From Marinicella sp. (GTDB taxonomy: Bacteria > Pseudomonadota > Gammaproteobacteria > Xanthomonadales > Marinicellaceae), in assembly GCA_965230295.1 (NCBI GenBank), contig OZ246001.1, positions 3,104,001 through 3,168,000 on the forward strand: a stretch of 64,000 nt of DNA, written 5' to 3'. The notes under the pieces were generated by a model. It saw nothing but the letters and a program-made list of their open reading frames with translations. It was not told the origin of the DNA and ran no database searches. Every line of letters starts with the position of its first letter. Positions within the stretch are counted from its first letter, which is position 1. Made by a program: the position numbers and the translations under genes. This document shows positions 1-64,000 of this stretch, piece by piece.

Positions 1-2
1 AA

Positions 3-371
3 TTGGCGATGTTTGAAGTAGTCAACTTGAATTATTATGACCCCAATGCAACCATCAGTCCTGCCATTCCATATTTGATCGGAGCCAGGGCTTACAGTGA
101 CTTTGGAAGCAATCAACAGGTTGACATTGACTTTACTTGTTCAGTGACAACCACGGGGTATACTAATGTGCCAGAAGTGCTCCAGCCATATTGTTTAGGC
201 ACATTTTATATGCCACAAAGTAACCTTTATAATCGACTGACTAAGTTGTATTTTCAGGACATTGGTGTGAATAATTTTAGGTCTTACCTGGGGCCTGATA
301 ACGGAACCATCCAAGAGATTGAAAATCTTGACCGCAGCGAAAACTACATTCAGTATTACCGATTGGACTGA
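3..371 (+). CDS. C-terminal part of a hypothetical protein (probably truncated by the window start)
   Basis: Open frame from the window edge to a stop at 371; no recognisable motif. Confidence 0.5.
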   Translation: MAMFEVVNLNYYDPNATISPAIPYLIGARAYSDFGSNQQVDIDFTCSVTTTGYTNVPEVLQPYCLGTFYMPQSNLYNRLTKLYFQDIGVNNFRSYLGPDNGTIQEIENLDRSENYIQYYRLD

Positions 372-379
372 CTCAGGTC

Positions 380-1006
380 TTAGGACAAGAACTGTTTAGA
401 TAATTCATCCAGGAATGCCCTTTGTTTGTCATCCAGAAAGGGTGCAATCATTTGCAGAATGTGGAATATGCCATGTGACAATTTCTTTTGTTCATCGAAG
501 TTGTCATCGAAAATAGCCACTGAATAATTCAACCAAAAGGTAGAGGTCAGGGCAATTTGGTCTGCCAGGTTGGCAGTGGTTCTTTGGTCGGCTGATATCA
601 CCCCATCTTTTCTCAGCAGTTCCAATATATTTAAGGCGGTTTGAGATTTAAGGGCCAGGATGTGTCGAAAGTGTCTTTTCAAAAAATCAATGCGGTTCAT
701 CAACTGAATCAAATTTCGGTATAAGAACCTGTACTCAACAATCACTTCAAACACCATGTTTAAGTACAGCCACATGTCTTTCATCGACGCATGGTCTAAA
801 TCAGGTGAATCTAAGACGGCTTTGATCTTTTTTTCATACTGTAAAAAGATTTGCCAGATGATGTCGTCTTTGCTTTTGTAATGGTAATAAAGGTTGCCAG
901 GGCTGATGTCCATTTCATCGGCAATGTGGTTGGTGGTGACGTTGGGTTCACCTTCTTCGTTGAACAGCATCAACGCTGTGGCCAAAATGCGGTCCTTGGT
1001 TTTCAA
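380..1006 (-). CDS. TetR/AcrR family transcriptional regulator (PhaD-like)
   Basis: N-terminal HTH KTKDRILATALMLFNEEG...TTNHIADEMDISPGNLYYHY; TTG start abuts the stop of the upstream gene. Confidence 0.9.
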   Translation of the reverse strand: MKTKDRILATALMLFNEEGEPNVTTNHIADEMDISPGNLYYHYKSKDDIIWQIFLQYEKKIKAVLDSPDLDHASMKDMWLYLNMVFEVIVEYRFLYRNLIQLMNRIDFLKRHFRHILALKSQTALNILELLRKDGVISADQRTTANLADQIALTSTFWLNYSVAIFDDNFDEQKKLSHGIFHILQMIAPFLDDKQRAFLDELSKQFLS

Positions 1007-1264
1007 TTATTCAGCCAATTTGTTGACCAGATCAACATACTGTTGTTTGGCATCATCACTGCTGATACCTTTTAACTTTTCCCATGCTTCATACTTGGCA
1101 GCACCCACAAAATCGAAAAAGCCAGGTTTTTCTCCTTGAACATCGCCTGTTGATCCTTGTTTATATAAAGCGTACAGTTTAAGTAAGGTACCGTCATCTG
1201 GTCGTTTGGTTAAATTTTTTATGTCTTTCTGTGCATTCTCAAATGCATCATTTAATTCAGTCAT
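1007..1264 (-). CDS. Acyl-CoA-binding protein (ACBP family)
   Basis: LLKLYALYKQGSTGD...KPGFFDFVGAAKYEAW signature; start placed at MTELND (1264) rather than 1303. Confidence 0.92.
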   Translation of the reverse strand: MTELNDAFENAQKDIKNLTKRPDDGTLLKLYALYKQGSTGDVQGEKPGFFDFVGAAKYEAWEKLKGISSDDAKQQYVDLVNKLAE

Positions 1265-1344
1265 GTTATGATAATCGAAAATTGAATAAGCTTCATTTGA
1301 CACGATTTTAAATCAACGGTCAATCAAATAACGGGAGAAAATTA

Positions 1345-3330
1345 ATGTCATATTTCATTACAGGTGCCACAGGCTTTGTCGGAAGACACTTGTTAGAAAA
1401 ATTGTTTGCAAGATCAGGTCATATTTACCTGTTGGTCCGTTCCGGGTCGAAAACTAAATTAAAAAAGATGCTGGAAGAAATGGATGCGCCCATGCGTCGT
1501 ATTGACATGATCACAGGTGATTTGACCAAAAACAGTTTGGGCGTCAGTAAAAAGAACAGAGACATGATGAAGGGCAAAGTGAAGCATTTTTATCATTTGG
1601 CTGCCATTTATGACATGAGTGCCGGTCTGGATGAACAAATGGCGGCCAATGTGGATGGCACTTCTCATGCGGTTCATTTGGCAGAAGCCATCAAAGCCAA
1701 GTGTTTCCATCATGTTTCCTCGATTGCTGCTGCCGGTATGTATCCAGGCGTGTTCCGTGAAGACATGTTTGAAGAAGCAGAAGAGCTGGATCACCCATAC
1801 TTTAAAACCAAACACGATTCAGAAGCGGTGGTCAGACACACCTGCCAGATTCCATACCGCATTTATCGACCAGCGATGGTCCTGGGACATTCAAAAACCG
1901 GTGAAATTGACAAAATTGACGGGCCTTATTATTTCTTTAAACTGATTCAAAAACTGCGCAATACGTTCCCGAAATGGATGCCTATGATGGGCATTGAAGG
2001 TGGTCGACTGAACATGGTTCCAGTGGATTATGTGGTGGATGTTTTGGACCACATTTCACATCAGAAAGGTCTGGATGGCGGTTGTTTTCACATCACTGAC
2101 CCTAAGCCCCGAAGGATTGGTAATGTGCTGAATATTTTTGCCGATGCTGCCAATGCGCCGCAGATGAACATGCGGGTTGATGCACGCATTTTTAATTTTA
2201 TTCCAGGGGCCGTGAAGCAGGGTTTGATGATGTTGTCGCCAGTGAAGCGCATTCGATCGCAGGTGTTCAATGATTTGGGTATTCCCCCCGGAATTTTGAA
2301 GTTCATTAATTATCCAACGAGATTTGATGACCGTGAAACACAAAAAGCAATCAAAGGTTCCGGCATCAAATTACCTAAGCTGAAAAAATATGCATGGCGT
2401 CTATGGGATTATTGGGAACGGAATCTGGATCCTGATCTGTTCATTGATAAATCCTTATCAGGCCGGGTTAAAGACAAACGTGTCATGGTAACTGGGGCCA
2501 CTTCTGGTATTGGTTTGGCGGTGGCAGAAATGTTGGCAGATGCCGGCGCTCATTTGATCATTGTGGCCCGCGGTAAGGAAAAATTGGATGAGACAACCAA
2601 AGAATTGAAAAAGAAAGGCATCAAAGTTTCACCTTATACCGCTGATTTGTCTGATGAGAAATCAGCAAAGAAACTGGTCAAAGATGTGATCAAGGATTTA
2701 GGTGGTGTGGACATCTTGGTGAACAATGCAGGTCGCTCAATTCGCCGATCAATTGCCTTGTCATATGACCGATTCCATGATTTTGAAAGGACCATGGATT
2801 TGAATTATTTTGGTTCATTGCGTTTGATTATGGGCTTTTTACCCGGTATGTCAGAACGTCGTGCGGGTCATGTGATCAATATTTCATCCATTGGGGTATT
2901 GACCAACGCACCAAGATTCTCAGCCTACGTGGCATCAAAAGCTGCATTGGATGCTTTTTCCCGGTGTGCGGCTGCCGAATACAACGATTTGAATGTGGCC
3001 TTTACCACCATTAATATGCCACTGGTGAGAACACCCATGATTGCACCCACCAAAATGTATAACAACGTGCCCACCATTTCACCTGAAGAGTCGGCTTTGT
3101 TCATCAAAGACGCCATCATCAGACGCCCTCAACGGGTGGCCACTCGATTGGGTATTTTTGCGCAGGTGATGCATGCAGTCATGCCAAAATCCATGGAAGT
3201 GATGATGAATACTGCATTCAACATGTTCCCGGATTCGGCAGCTGCTCGGGGTGATACCAGCAGTGCTCCGAAAGAGGTTTCACCAGAACAAATGGCATTT
3301 GCCAGTTTGATGCGTGGCGTACATTGGTGA
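1345..3330 (+). CDS. Two-domain SDR fatty acyl-CoA reductase (Marinobacter Maqu_2507-like)
   Basis: Two Rossmann motifs (TGATGFVG, TGATSGIG), NNAGRSIRRS, YVASK catalytic motif, 661 aa; divergent from the ACBP gene. Confidence 0.88.
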   Translation: MSYFITGATGFVGRHLLEKLFARSGHIYLLVRSGSKTKLKKMLEEMDAPMRRIDMITGDLTKNSLGVSKKNRDMMKGKVKHFYHLAAIYDMSAGLDEQMAANVDGTSHAVHLAEAIKAKCFHHVSSIAAAGMYPGVFREDMFEEAEELDHPYFKTKHDSEAVVRHTCQIPYRIYRPAMVLGHSKTGEIDKIDGPYYFFKLIQKLRNTFPKWMPMMGIEGGRLNMVPVDYVVDVLDHISHQKGLDGGCFHITDPKPRRIGNVLNIFADAANAPQMNMRVDARIFNFIPGAVKQGLMMLSPVKRIRSQVFNDLGIPPGILKFINYPTRFDDRETQKAIKGSGIKLPKLKKYAWRLWDYWERNLDPDLFIDKSLSGRVKDKRVMVTGATSGIGLAVAEMLADAGAHLIIVARGKEKLDETTKELKKKGIKVSPYTADLSDEKSAKKLVKDVIKDLGGVDILVNNAGRSIRRSIALSYDRFHDFERTMDLNYFGSLRLIMGFLPGMSERRAGHVINISSIGVLTNAPRFSAYVASKAALDAFSRCAAAEYNDLNVAFTTINMPLVRTPMIAPTKMYNNVPTISPEESALFIKDAIIRRPQRVATRLGIFAQVMHAVMPKSMEVMMNTAFNMFPDSAAARGDTSSAPKEVSPEQMAFASLMRGVHW

Positions 3331-3346
3331 TGGTTGGCTAAATTCA

Positions 3347-3382
3347 GAAGAAGAAAAATTCTTTACAGAAATTTTCTTCTTC
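3347..3382 (+). terminator. AT-rich inverted repeat, possible terminator
   Basis: GAAGAAGAAAAATTCT...AGAAATTTTCTTCTTC after the reductase stop. Confidence 0.4.
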
Positions 3383-3438
3383 AATCGTTACAATACGTGA
3401 CAATTTTATAAGTAAGCATGATCCATAGGAGTGTTTGA

Positions 3439-4047
3439 GTGTTTGAAATAGTCAGCAGCGGCGGCGTAGTGATGATTTTCTTATTGATTTTGATGGCCTT
3501 GGCCATGATGATCGTGGGCGAACGATTTTGGAGCCTGAGAGACAAAGAAATCATTCCTCAGGAATTGCCTGATCAGGTCATAGAATGGTCGAAAAAGAAA
3601 AACTTAGATCAAAAACACATCGACCAACTGGCAGAAACATCTCCACTTGGTTATTTAATGGCAGTGGCCTTGCGAAAGCGCAATGACCCAAGGGATGAAA
3701 TCATTGAATCCGTTGAAGATGCCGGCAGACACTTGTCACATCAATTAGAAAAGCCTTTAAACTGGTTGAATGCCATCGGAGAAGTGTCCCCATTGTTGGG
3801 TTTGTTGGGTACCGTTATTGGTATGATGAAAGTCTTTGCCAACATCATGGAGTTTGGAGTGGGTAATGCCAACCAACTGGCAGGTGGTATTTCGCAGGCC
3901 TTAACTACCACAGCAGCCGGCCTGATTGTTGCCATACCTGCGGTTCTGTTTTACCGCCACTTTAAAAATAAGATTGCAGATCAAACCATTGTCATGGAAC
4001 AACAGGTCATGCAACTCATTGACTCAATCAGCAACAGCAAACCATGA
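3439..4047 (+). CDS. MotA/TolQ/ExbB proton channel family protein
   Basis: SPLLGLLGTVIGM and GISQALTTTAAGLIVAIPA motifs. Confidence 0.92.
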   Translation: MFEIVSSGGVVMIFLLILMALAMMIVGERFWSLRDKEIIPQELPDQVIEWSKKKNLDQKHIDQLAETSPLGYLMAVALRKRNDPRDEIIESVEDAGRHLSHQLEKPLNWLNAIGEVSPLLGLLGTVIGMMKVFANIMEFGVGNANQLAGGISQALTTTAAGLIVAIPAVLFYRHFKNKIADQTIVMEQQVMQLIDSISNSKP

Positions 4048-4466
4048 AAATCACCAGTCAGCAACCTGAAAGCAGGAAACTGAATTTAACGCCATTGATA
4101 GATGTGGTGTTTTTGTTGTTGATCTTTTTCATGGTCAGTACCACGTTCGAGAAACAAGCCAAATTAAAAATTGAGTTACCAGAAGCCAGCGTTGAACCTG
4201 CCGTTTCCCAACAACAAGATCTGGTTATCTCCATCAGCCAAAAGGGCGTGTTTTTTGTGAATAACAATGAATTGGTGAATGCCCAGCGGCAGTCGTTACA
4301 AAATGCATTGCAAAAAACAGTTGAGGATGCCAGAGACATGCCTGTGATCATCCGGGCGGATGCCAATGTGGCGCACAAACATGTGGTCATGGCCATGGAT
4401 GTGTTGGGTGGTATGGGCTTTGAAAAAGTATCAATGGCCACCACCCAAGCCAGTGACAGTCAGTGA
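4044..4466 (+). CDS. exbD: ExbD/TolR family biopolymer transport protein
   Basis: NLTPLIDVVFLLLIFFMVST motif and IRAD; coupled to the upstream ExbB-like gene. Confidence 0.9.
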   Translation: MKITSQQPESRKLNLTPLIDVVFLLLIFFMVSTTFEKQAKLKIELPEASVEPAVSQQQDLVISISQKGVFFVNNNELVNAQRQSLQNALQKTVEDARDMPVIIRADANVAHKHVVMAMDVLGGMGFEKVSMATTQASDSQ

Positions 4467-6214
4467 ATACTGAAAAACATCAGTCAACCTACTTGGGGTT
4501 GTTGCGTTATGTGAAACCTTACAGAATGGTCTTCTTTGTTGCTATTTTGGGTGCGATTGTGGATGCAGCCATGAAGGCTTTCTTTATCTGGTCACTGTCT
4601 TACATACTTGAAAAAGCATTTGAACTCAAAGACCCATTGTGGATCAAGTCAATCCCAGTGTTTGTGATCACTGTATTTTTGATTCGCAGTATGGGAAATT
4701 TTGCTGCAGCCTATGGTTTTACCTGGGTGGGGCGCAAAGTGGTCAATGATCTTCGATTGGCTGTTTTTGGACAGTATTTAAGGTTGCCACAGCAGTTCTA
4801 TGACAAAAACTCTTCGGGAGGATTGATCTCAAGAATCACCTATGACATCGAACAAATGGCCAATGGGGTATCGAAAAACTTTGTTTTGATCATTCGAGAA
4901 GCCTTATCAATTGTGTTTTATTTGGCGGTGATGTTTTATTGGTCTTGGCAATTGGCCTTGGCTGCTTTTGTGGCATTTCCATTGATTGGCTTGATTATTC
5001 GTTTGGTTAATAAACGTTTCAGACGCATTGGACATGGCATTCAAAGATCTATTGCTGACATCACCCAAACAGTTGAAGAGGTGGTCAAAGGCCATAAAAT
5101 TGTAAAAATTTTCAAAGGCCAAAATCAAGAAAAAGACAAGTTTGCCAAAAACATCAAGACCAACCGGCAGCTCCAAGTCAAAATTGTGGCTACCCAAGAA
5201 GTGATGTCATCGATCAACTTGATGCTGGTGGCTGTGGCCTTATCCTTTATCATGTATGTGGCTGCCACTTCAGACATGAGTGCTGCCAATTTCATGTCCT
5301 TCATGATGGCGATGTTGGCTTTGATGCCCACCATAAAAAACCTCTCGGCTGTTTTTTCAACCATACAAACCACTTTGGCAGCAGCTGATAGTGTGATGCA
5401 TGTATTGCAGGAATCACCAGAAAAAGACACTGGGGCTGATGCCTTTAGTGCTGAGCAAGTGGGTTTTGAATTCAAACAAGTTTCATTCACCTATGACAGT
5501 GAGACCACGGCACTTAATGACATCAGTTTGAACATTACAGCCGGTGAGAGTGTCGCTTTTGTGGGCGCTTCCGGTGGCGGTAAAACGACATTGGTTAACT
5601 TGGTGCCACGATTTTATGATGTAACACAAGGTGAGATCCTCATCAATGGACACAACATCCAGGCATACACTTTATCCAGCCTGCGAGATCACATATCTGT
5701 GGTCAGCCAGGAAGTGGTCTTGTTCAATGACACTGTGAAAAATAACATTGCCTATGGTTCACAAGCAGACAGTTCGGATGAAGACATCATCAAAGCAGCG
5801 CAACAAGCCAATGCCTTGTCTTTCATTGAGGAACTGCCGGATGGTTTTGAAACCGAATTGGGAGACAATGGGACCCGCCTGTCTGGTGGACAGCGCCAAC
5901 GCATTGCCATTGCACGGGCGATATTAAAAAATGCCCCGGTTTTGATCCTGGATGAAGCCACTTCTGCACTGGACACCGAATCGGAAAAGCACATTCAACA
6001 AGCGTTAGAAAAATTGATGGTCGGTCGCACCACGTTGGTGATAGCACACCGCTTATCTACCATTGAAAATGTTGATAAAGTTGTGGTGCTGAATCAAGGT
6101 CAGGTGGCTCAAACAGGTACCCATTCACAATTGATGGCTGAACCTGGTATCTATGCTCAATTACAACACAGTCAACAGTTAACCAACACACAGGCAGACA
6201 CAACCCATGAATGA
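4463..6214 (+). CDS. msbA: Lipid A export ABC transporter MsbA
   Basis: TM domain, Walker A GASGGGKTT, LSGGQRQR, LILDEATSALD; precedes lpxK. Confidence 0.93.
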   Translation: MNTEKHQSTYLGLLRYVKPYRMVFFVAILGAIVDAAMKAFFIWSLSYILEKAFELKDPLWIKSIPVFVITVFLIRSMGNFAAAYGFTWVGRKVVNDLRLAVFGQYLRLPQQFYDKNSSGGLISRITYDIEQMANGVSKNFVLIIREALSIVFYLAVMFYWSWQLALAAFVAFPLIGLIIRLVNKRFRRIGHGIQRSIADITQTVEEVVKGHKIVKIFKGQNQEKDKFAKNIKTNRQLQVKIVATQEVMSSINLMLVAVALSFIMYVAATSDMSAANFMSFMMAMLALMPTIKNLSAVFSTIQTTLAAADSVMHVLQESPEKDTGADAFSAEQVGFEFKQVSFTYDSETTALNDISLNITAGESVAFVGASGGGKTTLVNLVPRFYDVTQGEILINGHNIQAYTLSSLRDHISVVSQEVVLFNDTVKNNIAYGSQADSSDEDIIKAAQQANALSFIEELPDGFETELGDNGTRLSGGQRQRIAIARAILKNAPVLILDEATSALDTESEKHIQQALEKLMVGRTTLVIAHRLSTIENVDKVVVLNQGQVAQTGTHSQLMAEPGIYAQLQHSQQLTNTQADTTHE

Positions 6215-7190
6215 AGAGAAAATTCGCCAACGGTGGTATGGCGGTGGTAAAGTCAGTGGTATTGCTCGCTTGGGTGCAAAATTCTTTTCAGTCCTTGTGG
6301 GCTTCAGAAAGTGGCTTTATTCAATCGGACTGAAAAAAACACACCGGTTGAATGTGCCAGTTATTGTGGTTGGCAACATCACAGCAGGTGGTGGTGGTAA
6401 AACCCCGATGGTCATCTGGCTGGCGCAACATTTACAAGCACAAGGCTATAAGCCTGGAATCATTTCCAGAGGGTATGGTGGGAAACGCAAAGTTGAACCC
6501 ATGTTTGTCACAGCCAATGCCAACCCGGCTGCTTCTGGCGATGAACCCTTACTGATGTCAAAGAAAACAAAATTGCCCGTGATGGTTGGTAAAGATCGGG
6601 TCAAAGCCGGTAAAATGTTGATCAAAAATTATTCAGTCAATGTCATTGTGGCTGATGATGGTTTACAACATTTGGGACTGGGTCGTGATGCTGAAATTGT
6701 GATGCTGGACGCCAAATGGCGAACGGGAAACCACCTCATGTTACCAGCGGGACCCTTGCGGGAGCCTTTGGAACGTTTGAATGCTGTCGACCTGGTGGTG
6801 TTCAAAGGGTACATGGACAACCAACATCATTATGATTTTGAGATAGAAACCATCCATCAGCTCAATCATCCCAGTGTGGTCAAAGAATTTGCTGATTTTC
6901 GCAATAAAAAAGTGGTGGCCATGGCCGGTATCGCCAACCCCGATAGTTTTTTCTCCTTGTTAGCCGCTGCGGGTATGGCCATTGTTAAACAACCATTGCC
7001 TGATCATCATGACCTCACAGCTGCTGATTTTGAGCCACATGAAGACACATTTGTTCTGATCACTGAAAAAGATGCGGTTAAATGTGAGCATATGAATTTA
7101 TCGCATGTCTGGGTGGTCAAGATGAAAATCAACCTGCCTGAAGAAACCATCGCGGCATTGGATGATGTGATTCAAAAGGTGATGTCATGA
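6207..7190 (+). CDS. lpxK: Tetraacyldisaccharide 4'-kinase
   Basis: VGNITAGGGGKTP, SRGYG, GDEP, DDGLQH, LPAGPLRE, TEKDAVK. Confidence 0.96.
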   Translation: MNEEKIRQRWYGGGKVSGIARLGAKFFSVLVGFRKWLYSIGLKKTHRLNVPVIVVGNITAGGGGKTPMVIWLAQHLQAQGYKPGIISRGYGGKRKVEPMFVTANANPAASGDEPLLMSKKTKLPVMVGKDRVKAGKMLIKNYSVNVIVADDGLQHLGLGRDAEIVMLDAKWRTGNHLMLPAGPLREPLERLNAVDLVVFKGYMDNQHHYDFEIETIHQLNHPSVVKEFADFRNKKVVAMAGIANPDSFFSLLAAAGMAIVKQPLPDHHDLTAADFEPHEDTFVLITEKDAVKCEHMNLSHVWVVKMKINLPEETIAALDDVIQKVMS

Positions 7191-7954
7191 GTGCTTTTGA
7201 GTTTGTGGTGTGTATCCCGGCCCGATTTGCATCAACCCGGTTGCCAGGAAAACCCTTGATTAAACTGAAGGGTAAAGAACTGGTTCTTTGGGCCGTTGAG
7301 GCTGCCAATCGCTTAGGCGCCACTCAAGTGGTGGTGGCCACTGATGATCACAGGATTGAATCTCTGGTTCAAAACCATGGACATCAAGCCGTGATGACCC
7401 GGTCTGATCATCCCACCGGGACCGATCGCATCGCTGAATGTGCTGAATTGATGGGGTGGGGGGACAATACGTGGGTGCTGAACTACCAGGGAGATGAACC
7501 TAACATTCCAATAACCAATGTTCAACAAGTGGTCGAGGTGGTCAAAAAACATACCGATGCCAGCATCGGAACTTTGTATCAAAAAATTCACAGTCTGAAA
7601 GATTTGTTTAACCCCAATTTGGTTAAGTTGGTGACGGATGAACATCAGCGTGCACTTTATTTCAGCCGCGCATCGATCCCTTGGTCACAAAAGGAGTTCT
7701 CAAAAGATCAAAGTGCAGATGACCCATTGCCTAATGGCGTAGACTACAAACACCACATTGGTTTGTACATGTATAAAGTGGCATTCCTTAAACGATTCAG
7801 CCAAACGGCACCCAGTGATCTTGAGTTAACCGAGTCTCTAGAACAGTTAAGGGCATTGTCTATGGGGGAAAAAATAGTGGCTGCTGCAGCAGTTGAACCA
7901 ATGCCTCATGGCATTGATACCCAGGCCGATGTTGAAAGGTTTGAAAATTCATAA
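7187..7954 (+). CDS. kdsB: 3-deoxy-manno-octulosonate cytidylyltransferase
   Basis: IPARFASTRLPGKPL, QGDEP, ALYFSRA, ESLEQLRAL. Confidence 0.96.
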   Translation: MSAFEFVVCIPARFASTRLPGKPLIKLKGKELVLWAVEAANRLGATQVVVATDDHRIESLVQNHGHQAVMTRSDHPTGTDRIAECAELMGWGDNTWVLNYQGDEPNIPITNVQQVVEVVKKHTDASIGTLYQKIHSLKDLFNPNLVKLVTDEHQRALYFSRASIPWSQKEFSKDQSADDPLPNGVDYKHHIGLYMYKVAFLKRFSQTAPSDLELTESLEQLRALSMGEKIVAAAAVEPMPHGIDTQADVERFENS

Positions 7955-8069
7955 AATCAATATGTCATCCCACATAATCAACAAGAACGGGCTTTACTGT
8001 ATGAATAAAGGTTGTATATTGTATGATGAATCAATAAAATTTCCCGCTTAATTTGAAAATCTAGTCAAC

Positions 8070-10691
8070 ATGTTATCTACCAAACAAATCAGAGCAAAAT
8101 TCATTGATTTTTTTGCGCAAAATCAACACCAATCGGTCAAAAGCAGTTCTTTGATCCCAGGCAATGATCCTACATTATTGTTCGTTAATGCAGGTATGGT
8201 GCAGTTCAAGGATGTTTTTCTGGGGGCTGAAAAAAGAACATATACACGTGCGGCCTCTTCTCAAAGGTGTGTTCGAGCGGGTGGTAAACACAATGACCTG
8301 GATCAGGTGGGTTATACCGCCAGGCACCATACGTTTTTTGAAATGTTGGGTAATTTCAGCTTTGGTGACTACTTCAAACGAGAAGCCATTCAGTTCGCCT
8401 GGGACTTTTTGACCAAAGAACTTGGGCTGCCTGTTGAAAAATTGTGGGTGACAGTGTTTGAAGAAGATGATGAAGCTGAAAAAATCTGGCGAGATGAAAT
8501 TGGTTTTCCGGCAGATAAAATCAGCCGCATTGGAGCCAAGGATAACTTTTGGCAAATGGGTGATACAGGACCATGTGGACCATGCAGTGAAATCTTTTAT
8601 GATCATGGTGAGCATGTCGCTGGTGGCCCGCCAGGTACACCTGAAGAAGATGGTGATCGGTTCGTTGAAATTTGGAACCTGGTTTTTATGCAATTTGATA
8701 AGCAACCAGATGGTACTTTGGAAGACTTGCCCAAACCTTGTGTGGATACGGGGATGGGCTTGGAACGCATCGCCTCCATCCTTCAAGGTAAGCACAACAA
8801 TTATGACATCGACTTGTTCCAGCACTTGATCAAGCATGCGGCCAAATTAACTGGTGCCAAAGACTTGAATGATCCTTCGTTGAAAGTGATTGCAGACCAC
8901 ATCAGAACCTGTGCCTTTTTGATTGCAGATGGCGTTCTGCCATCAAACGAAGGTCGCGGTTATGTGCTGCGTAGAATCATCAGGCGTGCAGCGCGTCATG
9001 GACATAAGCTGGGTGCTGGTGGGTTGTTTTTTAATCAAATGGTTCAACCACTCAGGGAAGTGATGGGTGATGACTATCCGGAATTGATTGAGCAACAACA
9101 ACAAATTGAAGCTGCATTGAAAAAAGAAGAAATGAAGTTTTCAGAAACTTTAGATATTGGTATGCAAGAATACAAAAAGGCCACTGAATCATTGACAGCA
9201 GGTGAGCTTGTTTCCGGTGCTGTGGCCTTTAAACTTTATGACACCTTTGGTTTTCCATTGGATTTGACCCAGGATGTGGCTCGGGAAGATGGGCGTGTGG
9301 TTGATGTTGATGCATTTGATGTTTGCATGCAAGCACAGAAAGACCGATCAAGATCCAGTAAGCAGTTTTCACAAAACAACCAAATTTCTGCAGATGTCAT
9401 ACAGGCATTGACCCCAACCCAGTTCACTGGATACGGGAACTATTCAGGTGAAGCCAAAGTCATCATGGTGCTGAAAGACAACAAACCAGTTGATCATTTA
9501 TCTGTTGGTGATAAAGGCATTGTGGTGTTAGATCAAACACCATTTTATGCTGAATCAGGTGGCCAAGTGGGTGATGTTGGGTTGTTGAAAAACAGCAACT
9601 TCAGTGCCGAAGTGACAGACACTCAAAAAGCTGCCGGTCAATTTCACATGCATCACATTGAAGTCCATTCAGGTGCGATCAATGTCAACACACCTGTGAT
9701 TGCTGAAGTTGATCAAGCTTATCGCAAAAAGGTCATTCTGAATCATTCGGCCACACATTTGTTACATAAGGTGTTGCGCTCAGTTTTAGGTGAGCATGTG
9801 CAGCAGAAAGGTTCTTTAGTCAATGCAGATAAGTTGCGTTTTGATTTTTCACATGACCAACCAATACCATTTGCAGTATTACAAAATATAGAAAGCGAAG
9901 TTAATCTGGCAATCAGACAAAATTTTCACGCCAAAGATGTTGAAATGACATATGATCAAGCAATAGATTATGGTGCCATGGCATTGTTTGGTGAGAAATA
10001 TGGCGATCAAGTCAGGGTCATGGACTTTGGTGGATTTTCAGTGGAATTATGTGGTGGAACCCATGTAAGAAATACTGGTGAAATCGGTCTGTTCAAAATA
10101 ACAGAAGAAAATGCGGTGGCCTCAGGCATCAGAAGAATAGAAGCCATCACAGGTGAAGCGGCCATGTTGTGGGTGCAAAACCAAACAAAACAACTGAAAA
10201 ACTTAAGTCAACTGTTCAATGTGAAAACGGAACAAGTGACCGAATCAGTCCAAACACTGATGCAGCAGCACAAGCTGTTAGAAAAAGAAATGAATGAATT
10301 GGTCAAAGCTCAAGCCAGCGATTCAGTCAGTGATTTAAATGACTTGGTTGAAGAAAAGCAGGGTATCCATTACTTAAGTCATGTGCTGGAAAATTCTGAT
10401 TTAGATATAATGCGAGATGCCATTGATGGATTTAAAAGTCAATATGCCAAAGGTTTGGTGGTATTGGCCAACGTCGTTGATGATAAAGTCCAGGTATTGG
10501 TTGGGGTGACTAAGGCCCTGACTCAAGAATTGAGAGCAGGCGATGTGATCAAGCAAATACTAGAACAAATAGGAGGCCGCGGAGGCGGTAGACCTGATTT
10601 TGCGCAAGGTGGTGGAGAAGCCACCGGGAGTGAAATCAGCAGTGCAATAGAAAATGTTCTGGGGACCATGGCAGATAAATTGTCAAATTAA
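8070..10691 (+). CDS. alaS: Alanine--tRNA ligase
   Basis: DPTLLFVNAGM, RHHTFFEMLGNFSFGDYFK, HSATHLLH, ELCGGTH, GGGRPDFAQGG. Confidence 0.99.
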   Translation: MLSTKQIRAKFIDFFAQNQHQSVKSSSLIPGNDPTLLFVNAGMVQFKDVFLGAEKRTYTRAASSQRCVRAGGKHNDLDQVGYTARHHTFFEMLGNFSFGDYFKREAIQFAWDFLTKELGLPVEKLWVTVFEEDDEAEKIWRDEIGFPADKISRIGAKDNFWQMGDTGPCGPCSEIFYDHGEHVAGGPPGTPEEDGDRFVEIWNLVFMQFDKQPDGTLEDLPKPCVDTGMGLERIASILQGKHNNYDIDLFQHLIKHAAKLTGAKDLNDPSLKVIADHIRTCAFLIADGVLPSNEGRGYVLRRIIRRAARHGHKLGAGGLFFNQMVQPLREVMGDDYPELIEQQQQIEAALKKEEMKFSETLDIGMQEYKKATESLTAGELVSGAVAFKLYDTFGFPLDLTQDVAREDGRVVDVDAFDVCMQAQKDRSRSSKQFSQNNQISADVIQALTPTQFTGYGNYSGEAKVIMVLKDNKPVDHLSVGDKGIVVLDQTPFYAESGGQVGDVGLLKNSNFSAEVTDTQKAAGQFHMHHIEVHSGAINVNTPVIAEVDQAYRKKVILNHSATHLLHKVLRSVLGEHVQQKGSLVNADKLRFDFSHDQPIPFAVLQNIESEVNLAIRQNFHAKDVEMTYDQAIDYGAMALFGEKYGDQVRVMDFGGFSVELCGGTHVRNTGEIGLFKITEENAVASGIRRIEAITGEAAMLWVQNQTKQLKNLSQLFNVKTEQVTESVQTLMQQHKLLEKEMNELVKAQASDSVSDLNDLVEEKQGIHYLSHVLENSDLDIMRDAIDGFKSQYAKGLVVLANVVDDKVQVLVGVTKALTQELRAGDVIKQILEQIGGRGGGRPDFAQGGGEATGSEISSAIENVLGTMADKLSN

Positions 10692-10816
10692 GACTTCAAT
10701 TTCATGTTGAAATATAGTCTAATTTGCAAGATGAAATAAGTGTGTAAAAAAATACAAAAGCCACTTATTTCGACAGTTCTACCCGAAGGGCTGAAAATAA
10801 CAAAAGGAGAATTTAA

Positions 10817-11047
10817 ATGTTAATTTTAACAAGAAGAGTTGGTGAAACGCTGATGATTGGTGATGATGTCACAGTCACAGTATTAGGCATCAAAGGAAAT
10901 CAGGTACGTATAGGTATCAATGCACCGAAAGAAATTGCTGTTCATCGAGAAGAAATCTATGAACGCATTAAGAACGAACAAGGTACTGATGCGCCAGCAG
11001 ACAGTCCCAGTGTTGAAATTGATGAAGACAATCTAGGCAACCAATAA
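10817..11047 (+). CDS. csrA: Carbon storage regulator CsrA/RsmA
   Basis: [24 protein letters not shown]...[10 protein letters not shown]; alaS-csrA-tRNA-Ser context. Confidence 0.99.
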
Positions 11048-11064
11048 ATCCAATTAAAATAGTG

Positions 11065-11100
11065 TTGCATTCTGAGTATATTGTCTTAAAATACTCGCCC
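11065..11100 (+). promoter_or_regulatory. Sigma70-type stable-RNA promoter
   Basis: TTGCAT-16 bp-TAAAAT followed by GC-rich ACTCGCCC; a second candidate TTGACT-17 bp-TATAAA lies at 11169-11197. Confidence 0.55.
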
Positions 11101-11218
11101 TCTGAATCTGATGATTCAAGAATTTTAATTAGAAGTTAACCAATGCTATTCAGGAGTTCTGAAAAGCATTGACTTGTTGCTGAAGCACAAGTATAAAAAA
11201 CACTCAGAACATGAATTT

Positions 11219-11322
11219 GGAGAGTTGGCCGAGCGGCTGACTAAAATGTCAGGAACATTTTAGCCCCGCGCAGCGGACCCTTCAGGGCGAAGGGCAGGAA
11301 GCCCGGAGTAAGGCGTCTCCCA
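11219..11322 (+). pseudogene. Duplicated 5' fragment of tRNA-Ser interrupted in the D-loop by a ~70-nt hairpin insert
   Basis: GGAGAGTTGGCCGAGCGGCTGA is identical to 11381-11402; insert 11241-11310; then AGGCGTCTCCC resumes the tRNA; leader also duplicated (162-bp offset). Confidence 0.85.
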
Positions 11323-11380
11323 TTGGGAGCGTATACTTGAAACTGAAGATCAAGTAAAAAAACATTCAGAACATGAATTT

Positions 11381-11471
11381 GGAGAGTTGGCCGAGCGGCT
11401 GAAGGCGCTCCCCTGCTAAGGGAGTATGGGTTAAAAGCTCATCGAGGGTTCGAATCCCTCACTCTCCGCCA
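11381..11471 (+). tRNA. tRNA-Ser(GCT)
   Basis: Cloverleaf with long variable arm, anticodon loop CT-GCT-AA, encoded CCA. Confidence 0.97.
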
Positions 11472-11945
11472 TATTTATTGAGTTCGCGGAGCGAACAGAA
11501 ATAAATATATAGGAAAGTGAAGGTTGAGAAGCCGAGGTTTGAAAAAAACGCCTGGAGCGTTTTTTATCGCCGCAGGCGCCGCGTAGCGGTGGAAACAGGA
11601 TGTTTCCAATAATCCCTCACTCTCCGCCATATTTATTGAGTTCGCGGAGCGAACAGAAATAAATATATAGGAAAGTGAAGGTTGAGAAGCCGAGGTTCGA
11701 AAAAAACGCCTGGAGCGTTTTTTATCGCCGCAGGCGCCGCGTAGCGGTGGAAACAGGATGTTTCCAATAATCCCTCACTCTCCGCCATATTTATTGAGTT
11801 CGCGGAGCGAACAGAAATAAATATATAGGAAAGTGAAGGTTGAGAAGCCGAGGTTCGAAAAAAACGCCTGGAGCGTTTTTTATCGCCGCAGGCGCCGCGT
11901 AGCGGTGGAAACAGGATGTTTCCAATAATCCCTCATGCTCCGTCC
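11453..11945 (+). repeat. Three tandem 158-bp tRNA-linked repeats (RtT-like), each beginning with the 3' 19 nt of tRNA-Ser
   Basis: AATCCCTCACTCTCCGCCA at 11453, 11611 and 11769, degenerate at 11927; units near-identical. Confidence 0.95.
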
Positions 11946-11993
11946 TATTTTTTTGGTGAAACACTGAACTGAATAAATAGCATAGAATTGTTG

Positions 11994-12022
11994 TTGACTT
12001 AAGTTTAAAAAAGCAAGATAAT
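11994..12022 (+). promoter_or_regulatory. Sigma70-type promoter of tRNA-Arg(ACG)
   Basis: TTGACT-17 bp-GATAAT just upstream of the tRNA. Confidence 0.6.
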
Positions 12023-12035
12023 TCGCAACCCTTGA

Positions 12036-12113
12036 GCGCCCGTAGCTCAGTTGGATCAGAGTACCTGGCTACGAACCAGGTGGTCGGAGGTTCGAATCCT
12101 TCCGGGCGCGCCA
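12036..12113 (+). tRNA. tRNA-Arg(ACG)
   Basis: Cloverleaf, anticodon arm CCTGG-CTACGAA-CCAGG, CCA end. Confidence 0.96.
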
Positions 12114-12248
12114 TTTTTAGATTGGCTTTTAAATACAATTTTATATCCAATCGTTCGTTGAAATATGAACAATAAACCTCATTTTATGATTGAACTTGGT
12201 GGTTTTAGGTATTAAAATTCGCCAGCTTGATGAAATGAGTGAATATGT

Positions 12249-12325
12249 CGGGGTATAGCGCAGCCTGGTAGCGCAACTGCTTTGGGAGCAGTGGGTCGGG
12301 AGTTCGAATCTCTCTACCCCGACCA
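12249..12325 (+). tRNA. tRNA-Pro(TGG)
   Basis: CGGGGTA acceptor, anticodon arm ACTGC-TTTGGGA-GCAGT, CCA end. Confidence 0.96.
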
Positions 12326-12343
12326 ATTTATGAAAACCGCAAT

Positions 12344-12420
12344 GCGCCCGTAGCTCAACCGGATAGAGCATCGGCCTTCTAAGCCGAGGGTTGCAGGTTC
12401 GAGTCCTGCCGGGCGCGCCA
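12344..12420 (+). tRNA. tRNA-Arg(TCT)
   Basis: Anticodon arm TCGGC-CTTCTAA-GCCGA, CCA end. Confidence 0.96.
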
Positions 12421-12436
12421 GGCGGGACAAAAATAT

Positions 12437-12513
12437 GGTGGCCGTAGTTCAGTTGGTAGAGCGCCAGATTGTGATTCTGGTTGTCGTGGGTTCGAGCCCC
12501 ATCGGCCACCCCA
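12437..12513 (+). tRNA. tRNA-His(GTG)
   Basis: Anticodon arm CCAGA-TTGTGAT-TCTGG, G-1 present, CCA end. Confidence 0.96.
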
Positions 12514-12571
12514 TATTCATTCCTCATCTCGGGCTTTTTATAGAATTAACATGCCCAAAATTTACAAACAA

Positions 12572-12657
<86 letters not shown>

Positions 12658-12683
12658 AACATTGATTTACACGTGGAGTTAAG

Positions 12684-13988
12684 ATGCAAATCTCAATTGA
12701 TCAGTCTGAAGGTTTAGAACGTTTAGTAAACATCGCTTTAGAGCCTAATGATATTCAGTCAAAAGTTGACGCAAAATTGGTAGAACTTGGTAAAGAAGTC
12801 AGATTAAAAGGCTTCAGACAAGGCCGGGTACCAAAGAACATACTGAAACAAAGATTTGGTCAGCACGCCAGACAAGAAGTTTTGGGCCAATTGATGCAAG
12901 ATTCAATTGAGCAAGCCATCAAAGACAATGAGTTGGAAATCATCGCAGCACCAGAAGTTGTTAAAGCTGATGACACCGATAATGGTGGATTTGAGTTCCA
13001 GGCTAAAGTTGAATTGATGCCTCAAGTTCCTGGAATAGAATTTGACAAAATTAAAATCGAAAAGCAAGTTGCCGAAGTCACTGAAAAAGACATTGATGGC
13101 ATGATCAAGAACTTGCAAAAACAAAAGCAAGATTGGAAAGAAAGCAAAGGAAAGATTGCCAATAAAGATTTGGTAACCATTGAGTACAGCGCCAAAGGAA
13201 AAGGGTTCACCTATCCTGAAAAGGGCACTGAGAAAATGGGCGTATTGTTGGGTGAAAGCAAAATTCCAGATGAGTTGAAGAATGCTTTGGTTGGCTTGAA
13301 GCAAAAAGAAAATGCGGAACTTGAGTTGACATTCCCTGAAGACTTTAATGTGGCTGATTTGGCCGGTAAGAAAGCAAAATTAAATTTTGAAGTTACCGAT
13401 GTCAGGAAAGCCAAACTACCTAAAATTGATGAAGAATTCGTGAAGTCATTCGGCGTCGAAAGTGGCAAAGAAGAAGATTTCAGGAATGACATCAAAAAGA
13501 ATTTAGACCGTGAATTGTCTCAAGCAGTTAACAACACATTCAAAACCAATGCATTATCCAAGTTACGCGAAGCAGCCAAAGAAACCCTGTTGCCCGAGTC
13601 AATGATCACCAAAGAAAGTCAGCACATGGCACTACAAGAACAGCAAAGAGCCAAACAAATGGGCCAAGCTGAAGCGCCATTGCGTGAAGCCAGTGAATTT
13701 GTCGATGCAGCAAAAGAACGTATATTAAACACCCTGATTATCCAGGATGTGGCCAGAAAGCAAGAAATCAAAACCGATTTTGCTCAAGTGCGTGAACAAA
13801 TCAATGAAATTGCACAAACATTTGAGCAGCCTCAAGAAGTGATACAAATGTATTATCAAAACCAAGACTTGATGGCCAGCATTGAACAAAATGTGATTGA
13901 ATCACAAGTTATGGAATGGATTGAATCACAAGTGGCTATCAAAGAAAAGAAAATGTCATTTGATGACATCATGAAACCAACTGCGTAA
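12684..13988 (+). CDS. tig: Trigger factor
   Basis: KGFRQGRVP ribosome-binding motif, FKBP-like middle domain, precedes clpP. Confidence 0.96.
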
Positions 13989-13993
13989 AACTT

Positions 13994-14596
13994 ATGAAGC
14001 ATATTGAAGAAGCAATGAATTTAGTTCCCATGGTTATTGAGAGAACGGCCCGAGGAGAGCGTTCTTTCGATATTTATTCACGCTTACTCAAGGAGCGCAT
14101 CATTTTTATGGTGGGCCAGGTGGAAGACCACATGGCCAATTTGGTGGTGGCACAATTGTTGTTTTTGGAAGCAGACAATCCTGATAAAGACATCAGTTTA
14201 TACATCAACAGCCCAGGCGGTGTTATTACTGCCGGGATGTCGGTTTATGACACCATGCAATTCATCAAGCCAGATGTCAGTACCATGTGTATTGGCCAAG
14301 CAGCCAGTATGGGGGCCTTCTTGTTGAATGCCGGTGCTGAAGGTAAGCGTTATGCTTTGCCTAATTCAAGGGTGATGATTCACCAACCTTCAGGTGGTTT
14401 TCAAGGTCAAGCTTCTGATATTGATATCCAGGCTCAAGAAATTTTGAAAATTAAGAAAAAGATGAATGAATTGATGGCGAAGCATTCTGGGCAGTCAGTT
14501 GAGCGCATCCAGAAAGACACCAATCGAGATCATTTTTTGAGTGCAGATGAAGCAAAAGAATATGGTTTGATTGATCAAGTCATTGAGACTCGATAA
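13994..14596 (+). CDS. clpP: ATP-dependent Clp protease proteolytic subunit
   Basis: [31 protein letters not shown]. Confidence 0.99.
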
Positions 14597-14615
14597 GTCC
14601 ACACTGTTGATTTTC

Positions 14616-14656
14616 AAAACCACATTTTAAGTCTTTGAAGTGTGGTTTTTTATTTT
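14616..14656 (+). terminator. Intrinsic terminator after clpP
   Basis: AAAACCACATTTTAA/TTGAAGTGTGGTTTT stem followed by a T-run. Confidence 0.6.
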
Positions 14657-14742
14657 CCGGTGGGAAAAATTTACATGTTTGGAGAATAGTTTGCGCTGAT
14701 TTTAGCAATCTACCTATTTGTGTCAACTGAACATCAATTGCC

Positions 14743-14770
14743 CTTGAATAACAGACCAAAAGCCGCATAT
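14743..14770 (+). promoter_or_regulatory. Sigma32-type heat-shock promoter for clpX-lon
   Basis: CTTGAA-14 bp-CCGCATAT versus consensus CTTGAA-N13-17-CCCCATNT. Confidence 0.6.
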
Positions 14771-14866
14771 TACCCCCAATTAATACAGTATTTGATCGCA
14801 TCACTGTATCCAGCAGCGATCAATTTTTGTATCATATCTATATTACAATTAAATTAAATCAGATCA

Positions 14867-16126
14867 ATGAGTGAAAACAAAGGTTTAGAAGAAGTCAAAC
14901 ATTGCAGTTTTTGTGGCAAAAGCCAACAAGAGGTCACAAAATTAATCGCTGGACCCAGTGTGTTCATTTGTGACGAGTGCGTAGACTTGTGTAATGAAAT
15001 CATCCGTGACGAAATGGAAGACACGTTGGCTGAAAGCCTGGAAGATTTACCAACACCCAAAAGGATTCATGAGCTGTTAAATGAATACGTCATTGGTCAA
15101 GAGACAGCCAAGAAAGTTTTGGCTGTAGCCGTTTACAATCACTATAAAAGAATCAGGTCTAATCACGCTGATGCCGATGAGGTTGAATTGTCAAAATCAA
15201 ACATCTTATTGGTAGGGCCAACCGGTTCAGGTAAAACTTTGTTGGCTGAAACATTAGCACGAATTTTAAATGTACCTTTTACCATTGCTGATGCCACCAC
15301 CTTAACCGAAGCTGGGTATGTGGGTGAAGATGTTGAAAACATCATCCAAAAGTTGTTGCAAAATTGTGATTATGATGTTGATAAAGCTGAATCAGGTATT
15401 ATTTACATTGATGAAATTGATAAAGTATCCAGAAAATCAGAAAATCCTTCAATCACCCGAGATGTTTCCGGGGAAGGTGTGCAGCAAGCCTTGTTGAAGC
15501 TGATTGAAGGAACTGTAGCCTCCATACCACCACAAGGTGGCAGGAAGCACCCACAACAAGAATTTTTACAAGTGAACACCAAAAATATATTGTTCATTTG
15601 TGGTGGTGCATTTTCCGGATTGGAAAAAATCATTCAAGAACGTTCTGTTAAAACCGGCATTGGTTTTTCAGCAGAAGTGTCTTCCCAATTAGAAAATGAA
15701 GCTGAATTGGCCATTTTTAAAGGATTAGAATCTGATGATCTGGTCAAATATGGTTTGATTCCAGAGTTTGTTGGACGATTACCCGTATCAGCAACACTTG
15801 AACGGTTGGATGAAAGTGCTTTGATCAGAATATTGAAAGAGCCCAAAAATGCCATCTCAAAACAGTTCATGCGATTGTTCGATATGGAAAATGTTGAGTT
15901 AGAAATTCGAGAAGATGCCTATGATGCCATTGCGAAATTGGCCTTGGCACGAAAAACCGGTGCCCGTGGTTTGAGAACCATCATGGAATCGGCATTATTG
16001 GACATCATGTATGAATTACCTGATCAGGAAAACATTGAAAAAGTTGTCATTGATCGTGCTGTCATCGAAGACGGTAACAAACCTTATTTGGTATACGGGA
16101 AAATCCCGAACCAGAAAACTGAATAA
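14867..16126 (+). CDS. clpX: ATP-dependent Clp protease ATPase subunit
   Basis: CSFCGKS zinc finger, [11 protein letters not shown] loop. Confidence 0.99.
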
Positions 16127-16140
16127 TAGAAAACACTGAT

Positions 16141-18555
16141 ATGCAAAACCCACAAAATAAAGCATCTGTATTACCACTGAGAGATGTGGTGATTTTCCCT
16201 GGCATGGTGGTTCCTCTGTTTGTAGGCAGAGAGAAATCTGTTTTGGCATTAGAAAATGCCATGAAAAACAATTCCCCTGTGGTCTTGGTCGCACAAAAAC
16301 AATCAGAGATTGATGATCCTCAAGCCGATGATGTTTACTCAATTGGTACCTTGTCATCAATTTTACAAATGGTTAAGTTGCAAGATGGTACTCATAAAGT
16401 CTTGATTGAAGGTAAAGTCAGGGTCCGTATCAGCGATTTAGAAGACAGTGGGTATTTCCAAGCCAATTACACTGAATTAAAAACCAATGCCAGCATCGCC
16501 GACAATGAAGCGATGGCACTGAAAAGGGCGTTGCGTGATCGCTTTAAAGATTACGTCAAAAAGCACAAAAAGATCCCAAAGGAAATCACCAACAACATCA
16601 CCAATATTGAGGATTTGTCAAAATTAACCGACACTGTATCAGCTCATTTGGTCATCAAACATCAGGAAAAACAAAAGCTGCTTGAGATGCTCGATGAGAC
16701 CGAGCGGTTAGAACACATACTGGCCATGATCGAAGCCGAATTGGAGTTGATTGTCATGGAGAAGAAAATTCGCGGTCGAGTTAAAGGTCAAATTGAAAAG
16801 AATCAGCGTGAATATTACCTCAATGAACAAATCAAAGCGATCAAAAAAGAGTTGACCGATATTGATGAATCTCATTCTGAGTTTGCTGATTTAGAAAAGA
16901 AAATCAATGAAACTCAGTTGTCAGAATCAGCGCAAGAAAAAGTAGACGCAGAGTTCAAGAAGTTACAGATGATGTCACCCATGTCAGCTGAGGCCACCGT
17001 TGTTAGGAACTATTTAGACACCATATTGGCTTTACCATGGCAACAGCGCAGTCAATTGAAGCTGGATTTATCTTATGCCAAAAAGGTGTTAGATGAAGAT
17101 CATTATGGGTTGGAAGAAATCAAGGAAAGGATCCTTGAGTATTTAGCGGTTCAACAAAGAACCCCCAAAATGAAAGGTGCCATCATGTGTTTGGTGGGCC
17201 CGCCAGGTGTGGGTAAAACTTCATTGGGTAAATCAATTGCCAAAGCAACCAACAGAAAGTTCAGTCGTTTCTCACTGGGTGGGGTGTCTGATGAATCTGA
17301 GATTCGAGGCCATCGAAGAACTTATATTGGTTCAATGCCTGGACGTGTTATCCAGAACATCACCAAAGCCAAAAAATGTAATCCAGTGATGATTCTGGAT
17401 GAGTTGGATAAGATGTCTCGTGATTTCAGGGGTGACCCTGCGGCTGCTTTGTTAGAAGTCTTAGACCCGGAACAAAACAGCGCATTTACCGATCATTACT
17501 TGGAAGTTGATTTTGATTTATCAGAAGTGATGTTCATAGCAACGGCCAATTCTTTAAACATTCCTGCTCCTTTGCGAGATCGCATGGAAATCATCAGAAT
17601 TCCAGGCTATACGGAAGAAGAAAAAATTGAAATTGCGGTGCGTTATTTATTGCCAAAGCAATTGAAGGCACATGGCTTGAAAAAATCAGAAGTTAAATTG
17701 TCCAAAGCGGCCATTAAAGACATAGTCCGTTACTATACCCGAGAGTCTGGTGTGCGAAATTTGGAGCGAGAAATTGCTAAAATTTCACGAAAAGCAGTGA
17801 AACAATTGTTGACTGATAAGAAACTAAAAACCATCAGTGTATCGGTTAAAAATTTGACTGAATACTTGGGAGTCAGAAAGGTCAGTTTCGGCGTGGCTGA
17901 AAAAGCCAATGAAGTGGGCATTGTTACTGGATTGGCCTGGACTGAGGTCGGCGGTGATTTATTGCAGATTGAAGCTGCTGTGTACCCAGGTTCTGGCAAA
18001 CTTAACTTAACGGGTCATTTGGGCAATGTGATGAAAGAATCCATACAAACGGCCTTGTCAGTGGTTAAGTCCAGAGCGGCACTGTTTGGCGTTCCTGCTG
18101 AAATATTCAACAAGAACGACATCCATGTGCATGTGCCAGAAGGAGCCACTCCCAAAGATGGTCCCAGCGCGGGAATTGGCATGTGTACTGCTTTGGTTTC
18201 AGCATTGAGCAATAACCCGGTTAAGTCAGCAGTTGCCATGACCGGTGAAATCACCTTGCGTGGTCGTGTTTTGGCGATTGGTGGCTTGAAAGAAAAATTA
18301 CTGGCTGCTCTTCGTGGTGGTGTTAAAACAGTCATCATCCCTAAAGAAAATGAAAAGAATTTAGCTGAATTGCCTCCTCAAATCACAAAAAACCTGGAAA
18401 TCATACCTGTGAAGTGGATCGATGAGGTGCTTACTTTGGCTTTATCTCAGAAAATTAAACTCATTACACCCATTGAAGAAGATTCTGAAAAGAAAAAAAG
18501 TGATGTGAGTCTGATTAAAAAGGACGAAAACATCAGTAATGAAAAAAGTCATTAA
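16141..18555 (+). CDS. lon: Lon protease
   Basis: LPLRDVV N-domain, GPPGVGKTS, PKDGPSAG catalytic Ser. Confidence 0.99.
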   Translation: MQNPQNKASVLPLRDVVIFPGMVVPLFVGREKSVLALENAMKNNSPVVLVAQKQSEIDDPQADDVYSIGTLSSILQMVKLQDGTHKVLIEGKVRVRISDLEDSGYFQANYTELKTNASIADNEAMALKRALRDRFKDYVKKHKKIPKEITNNITNIEDLSKLTDTVSAHLVIKHQEKQKLLEMLDETERLEHILAMIEAELELIVMEKKIRGRVKGQIEKNQREYYLNEQIKAIKKELTDIDESHSEFADLEKKINETQLSESAQEKVDAEFKKLQMMSPMSAEATVVRNYLDTILALPWQQRSQLKLDLSYAKKVLDEDHYGLEEIKERILEYLAVQQRTPKMKGAIMCLVGPPGVGKTSLGKSIAKATNRKFSRFSLGGVSDESEIRGHRRTYIGSMPGRVIQNITKAKKCNPVMILDELDKMSRDFRGDPAAALLEVLDPEQNSAFTDHYLEVDFDLSEVMFIATANSLNIPAPLRDRMEIIRIPGYTEEEKIEIAVRYLLPKQLKAHGLKKSEVKLSKAAIKDIVRYYTRESGVRNLEREIAKISRKAVKQLLTDKKLKTISVSVKNLTEYLGVRKVSFGVAEKANEVGIVTGLAWTEVGGDLLQIEAAVYPGSGKLNLTGHLGNVMKESIQTALSVVKSRAALFGVPAEIFNKNDIHVHVPEGATPKDGPSAGIGMCTALVSALSNNPVKSAVAMTGEITLRGRVLAIGGLKEKLLAALRGGVKTVIIPKENEKNLAELPPQITKNLEIIPVKWIDEVLTLALSQKIKLITPIEEDSEKKKSDVSLIKKDENISNEKSH

Positions 18556-18797
18556 CAATGAATGATTAAAGCGTATTTGTTAATGTGATTTTTTGTGTTA
18601 TTTTTTGATCTATATCCCACTATTTTACAAATTATAACTTGCTTATGAAATCAAGCTATGCTTGGGATTGCGATGGTTTTTGGGCTTAAAAAAAATAATA
18701 AAAATATATTAGCAAAACCGCCTCAAACTGTTATAAAATGCGCCTTTCTTGACGTTGATGTCAATTATTAAAAATAACAAGACGAAGGAGTTACACA

Positions 18798-19070
18798 ATG
18801 AAAAAACAAGATTTTATCAAAGCTGTTGCTGACAGTGCGAATGTATCACAATCTACTGCTGCTGACTGTTTTGATGCTGTGGTTGATACCATCACTTCAT
18901 CATTGAAAAAAGGTGAAAAATTAACTTTTGTTGGTTTTGGAACTTTTGCTGTAAAAGAGCGTGCTGCTAGACAAGGACGTAACCCAAGAACTGGTGCCAC
19001 CATCCAAATTGCTGCTGCAAAAATTCCATCATTTAAAGCTGGTAAAGCATTAAAAGACGCAGTAAACTAA
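18798..19070 (+). CDS. hupB: DNA-binding protein HU
   Basis: GFGTF...RAARQGRNPRTG; lon-hupB-ppiD synteny. Confidence 0.93.
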   Translation: MKKQDFIKAVADSANVSQSTAADCFDAVVDTITSSLKKGEKLTFVGFGTFAVKERAARQGRNPRTGATIQIAAAKIPSFKAGKALKDAVN

Positions 19071-19082
19071 CGCCCCTGAATC

Positions 19083-19158
19083 GGGTGCTTAGCTCAGCTG
19101 GGAGAGCATCGCCCTTACAAGGCGAGGGTCGGGGGTTCGATCCCCTCAGCACCCACCA
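19083..19158 (+). tRNA. tRNA-Val(TAC)
   Basis: Anticodon arm TCGCC-CTTACAA-GGCGA, CCA end. Confidence 0.96.
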
Positions 19159-19163
19159 GATTC

Positions 19164-19240
19164 GGAGCGGTAGTTCAGTTGGTTAGAATACCGGCCTGTC
19201 ACGCCGGGGGTCGCGGGTTCGAGTCCCGTCCGCTCCGCCA
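19164..19240 (+). tRNA. tRNA-Asp(GTC)
   Basis: GGAGCGG acceptor, anticodon arm CCGGC-CTGTCAC-GCCGG, CCA end. Confidence 0.97.
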
Positions 19241-19248
19241 TACAAAAG

Positions 19249-19278
19249 AAGGGTGTCATTGTGACACCCTTTTTTTTT
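19249..19278 (+). terminator. Intrinsic terminator after tRNA-Asp
   Basis: AAGGGTGTCA-TTG-TGACACCCTT plus T-run. Confidence 0.85.
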
Positions 19279-19303
19279 AAGAAACTTTTATGTGATTTAA
19301 ACT

Positions 19304-21208
19304 ATGTTAACTTGGATAAGAAAAAAATCTACAGGACTTTTCATGACACTGGTCATGATTTTATTGATTGCGGCATTTGCTTTGTGGGGAGTGGGTGACT
19401 ATTTTACACAGTCAGGTAATGACACCATTGCTACAGTCAATGGAGAAGTCATTACATACACCGATTTCAACAGTCAATTCAGCACCCAACGACAACAAAT
19501 GATGGCTCAATATGGTGAGGGTTTGGATCCCAGTGTATTCGACTCACCCATGATGCGCAGAAATTTTCTTGAGTCAATGATCAACAGTGAATTGGTGAGA
19601 CAAGTGGCTCATGACAACGGATATACCGTAACTGCTGATGAAATTCGCCAAACCATTGAATCGGCCCCTGCCTTTAAAGATGAAAATGGACAGTTTGATA
19701 AATCACTTTATGCAGCCTTCTTAAGTCAAACCAACCAGTCTGCACAATTACTACAAATGAAGATTGCTGAAGAGCAAGCTGGTCAGGCATTGAATGGGAT
19801 GTTTTCTACATCGGCATTCATTACACCATTTGAAGAAAAGAAAATGGCTCAGCTTAATAAGCAAACCAGAGACATTGAGTATGTGACCATTTCACCGAGT
19901 GACTTTTTAGAACAATCAACCATCAGTGATGAAGAGATACAAAGTTATTTTGATGAAAACTCAAGTCAATACATGACCGATGAAATGGTGGCTGTTAATT
20001 ACATAGAGTTAAACGCTCAAGATGTTGCACAGGGTATTGAAATTTCTGAAGCCGATGCATTGGAATATTTCGAGGCCAACAGAAGTGCTTATGTTCAACC
20101 CGAACAAAGACTGGCATCACACATTTTATTGAACAACGATGACTCATCTGATGAAGTACTGGCTGAAGTCCAGGCTAAACTGGCTGCTGGTGAAGAATTT
20201 GCAGAGCTGGCTAAAACATATTCACAAGACCCGGGTTCTGGTGCTGCCGGCGGCGATTTAGGCTGGGTGGTTCCTGGCGACATGGTTGAAGAGTTCGAAA
20301 CGGCTTTGTTTGCCATGGATCTTAACACTGTCAGTGAACCGGTTGAAACCCAGTTTGGTATTCATTTGATCCAATTGAATGACATCAAAGAAGAAACGGG
20401 TGAAGTTTACGAGGCCGTAAAAGAAGACATCATTGCCGCCCTACAGGCGCAAGATTCAGAGTCTTTATTCCTGGACCAGGCCAGTCAATTGGCTGAGGCG
20501 GTACTTGATGCGCAAAGTGGTTTAGAAGATGTGGCTGAGTCAATGGGTTATGAAATGAAAACCACAGAACTGTTTCCACGCACTGGTGGTGAAGGTGTCA
20601 GCAGCAATGTCGAATTCATCAAAGCTGCTTTCTCTTCAACGGTGAAAGATGAATTGATGAATTCAGATTTGATCAACCTTTCTGATACCCATGTTGCTTT
20701 TGTTCATATCAATGAAATCAAAGATGCGGAAGTCAAGCCACTTGAAGAAGTGAAAGAAGCCATTGAGGTCACTTTGAAAAATGAAAAAGCCAATGAAGCG
20801 GCAAGTGAGTTAGCTCAAACCTTGGTAGACCTGTATCAGGATAATGAACAAACGTTGGCTGAAGTTGCGGCGTCCTATGAAACAGAAGCACAAACAGCTG
20901 AAGCTGTGACCCGTGTGGGATCATCTTTGCCATTTAATCTGGTCAAAGAAGTTTTTGAGTTAAGTCGTCCAGTTGAAGGCAACAAAAAAGCACATGTCTT
21001 GACTGGCAATGGCAATGATGTTGTTGTGGTTAATCTATTGTCTGTCAATGATGTAGACCTTGAAACTTTAGAAAACATTCAAGCAGAAGGTGTTCAACTC
21101 AGCAGAAACATCAGGAATAACGAACAACAGTTGTTAATCCAGGCTTTGCGAGAATCTGCCAGTGTGACCATCAATGAAGATTTGTTGAATCAGATTAATA
21201 ACTTGTAA
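19304..21208 (+). CDS. ppiD: Periplasmic chaperone/peptidyl-prolyl isomerase PpiD
   Basis: N-terminal TM, SurA-like domain, parvulin motifs ASHIL, SQDPGS, GGDLGW, ETQFGIH. Confidence 0.93.
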   Translation: MLTWIRKKSTGLFMTLVMILLIAAFALWGVGDYFTQSGNDTIATVNGEVITYTDFNSQFSTQRQQMMAQYGEGLDPSVFDSPMMRRNFLESMINSELVRQVAHDNGYTVTADEIRQTIESAPAFKDENGQFDKSLYAAFLSQTNQSAQLLQMKIAEEQAGQALNGMFSTSAFITPFEEKKMAQLNKQTRDIEYVTISPSDFLEQSTISDEEIQSYFDENSSQYMTDEMVAVNYIELNAQDVAQGIEISEADALEYFEANRSAYVQPEQRLASHILLNNDDSSDEVLAEVQAKLAAGEEFAELAKTYSQDPGSGAAGGDLGWVVPGDMVEEFETALFAMDLNTVSEPVETQFGIHLIQLNDIKEETGEVYEAVKEDIIAALQAQDSESLFLDQASQLAEAVLDAQSGLEDVAESMGYEMKTTELFPRTGGEGVSSNVEFIKAAFSSTVKDELMNSDLINLSDTHVAFVHINEIKDAEVKPLEEVKEAIEVTLKNEKANEAASELAQTLVDLYQDNEQTLAEVAASYETEAQTAEAVTRVGSSLPFNLVKEVFELSRPVEGNKKAHVLTGNGNDVVVVNLLSVNDVDLETLENIQAEGVQLSRNIRNNEQQLLIQALRESASVTINEDLLNQINNL

Positions 21209-21228
21209 CTGAATTTATCTTCTTCAAT

Positions 21229-21256
21229 AAAAAAGGAGCCAATGGCTCCTTTTTTT
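21229..21256. terminator. Bidirectional intrinsic terminator
   Basis: AAAAAAGGAGCC-AAT-GGCTCCTTTTTTT between convergent genes. Confidence 0.85.
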
Positions 21257-21283
21257 ATGCTTCTCTTTAGTCGGTTGTTAGGG

Positions 21284-22555
21284 TCAGTCCTCATACTTGG
21301 TTTTAAACCGTTCATAAAGCGCTTGCTGACGGGTGTGTAACTCAATCTCCCTGCCATCGATATAAGCTTCTGTGATTTGATTGCCGCGCATATCCAGAGC
21401 ATCTCCTTCACTGATGAAAAAAGTGGCACTTTTACCAATCTCTAAGGATCCATAGTTTTCTTCAACTCCCAATATCTTGGCTGCATTTAATGTGATCATG
21501 CTCAAGGCGTCATTGATGTCATTGCCATAGGCCACTGTGGTGCCAGCTGTAAAAGCTAAGTTCCTGGAACTCATCGATCCTGGGTAGCTCAGGGCCGTTA
21601 AGATTCCGGCCTTCTGCAGTTTTGCTGGCAAGGCATAAGCGGCATCTACCGAACTGTCACTGAGGTGGGGCAGGGAGTGAACTGATCTCAATATCACACT
21701 CACACCGGAATCCTTGATGAAATCAATGACCTTTTCTGCAGCCTGGTCGGTAACAACGACTACATTTGATGGAGTCTCTAGTGATTGAAAATATTGTACG
21801 CCTTCAATGATGGACTTGGGGTTGTTGGTGTGGAGAAAGATGGTCTTTTCACCCGTAAAGACCGGTTTGACTGCATTGAGTTTTACATTGGTATTGCTGG
21901 TATCTGCTTTGGCATCAGTAAAGATCTGTTTGATTTTATGCACCTTATGTGCATATTTTTTGTCTTCTTTGAGTTGCATGGTGAACGTGCTGAAATCAAA
22001 CTTTTTTGACCACTGAGCGGGCCAATTGATGTGAATGCCATTATCGGCTTTCACCACCGCATCTTCCCAATTCCAGGCATCCAAGTGAACCACAGAGGAT
22101 GTGCCGCTGATTAGACCTCCAGAAGGCGTTATTTGGGCCAGGAGAATGCCGTTAAACCGCATAGTAGGGATGCGTTCTGAATCGGTGTTGAAAGATGTCA
22201 GGCTGCGTATATTGGGATTCAGTTGTCCTGTCTCGCTGGTGTCAACAGTGGCCCTCACTGCATCAATTTCAGTCAGGCCTAAATTGGTGTTAGCGAGAAT
22301 GAACCCTGGATAAATGTGCTGCCCTTTGAGGTCGATTTCTTTTCCAGTAGCAGCCATCCTGTAATAGCCAGCTCGAGTGATTTTCCCATCTGCTATAGCA
22401 AATTGAGCATTCTCTAATACCTGTCCATTGCCCACATGTATGTTGGCATTGATGAAGATTTTTTCTACAGGTTTTCCGTCATTGGGTACAGGAGTGATGG
22501 CTTGCGCAGTCAAAGCCGAGATTAAAAATAAGGAGGTGGTCATAAATTTTTTCAT
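21284..22555 (-). CDS. Secreted amidohydrolase-family protein (partner subunit, metal ligands degenerate)
   Basis: Signal peptide; IYPGFI...LGLTEIDAVRAT; ITLNAAKILG...GSLEIGKSA. Confidence 0.82.
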   Translation of the reverse strand: MKKFMTTSLFLISALTAQAITPVPNDGKPVEKIFINANIHVGNGQVLENAQFAIADGKITRAGYYRMAATGKEIDLKGQHIYPGFILANTNLGLTEIDAVRATVDTSETGQLNPNIRSLTSFNTDSERIPTMRFNGILLAQITPSGGLISGTSSVVHLDAWNWEDAVVKADNGIHINWPAQWSKKFDFSTFTMQLKEDKKYAHKVHKIKQIFTDAKADTSNTNVKLNAVKPVFTGEKTIFLHTNNPKSIIEGVQYFQSLETPSNVVVVTDQAAEKVIDFIKDSGVSVILRSVHSLPHLSDSSVDAAYALPAKLQKAGILTALSYPGSMSSRNLAFTAGTTVAYGNDINDALSMITLNAAKILGVEENYGSLEIGKSATFFISEGDALDMRGNQITEAYIDGREIELHTRQQALYERFKTKYED

Positions 22556-25500
22556 TGTGCTGCTCCATGAAAAAGTAAGTGGTCAATGTGTTCATAGCCG
22601 GTGATGCTCTCACATTCAAAAGTTTTGGCAGGTTTTGATTTGCGTTTTGATTTTTTACCTTTGGTGTTTCTGCTGGCTGTGATTAACCTGTTTTTCTCTT
22701 CAGCAATCATGGCTTCAAGCTTGGGTTGTTGTGAGCGATCGAAATAGATGGTGCCATCAACCATGGTTTTCTCAGCTTTGGCATAAATAGAAAGTGGATT
22801 GTGAGACCACAAAACCAGATCAGCATCTTTACCTGCTTTGATACTGCCCATGCGATCATCTAGGTGCAACAATTTAGCAGGGTTCAAAGTCACCAACTTC
22901 CAGGCATCTTCTTCTGACAAGCCACCATATTTAATTGACTTAGCGGCTTCTTGGTTTAACCGTCGTGACATCTCCCCTGAATCGGAGTTGATGGCGGTAA
23001 CCACCCCGGCATTGTTCATCAAGGCCGCATTGTAAGGAATGGCATAATTGACTTCCCATTTGTAGGCCCACCAATCAGAAAAAGTTGATGCGCCCACGCC
23101 ATGTTGTTGCATTTTATCTGCCAATTTATAGCCTTCTAGAATGTGGGTGAAAGTGTTGATGTAGAAACCAAAATCATCGGCCACATGCATCAGCATATTG
23201 ATCTCGGACTGTACGTATGAATGACAGGACACAAAACGATCCTGATTAAGCACTTCTAATGTGGCCTCCATGACCAAATCCCTTCGAGGTGCTGTTGCAT
23301 TCTTTTTGGCACTTCTGCTGAGTTTGTTGTAGTCATCCCAAGCCTTTTCATAGGCTTTGGCTTGGGTGAAGGCATCACGGAAAACCTGCTCAACCCCCAT
23401 TCTTGTTAATGGATATCGGATAGATTTGTTGTTTCTGGAACGTTTGACATTTTCACCCAATGCAAATTTGATGAAGCCATCAGCCCCTTCAATTAACATG
23501 TCCTCAGGTCGATCAACGCCCCAGCGCATCTTGATCAAAGCCGATTGACCTCCTATGGGGTTGGCTGAACCATGTAGCAGTTGTGCCGCAGTAACACCAC
23601 CTGATAAGTTGCGATAAATATTCACGTCATGTGGGTTGATGGCATCTTGCATCCTGACCATGGATGAATTGACCGCAATGTCATTGACGGAGAGCAGGGC
23701 GATGTGGGCATGCTCATCGATGATGCCACTGGTTAAGTGCATGTCAGTGCCATCGATTTCCAGGCCGTTGTTTCCGATCGATAAGTCTTTGCCTATTTTT
23801 TGGATGGTGCCACCCTCGACCATCACATCTGTGTTCAATAAGATGCCTTCTGATTCGTTGGTCCATACAGTGGCATTTTTGATGAGCACTTGATTGTGTT
23901 CTATAGGATCTGCCATTCCATAAGCAGTGAATGGGCTTGGTATGGTTGGCATTTCAACAACATCAGATTTGTTTGGGTCTACATCAGCTGATTCAGTTTC
24001 CAAGTCAGTTGATCTGGCAACAGACCAATTGGCCGGTTCTATGGGGGTCAATTGACGACCACTGATCAAAGCGAGGTACTCATGTGATTCAGTTTCACTT
24101 GTCATTGTCAGGGTAAGAAAACTGCCTGCAGCTTTGATTTTGTATTTGTGTTCATCTTCATCATCAGCCGCAATTTTTAATTTGCCCATATCATCTGATA
24201 ATTTGAAGGTAAATGTTTGGTCTGCATCGGTCAGTACATATTGACCTGGATGTAATTTGGGTAAACCTTTGGCCACATGAGGTATGCCGGCGACCCAGGT
24301 TTCTGCGATGTAGGTTTGCTTGTCCAAAATCGGGCCATTTGTGACGATAAAATTTGCCAGCTTTCCGGTCTCGAGGCTACCAATGTCCTGATTATCTAGA
24401 ATTCGAGCAGGAATGGTGGTTAATGCCCTGAGGGCGGTTTGTTTATTGAGCCCTTTTTCATGTGCGGCTCTGAGGTCTTTTAGGAAGCTGTCAATGCCTT
24501 TGGCTGAACCATCAGGCACCAAAGCGAATTCAACACCGTGTTGATCCAGTAGTGCCGGGTTAAATGGCGCCACTTCCCAGGCTTTTAAATCTTTATAATT
24601 GACATTCCAGGCATCAAGCTCGTTATTTACAGTGGGTGCTCCAGGCGTGCTGAGGGGCACGATTAATGTCTGTTTGCTGTCTTTAATGGCTTGCAGGTTC
24701 TGGAAAGAGTCAGCGGCCGTTTTTACCACAAACCGGGTGTTGAACTCTTTGGCGATTTTTTCAGCCAACAGGCTTTCTTGCCATTTATCAACACTGATGA
24801 TCTTTGGCAGGTCCTTGTTGTCATTGATGGCTGCCAAATCAAAATCAATCATTTCGTTCTGTTGCTGGTACCAACTGGCATCTAACCAAGTTTGTCTTAT
24901 CAAAGCAACATATCCCATCAATGAGATGGGGTAGTCTTGTTTTGAAGAGCCTTTATCAAATGAAAAATGCTGAGCAGCTCTGGCATCAATGATATTCAGT
25001 TCATCAGCCTGGTTGGCCAAGTGTGTCAAAACTGAAGTGCCTCGCATCACACCATCTTTTCTGTGACTGAGCGCAGTGGTGAAACCTGCAGCCCTGTATT
25101 TGGCATTGCTTTTTTCATCATTGCTGTAGTTTTCTGCTGCATTCCAGGATGCTTTGATGGCTTCATTGCTGTTGTATGCGCCAGAAATGGTGCTGTTGAT
25201 GGTTTCAGCCTTGCTCCAGACAAAAGGTGCTTTTGGTTCAGCTTCTGGTAACCCAATGTTGCTGTCCAGGTGGATAAAACCTGGGTAAATGTGCAGGCCC
25301 GAGTAGTCAACGGTTGCCGCATGGTCAGGAACTTTGTTGTCTTTTTCAATACCAACAATGCGGTCATTTTGAAACAACAATGTGGCGTTTTTAATGGTTG
25401 TAACAGAATCAATATGGATGGTTGCATGGGTCAAGGCCGTCATGGTGTTGCGGTTATCAACATTGCCGTTGACGACATCAGTGGGCACTTGTGCAGCTTG

Positions 25501-25557
25501 GGTCATTTGGCTGCACGCAAGTACAGCCCAAGCTGAAAATTTGAGTTTTAGTTTCAT
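22552..25557 (-). CDS. Secreted two-domain amidohydrolase
   Basis: Two amidohydrolase domains; the C-terminal one has IIDEHAHI, HGSANPIGG, KFALGENVK, INSD. Confidence 0.85.
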   Translation of the reverse strand: MKLKLKFSAWAVLACSQMTQAAQVPTDVVNGNVDNRNTMTALTHATIHIDSVTTIKNATLLFQNDRIVGIEKDNKVPDHAATVDYSGLHIYPGFIHLDSNIGLPEAEPKAPFVWSKAETINSTISGAYNSNEAIKASWNAAENYSNDEKSNAKYRAAGFTTALSHRKDGVMRGTSVLTHLANQADELNIIDARAAQHFSFDKGSSKQDYPISLMGYVALIRQTWLDASWYQQQNEMIDFDLAAINDNKDLPKIISVDKWQESLLAEKIAKEFNTRFVVKTAADSFQNLQAIKDSKQTLIVPLSTPGAPTVNNELDAWNVNYKDLKAWEVAPFNPALLDQHGVEFALVPDGSAKGIDSFLKDLRAAHEKGLNKQTALRALTTIPARILDNQDIGSLETGKLANFIVTNGPILDKQTYIAETWVAGIPHVAKGLPKLHPGQYVLTDADQTFTFKLSDDMGKLKIAADDEDEHKYKIKAAGSFLTLTMTSETESHEYLALISGRQLTPIEPANWSVARSTDLETESADVDPNKSDVVEMPTIPSPFTAYGMADPIEHNQVLIKNATVWTNESEGILLNTDVMVEGGTIQKIGKDLSIGNNGLEIDGTDMHLTSGIIDEHAHIALLSVNDIAVNSSMVRMQDAINPHDVNIYRNLSGGVTAAQLLHGSANPIGGQSALIKMRWGVDRPEDMLIEGADGFIKFALGENVKRSRNNKSIRYPLTRMGVEQVFRDAFTQAKAYEKAWDDYNKLSRSAKKNATAPRRDLVMEATLEVLNQDRFVSCHSYVQSEINMLMHVADDFGFYINTFTHILEGYKLADKMQQHGVGASTFSDWWAYKWEVNYAIPYNAALMNNAGVVTAINSDSGEMSRRLNQEAAKSIKYGGLSEEDAWKLVTLNPAKLLHLDDRMGSIKAGKDADLVLWSHNPLSIYAKAEKTMVDGTIYFDRSQQPKLEAMIAEEKNRLITASRNTKGKKSKRKSKPAKTFECESITGYEHIDHLLFHGAAQ

Positions 25558-26075
25558 TATTTTCCTAGCTTAAGAAGTCGAGTTAAAAGTTTAGAGGTGG
25601 TTACCGGATCTCTGAATAACCAGGCATGATGTAGTGCGCGGTTAACTTCAGAACCAATGATGGTGTGTACCTTGTTACCATCAATGTAAACTTGAGTTCC
25701 TGAGTCCGGAGAGAAATAGAACTGCCAGCGGTCGAATCGATTGGTTTCAGGCAGTTTTTTGATCAAGCGATTGATGATGACTTGATTGAATTTGATGGCT
25801 TCGGGGTCTTTGATTTGGTTTTCCAGCAGTTCCCTGAAGTGGAGATCAACTTGTTCTTTGCTGGTTGTTGGAGCCAACCATTCAAGATCAAATTGAATGA
25901 CTTGCACGCCGTTTCGAATGTCATTGATGTCATGCACACCTTTGGGTGCCATGAGGTTGATGCGGTAAGGGGTTTTGTAGCCCCAAGTGATTTCTGCTTC
26001 ACCTACTTTAACCCACTGTTCAGGGTCGGTGTTTACACCGCTCAGTAACAATGCCAGCATGATAAAAAATTTCAT
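25557..26075 (-). CDS. Secreted protein, chalcone-isomerase-like fold (tentative)
   Basis: Signal peptide; C-terminal FSPDSGTQVYIDG...IIGSEVNRALHHAWL resembles bacterial chalcone-isomerase-like proteins. Confidence 0.5.
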   Translation of the reverse strand: MKFFIMLALLLSGVNTDPEQWVKVGEAEITWGYKTPYRINLMAPKGVHDINDIRNGVQVIQFDLEWLAPTTSKEQVDLHFRELLENQIKDPEAIKFNQVIINRLIKKLPETNRFDRWQFYFSPDSGTQVYIDGNKVHTIIGSEVNRALHHAWLFRDPVTTSKLLTRLLKLGK

Positions 26076-26202
26076 ACTTTTATTGTACTTGAATATTTTG
26101 GGGTCTACACTGAAATTTTGTTAAACAATTCTCAGAAATCAATACCACAGGGCAGAATTAATCAGGACTTTACAATTGTCGAAAAAGATAAGCAAGGAAG
26201 GT

Positions 26203-26279
26203 TGGTGGCTATACCGGGACTTGAACCTGGGACCCCAGCATTATGAATGCTGTGCTCTAACCAACTGAGCTATATAGCC
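26203..26279 (-). tRNA. tRNA-Met(CAT), elongator type
   Basis: GGCTATATAGCTCAGTTGGTTAGAGC...CAGCA-TTCATAA-TGCTG...CCA; TTGACA-17 bp-GAAAAT promoter upstream. Confidence 0.93.
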
Positions 26280-26365
26280 ACGAGAGCGCGAATTTTCTAT
26301 GTAAATGACCCATTTGTCAAGTGCTTCAAATAAAAAATAATTCAAAAGTCCCTCAGGCTGACGTT

Positions 26366-26674
26366 TTAGTGCTTGGAGCCTGCATCAGGTGTTGGCTGAG
26401 TTTTGTATAAGATTAAATAAATCATGGGTGCAATTGACCCTGTGGCACAGGTGGCGATGATCCAGGGCCAGGGGTTTCGTCCTGTCTTTTTGGCATCTTG
26501 CCACAGCCACACCAAAAACAAAGCCAGTGCGATGACTAAGTCAGTCAGCACCTGAATGCCTGCAAAACTGCTCAATTGAAATGTGAACAGTCCCACATAA
26601 CCGTGGTGCCACAAGGCAATTCCAGTCAAAGCTAAAAATAACAACAACGTGATGCTCAAGCCAATTTTTTTCAT
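26366..26674 (-). CDS. Small membrane protein (DUF2834-like)
   Basis: Three TM segments; QVLTDLVIAL...WLWQDA...GSIAPMIYL. Confidence 0.7.
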   Translation of the reverse strand: MKKIGLSITLLLFLALTGIALWHHGYVGLFTFQLSSFAGIQVLTDLVIALALFLVWLWQDAKKTGRNPWPWIIATCATGSIAPMIYLILYKTQPTPDAGSKH

Positions 26675-26734
26675 GTGTTTACTCCGTATAAATATTCAGT
26701 GGAGGTATGATGCCTGTTGTGGTGTAATGTGGCC

Positions 26735-26751
26735 ATTACCTCAGAGGTCAT
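26735..26751. promoter_or_regulatory. Palindromic operator candidate between divergent genes
   Basis: ATTACCTC-A-GAGGTCAT just before the regulator start. Confidence 0.5.
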
Positions 26752-26756
26752 GTGAC

Positions 26757-27554
26757 ATGAAATTTAACACCTTGGCACCCAAGACCACCCAAGTTGGTGA
26801 CATATTGCGGTTTTGGCGGCATCAAAAAAGAATCAGTCAAATGGATCTGGCCATGGACATCGGCATCTCAACACGTCACCTGAGTTTTTTAGAGAATGGT
26901 AAATCGCTGCCGAGCAAAGAAATGGTGCTGTACCTGGGGCAAGCCTTGCAATTGCCATACCGTCAGCAAAACAGTCTGTTGTTGGCGGCCGGCTTCGCAC
27001 CGCAGTTCAAAGAACAAAACCTGGATAGCGATGAATTGCAAGTGGTGCATCAAGCCTTACAACAGCTCCTGAAAAACCACGACCCGTTGCCCGCATTGGT
27101 GATTAACAGCCGTTACGATATCCTAATGCACAACACCGGCTATGAATCGTTTATTGCGGCTTTGTTAGGAGAGCATATACTGTCAGAATATTCCAATGCA
27201 TTGGAGCTGTTCTTTGCTGAAGATGGTTTAAAGCCCCACATCAAAAACTGGCAAGTGGCGGCTCCAATGTTGTACACCAGAGTTTGTGAAGAAGCTTTCA
27301 GTACACAAGATCCTTGGCTGCTGGATTGGGTGAACTCAGTGGACTTTGACATGCCTGCTGAAGGACTTGGTCAGGTCATGAATTATGGTTTGCCCATGTT
27401 CACATTAGAGTTATCAATCAATGGACAAATAGGTCGATTTTTCACCACCATAGCAACGATCGGTACGCCTTTGGATTTAACCACTCAAGAAATCAGGTTG
27501 GAAATGTTGTATCCAGCTGATACAGCCACCCAAAGTTTGTTCAAATCAACTTGA
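26757..27554 (+). CDS. XRE-family HTH regulator with MmyB-like ligand-binding domain
   Basis: SQMDLA...ISTRHLSFLENGKSLPS; C-terminal FFTTIATIGTPLDLTTQEIRLEMLYPAD; start placed at MKFNT. Confidence 0.88.
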   Translation: MKFNTLAPKTTQVGDILRFWRHQKRISQMDLAMDIGISTRHLSFLENGKSLPSKEMVLYLGQALQLPYRQQNSLLLAAGFAPQFKEQNLDSDELQVVHQALQQLLKNHDPLPALVINSRYDILMHNTGYESFIAALLGEHILSEYSNALELFFAEDGLKPHIKNWQVAAPMLYTRVCEEAFSTQDPWLLDWVNSVDFDMPAEGLGQVMNYGLPMFTLELSINGQIGRFFTTIATIGTPLDLTTQEIRLEMLYPADTATQSLFKST

Positions 27555-29153
27555 TCAGACTTTCAAAGTTTCTGTGGTGTTGTGGAATCTGATGTCTGGA
27601 TGACGTTCCTGTGCCAACTGTAAATTAACCATAGAGGGGGCCAAATAGACCAGGTGCCCATGGGCATCATTGGCCAGGTAAGTTTCATTTTTGTTTCTGA
27701 ATTGTTGCATTTTCTTCTCGTCATCTGAATCAACCCAGTAAGCCGTTCTGGTTTCTACATTTTCAAAAATGGCTTCCACGTTGTACTCACGTTTCAAACG
27801 GTATGCAACGACTTCAAATTGCAACACACCCACTGCACCCAAAATCAATTCATTACTGACCAATGGTTTGAAAAACTGAGTGGCACCTTCTTCTGACAAC
27901 TGAGCCAAGCCTTTTTGTAAGGCTTTGAGTTTCAATGGGTCTTTCAAGCGTGCTCTGCGAAACAACTCTGGTGCGAAACTGGGAATGCCAGTGAATTGCA
28001 TGATCTCACCTTCACTGAAAGAATCGCCAATACTGATGGTGCCGTGGTTGTGAATGCCAATGATGTCCCCTGGGTAAGCGTGTTCAACATGTTCTCTTTG
28101 TTCGGCCAGAAAGGTCAGGGCATTGGGAATTTTCACGTCTTTTTCGGTGCGTGAATTTTTCAGTTTCATACCTTGGCTGAATACCCCGGAACAGATGCGC
28201 ATAAAGGCCACACGATCGCGGTGATTGGGATCCATGTTGGCTTGAATTTTGAATACAAAGCCTGAGCATTTGTTTTCACTGGGTTCTACAATTCGATCCA
28301 AGGTGGCACGCGGTTGTGGTGCCGGGGCGTGTTCTGCAAACGAATCCAGCAGTGGTTGCACACCGAAGTTGTTAATCGCTGAGCCAAAAAACACCGGTGA
28401 CAAATCACCTTTTAAATAAGCATCCAGATCAAACTTATTGGAAGCACCTTCAACCAATTCAATCTCTTCCCTGAAATCATCGGCCGCTGTACCCAGTGCT
28501 TCATCCAATTCTTTGGAATCCAAGCCTTTGATGATGATGGCTTCCTGGGTCTCGTAGTTTTTGCCTGCCTCATACAGCATCACTTCGTCATTAATGAAAT
28601 GATATACCCCTTTGAGCCTCTTACCCATGCCAATGGGCCATGTAATGGGCGCACATTTTATTTTTAAGACATCTTCTACCTCATCCAACAAGTCGATGGG
28701 GTCTTTTCCTTCACGATCGAGCTTGTTGATAAAGGTGTAAATTGGGGTGGTGCGTAAGCGACATACCTCCATCAACTTGATGGTTCGTTCCTCTACACCT
28801 TTGGCACAGTCAATCACCATCAAAGCAGAATCAACAGCGGTCAAAGTGCGATAGGTGTCTTCAGAGAAGTCGGCATGACCTGGTGTATCCAGCAGGTTCA
28901 TGGTGCGGCCCTTATAGGGGAATTGCATGATGGAAGAGGTGATTGAAATACCCCGTTCCTGTTCCATCGCCATCCAATCAGAAGTGGCGTGGCGATCGGC
29001 TTTTCTTGATTTAACAGAACCAGCAACCTGAATGGCTCCACCAAACAACAGAATTTTTTCGGTGATGGTGGTTTTACCCGCATCAGGATGCGAAATGATG
29101 GCAAATGTCCTGCGGTTTAAGTATTCAGGTTTGCCTGTGTTTTGATCAGCCAT
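27555..29153 (-). CDS. prfC: Peptide chain release factor 3
   Basis: [44 protein letters not shown]. Confidence 0.99.
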
Positions 29154-29207
29154 GGTGTGGAGCGCCCCATTAAATTAAGGGGCGCATTTTACACCATTGG
29201 TTCGCGA

Positions 29208-31517
29208 TTAAAAAGTCAATCTAAAGCCAGCAGAGATGCTGCGACCAGGGCGAGGTGCAAGATCTTTGATGAATGAGGCGTGATCGCGGATTTCTTCATC
29301 CAATAAGTTTGAAGCTTTGATGAATACCAAGGTTTCAAATTGGTCAGTGTAGTGTGTCCAATTGACGCTCAAGTCCAATAAGTCATAGCCTTCAGTAGGC
29401 AACTCAAATGGCGCCAAAGTGGATTGTCTGCCCACATGGGTGTGATCCAGAGAAGCAGACCAGGCACCTCGCATCCAATCAATGTTCACACCGAAACGCT
29501 CGGCAGGAATGCGTGGTACATTTTCGCCGGTATTCAATTCGGCTTCTGTCATATCAGCAAACACACGGAATGCCCAATGGTTGTTGTATGAATCTGAAAA
29601 TTCATAACCCAAGTCTGTTTCGAACCCCATGAAAGTACTGTTTTGTTGTGTATATTCAAAGATGGGTGTTTCTTCTTCCTCTAAACCAGTGTCTCGCAAA
29701 AAGATTAAATCATCAATTTGGTTGTAGAAGAAAGACAGGTTGAAAGTCAAACCATCTTTACGGTAACGCAAACCCAAATCCAAGTTGTTGGCGGTTTCAT
29801 GGGTTAAATTTGGATTACCAATTTCAATGGTTGAAGTGGCCAAATGGGGCACCAACTCTCCGCCACCTGATTGGTTAGAGAATAATTCTTCTGCAGTGGC
29901 CAAGCGTTGAGCAGATGATAGGTTTACAGGTATAGTCCAATGTTCATTCAAATCAAAAGTGGCTCCTAATGAAACGCTCAAGGCAGAGTCATCAATATCA
30001 TTAAACAATGCTGTGTTGACAGATTGGTCATCATACCGCAAACCAAATTCAGCATGCCAACTGTCAAAATCCCTTTCTTCAATTAGGAACAGGCTCCAAA
30101 TTTGAGTGTCAGAAGGCAGGATGTATGCTTCTTCACCAACAGCTGAAAAATCACGGTTTGAAAATTGAACACCCCAAACGCCTTCAAACCCATTGAGGTG
30201 GTTGTGGCTTAACTCGAGCCTGAATTCATCGGCTTCGTTGTCAAATACAGTTCCAATTTCATCACCTTCTAATTCGATGTGTTGATAGTCTGTGTTTGAA
30301 TAGTGTGTTCTTAATTGGCTGATAAAACCATTGTCATCAAAACGGTGTAATCCGCGGATGTTGAAAACCGATTTATCTAAGTCAATGCGAACAATTTCTT
30401 CTTCCTCTTCCTCTTCATCGGCGCCATGATCGTCATCATGATGGTCATCTTCGTGGCCATGTTCATGGCCTGGGATTCCATAATTGCGATCAAAATCAGA
30501 ATATGAAACGCCCCAATACCCATTGTCGTTGAAGAATGAAAAACCGACATTGAAACCGTTAGAATCAATTGAAGAATTTTCTAGCAAACCAGTGGCTTCT
30601 TCCTCTTCTTCCTCGTCATCATCATGACCTTCAGAGTCATGCAAGATTTCTGATTCAGCAGATCCTGGAATTTCATAGTCATCAGTTTGGCTGTCAAAGT
30701 AACTGAAATGGCCTGCAAATTGCTCATTGAAACCAAAATTCAAGGACAATACACCCGCACGCTCGCCTATGGCACTGTCAGAGAAGCGGCCTTCAATACC
30801 ACCGGTCAATCCATCAATGGGTTGGGTCGGTATGATTTCATCAACCACATTCACCAAGCCACCAACAGCACCTCCACCATACAACAAGGTGGCTGGCCCT
30901 TTTAAAACTTCGACTTGTTTGGCCAACAAAGGCTCAGAAGTGATCCAGTGATCAGGTGATACGGCTGCTGCATCTTGTACCGTGATGTTGTTGTTCAGTA
31001 CCAGGACGCGAGGGCCTTGTTGGCCACGGATTACAATTTGACCAGCCCCCAGTCCAAAACTGCCTGAATTCACACCACTGATTTGGGTCAGGGTTTGGTC
31101 GAGAGACAATCCTCGGTCGACCACCAAATCCTCTTCAGTCAGAATAGTCACTGGAGTGGTCATTTCTAACTGGCTTTTGTCTAACGGATTAGCAGTGACT
31201 ACCAATTCTTCGAGATTGGTTTCATCGATGTTGAGTGTCAGGGCTTCTCCATCATGATTGATCATGGTGTGGAAGTGGATGTTATTGGATGCCTCAACAT
31301 CCAATTCGTATTCACCGAAAGGTAAATCAGCGAATGAAAACTCACCTTGTTGGTTGGTGGTTACTGGGGGACGATCTGCGCCCTTGAGTTTAATCAATGC
31401 ACCAGCGATATTTTGGTCCTGGGTATTGATCAGGCGTCCATTAAGGTCGCCGTTATTTTGTGCAAATGCAACGCTGGAAAAAATTGTTACCAGCAGTAAT
31501 AAATATTTCATGTTCAA
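29208..31517 (-). CDS. TonB-dependent receptor, ZnuD-like, with N-terminal carboxypeptidase-regulatory-like domain
   Basis: EELVVTA TonB box, EVLKGPATLLYGGGAVGG plug, His/Asp/Glu-rich loops, C-terminal RDHASFIKDLAPRPGR...F. Confidence 0.88.
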   Translation of the reverse strand: MNMKYLLLLVTIFSSVAFAQNNGDLNGRLINTQDQNIAGALIKLKGADRPPVTTNQQGEFSFADLPFGEYELDVEASNNIHFHTMINHDGEALTLNIDETNLEELVVTANPLDKSQLEMTTPVTILTEEDLVVDRGLSLDQTLTQISGVNSGSFGLGAGQIVIRGQQGPRVLVLNNNITVQDAAAVSPDHWITSEPLLAKQVEVLKGPATLLYGGGAVGGLVNVVDEIIPTQPIDGLTGGIEGRFSDSAIGERAGVLSLNFGFNEQFAGHFSYFDSQTDDYEIPGSAESEILHDSEGHDDDEEEEEEATGLLENSSIDSNGFNVGFSFFNDNGYWGVSYSDFDRNYGIPGHEHGHEDDHHDDDHGADEEEEEEEIVRIDLDKSVFNIRGLHRFDDNGFISQLRTHYSNTDYQHIELEGDEIGTVFDNEADEFRLELSHNHLNGFEGVWGVQFSNRDFSAVGEEAYILPSDTQIWSLFLIEERDFDSWHAEFGLRYDDQSVNTALFNDIDDSALSVSLGATFDLNEHWTIPVNLSSAQRLATAEELFSNQSGGGELVPHLATSTIEIGNPNLTHETANNLDLGLRYRKDGLTFNLSFFYNQIDDLIFLRDTGLEEEETPIFEYTQQNSTFMGFETDLGYEFSDSYNNHWAFRVFADMTEAELNTGENVPRIPAERFGVNIDWMRGAWSASLDHTHVGRQSTLAPFELPTEGYDLLDLSVNWTHYTDQFETLVFIKASNLLDEEIRDHASFIKDLAPRPGRSISAGFRLTF

Positions 31518-31622
31518 CTCTCATCATTTTAGACTGTAATCAGCCCATATCAAATAAACCTGCTACTGCCATAACAATACGGAAAGTCTATAAGCAGAAC
31601 CAGGGGGTTCGTTCTTTGTGGT

Positions 31623-31898
31623 TTAAATGAATGAGAATTGAGGAGGTCCCCGAATGGGGTCATTATCTTGGTTTGTGACATCAACAAATGATTTGATCCA
31701 CAGTTCATTGATTTGATTGGCGTTAAGGACTCGCAGTTGTGGCTTGTCATCTATTGAAATCAAGCCATCGTCCATAGCCTTGCCATACAAACAAACTTCA
31801 CAAACAGCATCGTCGTGTACAGTCACTTCATGTGCCAAATGGGCACTGAGCGACAACACAAAAATAAAAGTAAAAATATGTAGCCATTTGTGGGTCAT
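31623..31898 (-). CDS. DUF2946-like small protein (hydrophobic N-terminus, His, CxxC, C-terminal RGPP)
   Basis: AHLAHE...HDDAVCEVC...PIRGPP upstream of the TonB receptor; start at MTHKW. Confidence 0.7.
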   Translation of the reverse strand: MTHKWLHIFTFIFVLSLSAHLAHEVTVHDDAVCEVCLYGKAMDDGLISIDDKPQLRVLNANQINELWIKSFVDVTNQDNDPIRGPPQFSFI

Positions 31899-32018
31899 CG
31901 CCACATTATAGGCTGGCACAGACAGATATCAATAGGTAAGAAGTATAATTTTAAGTGGTTTTTAACACTTCAAACCACCCACAACGACTCAGTAATGGGT
32001 GGTTATAATTTGAAATGG

Positions 32019-32324
32019 TCAGTCTGCTTGACAGAATTGCACCACGGTCACACCAGGACTGTTGGTCACAGCAGCCAATTGTTGTTGGCAGTAAGCCATG
32101 GTTGATCCGGTCAGAGTCAGGAATTGGAGTTGTGAAGTTTGTTGCCCTGAACTGTTGATGACCCAGATGCGGTATTTAACAACAGCACTGTATGAATAGA
32201 CTGGATCACGATCAATGTCGATGGGGCCGGTAGCCACACAGCCATTACAAGCCGCTTGGGCCGAAACGGCACCTAATAACATACAAGCCACAAACAGCAA
32301 TAAGCTCATTTTTGATGTTCTCAT
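32019..32324 (-). CDS. Small secreted Cys-containing protein
   Basis: GAGAGGAG SD, signal peptide ending AQA, four Cys in the mature part. Confidence 0.7.
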   Translation of the reverse strand: MRTSKMSLLLFVACMLLGAVSAQAACNGCVATGPIDIDRDPVYSYSAVVKYRIWVINSSGQQTSQLQFLTLTGSTMAYCQQQLAAVTNSPGVTVVQFCQAD

Positions 32325-32508
32325 TTTTTTCTCCTCTCTTTGGTTTTGAATAAAATCACTTCCGCTTTAATGAAAGTTCAGCAACAGTTTAGGGATTCTG
32401 CTGTGAAAGCGAGAAAATGCTTTGGAAAAAACTGGTAAAAAAGAAAATATATTCAATGAAAACAATGACATATACCTTACTAAAGATAATCATTAATTCA
32501 TGCTTTTA

Positions 32509-32543
32509 CGTCATTGCGAGGCACAGCGTGCCGCGGCAATCTC
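32509..32543. repeat. Short palindromic repeat element
   Basis: CGTCATTGCGAGGCAC-AGC-GTGCCGCGGCAATCTC hairpin; resembles GTCATTGCGAG...GCAATC intergenic repeats. Confidence 0.55.
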
Positions 32544-32583
32544 CAGATACTGGCAGGAAGTGGTTAAAAATCATGCACCATAG

Positions 32584-32638
32584 ACGTGGACTGAAGTCCA
32601 CGCTCCGATTGTTGTGGAGCGTCGGCTTCAGCCGACGT
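32584..32638. repeat. REP doublet (REPIN-like)
   Basis: Inverted pair CGTGGACTGAAGTCCACGCTCC and GTGGAGCGTCGGCTTCAGCCGACG, each self-palindromic. Confidence 0.7.
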
Positions 32639-32656
32639 TAAAGCTGTCCTGTCTAT

Positions 32657-32706
32657 TCGAACCTGTATCCGCAAGAAATCGCGAGTACCCGTTAGCAATT
32701 AAACTG
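32657..32706 (-). pseudogene. Internally deleted relic of the tmRNA 3' half
   Basis: 16/19 match to 33851-33869 joined at CGCAAG to a 35/37 match to 34030-34066. Confidence 0.85.
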
Positions 32707-32767
32707 TCATATTGGTAAGAGCCTATCCCTTAATGGTTATTATTTTCATTGAACTCTTGAATTATAA

Positions 32768-32812
32768 ATAAGTGCTTATATAATAAATAATGTTATACCT
32801 ATAAGTGCTTAT
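32768..32812. promoter_or_regulatory. Twin palindromic operators upstream of the MarR gene
   Basis: ATAAGTGCTTAT at 32768 and 32801. Confidence 0.65.
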
Positions 32813-32817
32813 ATAAA

Positions 32818-33315
32818 ATGACAGAGAAAAAAGATTATTTTGATGAATTGGGCGAAGTGGCGCTGGGTAGTCGTTTAAAGCGATTGAGCGACCGAATGAT
32901 GAGCGATGCTTTGCGTGTCTACAAATACATGGATCAGGACATTCAGCCTAAGTGGTTCACCTTCATGTCGCTGTTATATGAACGAGAATCCGTTTCAGTG
33001 GTTGAAGCCTCCGAACTGCTGGGACTGAGCCAGCCCTGTATCAGTCAATTCAGCAAAGAGCTGATAAAGAATGACCTGGCCCAGAGCCGATCAGATGAAA
33101 ATGATTTAAGAAAAAAAATACTGTCCTTAACAGAAAAAGGCAGAAGGGAATACAACAGCATGGAACCCATTCGCAGTGCAGTGAAAAAAGCTGCAGTGTC
33201 TTTATGTGAAGACAGCGGGTTTGATTTTTATCAGGCCATCATCCAGTTTGAAAAGGCATTATCTGAAAAGTCTCTTTATCAAAGAACCATGGAGAAATAT
33301 CATGAAAACAAATAA
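32818..33315 (+). CDS. MarR-family transcriptional regulator
   Basis: ALGSRLKRLSDR, winged HTH SQPCISQ...DLRKKILSLTEKG. Confidence 0.9.
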   Translation: MTEKKDYFDELGEVALGSRLKRLSDRMMSDALRVYKYMDQDIQPKWFTFMSLLYERESVSVVEASELLGLSQPCISQFSKELIKNDLAQSRSDENDLRKKILSLTEKGRREYNSMEPIRSAVKKAAVSLCEDSGFDFYQAIIQFEKALSEKSLYQRTMEKYHENK

Positions 33316-33790
33316 TATTGATGTTCAAATCGTACCGTTTCAGCCAGAACTTGCAAAGTATTTTTATAGCATCAATGCTGAATGGGTGAATGATATGTTT
33401 GAGATGGAAGAAATTGATGAAATGATACTGTCGCAGCCACAAAAACACATCATCGACAAAGGAGGCCAGATCTGGTTTGCTATCAGTCAGGATTTGGGCG
33501 TGATAGGAACCTGTGCACTGAAGAATGCAGGAAAAGGGTGGTATGAACTGACCAAGATGGGTGTTATTGAAAAAGCACGTGGCCTTAAAGCAGGAGAGGC
33601 CTTGATCAAGCATGTCATCGAGGAGTGCAACAGAATCAATTGTGAAACCCTGTTCTTACTCACCAATAAAAAATGCGAAGCCGCCATTCACCTCTATGAA
33701 AAGCACGGCTTTGTGCATGATCAAGGCATAAAAGACAAATTCAGCCATCTTTATGAACGCAGTGATGTATTTATGAAGTATATGGGGTAA
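33302..33790 (+). CDS. GNAT family N-acetyltransferase
   Basis: ELTKMGV...ARGLKAG, AIHLYEKHGF; own GGAG SD, start at MKTNN. Confidence 0.9.
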   Translation: MKTNNIDVQIVPFQPELAKYFYSINAEWVNDMFEMEEIDEMILSQPQKHIIDKGGQIWFAISQDLGVIGTCALKNAGKGWYELTKMGVIEKARGLKAGEALIKHVIEECNRINCETLFLLTNKKCEAAIHLYEKHGFVHDQGIKDKFSHLYERSDVFMKYMG

Positions 33791-33798
33791 GTTGTCAT

Positions 33799-33829
33799 AA
33801 AAAAGGCCACCCTAAGGGTAGCCTTTTTT
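33799..33829. terminator. Bidirectional terminator between the GNAT gene and ssrA
   Basis: AAAAAAGGCCACCC-TAA-GGGTAGCCTTTTTT. Confidence 0.85.
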
Positions 33830-33832
33830 ATT

Positions 33833-34185
33833 TGGTGGAGACGGCGGGAATCGAACCCGCGTCCGCAAGTCCTCTGCTTGAGGCTCTACATGCTTAGTTT
33901 TGGCTTTTAATCTTATGTCGGCAGCTCCGCCAATCAGGATTTACCGACACCAGTTCAGATTTGATTTAACCCGTTGCGTCTAAACAGCACAACGAGCGAT
34001 CTTGCTGGTTATGACGGACAGTTCACGAACGCAAGAAATCGCGAGTGCCCGTTAGCAATTAAGCTGCTAAAGCGTAGTTATCGTCGTTTGCAACTATAAC
34101 TTTGAAACTGAGTTTTACGAGGTGAATTTCGCCCTCGGCATGCACCTACAAGTTTTGCCACCCACGTCGAAGCCAGGTCGTCCCC
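33833..34185 (-). ncRNA. ssrA: tmRNA
   Basis: 5' GGGGACG pairs with 3' CGTCTCC-ACCA (G3:U wobble), T-arm GGTTCGATTCCC, tag frame ANDDNYALAA*. Confidence 0.98.
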
Positions 34186-34203
34186 TTGTAATCGGTCGTT
34201 TGA

Positions 34204-34232
34204 ATATGGTGTCATCAGGCATCAAATTCAAG
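34204..34232 (-). promoter_or_regulatory. Sigma32-like promoter upstream of ssrA
   Basis: CTTGAA-15 bp-CACCATAT on the minus strand; a TACAAT -10 lies just upstream. Confidence 0.5.
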
Positions 34233-34564
34233 GAGGGCCATTGTATCACTGATGGTCTGAATAACAACTGAATGTTTGACTTGTGACAGCAGAATCATTT
34301 TCTTGCTGAACACGCTTTTTCAGATTAAGTCTTTTTAATGAGGCATCGTTCTATGTGGGTTTCACCCTCGGCATGCGGTTTAGTGGCTTTGCTGGCTGTA
34401 GCTGCTTTTTATTGAGTGACTGCCTTAGTTAAATATTCCGATGTTGAAGCCAAAACAATATTTTCGGTGAGTTAACAAAGGTTCAGGGTGACTTGCTAAA
34501 AAGCCACCCCTTTATCGTTAGAGCTTATTACCCCAATTTTTTAACAGGATAATATGTAGTACCT

Positions 34565-34879
34565 TTACGGGCAATTTCTCAAACAAACTTCTAATTCCCA
34601 TACACAGTAACCATAAGGGTTCTCATATTTGCATTGTTCAAATTCTGCTGCGCATGCAGAAAAGCATGCATTGGAACTCTTGGTTTGAAATAACACACTA
34701 TCAGAACTCATTGCTTGCAAGAACTGCGCATTGTTAGGTGCTTTATAAATATCAAAAGATGCAGGTGATACTGCTTGAGTAATAGCATCTGCTGGTTGTG
34801 ATACTACATCAACTGAATCTTTGGAAAAAGCTGCAGTGAATGTAATTGAAAGAGCCAAAGCTAATAATATTTTTTTCAT
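34565..34879 (-). CDS. Small secreted protein with a six-Cys C-terminal domain
   Basis: MKKILLALALS signal peptide; CX3C-X6-C-X8-C-X6-CX3C. Confidence 0.75.
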   Translation of the reverse strand: MKKILLALALSITFTAAFSKDSVDVVSQPADAITQAVSPASFDIYKAPNNAQFLQAMSSDSVLFQTKSSNACFSACAAEFEQCKYENPYGYCVWELEVCLRNCP

Positions 34880-35146
34880 AAAAATTTTCCTATAATATTA
34901 ATTGAGTTAATACAAATTCCATTTAAATCTAACAACTCCATTTTTATGGTTTAAGTAGCAAAACCATGGGCACATGATATCGGTATCCAAGGAAAACCTA
35001 TTATCATGAAAAAGACTAAAACTTGCTTATTTTGATTAAATTGTTAATTGTAAAAGACCAAAGTTTGTGAATTAAGGACATCAGATTGACTCACACCAAT
35101 ACAATTCTTATCATGCAGCCAAATCAATAACTTAAGGAGAAAACAT

Positions 35147-35425
35147 ATGAAAAAATTGATTAAAATTTCAGGACTAACTTTGATACTGGTATTATCTAAC
35201 GCCAGTTACACCAATGCCACAGGGAACGTAACACATTGTTACCACGGTGATACCACTCAGCCTTTTCATGAGTTGTATGCAGTGGTAACGAACGGCATAT
35301 GTCCCCCTTATGTTCACCCCGAACCTGTTCCTGAGCCTGACCCAGAGCCGGGAGTACCTCACTTCAAAATGCATCGTGCTGGTGATCCTGACTGCCAACT
35401 TAATGACGTAAACCCTTTTCAATAA
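35147..35425 (+). CDS. Small secreted protein with a Pro-rich linker
   Basis: AAGGAG SD, signal peptide, PEPVPEPDPEP; hairpin at ~35434-35479 downstream. Confidence 0.7.
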   Translation: MKKLIKISGLTLILVLSNASYTNATGNVTHCYHGDTTQPFHELYAVVTNGICPPYVHPEPVPEPDPEPGVPHFKMHRAGDPDCQLNDVNPFQ

Positions 35426-35549
35426 AAAATGAATGTCAAGCCCTGTTAATTGGTGCTTGCTAATTATCAGGGCTTGATAAAACATACCTTTTTGATTTAT
35501 TTATATTTAAGTTAAACTAGGAAAACTCCAGAAAAACGTTTGTGTGTAA

Positions 35550-38500
35550 TTGAGAAAATCAATATTAACCTATGTGGCAGCTGTCATTGCTTTGGTCGTC
35601 AACTTGGATGTTTTAGCCAGCGGATTTCATTTCCATAAACTTGATGTTAACAACAAAATTTCTAATCATTCCATTAATGCATTTGCCATGGATGATCAAG
35701 GATACTTACTGTTTTCTACCAACTTTGAACTATGGAAATTCGATGGCTATAAAGCTGTACCATTTCGAATTAACATGCCCAACAATACAAAGGGCCTGAA
35801 AAATATCAGGGATCTTCTGTTTGATTCATCGCACAATTTATGGATTGGTTCCACATCCAATGGGCTTATTCGTTATACAGAAAAAAATCAATCTGTACTG
35901 TCATTCAATACAGAATCAAGTGACCACCGTTTGATGTCCAACACCATTTCTGCACTAGAACTTGATCAAAATGGTGATGTTTGGGTAGGTACTGATCTGG
36001 GGCTTCATCTCATATCTATGTCATCAGAAGTGAGCTATTTCCCGTTCAATGAATCACAGGCTAAAAGTGATGATACATACATAACCTCAATTCTTGATAA
36101 CAAGACAAATGAACTGTTAGTAAGTACCAAGAAAGGGGTCTATGTTTTCGATAAATCTCTACATACGTATGAATCAATTAGATTCAATAACTTTGTCTCC
36201 AACTACATTTTTAGTATCTATAAGGATGAGAACAAGAACATTTGGCTGAGTACTGATAAAGGTTTATTTGTCAATAATGAGGATGGTTTATTCAAACAGT
36301 TTAAACCTGAATACTTGAATCTTCCTGTCACATCTGTGGTCGTACAAAATCACACCGTATGGGTTGGAGTCTTTAATCGGGGCTTGTATAAAGTATCCTT
36401 AATCAATGATGAAGTCACTCATTACGAACATTTACAAAACAATGAAAACTCTTTAGCAAGCAACTCAATAAGTTCGTTGGTTTTAGATAAAAACAACTTG
36501 CTGTGGATTACTACATTTGATCGAGGCATCAACTTCATTGATACCAATACCATCAGTTTTGGTATGTATGACAACTCACAAAACAGTGTATATTGTTCAG
36601 GCTCCAATTCATTCAATGGATTTATTAAGGATGAGTCTGGAACTTTGTGGATTGCAACTGATACAGGTCTTGTTAAATGGAATCAACAAAACAATGTTTG
36701 TGTTGATTATAAAATGACAGGCAATTCTGAAGATGAAGCGTTGCTGCTTTATTCCGATTCACTGACTTTTCAACCCAATGGCAATATATGGATGTCTACG
36801 GGGTTGGGGTTGTTTGAGTTTGATTTGGAGTCAGACCAAATCAGGAAATTACCTAATAACATAGATACAGGAGCAAGTTTCACGGTACCGCTAGATGATG
36901 GTCTTTTATTGGTAGGTAGCTGGAACGGATTGTATAAGTACAATATAAAAGAACAAGAATTCAAAAAATTTAAAGTTCAAGCTGAAAACTTAAAGACTGC
37001 AAATTTCTATAACTATCAGATCAGTACTGAAGGTGGTATGTATTTTTCATCCGATTCAGGGGTGTTAACATTAACCAATGATGACACAGTTGCAGTTCAT
37101 CAAAAAGTACAAAGCCAATTACCCACCAAAGATATTTTATCCCTGTTATTTTTTGATCAAGATTTATTGATTGGCACCTTTCAACACGGGCTTTATCATT
37201 TTGATTCAATGGGTAACCTTAAGCACCACTATAATGAATCAAATCAAATACCCAGTGATTCAAGTATTTATAACATCCTCGAAGATGGTATCAACTTCTG
37301 GTTGAGTACTGAAAATGGGTTGATAAAATTAAATATCAAAGAGAAAACAGCCCATACGTTTTATCAAAGTGATGGGTTAAAGAGCCATTTTTTTAATTTG
37401 AATGCAGCCTACAAATCTTCTGATGGCATGCTCTTTTTTGGTAGCCGCAACGGATTCAATGGTTTTTACCCTCAAGATATAAAATTAAACATGACTCCTC
37501 CCAATGTCGTGCTGACTGATTTTACTCGCTTTGGTCAATCGATAAAATTTGGGAATGATCAAGGAGACTTCATTTTAAAGAAAGACATTAACCTCATGGA
37601 TGAGTTGATATTAAACCACAAGGACTATGTGATTGGTTTTGAATTTGCTGCCCTTGATTTGGCGGATGCGTCACGAAATCTATATGCCTTTAAAATGGAA
37701 GGACTGGACCCTCAGTGGACCTACACAGCAGCGGATCAACGCAGAATCAGTTATTCTAATTTATCACCTGGTAAATACACATTTAAAGTGAAAGGTGCTA
37801 ATAAAGATGGTGTCTGGAATGAGGTAGGCAAATCTTTAAAAATCACAGTAAAACCGGCACCCTGGTTTAGTTGGTGGGCCTTGTTAGGCTACTCAGTATC
37901 CATTTATTTCTTGATCAGCTGGTATATTAACAAGAAGAACCAACAAAGTAAGGCGTATACACAAAAACTTAAAACAGAAGTAGAAGAACAAACCAAAGAA
38001 CTGAAAAGACAAAAACAAACCGTAGAAGATTTACTATCTAAAAAGAATGAATTATTTGCCAATATTTCTCATGAGTTCAGAACGCCATTGACGCTTATTT
38101 TGGGCCCGGTCAATAACCTATTAAAATCTAACTTACATCAATCCAATATCAACTCATTAAAAATGGTTAAAAGAAACGCCAACCGTTTGTTAACCATGAT
38201 TGAACAGCTGTTAGAACTCGCAAAAATATCAGGCTCTGAAAAAGTTCAATTTTTCCAAGTTGAGACCCAGCCCGTTATTAAAAATTTAGTTAATTCATTT
38301 GCTGCATTAGCAGATGAAAAAAGAATCCGTTTGCAATTATCATGTAATGATCCTGTGGTGATAGAAACCAGTAACAATGCATTAGAAATAGTTCTGGGGA
38401 ACTTATTGTCAAATGCGATTAAATATACGCAAACAGGAGGAAATATTACTGTCACCGCAAAAAAAATAAATGACCAGCTATCAATCGCCGTTAAAGATGA

Positions 38501-39581
38501 AGGGTGCGGTCTTGATGAACAGCAAAAAGAAGATATCTTTAATCGGTTTAAGCGTTTGGATTCACACCAAAATATAGAAGGAACAGGAATAGGTTTAAGC
38601 GTGGTAGAAGAAGTCATTGAAACCAATGGAGCCAGCATTCATATCACAAGCAAACCAGGGTTAGGCAGTACATTCACTGTTGATTTTAATGTCGTTGAAA
38701 GGCAAGCAAATAAACCATCGAAATTCTCTGAGTCACAATTAATTAAGCAGCTTACCTTAGAAAACACCACCTCAATTCAAAAAACAACAGATGATCAAAC
38801 AAGCAGTCATCAAAAAGAAAATATTCTGGTTATTGATGACAACCCAGATATGAGAGAACATATTGCTGCAACATTAAGAGAGCATTACCAATGTTCTTTG
38901 GCAGAGGGTGGCAAAGCAGGAATTGCTCTGGCATTAAAACTGGTTCCAGATATTATTATTTGTGATGTGATGATGCCAGAAATGGATGGTTTTCAAGTCA
39001 GTCGTATTTTGCGGTCAGACTCGAGAACATCACACATTCCATTGGTACTTTTAACGGCACTTGACTCCAAAGAAAGCAGAATCAAGGGTTGGCGTGAACA
39101 TGTAGATGCTTATTTAACAAAGCCATTTGATGCAGATGAATTACTCTTGCAGCTAGAAAATATTTCTGTAATACGAAATATTCTTATGGAAAAAAACAGA
39201 TCTATCATAAAAGCGGGAAAAAAGGCACCTTCCAACATAGACTTGCCTCAAAAGGACCAAGAGTTTGTCAACAAGCTAAATATGTACATTGCCAAAAATT
39301 ACAAAAACTCTTTAATCACAAAAGCAAATTTAGCAAAGAATATGGCTGTAAGTGAAAGGCAGTTACAAAGAAAACTGAAGGCTTTGATTAATAAAAATCC
39401 TATGGATATTTTGAGAGAGTATCGGTTGAGTCAGGCAGCCATCATGTTAAAAGATGGTTATCAAGTCAGCATAACTTCTGATGAGTGTGGCTTTAACTCT
39501 TTGCCTCATTTTTCTAAATGTTTCAAATCACAATACGGTTTATCACCCAAAGTTTACCAGCAAACATGTAACAACAAATAA
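35550..39581 (+). CDS. Hybrid two-component sensor-regulator (beta-propeller, Y_Y_Y, HisKA, HATPase, REC, AraC HTH)
   Basis: WIGS/WVGT propeller repeats, YSNLSPGKYTFKVKGAN, SHEFRTPLT, GTGIGL, CDVMMP, FSKCFKSQYGLSP. Confidence 0.93.
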   Translation: MRKSILTYVAAVIALVVNLDVLASGFHFHKLDVNNKISNHSINAFAMDDQGYLLFSTNFELWKFDGYKAVPFRINMPNNTKGLKNIRDLLFDSSHNLWIGSTSNGLIRYTEKNQSVLSFNTESSDHRLMSNTISALELDQNGDVWVGTDLGLHLISMSSEVSYFPFNESQAKSDDTYITSILDNKTNELLVSTKKGVYVFDKSLHTYESIRFNNFVSNYIFSIYKDENKNIWLSTDKGLFVNNEDGLFKQFKPEYLNLPVTSVVVQNHTVWVGVFNRGLYKVSLINDEVTHYEHLQNNENSLASNSISSLVLDKNNLLWITTFDRGINFIDTNTISFGMYDNSQNSVYCSGSNSFNGFIKDESGTLWIATDTGLVKWNQQNNVCVDYKMTGNSEDEALLLYSDSLTFQPNGNIWMSTGLGLFEFDLESDQIRKLPNNIDTGASFTVPLDDGLLLVGSWNGLYKYNIKEQEFKKFKVQAENLKTANFYNYQISTEGGMYFSSDSGVLTLTNDDTVAVHQKVQSQLPTKDILSLLFFDQDLLIGTFQHGLYHFDSMGNLKHHYNESNQIPSDSSIYNILEDGINFWLSTENGLIKLNIKEKTAHTFYQSDGLKSHFFNLNAAYKSSDGMLFFGSRNGFNGFYPQDIKLNMTPPNVVLTDFTRFGQSIKFGNDQGDFILKKDINLMDELILNHKDYVIGFEFAALDLADASRNLYAFKMEGLDPQWTYTAADQRRISYSNLSPGKYTFKVKGANKDGVWNEVGKSLKITVKPAPWFSWWALLGYSVSIYFLISWYINKKNQQSKAYTQKLKTEVEEQTKELKRQKQTVEDLLSKKNELFANISHEFRTPLTLILGPVNNLLKSNLHQSNINSLKMVKRNANRLLTMIEQLLELAKISGSEKVQFFQVETQPVIKNLVNSFAALADEKRIRLQLSCNDPVVIETSNNALEIVLGNLLSNAIKYTQTGGNITVTAKKINDQLSIAVKDEGCGLDEQQKEDIFNRFKRLDSHQNIEGTGIGLSVVEEVIETNGASIHITSKPGLGSTFTVDFNVVERQANKPSKFSESQLIKQLTLENTTSIQKTTDDQTSSHQKENILVIDDNPDMREHIAATLREHYQCSLAEGGKAGIALALKLVPDIIICDVMMPEMDGFQVSRILRSDSRTSHIPLVLLTALDSKESRIKGWREHVDAYLTKPFDADELLLQLENISVIRNILMEKNRSIIKAGKKAPSNIDLPQKDQEFVNKLNMYIAKNYKNSLITKANLAKNMAVSERQLQRKLKALINKNPMDILREYRLSQAAIMLKDGYQVSITSDECGFNSLPHFSKCFKSQYGLSPKVYQQTCNNK

Positions 39582-39715
39582 TCAACACGATTAAAAGGAC
39601 TGCGGACTTGTGCGTCACGTTTATAGTTGTTGAGTCTCAAACCTTGTTAATAATTGCAAGATTCTTTCCTTTTGGGGTTCTTCTTAATAGCGTATGTAGA
39701 AATAAGTGAAATGTT

Positions 39716-40768
39716 ATGATTAAGCCATTGATGGGGTTGGGTTTACTTTTATTATCAGCATCTGTATGGTCACAAAATGATCCGGCTTATGATGCCAGAT
39801 ATCGAGTGACATTTGTTGCTGATTGGAGTGCCAGTACTCACCCGGTGAACTTTCCGGGTAACCCACATTTTTCGCCTTTGATTGGTGCCACACATGATGA
39901 TGAAACACACTTGTGGGAAATGGGCGGCTTGTCATCGCCAGGTATCAAGTTGATGGCTGAAACCGGTGCTGTGTCAACCCTCAGTTTTGAGGTCAGTGAT
40001 TTGGTCATTGATCAACAAGCTGAACAAGTCCTTTCAGGCGGTGGCATCAGTAGATCACCTGGTTCAACGAGCCTGGAATTCAACATCACCCATGAAAACT
40101 CCTTTGTGAGTTTGGTCTCAATGATTGCACCCAGTCCAGATTGGTTTGTTGGTGTTGATGCGCTTAATCTGCGTAGCAATGGTCAGTGGCAAGAAATGAT
40201 CGCTGTAGACTTACACGCTTATGATGCCGGAACTGACAGCGGCGTTTCTTATACTTCTTCAAACCAGGTCACCAACCCTCCGGAGGTGATCAGACCAATC
40301 ACAGGGACTCCATTCGATGTCAACCCGGTGTTGGGACAATTCGTCTTTGAATTGCTTGAAACACAAGGTAATTTTCCTTTGGCTGGTGAACACAGTGGTT
40401 TGTATTTTATCCCCGAAAATTCTGGAGATGGCGTCAACTTAATCATCTCTGAAGGCGAAGAAAATAACACTGTTTTGGTCACATGGTATACCTATCGCGA
40501 TGGTCAACAGATGTGGTTGGTCGGCAGTACAGGTTTTTTAACAGGGGATACAGAAGTCACAATAAGCATGTTTAGAACCAGCGGTGGTCAATTCGGTGAC
40601 GATTTCAATGCAGATGATGTTGAGGTGACTCCTTGGGGTTCAGTCTCTGTTTCTATCCCCACTTGTGGCCACATGAATATGGCGTTTGAAGGGACAGAAA
40701 ACATCGATGAGTTTGGCACGGCGCAATACACTCAATTGACTGGAGTAGGTGATTTGCGGTGTGAATGA
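39716..40768 (+). CDS. Secreted spondin_N domain protein with an additional C-terminal domain
   Basis: HFSPLIGATH, SMIAPSPDWFVG, YDAGTDSG; then SGLYF...WYTY...WLVG domain. Confidence 0.88.
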   Translation: MIKPLMGLGLLLLSASVWSQNDPAYDARYRVTFVADWSASTHPVNFPGNPHFSPLIGATHDDETHLWEMGGLSSPGIKLMAETGAVSTLSFEVSDLVIDQQAEQVLSGGGISRSPGSTSLEFNITHENSFVSLVSMIAPSPDWFVGVDALNLRSNGQWQEMIAVDLHAYDAGTDSGVSYTSSNQVTNPPEVIRPITGTPFDVNPVLGQFVFELLETQGNFPLAGEHSGLYFIPENSGDGVNLIISEGEENNTVLVTWYTYRDGQQMWLVGSTGFLTGDTEVTISMFRTSGGQFGDDFNADDVEVTPWGSVSVSIPTCGHMNMAFEGTENIDEFGTAQYTQLTGVGDLRCE

Positions 40769-40916
40769 AGCCCCAAGAACATCCCTTTAATGTGACGAAA
40801 ATTGTAACGCCAGAAATGGTAGGCTTTACCAAACATGAAGACCTGGTGATGATTGACAGATTATTTTAGTTTATCCCCTGTTTTTTGCTGCCAGTGCGCT
40901 GAAAAATCGATATCAT

Positions 40917-43900
40917 ATGGCAGCAATTATTCACAATTATCAATCAGGATCATCCGCTGTGTCATTAAAACGAAAAACCAACCCCAGTTCAATCAGTCAT
41001 ACCCCCAGCCGTTTGGCGCTTAACATAGCCATCACCACGGCATTAATCACGGGGTATGGTGGTAGAAATGCCTACGCAGGAACTTGTAGCGGTGTGGCCG
41101 GAACATACACCTGTTCTGGTCCCGCATCACCAGCTGATATCACCCAACAGTTGAATGGGTCTAACCTGACGGTTAATACATCCCCCGGGTTTGGTATTGA
41201 TACCACATTGACTGGAGATGAAGCCTTTAGGTTGTATGCACCCGCTGGGGCTGGCAATGTTATATTTACTGACACCAACAGTTCAATCATTACAGGTAAT
41301 GGTGCGGCCATTGATGTAGGCAATTACAATGATGGCTATATCAGTATCTTTGCCAATGGTACCTTAACCAGCAACACCAGAGATGGGATTTCAATTTACC
41401 AATCCAACAGTGCAACCAATGTTCAAGTGAGCGCAGAAGGTGCCATCAATGCCGATGACAGCGGTATCAGCATCAATAACTATGGCAGTGGTTACGCTGA
41501 TGTCTATTCCAGCGGCCCCATCACAGCGACCAACAACCAAGGTATTCGGGTCCGCAATGACCTTGCAGCCAGCAACATCACCATCAGTTCACAAAATGAT
41601 GTTTCAGGTAATGGGGGTATCTATGCCGGCAACTATGGATCTGGCACCACCACCATCACCGCCACAGGCATTGTGGATGGTGGCGGTGATGAAGGCATCA
41701 GTGTCAACAACTACAACACGGCCAGTTCAGTAACGATCACAGCCAATACAGTCACAGCCAATGATGAAGGCATCAGAGCAACCAATTATGGATATGGTGG
41801 CGTTCAAGTGACTGCCAATGGTGATGTCAGCAGTACCATTCGCAATGCCATAGACATCTACAACAACGGATCAGGACCCATCAACATCACCACCAGAGGT
41901 CTGGTCACAGCAAACAACGGGGTTGGCATCAACGCCTATGCGAGTACGGGCTCTACCGGTGTCACCATCAATGCAGAGGCCAACATCAATGCAGAAGATC
42001 CGGCCATCAACGCGATTAATTTTGGTTTATTCAACACCGACATCAACATCACCAATGCATCACTCGTGAGTACCAACAGCGATGCAGTGGAAGTCCGGGC
42101 CTATGCCGATTCCAATACCCTGAGCATCGATGCCATCAACAGCACCATCAGTGGTCAAACCAACGGCATTTATGCCCGTAACTATGGTTCAGGCCCAACC
42201 ACTGTTTACACCACCGGCAGCGTCACTGGCACAGCTGGCGAGGGGATTAGGGCCATCAGTGAAAACACCAGTTCAGGCTTAAGTGTGACCACACAAAGCA
42301 CAGTTTCAGGTAACCAGAATGGTATCAATGCGCAGAACTATGGCACAGGCAATACTGATTTGACCCTGTCAGGTCCTGTGGTGTCCACAGGCATGTTCTC
42401 CTCGGCCATCAATGTTTACAATGAACTGTCCACCGGAAATGCAACTGTTATTACCCAGTCAACGGTGACCTCACAAAACAATGGCATCAATGTTTACAGC
42501 TATGGCAGCGGTGTCACTTCGGTTGATGCCAGCGGCTACATCACAGCCACCGCTGGCGCGGGGATTATAGCTACAAATGGATCAAGTTCGACGGGTCTTG
42601 CTGTCACAGCCAATGGCGGTATCAACAGTTTTGATGAAGGCATCCGGGCACGTAACTATGCCAACACCAACTCCACAGTCACCGTCAGCAATGGCTCAGT
42701 AATCAGTAATGACAACACTGCCATTGAAATGAGTAATTACAACTACGTCAGTGACTTAACCTTGAATGCATATGGCACAGGTGCCATCAGTGGTCGTGTC
42801 AATGGCATTTACACCAGAAACTACAACGGTGGGTCAATCAGCATCACTGCCAACGGACCCGTATCAGCCACCAGTTTTGTCGGAATCAGTGCGATCAATG
42901 ATTATTTAGGGTTGAACATGTCAATCAATACCTTATCAGCTGTCAATGCTCGGTTTCAGGGCATCAGAGCCCAGCACTATGGTACAGGCACGCTGAGTGT
43001 TTTTGCCCAAGGTGATGTCTCATCGACCAACAGTGATGCCGTGTTTGCTTACAATGGTGGTTCGAATACCAGCACAGTCACCACCCAGGGAACCGTCACT
43101 TCTGACACCGATCGTGGTGTTTATGCATACAGTTCAGGTAATTCAGGTTTGTTAGACATGCAAATTCAAGGTGATGTCAATGCCGCAAGAGAAGGCGTTT
43201 TTGCCCGCCATTCAGGTGTCAGTAATTCACAGATCACGATCAGTTCGGCCACCATCACCAGTACAAATTCACATGGAATTTATGCCTATCAAGACAGCAA
43301 CGCAGGTCAATTAACTATCACCAGCAATGGCAGCATCACAGGCCAAGACAATGGCATCATGGCCACATCAATTGCCCCCAATAACATCACCATCAATGCA
43401 AGTGGATTGGTGCAAGGTCAAACTCAATATGGAATCTACAGCACCACCAATACGGGTGTATTGTCGATCATCAACTTGAATTCTGGTGCCAATGTGCTGG
43501 GTGGTATTTACAACAATGATGGCAACTCAATCTCTGTAGTCACTACTGGTGCTTCAATCAGTGGGCCAATCAACCTCGGTGATGGAAACGACATCATCAC
43601 ATTCTCAGGTGGTGACTTTTCAACAGTCAGTGTTTTCGATGGTGGTGATGATGCGTTGAGTGGTGATGGTTCTACAGATTCTCTGTCTTTTCAGGGTTCT
43701 TCAGGCCTGCTATCTGGAGGAGCATTAATTAATTGGGAAAACATCAACATCAGCTTAACTTCTAACATCCAATTTGATGGTGTTGATTCTTTCATGACAG
43801 AAGAGTTTGATTTACTCAATACCGGCGTCTTGACGTTACAAGACGGTGTCACTGATGATAACTTAACCATCAATGCTAATTTCAATGGCGGTGGTAGCCT

Positions 43901-44846
43901 CAATTTGGATACAACATTAGGTGATGAGAACTCAACCAGCGATGTATTAATCGTCAATGGTGACACCTCTGGAACCACCACTGTGAACATCAATAACGTG
44001 GGTGGGGCAGGGGCCATCACCGCGGCCCCAGGTATTTTGGTGGTCGATGTGAATGGTGCTTCCAATGGACTGTTCGAACTGGCTGCACCTATCAATGTCA
44101 ATGGTTATGAATATGATTTGGTTGCTGTCGGCGGTGATTATTACCTGCAAGGTGATGCCACTGATGCCGATTTATCGGTCAACAAGGAGCTGTTGTCCTC
44201 AGGGCCATTTTTTGTGGGTGACACCGTAACTTATGAAATCACAGTCACCAATGACGGTCCTTTGGATGCCACCAATGTGGTGGTCAGTGATGTTTTTACC
44301 AACCTCACATTGGCATCAGTCACAGGTGGTAGTTGTGCGCCAGCCAGTTTCCCGTGCACCATAGCCAATTTGGCTGATGGGGCATCTGAAACTTTAACCG
44401 TTACAGCAACCATTGATGCTGCAGGTGCCTTTGATAATTCGGCATCAGTCTCATCCGATCAACCAGATGCCAATAGCGCCAATAACACCGACAACACCGG
44501 CAATGGTGGAACCGCCATAGGTCGGTACTTCATTGGTGGTTCTGTCAGTGGCTTGTTGTCAGGCAATTACATGTTGTTGCAAAACAATGATGGTGATGAT
44601 GCCATCATCATGAACAATGGCGCATTTGTTTTCAATACGCCATTGGACGATGGTTCTAACTACAACGTGACCATTGAGATGCAACCGGATGATCCCATTC
44701 AGCCGTGCATGGTTGCCAATGGCAGTGGAACCTTGGCTGGAGTAGATGTCACTGATGTCAGCATCAGTTGTGAACCAGGTAATGATTTAATCTTCCGTGA
44801 TGGATTTTCTGCGCCACCGCCGCCCAGATTCATCGAAGAAAATTAA
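40917..44846 (+). CDS. Large secreted beta-helix (autotransporter passenger-like) protein with DUF11 and DLIFRDGF tail; no beta-barrel
   Basis: Repeated GI.A.NYG.G units, pertactin-like LDTTLGDENSTSDVLIVNGDTSG, DUF11 ADLSVNK...YEITVTNDGP. Confidence 0.8.
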   Translation: MAAIIHNYQSGSSAVSLKRKTNPSSISHTPSRLALNIAITTALITGYGGRNAYAGTCSGVAGTYTCSGPASPADITQQLNGSNLTVNTSPGFGIDTTLTGDEAFRLYAPAGAGNVIFTDTNSSIITGNGAAIDVGNYNDGYISIFANGTLTSNTRDGISIYQSNSATNVQVSAEGAINADDSGISINNYGSGYADVYSSGPITATNNQGIRVRNDLAASNITISSQNDVSGNGGIYAGNYGSGTTTITATGIVDGGGDEGISVNNYNTASSVTITANTVTANDEGIRATNYGYGGVQVTANGDVSSTIRNAIDIYNNGSGPINITTRGLVTANNGVGINAYASTGSTGVTINAEANINAEDPAINAINFGLFNTDINITNASLVSTNSDAVEVRAYADSNTLSIDAINSTISGQTNGIYARNYGSGPTTVYTTGSVTGTAGEGIRAISENTSSGLSVTTQSTVSGNQNGINAQNYGTGNTDLTLSGPVVSTGMFSSAINVYNELSTGNATVITQSTVTSQNNGINVYSYGSGVTSVDASGYITATAGAGIIATNGSSSTGLAVTANGGINSFDEGIRARNYANTNSTVTVSNGSVISNDNTAIEMSNYNYVSDLTLNAYGTGAISGRVNGIYTRNYNGGSISITANGPVSATSFVGISAINDYLGLNMSINTLSAVNARFQGIRAQHYGTGTLSVFAQGDVSSTNSDAVFAYNGGSNTSTVTTQGTVTSDTDRGVYAYSSGNSGLLDMQIQGDVNAAREGVFARHSGVSNSQITISSATITSTNSHGIYAYQDSNAGQLTITSNGSITGQDNGIMATSIAPNNITINASGLVQGQTQYGIYSTTNTGVLSIINLNSGANVLGGIYNNDGNSISVVTTGASISGPINLGDGNDIITFSGGDFSTVSVFDGGDDALSGDGSTDSLSFQGSSGLLSGGALINWENINISLTSNIQFDGVDSFMTEEFDLLNTGVLTLQDGVTDDNLTINANFNGGGSLNLDTTLGDENSTSDVLIVNGDTSGTTTVNINNVGGAGAITAAPGILVVDVNGASNGLFELAAPINVNGYEYDLVAVGGDYYLQGDATDADLSVNKELLSSGPFFVGDTVTYEITVTNDGPLDATNVVVSDVFTNLTLASVTGGSCAPASFPCTIANLADGASETLTVTATIDAAGAFDNSASVSSDQPDANSANNTDNTGNGGTAIGRYFIGGSVSGLLSGNYMLLQNNDGDDAIIMNNGAFVFNTPLDDGSNYNVTIEMQPDDPIQPCMVANGSGTLAGVDVTDVSISCEPGNDLIFRDGFSAPPPPRFIEEN

Positions 44847-44882
44847 AAAAACCGAAGAAAATTTAAATAGTTGATTCTGTTT

Positions 44883-44922
44883 AAAAAATAAGCTGCTTAA
44901 ATGTCCATATATTAAGCAGCTT
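44883..44922 (-). terminator. Intrinsic terminator closing the GGA array (may also serve the plus-strand gene)
   Basis: AAGCTGCTTAA/TTAAGCAGCTT 11-bp stem, U-rich tail on the minus strand. Confidence 0.8.
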
Positions 44923-45188
44923 GCAATTCATGATCACAACACACACTGGCATCCTAGCTCGTGACCAGTCCTTAATAAAGCCAATCCATTTTTGGCTTTT
45001 GGCATCCATGCTGATAATCGTTTCTCACTCAATTCCTAAAAGTGTGGCGGCATCCATTCCGCAGATTATCTTTTCCCTTCTAAAAAACATCCTGTTATTA
45101 ACTGCAGCACACTCATATCCATTTGAGTGATGCGACTTCCATGTCATCGCTACACACCTGAATCCATTCAGGTGTCCCGAAGCGGTGT
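44883..45188 (-). ncRNA. Candidate CsrB/RsmZ-like CsrA-sequestering RNA
   Basis: About 14 GGA motifs (many ATGGA/AGGA in stem-loops) in ~300 nt, all on one strand, ending in a terminator. Confidence 0.7.
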
Positions 45189-45980
45189 TTATGTACCTTG
45201 TGAATTTACATAAAAATTCAAACTGAATGGTTCATAAGTACCTTCCTCAACGCTTGACTCATATTGGTCAACTTTTTCAATGATCCTCACTCTTAAACTG
45301 TCCCGGATTTGTTTTAACTCATCAGACAACTTTTTTTTATTGTCCTGGTTTATTTGGGTTGACTCAACACTCCACTCAAGCACACTGTTGTCTGGGTCTT
45401 CGATGTTTTTTCTGAGGGTATTAACCACTTTAAAAAATTGGTTGGTCGCATAGTCATATTTTCTTGAGTCAGATTGTTTGTTTAACAACTCTGTTTTTAT
45501 GATTTTGACTTCATTCTTACCGATCAGTTCGATACACCCCAACTCAATCAACTCTTTAACTATCGTTGGTGCAGTCAGTCGCCCTTTGCATTTGTTGCAA
45601 AAGTTGTATAAAGAGTCTCCAGGACCTTTCTTGGGGAGCAGGTTGGTGTGGTTGTCTTTCTGATAATGGAAAAGCTCACCCAGTGTCAAAATGATTGGGT
45701 CTGAAGTTTTTCTGGGTTTTTGGTCCTCGGTTTCTTGGGTAGATTGAACCATTGAAATTTGCCTTCGATCTATCCCTGTCTTCAATGAAATGGCTGAAAC
45801 ATTTGAACTGTTGTTGTTCAGTTTACTGGCAGCATCAATGAACGCGACCTTCAGAAGCTCAGCAGTTTCATTGTATTTGATGTTATTGAGCAACAAAAAA
45901 TGGGCCAATTCATTGAACATGGGCTTCAATTTATTGACTTGTTTTGATTTTAATTGTGGTTGTGAAATTGCGGCTTCCAT
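45189..45980 (-). CDS. DUF6502-like protein (HTH-like N-terminal region)
   Basis: LKVAFIDAA...NVSAISLKTGIDRRQI...IVKELIELG pattern. Confidence 0.65.
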   Translation of the reverse strand: MEAAISQPQLKSKQVNKLKPMFNELAHFLLLNNIKYNETAELLKVAFIDAASKLNNNSSNVSAISLKTGIDRRQISMVQSTQETEDQKPRKTSDPIILTLGELFHYQKDNHTNLLPKKGPGDSLYNFCNKCKGRLTAPTIVKELIELGCIELIGKNEVKIIKTELLNKQSDSRKYDYATNQFFKVVNTLRKNIEDPDNSVLEWSVESTQINQDNKKKLSDELKQIRDSLRVRIIEKVDQYESSVEEGTYEPFSLNFYVNSQGT

Positions 45981-46266
45981 TAATTTGTGTCCCTAATTGG
46001 ACACAATAATAGCATGAGACTCAAAAAAAAGCAAACTAAATTAAGTTTTTCCCTGGGTAATTACAATAGGGCCATATAAAACAATAAGATATAAAGCCTT
46101 TAAAATGCCGCTATTGCTTAGCAATTATTGTACTTTTGCCAAACAGATCAAGGAAAGTGACTGGTTAAGTCAGTAGACTTAGGAGCTGACAGATCAATGT
46201 CTGATGTGATTTGGGCCATTCTTGTTGGTCCAACTCATACCAGCTAGAATAGTATTGGAGGCAATC

Positions 46267-47190
46267 ATGCTTTTGTTATCGAATTTATTGTCCTATTTAA
46301 CAGACCCTATTTTCTTGTTTGGCTTGTTGTTGGCGTTTTGTTTATTTTTGATCAAGTACCTGCTAAAAACCAAAAGAATCAAAGAGCTGCCTGTCGGACT
46401 GTCACAGAAGGTACCCCCTGTGGTTTGGAAGCATGGTTACCTTTTAGGTCTTTTGGTGATGGTGTCAGGCATCATGTTAAAACACAAAGAACTGCAACAG
46501 GCAGAGCAACAGAATGCCATGTCACAATTGATTGTGGAGTACAGCCAAAATATTTCAACCATCAGACAACTGTCAGAAAATACCAAGATTCAGTTGGAGA
46601 CACGTGCTGTTGTGACCAACTCATTGCGCACAAATGGATCGAGAATTTTGGACATCATGTTCCCTAAAGAAATCAAACCTGAAAACACAGACCTTAATAT
46701 TACCAAGGTTGTAGACGATTCATTTGAACAATTGAAAAAAGCCCGGTTATTTAACAGTAAACCTGATATGGATGCCTTTAATTCGATCAAAGGGAAAATC
46801 AGTCCTAAAGTGAATATGCATTTGGCAGAATTGAAATCTATGCAGGATATCAACGGTGATCAGTACATCATCAAGACCAGTATTTATCAAGGACATAAAG
46901 AAATCTTAGCCAGCATTGAATCGTTCGATGCACAAGCTTATGAAGATTTGATTTTAGAGATGGAGGAACTCCGAAGCCAATATGATTTGGTGTTAAACCA
47001 TGCTGAAGATTTCATCTCGGAAACCAAAAACTTCATGGACCGCAATACATTCATTGGGAATGGAGATGTCTATGAAATCCTCACCAAGGAGCGCTTGGCT
47101 TATAAATCATTAACTGAGTTTGATGCAGCCATCATTGGAAAAGCCAATGACTTGGTGCGGATGAAACAAAACATTCAAAGCTTTTTGTAA
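46267..47190 (+). CDS. Hypothetical membrane-anchored protein
   Basis: GGAGG SD, two TM segments followed by a helical domain. Confidence 0.7.
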   Translation: MLLLSNLLSYLTDPIFLFGLLLAFCLFLIKYLLKTKRIKELPVGLSQKVPPVVWKHGYLLGLLVMVSGIMLKHKELQQAEQQNAMSQLIVEYSQNISTIRQLSENTKIQLETRAVVTNSLRTNGSRILDIMFPKEIKPENTDLNITKVVDDSFEQLKKARLFNSKPDMDAFNSIKGKISPKVNMHLAELKSMQDINGDQYIIKTSIYQGHKEILASIESFDAQAYEDLILEMEELRSQYDLVLNHAEDFISETKNFMDRNTFIGNGDVYEILTKERLAYKSLTEFDAAIIGKANDLVRMKQNIQSFL

Positions 47191-47203
47191 ACATTTCCTC
47201 AGA

Positions 47204-48265
47204 TTATCTTTTTTTGACTTGGGTGACGAGTCCCAATGCATTCAGTGCGGTATAGACGGTTAACGGGTAGCGTTGTGGGATGTTCAGCAATTTACCTGTG
47301 TGTTGTAACGAATAAACCCCTCTGGACCACAATGAAATGATGCGGATGGCATGTTTGAATACCACCAATTTGGTTAAATCAGGCCATGCAGTTAATTTGA
47401 CTGGTGTGCTGAAATTGCTGTCATCGGGGATTTTACCTTTGCTGGCATTGATGCTGCTGAGCCAGACAAAAGGTTCGTAATCAAACTGGTGCAATTTTTG
47501 CAATTCGCCTCTTTTTAATTTAGGCAAAAACACTTTACTGTCTTTATAAAAAGGAATTTTATGTATGTTGATGATTTCTTCAGCAGTCTTTTTATGGTAG
47601 ATGAGTTTTGTTGTGGCATCCACATAAAACACGCCATAAACCGTTTTGATGCAGGCGGTTTTCTTCTTCAGTTTAGATAAATCGTAAGCATCTTTGAGGT
47701 ATTTAAAAAAGTAATTGTTTACATTGAATTGGACTTTCTTAACTTGGCTTGAATCACTGAAATCCACATCAGGGTTTATTCCAACATACTTCTGTGCGTA
47801 ATACCTGTCACTGCCATATTGGATTTGAGCGGGGTTGATCGCATTTGATAAATGCCTGTTGTATATTTGTTTTTCAGGTTTCTTCTGATTTTTTATTCGC
47901 AACCTTTCAGCCAAGACAGCGTAAAAGACATCCTTAACCAGGTATAGGTATTTGCTGAGCTCTCGATTCTTGTAAGGTTTTGTGATGACCCTTAAGTAGG
48001 GCTCATCTTGCAGATCCTGGGCATCGGTTAACAGAATCATCGGAATTGATGCTTCTTTTAACTGTTCTTTGAGGGTTTTGATTTCTGCCATGTCTTCATC
48101 TGACTCCTGGTTGTACAAGCAGACATCAGCCTCTTGTGGTTCTTCCATGAGTTCAATGGCGTATTTGGGGTCTTTCAAACGAGAAAAGATTAATTTTTTT
48201 GAAATGTTGTCAAAACCATAAAAACAGGCAGTTACATATTGGGTATCAAGGTTGTTCTTAATCAT
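47204..48265 (-). CDS. Hypothetical protein co-oriented with the MglA-like gene
   Basis: 353-aa ORF; C-terminal PVKLTAWPDLTKL...IISLW...ALGLV winged-helix-like end. Confidence 0.7.
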   Translation of the reverse strand: MIKNNLDTQYVTACFYGFDNISKKLIFSRLKDPKYAIELMEEPQEADVCLYNQESDEDMAEIKTLKEQLKEASIPMILLTDAQDLQDEPYLRVITKPYKNRELSKYLYLVKDVFYAVLAERLRIKNQKKPEKQIYNRHLSNAINPAQIQYGSDRYYAQKYVGINPDVDFSDSSQVKKVQFNVNNYFFKYLKDAYDLSKLKKKTACIKTVYGVFYVDATTKLIYHKKTAEEIINIHKIPFYKDSKVFLPKLKRGELQKLHQFDYEPFVWLSSINASKGKIPDDSNFSTPVKLTAWPDLTKLVVFKHAIRIISLWSRGVYSLQHTGKLLNIPQRYPLTVYTALNALGLVTQVKKR

Positions 48266-48309
48266 TTTAATTGTCTTTTTTTGGGCAGTTCAATACCGCA
48301 CTAAATTGT

Positions 48310-48870
48310 TTATACCCCAAATGAAACGGCTTTGTTTGAATTTTCGCGGATACCTGGATTGGCAAAACACAGCAACGATTCAACCAAGAGATTGACGTCT
48401 TCCTGGTTGGTTGTGTTGATGCTGAAAATAGGTGCAACAGCATCAATGTCAAGCAACATTTGTCGGGCCAATTCCTCAGTTTGTTTGATTCGTAAATAAT
48501 CAGTGCCTGTAACGCCGATAACCAATGAGTACCGTTTTAAAAACTTTTGGTGATTGGCAAGGGCGTTGTTAAGGTGTTGAATGGTTTCAGCATAATCGGC
48601 ATCTAATATCACCATCATACCCGTCATGGATGCAGTCTGTAAGGTGGAGACGAAATCGAACAAGTGTTGATCGTTACCCCCAAAGAAATCAATGCGATGA
48701 TCTTCATCCACTTGTAAGCTGCCAAAATTCATTTTGACCGCCACCGTTGTTTCTTGATCTTCAGGTTGGTATTTGTGGGTGATGGGTTTGTCTGGTCCAT
48801 AGCCAATTGAATTGATCAATGATCTGACTGCTGCATGCTCGCCACTGATGACGATGTTATAAGATTTCAT
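48310..48870 (-). CDS. MglA-like small GTPase homolog with degenerate nucleotide-binding motifs
   Basis: TTVAVKMNFGSL...IDFFGGNDQHLFDFV resembles the family pattern TTVAMDFG...LYGTPGQERFDFM; no GKT. Confidence 0.65.
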   Translation of the reverse strand: MKSYNIVISGEHAAVRSLINSIGYGPDKPITHKYQPEDQETTVAVKMNFGSLQVDEDHRIDFFGGNDQHLFDFVSTLQTASMTGMMVILDADYAETIQHLNNALANHQKFLKRYSLVIGVTGTDYLRIKQTEELARQMLLDIDAVAPIFSINTTNQEDVNLLVESLLCFANPGIRENSNKAVSFGV

Positions 48871-49152
48871 ATTCACTGCTACGCTTACTCCACGTAACAT
48901 TGTAAATAATAATGCAGACAATGTGAGTGATTAATTCAGATAAATTCTTAAGTTGTGAATTCAATCAAAATTTGAGTGACATTTGTTTATATTTTCCGGC
49001 AGCCACTGAACATTCAAATACTGTCATAACGCGTTGAATGGAATCAAAGAACAACATCACACTTGGGTTTATGACTTTAACAGTATTTTGCAATCAAGCA
49101 GATTGAGGACCTATTGTATTTTCATTGCTGAAAATGATGTATGTAGAAGATG

Positions 49153-49187
49153 AATTAAGAAGCTGGTCTGGAACCAGCTTCTTAATT
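49153..49187. terminator. Perfect 15-bp hairpin after the large secreted protein gene
   Basis: AATTAAGAAGCTGGT-CTGGA-ACCAGCTTCTTAATT. Confidence 0.65.
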
Positions 49188-49228
49188 TTCATCCCTGAAT
49201 CAGCCACCTCTGGCGGTCATACCATCGT

Positions 49229-52200
49229 TTATTCAAATCCATTGCTGAATATTTCATCCTGAAATTGGATGGGGATCGGCACCACCGATGTATTATCATA
49301 CGAGGCATCTGGCTCATTGGAAGTGGCATCGATGACATAACCGGCCTTATCAGGATTGAATCTAATGTCTGGTTGCATGGTGACTGTGATGGTCACTTCC
49401 TCATCCGGTAACAGGGTGCCCAGCTGACAAGTGCTGGTTTGATCGATGGTTGAACAACTGCCTTTGGAAGATGTGATGCCCAGAAATGTGACATCTTCAG
49501 GTAAGGTACCTGTGAAAGTTACATTGGTGGCCGGCAAGCCCACAATCGGATCGGTTGGTGGGTTGTTTTTTACATACAGCGTCACTTGGGTCACCTGTCC
49601 TGGTTCTGGATAATCCACTGGATCGACTTCTTCATCAACCAGGGTGATGTCAATCATTGGAATCACTGTAACCTGGGAACTGGCCACATTTGAACCGGCA
49701 CCTTCCTCATCAAACACTTCAATATTGACTGTCTGAACGCCAGGTGTCATGTAGGTATGGTCACCAAAAATTTGTCCCAAAGTGTTGAAAGTGGTGGTGA
49801 TCACTGGATCATCATCTGGATTATTGGGATCTTGTGGTGGTAATTGATTGGCCGAGTCTACAGTGCCATCACCCCAAGCAATCTGTAAAAAGTGGGCCTG
49901 ACCAGGATCTGGATCAATGAATTCAGCCATCAAAGGCAATGGATAGCCCAAACCTGCTTGAACCCCATCGCCAACAACTTTGTTTTTCAACAATGGCCAC
50001 AAGGCCTTGGGCAGGATTCTAGAGTTGCCATCGGTTATCTGTACCTGTGGTGGATCATTTACTGGAGCCACATCAATGTCGATGGTGCCTGCATTGGAAT
50101 CAAACACACCATCATTGACCTGGTAGCTGAACTGGTCGGCTCCAAAATAATTAGCATCTGGCGTGTAGGTCAGTTTAGCACCACTGCCTGTGAGTGTGCC
50201 ATGGACAGGTGGCTCAAGAATTTGATAGGTCAACACATCCAACCCATTGAAATCAACGCCTAATATGCCATCTGGATCATCGGCACCCAAGGTCAAGGCC
50301 AAGGCATTATCTTCATCGGTGTTCAACGTTGCATCAAAAGCTTCTGGTGGTCTGAAGTTGCGGCTGACGCTGATGGTGGCAGTGCCCACATTGCTGTCTA
50401 TCAGACCATCATTGGCCACGAATGAAAAACTGTCAGTCCCTTGAAAATCATTGTCTGAGGCATAGGTCACCACCACGCTGTTGTCAGTAATTTCTTTGAA
50501 TGGAGCGGTTTCAAAGATGTGCATCAACTCTCGATCATTGTCCAGCACGTAAAATTTACTGGCGTTGACACTGATGTCCAAGGGCATGCCCATATCACCC
50601 AAAATAAAACAACTGCCATCACAGGTCGAGGCGGCTTCACCCGCAAAATCCCCCAAGGCGGTGAAACGCTGAACCCGGCTGTTGTTGTAATCAGTCACAT
50701 ATAAAATGTCATTGGGATCCATGGCAATGCCCAAAGGTGTATCAAACTGACCTTGTCCCGAACCAAAGCTACAAGGGCCAGCAATGAATGGACCACAGTT
50801 GCTGCCATTGGCGATGATCACCTCACAAGGCGTGTCGTCAGAGCAGCTGTAACCAAAGCTGCGACCTTTGGGAACATCGCACCCCGGACCACTGTCACAG
50901 CGGCCCATCCAGCCGATATGATCACCAATGGTTAACGTGACGCCATCGGTGGTGGTGGGTTCAAATTTATGGATGCGGTCCAGCCCCGAGTCCACCACAT
51001 ACAAGGCACCGGTTGAATCCAACTCTATGTAAAAGCCACGGCTGCTGCTGCCAGCCACTGATGGCGCGCCGGATAAAAAGTTCTCATCATTCTTTAAGGT
51101 ATCCAAGAAACCAGGCACAAAATTACCATCGGCCCCATCGAATATATACACCCGACGCTTATCAGTGGCAAAAATCAAACCTGTGGCACTGTCTCGGGTT
51201 GCGCCCAACAGGCGCGGATTGCCAAGGCTGGATGGAATGCTGTCCAGGCGCCAATTATCCACCAAATTCAACTGGTCGTTATACATCGATAAGAACAAAG
51301 CATCTGAAGCAGTACCTGGTGTGACGGCATAAATAAACCCATCGGCATCCAAGGTGATGCGCTTGACTGAACTGTTCATATCTATTTGATCAACCAATTG
51401 ACCATCGGCATTCCACTGTGACAGGCGATCCCGAGTCACTGCTGAGGATCCTCCAGTATCGCAATCCCAGTACTTATCCAACACATAAGACGTGCCATCA
51501 TCAGCCACATGCACAAATTCAGATCGATAAACGAAATCAGTCGGTATGTCTTGTGGCGGATTGGCATCACAAAAGGCATCGTATAAATCGTTGCTGGGGT
51601 TGTTAGAATTATTCAGAATGTCGCCCACCAAGTCACCCGGTCGGACCCGAAAGTCTTCAATGAAATAGGGTACCAATGGCGCCACAAAGAATCCATTGGC
51701 TGGAGGTGAAGTGATGTCGAATTTCAGTGGATCAAAGATGCCAGAAATCAAATCTGAATCACTGCCGATTAAGGTCAGGTCGATGTGCTCTGAGGTCAGG
51801 CCATTGGCACTCAGGCTGTTGACTTGCGGTGCGGTGTTGGTGCCAGGTGTTTTGACTGTGATCCATTGGGTTTTGGTGTCTGAATTACCTGAGCTGTCGG
51901 TGGCAGTCCAGACCACTTCAGTTCGGGTGTCAGGATCAAAGCCACTGCCAATGGTGTTACTCACCACCGGATCAGGGTCTGCCACATCAAACACCACAGC
52001 TGTGCCCACATCAAAATCATCCGTACTGGCGGTCACATTGGACTCAATCACCCGGCTGGGTGGTGCCAATAAAATGGGTGGGCGGGTGTCCTCAACCGTG
52101 ATGTTTTGGGTCACCATGGCAATCCCTGAATTGGAGCCTCCGACCGGGCCGGTATCCAGTGCTGCCCAAGTGATTGTTGTGGTGCCTAACGGTAACAAAA

Positions 52201-53149
52201 ACGGTGCATCATTGCCAACCAAAATGGGTTGGTCACAAGGGTCGCTGGCACTGATGGTGGCTCTGAAATGATCTTTCCAAACGGACCATCGTTCACCACC
52301 AAAGCTGTTGGCTTCCAAGGGGGTCGGGTTGGGTTCAGTGGTGGTGATGACCGGAGGGACCACATCAAATACAGTGAACTCACGGGTTTGGTCATGAGTT
52401 GCAGAATCCACTGGGATGTTGGTGTCAATCTGGCCCGCGGCGATCAAGCCAGCTTCAATCCCTGCATTGATCAAAAACAAGCCGCCGACTTCGGCGGCTC
52501 GAGCTGCGGTGGCTGGATCGGTTTGTACCGAGAAAAACGATTCGAAGTATTTGATTTCATTGGTGATCACAAACAAGGCTATGGGAATGGTCACATCGAT
52601 CAGAGGGTCTATCTGGGTGTTGGCACTCCAATTGATCGGGTGGTTACCTGCAGGAAAGATCACAGTTTTATCTGTAGTAGACCAATCATCCAAATACTCA
52701 TTTTCAACCCGCAACACCACGGCGGCATTGGCATGGCCGACTGTTGGTGGTTGGGGGTCGCTGAAAGCACCCCAGTTCGAAGGTAAGTTCTTGATGTCGG
52801 CAATCCCCAACAGGTTTTCATACTCGGCTTCTTTTTGCGGTAAGGTAAATGAATAATGACAGCCATCAGGGCTGTCTGGTAGTTTGGCATTGGGGTCGCT
52901 AGATACCAGTGTCGGCGGTAAGGTTTTGATGCGCACATCAATCCCAATCGATGCCAAATCGGCTGCCGTGCCCAATGGACCTGGCAGGAATGAGGTGGGT
53001 AACAAAGAAAAATGTGCCGCTGCCCAGGCTTGATATGCATCCTCATAAACCGGGTTGTCAGCTATTTCAGCTTGTGTTGTTTGAGAGCTGCACAGCAAGC
53101 CAGCAATCACTAAACTCAAACAACTTTGTTTCAATGGTATGGTTTTCAT
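49229..53149 (-). CDS. Large secreted multidomain protein (HYR-like, NHL propeller, Ig/cadherin-like, PKD-like, DUF11) with DEIFSNGFE tail
   Basis: Signal peptide; GTTTITWAA; GQFDTPLGIAMD...DYNNSRVQRF; YTPDANYFGADQFSY; IAWGDGT. Confidence 0.82.
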   Translation of the reverse strand: MKTIPLKQSCLSLVIAGLLCSSQTTQAEIADNPVYEDAYQAWAAAHFSLLPTSFLPGPLGTAADLASIGIDVRIKTLPPTLVSSDPNAKLPDSPDGCHYSFTLPQKEAEYENLLGIADIKNLPSNWGAFSDPQPPTVGHANAAVVLRVENEYLDDWSTTDKTVIFPAGNHPINWSANTQIDPLIDVTIPIALFVITNEIKYFESFFSVQTDPATAARAAEVGGLFLINAGIEAGLIAAGQIDTNIPVDSATHDQTREFTVFDVVPPVITTTEPNPTPLEANSFGGERWSVWKDHFRATISASDPCDQPILVGNDAPFLLPLGTTTITWAALDTGPVGGSNSGIAMVTQNITVEDTRPPILLAPPSRVIESNVTASTDDFDVGTAVVFDVADPDPVVSNTIGSGFDPDTRTEVVWTATDSSGNSDTKTQWITVKTPGTNTAPQVNSLSANGLTSEHIDLTLIGSDSDLISGIFDPLKFDITSPPANGFFVAPLVPYFIEDFRVRPGDLVGDILNNSNNPSNDLYDAFCDANPPQDIPTDFVYRSEFVHVADDGTSYVLDKYWDCDTGGSSAVTRDRLSQWNADGQLVDQIDMNSSVKRITLDADGFIYAVTPGTASDALFLSMYNDQLNLVDNWRLDSIPSSLGNPRLLGATRDSATGLIFATDKRRVYIFDGADGNFVPGFLDTLKNDENFLSGAPSVAGSSSRGFYIELDSTGALYVVDSGLDRIHKFEPTTTDGVTLTIGDHIGWMGRCDSGPGCDVPKGRSFGYSCSDDTPCEVIIANGSNCGPFIAGPCSFGSGQGQFDTPLGIAMDPNDILYVTDYNNSRVQRFTALGDFAGEAASTCDGSCFILGDMGMPLDISVNASKFYVLDNDRELMHIFETAPFKEITDNSVVVTYASDNDFQGTDSFSFVANDGLIDSNVGTATISVSRNFRPPEAFDATLNTDEDNALALTLGADDPDGILGVDFNGLDVLTYQILEPPVHGTLTGSGAKLTYTPDANYFGADQFSYQVNDGVFDSNAGTIDIDVAPVNDPPQVQITDGNSRILPKALWPLLKNKVVGDGVQAGLGYPLPLMAEFIDPDPGQAHFLQIAWGDGTVDSANQLPPQDPNNPDDDPVITTTFNTLGQIFGDHTYMTPGVQTVNIEVFDEEGAGSNVASSQVTVIPMIDITLVDEEVDPVDYPEPGQVTQVTLYVKNNPPTDPIVGLPATNVTFTGTLPEDVTFLGITSSKGSCSTIDQTSTCQLGTLLPDEEVTITVTMQPDIRFNPDKAGYVIDATSNEPDASYDNTSVVPIPIQFQDEIFSNGFE

Positions 53150-53253
53150 TATGTCTCCTCTTTAACTCTAGGCTTAATGATTAAAGCAAGATCCCTGATA
53201 AAAACCCTCAAAAAACATTTAAAAAAAACAAAAAGTCATGCTAAGTTCTTATC

Positions 53254-53781
53254 ATGACTGACAATCCGGCCCGCAACTCAAATGATTTGGGTGATGAAAT
53301 TTATCGCCAACTCAAGACCTTAGCCAGGCAGTTGATGGCCAAAGAACGGGCTAATCACACCTTGTCTGCCACTGATTTGGTGCATGAGGCATTCATGAAA
53401 TTATCGGTTTCTGACATGTCCTTCAACGACCAAAAACACCACTTTCAGACCTTTGCTCGGCAAATGCGCCGGGTGTTGGTGAATTACTCACACCACAAAA
53501 ACGCCCAGAAGAACAAAGCCGAAGCTGTCCATTTCACCGATTCATTGGGCTTGGCGGGCGATGGTTTCACTGATTTCAACCAAATCAACAACGCCATTGA
53601 TCGCCTGGAACAGATGGACCAGCGCAGTGCCCAATGTGTAGAATTGATCTATTTCACCAACTTAAACCAGGCCCAAGCGGCCAAATACATGGGCATCTCA
53701 CTGGCCACTTTGGAACGCGACTTAAAGTTTGGCCGGGTCATCATTCACGAATACATCGATCAACAAAACAGCACACCATGA
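53254..53781 (+). CDS. ECF sigma factor, kinase-associated TIGR02999/ECF43 (EcfK-like) type
   Basis: HTLSATDLVHEAFMKL, MRRVLVN, VELIYF...TLERDLKFGR; ATGA overlap with the kinase gene. Confidence 0.88.
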   Translation: MTDNPARNSNDLGDEIYRQLKTLARQLMAKERANHTLSATDLVHEAFMKLSVSDMSFNDQKHHFQTFARQMRRVLVNYSHHKNAQKNKAEAVHFTDSLGLAGDGFTDFNQINNAIDRLEQMDQRSAQCVELIYFTNLNQAQAAKYMGISLATLERDLKFGRVIIHEYIDQQNSTP

Positions 53782-56447
53782 ACGCATCATTCGGATCACA
53801 GGTCAAAGCCCTGTTCAACCAATGCAGTCAGCTCCCTACAGCTGACCAACAAGCCCACGTAGACAGCAGTGATTACCCTGATGCAGTGAAACAACAAGTA
53901 TCACGGATGTTGAATTACTCGGGTGATATCGATGATCAAATGGCCAAGATCATCGCAGACACCGCTCAACAAAGTCTGAATGTCACCGCCATCCAGACAG
54001 GGCAAAAAATTGACCAATACCGCTTGGTCAAAACCATCGGCGAAGGCGGGCAGGGGGAAGTGTGGTTAGCCGAACGTGATGATGGCGAGTTCAACCATCA
54101 GGTGGCAATCAAGTTTCTCAAAATTACCGCCAACCAATACGAACTGGCACGTTTTCAGACCGAACGAGAATTGTTGGCTTCTTTGCAGCACCCCAACATC
54201 GCCAGCCTGATTGGTGGGGGACAGTATAAGGACCGTTTGTACATGATCATGGAGTGGATCGATGGTATCCCATTGTTAGCATACGTGCGGCAGAGATCCT
54301 TGAAACTGAATGGTCTGTTGACCAGTTTTCTGCAAATCTGTGAGGCTGTCAGTCACGCCCATGCCAAAGGCATCATCCACCGCGACATCAAACCATCCAA
54401 CATCCTGGTCACCGCATCGGGGGTGGTTAAATTACTGGATTTTGGCATCGCTAAAGTCATTGATACCGAAAACACCCAAACCCAAAGTGCAGCGATGATG
54501 ACCCTGGCCTATTCCAGCCCTGAACAAATTCAGGGCCAGCCAGTCACCACAGCCACCGATGTGTATGCCTTGGGATTGTTGTTGTATGAATTGTTGTGTG
54601 CCACCAAAGCCCAAGACAACACCACCGAATCACCGGCTGAATTGTTGCAATTGATCACCGATATCACCCCGGAAAAGCCCAGCATCATGGCTGCCAAGAA
54701 CCCAAGTCGCATCCCTGCCCGGATCTTACAAGGTGATTTGGATAACCTGGTGATGATGGCGATCCGCAAAGAGCCGGAACGCCGGTACAACACGGTAGAT
54801 GCCCTGGTCAATGACATTGAGAACTACCGCGCATCCAGACCACTGTTGGCCAGTGGGGACTCATTGTATTACCGCACCACCAAGCTGCTGAAACGAAACC
54901 CCTTGGCCTCGGTGCTGGCCACTTTGGTCTTGGCCTTTTTAATCACCTTACCCATCTTGATGTATCAAAACGGCCTCAAGCTCAAGCAAGAACGTGACAT
55001 CGCCCAAGAACAAACCCTGGTGGCCAACAAAACCACCGAATTCCTCACCACTTTATTTGAGTCAGTCTCGCCACTCGGACATGGTGGACAACCCGTCACG
55101 TTAGACAGCGTCTTGGCCCAAGGCGAACGACAATTGGCCGCTGATTTGACCCAACAACCCAAAGTCCTGGCTTCATTATCAATGGTAATAGCCAGTATCC
55201 ACCACCACATGAACAACACCCCCAAGGCCATTGATTACTACATCAAAGCGGCAGACTTATTGAACCAAACCGATGATGTTACCGGTGAACTGGTGGCCCG
55301 AGGCCAGTTGGCATTGATGTACTTCCGCAATGATGATCTGCCCAACACCGACGCCCAACTGGCTTTGGCCGATCAATTGGCGGCCCAAGTCGAGAACACC
55401 AAACAGCAAGCCTGGCACCAGTTGCGCAAAGCCACCGTTGCCAATGACCGGGGGCAGAATGAAGCCGCTGCCGAGTTGGCCCAGGCAGCCTTGGCGCTGA
55501 CCGAAGCGACCGACCAAAGCGATGTGGCCTTGATGGGGCGTATCTACAGTGAGTGGGGTGAAGCCACCAAACACACTGACAAGGAATTGTCTTTGGAATT
55601 GAATGGGTATTCCTTGGATTATGCCGAACAAGAAGTCGGTAAGATCCATCCTTTTTATTTGGGACGGCTCAGCAGTCGTGGGTTGCGTTTGATGCGCTTG
55701 AACCGGCATGAAGAGGCGGTGGCCATCATCGATGAAACCATCAGCATCGCTGGCCAATTGTATGACCAAAACAACCCCAAATACGCTGGATTCTTGTCAT
55801 CTAAACTGACGTATTTACATGACAAGGGTTATTTTGATGAAGCAGAAAGGTTGTATTTACAGGTGACCGACATCATGCGGAATGCTTATGGTGAAGAGCA
55901 TTTTGAGTATGCCCGGGTGATCAACAACCTGGCTTACCTGTATGAAGACAAGGGTGAGTTGGAAAAAGCCGAGCCCTTGTACCGACGTTCGGTTGAACTC
56001 AGAACCCTGCTGGACCCGGACAATGCCATCCGCATTGCCACGTCCAAATCGAATTTGGCCCGGGTGTTGTCAAAAACCCATCAACACGCAGAGTCGGAAG
56101 AATTGGTCAGTCAGGTGGTACCGGTGTTTTTGGCCAATAAACGCAACAACCTGTACAACGAAATCATCATCATGGCCAACCAATTTGGCGATGGCAGTGA
56201 TCTTGCAGCCTGTGAAGCTGGTTTGCAGCGGTTGACTGAATTGAAACCGTTGATAGAACAAGAATCACCCAATGGCTGGCGCCGCTTGGGTGCGGAATTG
56301 TGGATTGGACAGGTTTTGCAGAAATGCAATTTCAGCAACGAAGCAGGCCGGTGGCTGAACTCGGCACTGGCCATGTCGGAGAACATTTATAAAGCCGATT
56401 CTCAAGGGCGTGAGTTAATCGTAAACTTGTTGTCATCAGCTGAGTGA
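53778..56447 (+). CDS. Membrane Ser/Thr protein kinase with TPR repeats (PknS-like)
   Basis: GEGGQGEV, VAIK, HRDIKPSN, DFG, SPEQ; TM; TPR repeats NNLAYLY...AEPLYRRS; start placed at MNASF. Confidence 0.92.
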   Translation: MNASFGSQVKALFNQCSQLPTADQQAHVDSSDYPDAVKQQVSRMLNYSGDIDDQMAKIIADTAQQSLNVTAIQTGQKIDQYRLVKTIGEGGQGEVWLAERDDGEFNHQVAIKFLKITANQYELARFQTERELLASLQHPNIASLIGGGQYKDRLYMIMEWIDGIPLLAYVRQRSLKLNGLLTSFLQICEAVSHAHAKGIIHRDIKPSNILVTASGVVKLLDFGIAKVIDTENTQTQSAAMMTLAYSSPEQIQGQPVTTATDVYALGLLLYELLCATKAQDNTTESPAELLQLITDITPEKPSIMAAKNPSRIPARILQGDLDNLVMMAIRKEPERRYNTVDALVNDIENYRASRPLLASGDSLYYRTTKLLKRNPLASVLATLVLAFLITLPILMYQNGLKLKQERDIAQEQTLVANKTTEFLTTLFESVSPLGHGGQPVTLDSVLAQGERQLAADLTQQPKVLASLSMVIASIHHHMNNTPKAIDYYIKAADLLNQTDDVTGELVARGQLALMYFRNDDLPNTDAQLALADQLAAQVENTKQQAWHQLRKATVANDRGQNEAAAELAQAALALTEATDQSDVALMGRIYSEWGEATKHTDKELSLELNGYSLDYAEQEVGKIHPFYLGRLSSRGLRLMRLNRHEEAVAIIDETISIAGQLYDQNNPKYAGFLSSKLTYLHDKGYFDEAERLYLQVTDIMRNAYGEEHFEYARVINNLAYLYEDKGELEKAEPLYRRSVELRTLLDPDNAIRIATSKSNLARVLSKTHQHAESEELVSQVVPVFLANKRNNLYNEIIIMANQFGDGSDLAACEAGLQRLTELKPLIEQESPNGWRRLGAELWIGQVLQKCNFSNEAGRWLNSALAMSENIYKADSQGRELIVNLLSSAE

Positions 56448-56481
56448 AGCACCTGTCCAGTTAATGCAGCACCAAAGTTAA

Positions 56482-56733
56482 TTAATGTTTTGGGTTCATT
56501 GAATTCCTGACTTCAATCAAATGTTTTTGCGCACTTTTTAACTGCTCCATCAAAAACTTATGCAATTTCAAGTCAGGTTTTTTCTCGTGAGAAATGCGCA
56601 CGATTTCGTCTTTTAACTGTTGTATCTTGTCTAGAATTTCTATGTCTGGCCGTTGTAAAAAGTGATCCGTCTGGATGTTCAAAGATTTGATGTTTTTGGT
56701 TTTGTTGCTGTTTGTATCTTTCATGGTTCTCAT
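56482..56733 (-). CDS. Small hypothetical helical protein
   Basis: 83-aa ORF with coiled-coil-like composition; no motif recognised. Confidence 0.45.
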   Translation of the reverse strand: MRTMKDTNSNKTKNIKSLNIQTDHFLQRPDIEILDKIQQLKDEIVRISHEKKPDLKLHKFLMEQLKSAQKHLIEVRNSMNPKH

Positions 56734-56903
56734 TTGATATTTTCGTTTTATTTGAGGATGTGGATATGATACGAATTCAATGATCTTTTGAATGCAGTAA
56801 ATCTCTGATTGGCTTGTAAGAAAACATCGACATCATGTAATCAGCATGACCGGTTCGCGCCCAGAACTGGTTATGGTCTTCAACAAAACTTCGTGATTAA
56901 CTG

Positions 56904-57125
56904 TGGAAAGCTGTTGAGCAGCTTGACCCGCCGAACCGGTTGGTGAGCAAAGCGAATCAGAGGTGAAGAGCGCGAGGTAGCAAGTCATGTTCGCAGGTTA
57001 GGCAATGAATTCGTTACGGTTTTGCCAAAGGCAAAGAAGTAACGAGTGAATGCCGTAAACCGTGGTCGTTTTCACTTTTGTTTGGAACAAAAGTGAATGA
57101 AGCCTCAAGAACATTCCTTGTTGAT
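56904..57125 (+). repeat. Modular intergenic repeat, left copy
   Basis: Shares at least six 15-40 bp blocks with 60861-61286 in inverted orientation. Confidence 0.85.
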
Positions 57126-57282
57126 ATTGAGATTTTTTTACATGAAGGAATCCGTGTTCGACCGTTCAGCACCAAAAATCTACCGCACGTCCGAGATTCG
57201 AATTGAATGTGAATCCAGTCACATTTTTGTGCCAATATAAAAATAAGATATCGCAACAACAACAATAAAAATTGGGGTAAAC

Positions 57283-58965
57283 ATGAAGAATATCAGGAAA
57301 TTAATGCTGGCTGTTTTTTCGGTCAGTTGGGGAGGGATTGCGTTGGCCTATTGTCCATCCGATTCGATTTATCAGTCAAATTATGAATCGTTGTTTCCAC
57401 CAGCGCCATCCTCACCAGTAGTCAGTGCAGAAGATGCTGCCAGATTTTTAACCCAAACGACCTTTGGTCCTAAACTTTCTGAAATCAGACGGTTACAAGG
57501 CATGGGCTATGAAAACTGGATTGATGAACAAATGGCCTTGCCAACCACATTACAAGAACCCTGTATGCAAGCCGTGTTAGATGACCCGGATTTGCCTTTG
57601 TATCAAAATTCCAGACAAGAAGCCTGGTTCTTGAACTCAGCTGAGGGTGCTGATCAACTCCGACAACGCATGGCATTTACCTTGTCGCAGTTATTTGTGG
57701 TTTCTGACGCAGCCAGTTTGAACAATGAAGTGATGGGCTTGGCCAAATACTATGACATGTTGGGCAACAGTGCTTTCGGTAATTTTCGAGACATTTTGGA
57801 AGATGTCACACTCAACACCATGATGGGTTTTTATTTAGGGATGTTCAGAAACGCCAAAGCCGATCCTGTGGCTGGTACCCAGCCTGATGAAAATTATGCC
57901 CGCGAAGTGCTGCAGTTGTTCACCATCGGCTTACACCAACTGAACATGGATGGTACAGAAGTACTGGACATTGACGACAACCCAATTCCCACCTATGACC
58001 AGACTGTGATCGAAAATTTTGCCCGTGTTTTTACCGGTTGGAACTTTGCCGGCTGTCCTGAAAACAACTGGCAATGGTGTCACCCGGGACAACCTGAGGT
58101 TGATGGTTATGCCCCCATGGAACCTATTGAAGCGTACCACGACACCGATGAGAAAACGTTGCTTAATGGACAGGTCTTACCTGCCAATCAAACCGCCCAG
58201 CAAGATCTCACAGCAGCCCTGGACAACATTTTTAACCACCCCAATGTTCCACCATTTATCAGCAAACAATTGATCCAGCGATTTGTCACCAGTAACCCAT
58301 CACCAGCTTATGTAGAGCGAGTGGCCAATGTCTTCGCTAACAATGGCAGTGGTGTCAGAGGCGATCTGAACGCAGTCATCCGAGCCATTTTATTGGATGA
58401 TGAGGCACGCAATAACAGCTTCATCACGGTTGATTCTTATGGCAAACTCAAAGAGCCTTTGATTCGTTATTTCAATTTAATCAGGGCCTTCGAATCGAGA
58501 AGCCGAACCGGTCGTTATGGCAATTGGAATCCGGAATTTGCGTATTTACAGCGGGCATTGGGTTCACCTTCGGTGTTTAACTTTTATAAACCCAGTTTTC
58601 AACTACCAGGGCCGATCAGAGACCAGGGGCTGGTATCTCCCGAGTTTCAAATCACCAGTGAAACCACAGTGATAACGGTAGGCAATGAAATGAATGATGC
58701 AACCATCCGTGGTCATCATGAATATGATCACTGGAATGAGAGTAAGCCTTTATTGCAGTTACAAAGAGAACTGCAGTTGTTCAATGACATCAATGCCATG
58801 ATGGACCATTTGGATTTGTTGTTATTTGCTGGGCAAATGTCAGCACACACCAGGTCGACTGCAATCGCGATGTGGAACAATTTAGATGACAATGATGATG
58901 TTGACCGGGTCGCATCATTGATTTATTTATTGGTGATGTCGCCAGAATTCGTTGTACAGCGTTGA
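57283..58965 (+). CDS. DUF1800 family secreted protein
   Basis: AARFLTQTTFGP, DQLRQRMAFTLSQ, PDENYAREVLQLFTIG, SNPSPAYVERV, GKLKEP. Confidence 0.92.
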   Translation: MKNIRKLMLAVFSVSWGGIALAYCPSDSIYQSNYESLFPPAPSSPVVSAEDAARFLTQTTFGPKLSEIRRLQGMGYENWIDEQMALPTTLQEPCMQAVLDDPDLPLYQNSRQEAWFLNSAEGADQLRQRMAFTLSQLFVVSDAASLNNEVMGLAKYYDMLGNSAFGNFRDILEDVTLNTMMGFYLGMFRNAKADPVAGTQPDENYAREVLQLFTIGLHQLNMDGTEVLDIDDNPIPTYDQTVIENFARVFTGWNFAGCPENNWQWCHPGQPEVDGYAPMEPIEAYHDTDEKTLLNGQVLPANQTAQQDLTAALDNIFNHPNVPPFISKQLIQRFVTSNPSPAYVERVANVFANNGSGVRGDLNAVIRAILLDDEARNNSFITVDSYGKLKEPLIRYFNLIRAFESRSRTGRYGNWNPEFAYLQRALGSPSVFNFYKPSFQLPGPIRDQGLVSPEFQITSETTVITVGNEMNDATIRGHHEYDHWNESKPLLQLQRELQLFNDINAMMDHLDLLLFAGQMSAHTRSTAIAMWNNLDDNDDVDRVASLIYLLVMSPEFVVQR

Positions 58966-58978
58966 TAAGGGAGGAATT

Positions 58979-60364
58979 ATGAACAGAAGAAAATTTTTAA
59001 ATCGATCCATTTACAGTACATTGCTGGCAGGGGGTATGTGTTCAGCTGGTGGGATGTTACAACTGGCGAAAGCGGCCTCACTACAAAACAGCGCCATCAG
59101 AGGGACTGGGTACAAAGCCCTGGTCTGTGTGTTCATGGATGGTGGTAATGACAGCACCAACATGGTGGTACCCATGGGGGCCTCAGAACATGCAGCGTAT
59201 GCACAAGTCAGGGGGGATTTGGCCTTAGACAGCAGTGATTTATTGCCCATTTCACCCGCCAATAATGGCGGAAGATCATGGGGCTTACATCCTGATTTGC
59301 CAGGTATTCAAAGCCTGTTCAATCAGAACCGTGCTGCTTTGGTGACGAACATTGGTTCTTTGGCTTATCCGATTACCCAGGCAGAGTATAACAACGGCTC
59401 AGTACCGATTCCACCCAACCTGTTTTCTCATTCAGATCAGCAGATTCAGTGGCAGACCTCAGTGGCTGATCAGGCATCGATTTCCGGGTGGACAGGACGG
59501 GTTGCTGATTTGTTACATAACTCGGTGAATAACAACAACAGTTTGTCGATGAACATTTCATTGGCAGGTAACAACACCATGCAGGTTGGAGAAACAATTA
59601 ATCAATACCACCTGACCAACCAGGGCAGTGTCAGTTTGAATGATGTGGGATGTTGTGATGGAACAGAGCGATTGGCTGCTTTACAGACGCTGCTCGAACA
59701 ACCTCAATCCAACCTGTTCCAACAAGGCTATGCCGACATATTCAACCGCTCGATCGAATTAGATCAGGTCATTTCAGCAGCGTTGGCCGGAGCCGTTCCA
59801 TTGAATACCACGTTTCCCGAACAAGATGGCTGGAATACATTGTCAGAACAACTGGAAATGGTGGCACGCATGATCAGTGTGCAAAGTGTGGTCGGTATGA
59901 ATCGTCAAGTGTTTTTCGTCAAAGTAGGAGGCTTCGATAACCATGACAACCACCTCAATGACCATGCCATTGGTATGCAAAACATTGATGGTGCCATCAC
60001 GGCTTTCCAAAATGCCATGATTGAGTTGAATATGGAAGATCAGGTCACATTGTTCACTGCATCAGACTTTTCGCGAACCTGGATATCAAACGGTCAAGGT
60101 TCAGACCATGGCTGGGGTGCCAGTCACTTTGTCATCGGGGGTCAAGTCAATGGAGGGGATTTCTATGGCGACATGCCAATGGTTGAACCAGGCAGCATAG
60201 ACACCATCAGTGACCATGGCCGGGTCATTCCAACCATCGCTGTAGACGAATACGCCGCCACTTTGTCTCAGTGGCTTGGCGTGGGCAGTGGCTCATTAAG
60301 TGACATCTTCCCTAATATTGGGCGCTTCAACACCACTGACCTGGGTTTTATGGACTTGACATAA
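58979..60364 (+). CDS. DUF1501 family protein with Tat signal
   Basis: MNRRKFL, YKALVCVFMDGGND, LFSHSDQQ, GGFDNH, SDFSRT, GSDHGWG. Confidence 0.92.
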   Translation: MNRRKFLNRSIYSTLLAGGMCSAGGMLQLAKAASLQNSAIRGTGYKALVCVFMDGGNDSTNMVVPMGASEHAAYAQVRGDLALDSSDLLPISPANNGGRSWGLHPDLPGIQSLFNQNRAALVTNIGSLAYPITQAEYNNGSVPIPPNLFSHSDQQIQWQTSVADQASISGWTGRVADLLHNSVNNNNSLSMNISLAGNNTMQVGETINQYHLTNQGSVSLNDVGCCDGTERLAALQTLLEQPQSNLFQQGYADIFNRSIELDQVISAALAGAVPLNTTFPEQDGWNTLSEQLEMVARMISVQSVVGMNRQVFFVKVGGFDNHDNHLNDHAIGMQNIDGAITAFQNAMIELNMEDQVTLFTASDFSRTWISNGQGSDHGWGASHFVIGGQVNGGDFYGDMPMVEPGSIDTISDHGRVIPTIAVDEYAATLSQWLGVGSGSLSDIFPNIGRFNTTDLGFMDLT

Positions 60365-60376
60365 AGTGAGCCTGGT

Positions 60377-60823
60377 TTGATACAAAGGGGTTTTTCATCG
60401 CAAGCCTTGCTCTCCTTAGGCTTGCTAATCAGCCTGCTCAATCCTGCCCGAGCGGGATTGAGCGGCTGTGATGATCTCAGTGGAATTACAACCATGCCAA
60501 TGGTCGATTTTGATACAGAAATCCAACCCATCTTTGATACCCACTGCACCAGCTGTCATGGTGGCCCGAATCCCATTGCTTTCATGGACCTCGAACAGGG
60601 ATTTACCCAGTTGGTTGACGTGCCGAGTTTCCAGTTTCCAGAGATCAATCGCATTGAAGCTGGCGAGTCTTTCAACAGTTACCTGTTCTTAAAGATTAAC
60701 TGCAACAATCAACTTTCCGGTGATCGCATGCCGCGCGAAGCACCACCATTGACTTTACTGGACCAAGGGCTTATTCGAGATTGGATTGACCAATTGATGA
60801 TTTATAAGGACGGGTTCGAATAA
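60377..60823 (+). CDS. Small secreted c-type cytochrome with IYKDGFE tail
   Basis: Signal peptide, DFDTEIQPIFDTHCTSCHG, RMP...LIRDWIDQ. Confidence 0.8.
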   Translation: MIQRGFSSQALLSLGLLISLLNPARAGLSGCDDLSGITTMPMVDFDTEIQPIFDTHCTSCHGGPNPIAFMDLEQGFTQLVDVPSFQFPEINRIEAGESFNSYLFLKINCNNQLSGDRMPREAPPLTLLDQGLIRDWIDQLMIYKDGFE

Positions 60824-60860
60824 CCGTTTTATTGTCAATGCCAATATAAAGTATATAAAA

Positions 60861-61286
60861 ATCAAAAGGAATGTTCTTGGGGCTCCATTCTGGTTCATGG
60901 TCTGAAAGGTCTTCATATTTGCTGCGCAAATAAACCGACCTTTACAGACTATTGTCTGAGCAGTTGCTTCGCACTGCATGTCTGTTCCAGACAAAAGTGA
61001 AAACGACCGCGGCGAACATGACATGCTACCTCGCACGAATAACGCCATTCACATAAGGCTTCTTGACTTCGTCAAATCGCCACATGTTCATTGGCTATTC
61101 TCTTCGCCTCTGATTGGCCTACATGGATGTAGGTCTGCCGCGATAGCAAGGAGCGATAGCGGCCGCAACATCAAAAGCTCACGGTTAATCAATCATTACA
61201 TCAAGGCTTCTTTGCTTTGCAAAATCGCCATGATTGCATGATTTGCCTAACCGGCTCGGCGAGTCAAGCTGCTCAGCAGCTTTCCA
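60861..61286 (-). repeat. Modular intergenic repeat, right copy (inverted, with extra hairpins)
   Basis: Reverse complement matches blocks of 56904-57125. Confidence 0.85.
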
Positions 61287-61508
61287 TGGCATTAACTCCA
61301 TTGCTTGGGATGATTATGAACCGAATCTGAGTCAATACCCGGGTCGGGATGTGACCCACTTCTCATGTTAACTATGAAACGCTGAAAGCTGTCAACCGAT
61401 GGCTGCCAAGTCCGTTAAATCTGGCAAGACTTGGTCATTCTTGACACGAAACATTGCTTTGAAGATCAAGTCAAAACCAAAATTTTGAATGATTTAAGGA
61501 GAATTGAC

Positions 61509-62423
61509 ATGAATAAACTGAAACATACCATGGTGCTTTTATTACTGAGCCTGACTTTTTGGGTGAACAGCGTTTTTGCTTCAACCGAACTGACGGTGGT
61601 TTCACCCTCGACAGAGGTGGGGCATGATCTGGATCTGATGGCAGTCGGTGAGATTTTTAAAGGCACCGAAAACCTGGAGGCTTTTGAATGGGCCATCAAT
61701 GATCCACAAACCGGGGTCAATAACCTGGATCTGGACAACAATGGTCTGGTTGATTACCTGCGGGTGGTGGAAGAGGTCACAAATGGCACACATTTGATCA
61801 TCATACAAGCAACCCTGGCTCATAACGATTACCAGGACGTGGCCACCATTCAGGTGGAACGTATCAATGAACAATACCAAGTACAAATCCACGGTCACGA
61901 AGTGATTTACGGTCCTGAATATTATGTGGTGCCTACTCATGTGCATGTCAGTGCCTGGCCCATTATAACCTGGATCACGCGTCCACTGTACCGCCCCTAT
62001 AAGTCAGTATACTATTGGGGTTTCTACCCCAGGTTGTGGAAGCCATGGCGTCCTGTACACATCAGTGCGTACCGTCCCAAGGTGGTCAGATACACGGGCA
62101 GAAGCACTTTTGTGGTAACCAAAACAAGACGTGTGAAACCGGTGACCCGTGTGGTTTATAAGCCACGCACATCGACCAAGGTCAGTAAAAGTTTACATAT
62201 GAGTAAAACCACTCGACCCAATGGAACCGCAACCACCCGTGTTGGGGTAAAGAAAACCACCACCAAAGCCAATGGTACAAAGGTGACAAAAAAGTCCGGG
62301 GTATCGAAGACGCGCAACAAAAATACTGGGGCCACTACGGTCAAGAAAAGTAAGCAAAAGACCAAAACCAATTCAAAAGGTCAAAAAACCAAGGTTAAAA
62401 AGACCACTTATAAGAAGAAATGA
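61509..62423 (+). CDS. Secreted hypothetical protein with DxDxNG motif and Lys/Thr-rich basic tail
   Basis: AAGGAG SD, signal peptide, NNLDLDNNGLVDYLRV, aromatic/Pro-rich segment, K/T-rich C-terminus. Confidence 0.8.
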   Translation: MNKLKHTMVLLLLSLTFWVNSVFASTELTVVSPSTEVGHDLDLMAVGEIFKGTENLEAFEWAINDPQTGVNNLDLDNNGLVDYLRVVEEVTNGTHLIIIQATLAHNDYQDVATIQVERINEQYQVQIHGHEVIYGPEYYVVPTHVHVSAWPIITWITRPLYRPYKSVYYWGFYPRLWKPWRPVHISAYRPKVVRYTGRSTFVVTKTRRVKPVTRVVYKPRTSTKVSKSLHMSKTTRPNGTATTRVGVKKTTTKANGTKVTKKSGVSKTRNKNTGATTVKKSKQKTKTNSKGQKTKVKKTTYKKK

Positions 62424-62440
62424 TTGAAGTCAAAACCAAT

Positions 62441-62531
62441 GAAAAGCCGGTTGAAACAGGACCGGCTTTTCAGTTTGGTTGATTAATTACAACTTGGACG
62501 CACAAAGGGTGTTGGCCCTTTGTGCGTTTTT
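62441..62531. terminator. Two hairpin terminators between convergent genes
   Basis: GAAAAGCCGGT...ACCGGCTTTTC and GACGCACAAAGGG...CCCTTTGTGCGTT plus T-run. Confidence 0.75.
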
Positions 62532-62538
62532 CTTTCAG

Positions 62539-63441
62539 TTATTCCCCATCTCTGTTTTTGACACGGAAGCGGGTCAGGTTAGCCACTGCAGAAAAGGCAG
62601 GGGCTACCAAGACCGCTTGGTTACTGGCGTCATAGGTGAGACCGTTGGGAAAAGTAACCCTGTTGCTGATGTCTTTGGTTCTGAAGCGGCCGTTATCTGG
62701 GTTTATTTTATATAAGGCCTGGGTTTGTATGCCAGTGGCGTAGATTCTGCCTTCAACAAATTCCAGGTGCCCAATAGCGTAAACAGCTTCAGGTGGTGTG
62801 GGCCTGGCAATAAAGTGTTGCTGGCCATTGGGTTCTATTTTGATCACCCTGCCATTATGGAGGTTGGCCGTGATGATGTTGCCTTGCTCATCCAGTGTGA
62901 TGCCCACAGGAGCGACCAGTAAATCACCTTGAGACAAAGTACTTACCACCCCATCAGGGCTGATTTTTTCTATGGCATCACCAGTCCCTAAACCGGTCGT
63001 TGGATCAGTAAGGCCGTATTGTGAAACATATAAATTACCCGAAGCATCAATCACAATGCCGGATGGGAACGGCAAGGTTTCGGCAAAAAACGTAACGGTG
63101 CCATCCGGGGTAATTTTACTGACAGACGCATTGAGAAAATTGGTTACATACAGGTTACCTGCCGCATCCTGTGCCATATCAATCGGCCCGGCCAGACCTT
63201 CGGCATAAACTGTGGTGTTGCCACCAGGGGTGATTTTGAAAACCCGGCTACCATTAAACCCCTCCGCCGCAAACACCGTTCCGTCTTCGGTGGCAAGCAG
63301 GGCATCCATGTTCAGAAATGCCAATGGTAAAGATCGTTCCAGTCGTTCTGGTTGCGCCATCAGGCTGTTGGTGCAACCTAAAAGCATGATACTGAACAAC
63401 AGTGAAATGGCTGATTGATAAATGTGTGATAGTTTCATCAT
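62539..63441 (-). CDS. Exported beta-propeller protein (NHL/SMP-30-like)
   Basis: Repeats PIDMAQDAAGNLYV, PSGIVIDASGNLYV, PVGITLDEQGNII; signal peptide with LLGC. Confidence 0.82.
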   Translation of the reverse strand: MMKLSHIYQSAISLLFSIMLLGCTNSLMAQPERLERSLPLAFLNMDALLATEDGTVFAAEGFNGSRVFKITPGGNTTVYAEGLAGPIDMAQDAAGNLYVTNFLNASVSKITPDGTVTFFAETLPFPSGIVIDASGNLYVSQYGLTDPTTGLGTGDAIEKISPDGVVSTLSQGDLLVAPVGITLDEQGNIITANLHNGRVIKIEPNGQQHFIARPTPPEAVYAIGHLEFVEGRIYATGIQTQALYKINPDNGRFRTKDISNRVTFPNGLTYDASNQAVLVAPAFSAVANLTRFRVKNRDGE

Positions 63442-63636
63442 TAAATCCTCTTGGTTTTGAGTTAAAAAACAAATTTAGTATGTATTTCGTAGATAGGCAG
63501 AACAACCGGGCTGTGATCAACCACCCCTTGGGTGGTGTGAAACACTAGATTGGTGACATGTTTAATTCGAAACTTGAACGGTGTGGGATATTTGTGTACG
63601 CTCGGCGCATGAAAAAGCAATTATTTTTAATACAAC

Positions 63637-64000
63637 ATGAAGCTTAAAAGCCTGGCCTGGTTGCTGTTATTTTGGCTCATTGTCGGGGCACTCTATTTAT
63701 TGAGCCTGTATCTGGATGCGCAAAAATTTAATACCGGGTTTCAATTGAGTTTTTCCGTGGTCGTCACCACTGTCTTGGTCTATGTGGGATGGACGAGTGT
63801 AACTGCGGTGCTGTATCAGTGGCTTAAAAAACCCATCACTGCAGGCAAGTGGTTCTCTGTTGTCAGGCTGTTAATCGCTGGAATGGTGGTCAGTGTGCCT
63901 TTGATTACCTACCTGGATCGAAGCGTGGTGGCCTTGCTCGAAAACCGGGAGGTGCCTTCTTTTTGGGCTTCCATGGGAAGCATACAGTATGTTTTGGTGT
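63637..64000 (+). CDS. Membrane protein, N-terminal part (possibly a LytS-like sensor kinase); truncated by the window end
   Basis: Open frame MKLKSLAWLLLFWLIVGALY... with several TM segments running off the edge. Confidence 0.55.
   Translation, partial: MKLKSLAWLLLFWLIVGALYLLSLYLDAQKFNTGFQLSFSVVVTTVLVYVGWTSVTAVLYQWLKKPITAGKWFSVVRLLIAGMVVSVPLITYLDRSVVALLENREVPSFWASMGSIQYVLV

Follow-up and report, generated by a model that had tools for sequence, protein, structure and literature searches.

RNAs that sequester CsrA-family proteins are the control knobs of a very widespread bacterial post-transcriptional switch. CsrB and CsrC of Enterobacterales, and RsmX, RsmY and RsmZ of Pseudomonas and Legionella, are stand-alone intergenic genes driven from a GacA/UvrY box. 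Such sponges have no common sequence and, for this reason, are to our knowledge mostly unmapped outside Enterobacterales, Pseudomonas, Vibrio and Legionella.

Two described RNAs of this kind reside in the 3′ UTR of an mRNA. RsmW of Pseudomonas aeruginosa, which binds RsmA, is the 3′ UTR of PA4570, a small gene without assigned function (PMC4950607). RsmW is separated from PA4570 by no terminator, has no usable promoter of its own, is not activated by GacA, and is set free from the co-transcript (PMC4950607; PMC13622538). Of its 7 GGAs, 3 are located on outer loops, and its Northern bands measure 400 and 120 bases (PMC4950607). RsmU (sRX061) of Xanthomonas campestris arises from the comEA (XC1332) 3′ UTR by processing, begins 25 bp past the stop codon, binds RsmA both in vitro and in vivo, and had no entry in Rfam at the time of its description (PMC7694677). 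Its short form measures 77 nt, and its two isoforms contain 3 and 4 GGAs. Changing all four of the RsmU GGAs abolished neither binding nor function (PMC7694677); GGA counts are thus an imperfect proxy for binding.

The locus described here, a ~306-nt array of GGA hairpins in Marinicella sp., is a larger candidate of a kind already known from RsmW and RsmU, as judged by analogy. It lies directly 3′ of a gene without an intervening terminator, which is the layout of RsmW, but it contains 14 GGAs compared with 7, and the hosts are unrelated (74 aa for PA4570 versus a 263-aa DUF6502-like protein). With RsmU it shares the order, Lysobacterales, and the 3′-UTR location; it is, however, ~4 times longer, has 14 GGAs, and is not hosted by comEA. 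Both comparisons are by description, and at the sequence level the comparison with RsmW consists of the Rfam scan reported below.

The array resembles CsrB/CsrC and RsmX/RsmY/RsmZ in having many GGAs, often in loops with unrelated stems, and an intrinsic terminator. It differs from them in matching no covariance model and in lacking both a GacA box and intergenic space. CsrB, CsrC and RsmZ span a range that covers the size and site number of the array. With this locus, Marinicellaceae (Lysobacterales) gain a candidate sponge outside all catalogued families. It is CsrB-sized, yet its place is in an mRNA tail, for which the documented examples (RsmW, RsmU) are all small.

Location and motif content of the array

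The array occupies positions 45188-44883 of the minus strand, directly 3′ of the stop codon TAA (45189-45191) of the 263-aa ORF, and sits between convergent genes. Positions refer to the window, i.e., the whole 64,000-nt stretch of DNA that was analysed, unless assigned to the genome. A preliminary description of this DNA had reported about 14 GGAs on the minus strand and none opposite, and counting gave 14 GGA and 0 TCC. Between 44904 and 45167, the minus strand has 7 copies of ATGGA; both strands of the whole window together contain 152, or ~1.2 per kb per strand. Among 300-nt windows of the 4.0-Mb genome (G000), the array is the maximum for minus-strand GGA (14; mean 2.91, sd 1.82) and for minus-strand ATGGA (7; mean 0.35, sd 0.61), the plus-strand maximum of ATGGA being 6. 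For ANGGA in 300-nt windows, its score of 9 is exceeded only by that of an intergenic array at 1.596 Mb of the genome (11). Another ANGGA-rich spot, at genome position 3428826 (+), on reading resembles coding sequence and is devoid of the hairpin-loop pattern.

The array is single-copy in the genome and is not a dispersed repeat, an origin that the preliminary description had considered. It is non-coding: GGAs are spread over the phases 5/5/4, stops are present in every frame, and the mini-ORFs of either strand show no conservation and no Pfam match.

In agreement with its initial designation as unannotated, the array gave no relevant family in Rfam. No Csr/Rsm family was found at E ≤ 10 in 44600-46300, nor any CsrB/CsrC match in a scan of the window at gathering score. 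Throughout the genome, the RF00018 (CsrB) model, which detected its E. coli positive control, had 0 matches, and the RF00166 model also had 0. A sub-threshold match to RF00195 elsewhere in the genome, at 2218501 (25.7 bits versus a cut-off of 57), was treated as chance, since the coding gene at whose end it falls has a terminator and no GGA cluster is present there.

Hairpins, terminator and loop exposure

All hairpins quoted in the preliminary description are present on folding. The features below are on the minus strand and are compared, where a counterpart exists, with the trailer of the orthologous gene of Marinicella meishanensis (G003). Hairpin 1 (45154..45175), ACACCUGAA-UGGA-UUCAGGUGU, has a 9-bp stem, the loop UGGA and a folding energy of −11.3 kcal/mol; its GGA has an unpaired probability, P(unpaired), of 1.00, and its counterpart is CACACACA-GGAGG-UGUGUGUG. 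A conserved helix, GUAGC...GCUGC, encloses hairpin 2 (45132..45150; GCGAU-GACAUGGAA-GUCGC, −4.1 kcal/mol) and hairpin 3 (45110..45129; CACUCA-AAUGGAUA-UGAGUG, −5.7 kcal/mol), and helices 2 and 4 of this region have two pairs changed on both sides relative to M. meishanensis. The weak hairpin at 45086..45096, AACA-GGA-UGUU, includes ACAGGAUGU, which resembles the SELEX consensus for CsrA, and corresponds to ACACCAC-AGGAC-GUGGUGU (−9.4) in the other species. Further along, the helix GAUAAUC...GAUUAUC (helix 6: 7 pairs, one compensatory change) encloses hairpins 5 (45047..45062; GCGG-AAUGGAUG-CCGC, −4.9 kcal/mol) and 6 (45026..45044; CACUU-UUAGGAAUU-GAGUG, −2.2 kcal/mol). They are followed by a mini-hairpin at 45002..45011 (GCA-UGGA-UGC, 0.0 kcal/mol; counterpart GGCC-AGGAA-GGCC, −5.8) and by hairpin 8 at 44977..44999 (AAAGCCAA-AAAUGGA-UUGGCUUU, −7.4 kcal/mol).

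The array ends, as first described, in an intrinsic terminator with an 11-bp stem, found at 44883..44922 (AAGCUGCUUAA-UAUAUGGACAU-UUAAGCAGCUU, −13.3 kcal/mol). Its 11-nt loop contains AUGGA, and the stem is followed by AUUUUUU. The U-run lies 3′ of the stem on the minus strand only, i.e., on the strand of the ORF. This terminator is absent from the output of the consensus scan because of the loop limit of 8 in that scan.

The placement of GGAs in loops, proposed from the bare sequence, is borne out by partition-function folding. Mean P(unpaired) is 0.73 for the GGAs of the array, compared with 0.41 for the whole RNA and with 0.46 ± 0.11 for GGAs of shuffled sequences, 1 of 150 of which reached the value of the array. 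Eight of the 14 GGAs have P(unpaired) ≥ 0.7, a number attained by 0/150 shuffles (mean 1.2, maximum 4). The folding z-score of the whole array RNA is −2.67. By a cruder hairpin test (contiguous stem ≥4, loop ≤11), 12/14 GGAs pass and 0/1000 shuffles reach that figure; this criterion is lax, as 53% of the GGAs of the genome pass it, and the partition-function test was used in its place. Applied genome-wide, the cruder criterion places the array at the top (12, next 10), as it does with stems ≥5 (8 versus 7), while at stems ≥6 the array is not the top window of the genome. In the M. meishanensis trailer, 7/12 GGAs pass the cruder test, which is not significant (110/1000 shuffles reach it).

Conservation in Marinicella meishanensis

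The preliminary description suggested that related host genes might be followed by similar GGA-rich trailers. The one syntenic orthologue found, that of M. meishanensis, is so followed, with different stems. Its protein is 47% identical to the host protein, and the divergent upstream gene is 40% identical (E = 4e-77). The trailer, 370 nt from the stop codon on, contains 12 GGA and 1 TCC; 8 of the 12 GGAs have P(unpaired) ≥ 0.7 (reached by 0/150 shuffles), and the terminator again has a GGA in its apical loop. The two species have different convergent genes downstream, and both keep the linkage of ORF and array.

BLAST found no link between the two trailers; MAFFT aligns them collinearly. In this alignment, 9/14 GGAs of the array are ≤ 2 columns from a GGA of M. 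meishanensis, which none of 322 circular shifts (0/322) reaches. It should be noted that MAFFT tends to align identical triplets and that GTG (5/9) and ACA (4/8) are conserved nearly as well as GGA. The linkers common to both arrays read GTGYAGC-N16-CATCAC-N14-GTGWGCTGC. Most stems thus differ between the species, but the positions of the GGAs and the short linkers have been retained. Of 38 consensus pairs kept in both species, 14 are changed on both sides, compared with 0-3 when partners are slid; this count is inflated because the consensus structure was derived from the same two sequences, and the covariation rests on two sequences because only two species carry the array. Short contig pieces of a near-identical strain showed no useful variation in the array.

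No such array follows the 5 paralogues in G000, nor is one present at 18/19 other homologue loci examined. In the paralogues, and in a further genome (G013), the slot after the ORF is taken by a small signal-peptide gene with Gly codons that include GGA. The G013 locus was rejected as a third point of comparison, being non-syntenic and having this small peptide gene 3′ of the ORF. Among the 24 genus, 44 family and 401 order genomes searched, G000, G003 and G013 were the only ones recovered, and a linker pattern built from both arrays matched G000 and G003 only among 44 genomes. A search of genome contigs returned only a record equivalent to G003 and a G013-like MAG, and metagenome scans found no further orthologue DNA.

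Host gene and route of transcription

The host ORF (45189..45980, minus strand) belongs to a multi-copy paralogue family with 6 matches in G000, and its orthologues in public protein data (P0002-P0009) are 97-41% identical. The designation "DUF6502-like" holds in the sense of a remote, sub-threshold relation. The protein matches DUF6502 (PF20112) with 12.7 bits (E = 0.058), below the Pfam gathering cut-off of 27 bits, and 6/8 orthologues give matches at E ≤ 1 (best 7.3e-4), all below the same cut-off. In Pfam and NCBIfam, scanned at E ≤ 10 and ≤ 0.01, only DUF7824 and DUF6502 came up, both sub-threshold; all 30 of the language-model neighbours listed are DUF6502 clusters (top score 0.96). By these sequence comparisons, the host protein is a remote relative of DUF6502 and no certified member. 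The further designation "HTH-like" is weakly supported: the predicted model is of moderate quality (pLDDT 70.3, pTM 0.42), has 0 matches in the PDB at E ≤ 0.001, and shows weak, non-significant matches (E = 0.28-0.65) to nucleic-acid binders of the winged-helix type, among them ROQ domains, which bind RNA hairpins.

Two negative statements of the preliminary description stood. The array, being directly 3′ of the stop codon, leaves no intergenic room for a promoter, and no GacA box (TGTAAG-N6-CTTACA) was found with up to 3 substitutions in 44800-46300. A sigma-70-like scan of the minus strand of 44700-46300 found 1 match, compared with 4.2 expected in shuffles; this site, TTGATC-16-AATAAT at 46124..46151 upstream of the ORF, is identified by its consensus alone. 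The same consensus detected no promoter-like site inside the ORF, and no terminator-like site was found between ORF and array, in either G000 or G003. That no promoter consensus was seen carries little weight, as the scan yields a single site in the whole 1.6 kb. The preliminary description had left the choice between a 3′-UTR-derived RNA and a promoter inside the gene; the former route is favoured over the latter, only by absence of signals. The inverted repeat TGAATTT-N6-AAATTCA that it placed in the last codons is present at 45201-45220, but is not conserved in M. meishanensis and is, for this reason, probably incidental.

CsrA and the intergenic sponges of Marinicella

The csrA gene noted earlier in the window is at 10817..11023 (plus strand). 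It encodes 68 aa (PF02599, 92.9 bits) and is the only copy in the genome. Over residues 1-56, CsrA is nearly identical to two proteins of solved structure with which it aligns, P. aeruginosa RsmA (1vpz, E = 3.4e-28) and E. coli CsrA (1y00).

The intergenic GGA array at about 1596431-1596600 of the G000 genome (minus strand, ~12 sites) is a candidate canonical sponge. It belongs to a family that is multi-copy in several species, has at least 17 GGA sites in M. meishanensis, and is defined by a conserved promoter/5′ module, TTTTTTGACAAGGTTT-N10-CGAGTATATAAGTAAG, then a 5′ hairpin, plus CUCAAGGAUGAG hairpins. The promoter of this family is non-canonical, and a search upstream of the 1.596-Mb array, allowing up to 3 substitutions, gave no GacA box. 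A second match to the promoter module, at genome position 2021670, is followed by sequence that reads as a coding gene and not as an array. The 3′-UTR array resembles this family in being a GGA array of the same genomes, presumably serving the same CsrA, but it lacks both the promoter module (best partial matches 3/12 and 6/16 substitutions) and the CUCAAGGAUGAG hairpins. Moreover, in G000 it uses AUGGAU, whereas the intergenic family uses AAGGAU. Together, the array and the canonical family offer a starting map of the Csr system of this lineage. As a canonical intergenic sponge is already encoded, the 3′-UTR array may be redundant or purely cis-acting.

Discussion

In our opinion, the ~306-nt stretch is probably a CsrA-binding RNA, most likely the 3′ UTR of the mRNA of the DUF6502-like ORF with a terminator of its own. 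The traits of the sequestering class are present, namely GGAs confined to one strand and mostly exposed, and a CsrA-family protein in the same genome. So is the layout of the RsmW/RsmU type, with a same-strand gene directly 5′, no intervening terminator and a terminator at the 3′ end, and M. meishanensis has the same layout. Minus-strand transcription would run through the ORF into the array and end at its intrinsic terminator. The 14 GGAs, about 8 of them exposed, could then hold several CsrA dimers, such that transcription of the host gene would lower free CsrA, with the array acting as a sponge. In the manner of RsmW and RsmU, the tail might also be cleaved off and persist longer than the mRNA. 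If confirmed, the locus would indicate that a 3′ UTR can give rise to a large sponge, here at the place held by the peptide gene in the paralogues, and would link the availability of CsrA to expression of a DUF6502-type gene.

The same function might be exerted by an independent small RNA gene, the promoter of which would lie unrecognised in the last codons of the ORF and leave its level uncoupled from the host mRNA. We regard this as rather unlikely. The array does open within a few bases of the stop codon with a small hairpin, CCG...CGG, conserved in both species, which may mark a primary 5′ end. The scans used the sigma-70 consensus only, and the sponge promoter of Marinicella is itself non-canonical. 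Moreover, at 45204, with 15 nt left to the stop, there is a 9/12 match to the first half of the promoter module (TTCACAAGGTAC). However, the second half is missing (6/16 substitutions at best), neither this match nor the overlapping inverted repeat is conserved in M. meishanensis, neither species has a sigma-70-like site inside the ORF, and linkage to the ORF persists despite different downstream neighbours. That physical coupling would also suit a purely cis-acting 3′ UTR, through which CsrA would act on the host mRNA, on its stability, 3′-end formation or translation, with no meaningful titration of the cellular CsrA pool. The presence of a separate canonical sponge in both species points the same way, as does precedent: RsmA binding alters the mRNA stability of the host genes XC1332 (PMC7694677) and PA4570 (PMC4950607). 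Yet 12-14 sites, with about 8 exposed hairpins, far exceed what known cis control needs, which makes an exclusively cis-acting element unlikely; cis and sponge roles are not mutually exclusive.

An element unrelated to CsrA, either bound by another factor (possibly the host protein) or serving as an insulator or terminator zone, appears improbable. It would accord with the position between convergent genes and with the winged-helix/ROQ matches of the host model, but these matches are all non-significant, and the convergent neighbour is not the same gene in the two species. A generic hairpin zone would not be expected to keep GGAs in loops while the stems differ, nor to show strand biases of 14:0 and 12:1 in two species, and the 5 paralogues and 18/19 other homologue loci do without it. 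A chance cluster, or a decayed Gly-rich repeat-peptide gene without function, is scarcely credible. Although the paralogues and G013 have a small signal-peptide gene with GGA codons in the same slot, the array was rejected as a remnant of such a gene for want of phase bias, and blastn-short against these peptide genes yielded only 10-11-nt matches (E ≥ 0.19). Moreover, the array is extreme genome-wide, its loop exposure is beyond that of shuffles in both species, and its arrangement is conserved.

Within the preferred reading, that of a CsrA-binding 3′ UTR, a dedicated module can be conceived, in which the winged-helix-like host protein would recognise its own 3′-UTR hairpins, or the palindrome GTGTCC-N6-GGACAC, and gate the uptake of CsrA. 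This elaboration, suggested by the predicted model, is very doubtful; if true, a protein-controlled CsrA sponge would have replaced the small secreted repeat-peptide gene of the paralogues. The palindrome (45987..46004, minus strand) lies just 5′ of the start codon, occurs once in the genome, and could be an operator or a 5′-UTR hairpin. It was found upstream of none of the 5 paralogues, and is kept in M. meishanensis along with the preceding CATGCTATTATT.

Structure and GGA content of the array

The array, a GGA-rich stretch of about 306 nt (window 45188-44883, minus strand), lies directly 3' of a 263-aa DUF6502-like ORF on the same strand (the host ORF, 45980-45189; stop TAA, 45191-45189), in a genome of 4.008 Mb that forms a single contig with 44% G+C. 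It ends in an 11-bp terminator hairpin followed by AUUUUUU (44922-44883, minus). The preliminary description had set both boundaries, the stop codon and the terminator, and both are confirmed in the sequence; its estimate of about 14 GGA motifs with none on the opposite strand also proved correct (14 GGA, 0 TCC). Seven of these GGAs are ATGGA, which occurs 152 times on both strands of the whole window. No 300-nt window of the genome has more minus-strand GGA than the array (14; mean 2.91, sd 1.82) or, on either strand, more ATGGA (7; mean 0.35); for ANGGA the array ranks second, with 9 vs 11 for an intergenic array at 1.596 Mb.

Most array GGAs are unpaired in both the minimum-free-energy fold and the partition function, their mean P(unpaired) in the latter being 0.73 vs 0.41 for the whole RNA. 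In this check of loop placement, P(unpaired) is at least 0.7 for 8/14 GGAs, a number reached by none of 150 dinucleotide-preserving shuffles (mean 1.2, maximum 4). Eight hairpins with GGA in the loop, including the terminator, have energies of about -2 kcal/mol or better when folded singly (dG -1.9 to -13.3). A crude hairpin test (contiguous stem >= 4, loop <= 11) is passed by 12 of the 14 GGAs and by as many in none of 1000 shuffles; the test is lax, with 53% of GGAs across the genome passing it. Genome-wide, the array is the top window in this test (12 vs 10) and at stem >= 5 (8 vs 7), and is no longer the top at stem >= 6.

The neighboring ORFs, none of which gave a hit in Pfam or NCBIfam where scanned, encode a highly repetitive, Gly/Thr/Asn-rich product of 1309 aa (40917-44846, plus; convergent, ending past the array), one of 322 aa with a hydrophobic N-terminal region, which stands beside the locus in Marinicella meishanensis too (46222-47190, plus), and one of 353 aa (47204-48265, minus).

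Conservation in Marinicella meishanensis

Homologues of the host ORF form a multi-copy family, with 6 matches in the array-bearing genome and matches in 42/61 relatives. Close homologues were found only in M. meishanensis (47% identity) and in the relative G013 (38%), a result unchanged over 24 genomes of the genus, 44 of the family and 401 of the order. M. meishanensis is syntenic upstream of the ORF, with a divergent membrane-protein gene of 40% identity (E = 4e-77); the G013 locus is not. Among 19 non-self homologue loci and 5 paralogues in the array-bearing genome, a GGA trailer is present only in M. meishanensis; the check for such trailers proposed in the preliminary description came out positive at this one syntenic orthologue.

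The M. meishanensis trailer comprises 370 nt from the stop codon, with 12 GGA and 1 TCC, vs an average of 3.9 GGA (sd 2.55) in local windows. Its GGAs have a mean P(unpaired) of 0.80 vs 0.47 +/- 0.09 in shuffles, and 8/12 reach 0.7 or more, matched by 0/150 shuffles; the crude hairpin test is not significant there (7/12, reached by 110/1000 shuffles). The apical loop of the terminator bears GGA in both species.

BLAST found no link between the two trailers. MAFFT aligns them collinearly, with 52% identity over columns 13-260 and common linker islands (GTGYAGC-N16-CATCAC-N14-GTGWGCTGC). For 9 of the 14 GGAs, an M. meishanensis GGA stands no more than 2 columns away, which none of 322 circular shifts achieves (mean 2.4); GTG and ACA are kept nearly as well as GGA. 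The stems differ: ACACCUGAA/UUCAGGUGU vs CACACACA/UGUGUGUG in M. meishanensis, GCGG/CCGC vs GCGACU/AGUCGC, and GCA/UGC vs GGCC/GGCC. The consensus structure from RNAalifold, both built on and judged with just these two sequences, contains 38 pairs that the two species have in common. Both partners have changed in 14 of these, vs 0-3 when the pair partners are slid by 1-3 columns.

Origin and probable transcription of the array

Several other accounts of the array were considered. A coding sequence is contradicted by the GGA phases (5/5/4) and by stops in all frames; mini-ORFs of 40, 42 and 69 aa in the region have no Pfam match, and the antisense one of these has no conserved counterpart in M. 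meishanensis. The array DNA occurs once in the genome, which disposes of the dispersed repeat raised in the preliminary description. The Rfam scan proposed there gave no family match, placing the array outside the catalogued families. Decay of a small gene was another possibility: in the paralogues and in G013, the place taken here by the array is occupied by a short signal-peptide gene containing Gly/Thr/Asp repeats (TEDGSG, DTGTGG, GDGTG). This small ORF lies within a few bases 3' of the paralogues at contig positions 249668-250381 (+), 531297-531854 (-), 2554694-2555326 (-) and 2849400-2849999 (+), and at loci L005, L007 and L009; paralogue and small ORF look like a conserved two-gene cassette. 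No trace of the small gene was found in the array, and a remnant was therefore rejected. Since the small gene sits in this place at those other loci, the array would be a derived feature that has replaced it in the lineage of the two species, a polarity that we infer.

The array had been proposed to be either 3'-UTR-derived or driven from inside the host ORF. In both species, scans gave no terminator-like site between ORF and array and, within the ORF, no match to a sigma-70-like promoter; on the minus strand of 44700-46300 the sole such match lies upstream of the host ORF (46151-46124). No GacA box was found with up to 3 substitutions, in agreement with the preliminary description, nor was the Marinicella sponge promoter module (TTTTTTGACAAGGTTT-N10-CGAGTATATAAGTAAG) found at the array. 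Only on the strand of the ORF is the terminator followed by a U-run. Together, these features favor co-transcription with the host ORF, by an argument from absence, and hence the 3'-UTR route; the array would then be transcribed as an mRNA 3' UTR ending at its own terminator. The inverted repeat TGAATTT-N6-AAATTCA described within the final codons of the host ORF is real (45201-45220), with no counterpart found in M. meishanensis.

CsrA and the host protein

As had been noted, csrA is in the window, as a single gene (10817-11023). Over residues 1-56, its product hardly differs from P. aeruginosa RsmA (1vpz, E = 3.4e-28) and E. coli CsrA (1y00), so it may be taken to be GGA-specific. A tRNA cluster lies directly downstream of csrA, and an ordinary tmRNA gene and tRNA genes occur at 33833-34185 (-), 11381-12654 and 19083-19237 (+), and 26206-26279 (-).

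The DUF6502-like assignment of the host protein holds as a remote relation: its language-model neighbors are DUF6502 clusters (30/30 among the matches listed), and in Pfam its DUF6502 match (E = 0.058) and those of 6/8 orthologues (best 7e-4) are all sub-threshold. Confidence in the AlphaFold model is moderate (pLDDT 70.3), and comparison with the PDB gave no significant match, the weak ones being winged-helix proteins. Directly before the start codon, a palindrome, GTGTCC-N6-GGACAC (46004-45987), occurs once in the 4-Mb genome and is absent from the paralogues. In M. meishanensis it is kept together with its left flank CATGCTATTATT and was flagged by a scan as terminator-like. It may serve as an operator or form a hairpin in the 5' UTR.

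Relation to known sponge RNAs

That the minus strand of the array encodes a structured RNA with a function is, in our opinion, very probable, and CsrA binding by this RNA is a likely prediction: its exposed GGAs would bind CsrA and so act as a sponge. GGA density, exposure and the M. meishanensis trailer support the lineage-specific sponge originally proposed, as far as sequence analysis goes; the full statement, a 3'-UTR-borne CsrA sponge, describes a candidate that we consider somewhat better than an even prospect.

Such sponges are of a known kind, as documented by RsmU and RsmW. RsmU of Xanthomonas campestris is reported to be processed out of the comEA 3' UTR, starting 25 bp past the stop, to have a short form of 77 nt and 3-4 GGAs, and to bind RsmA (PMC7694677). 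RsmW of P. aeruginosa, with 7 GGAs, is described as originating from the PA4570 3' UTR with no intervening terminator and, according to the same source, is not activated by GacA (PMC4950607); its cleavage is apparently by RNase E (PMC13622538). The array resembles both in lying directly 3' of an ORF with no terminator between, and differs in carrying 14 GGAs in about 306 nt. New are the lineage, the CsrB-like size and a family that is, by the Rfam scan, not related in sequence to those known; no publication on Marinicella and CsrA was found.

Marinicella also has canonical intergenic CsrB/RsmZ-like sponge genes, in this genome at about 1596431-1596663 of the contig, minus strand (L023/L027; no Rfam match for L023 at E <= 1), with homologues at L031, L032, L034, L035, L037, L040, L043, L044, L045 and L050. 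In these, the conserved promoter module is followed by a 5' hairpin and GGA hairpins such as CUCAAGGAUGAG, with about 12 GGAs here and at least 17 in M. meishanensis. The TGACAA-N17-CGAGTA spacing suggests a non-standard promoter, possibly ECF-type. The module is multi-copy in some species (5 and 7 BLAST hits in the relatives G010 and G012) and also precedes apparent protein-coding genes (L042, L046, L048 and contig position 2021670, +), those in relatives (L042, L046, L048) appearing to start with signal peptides; it may define a small regulon common to sponge RNAs and secreted proteins.
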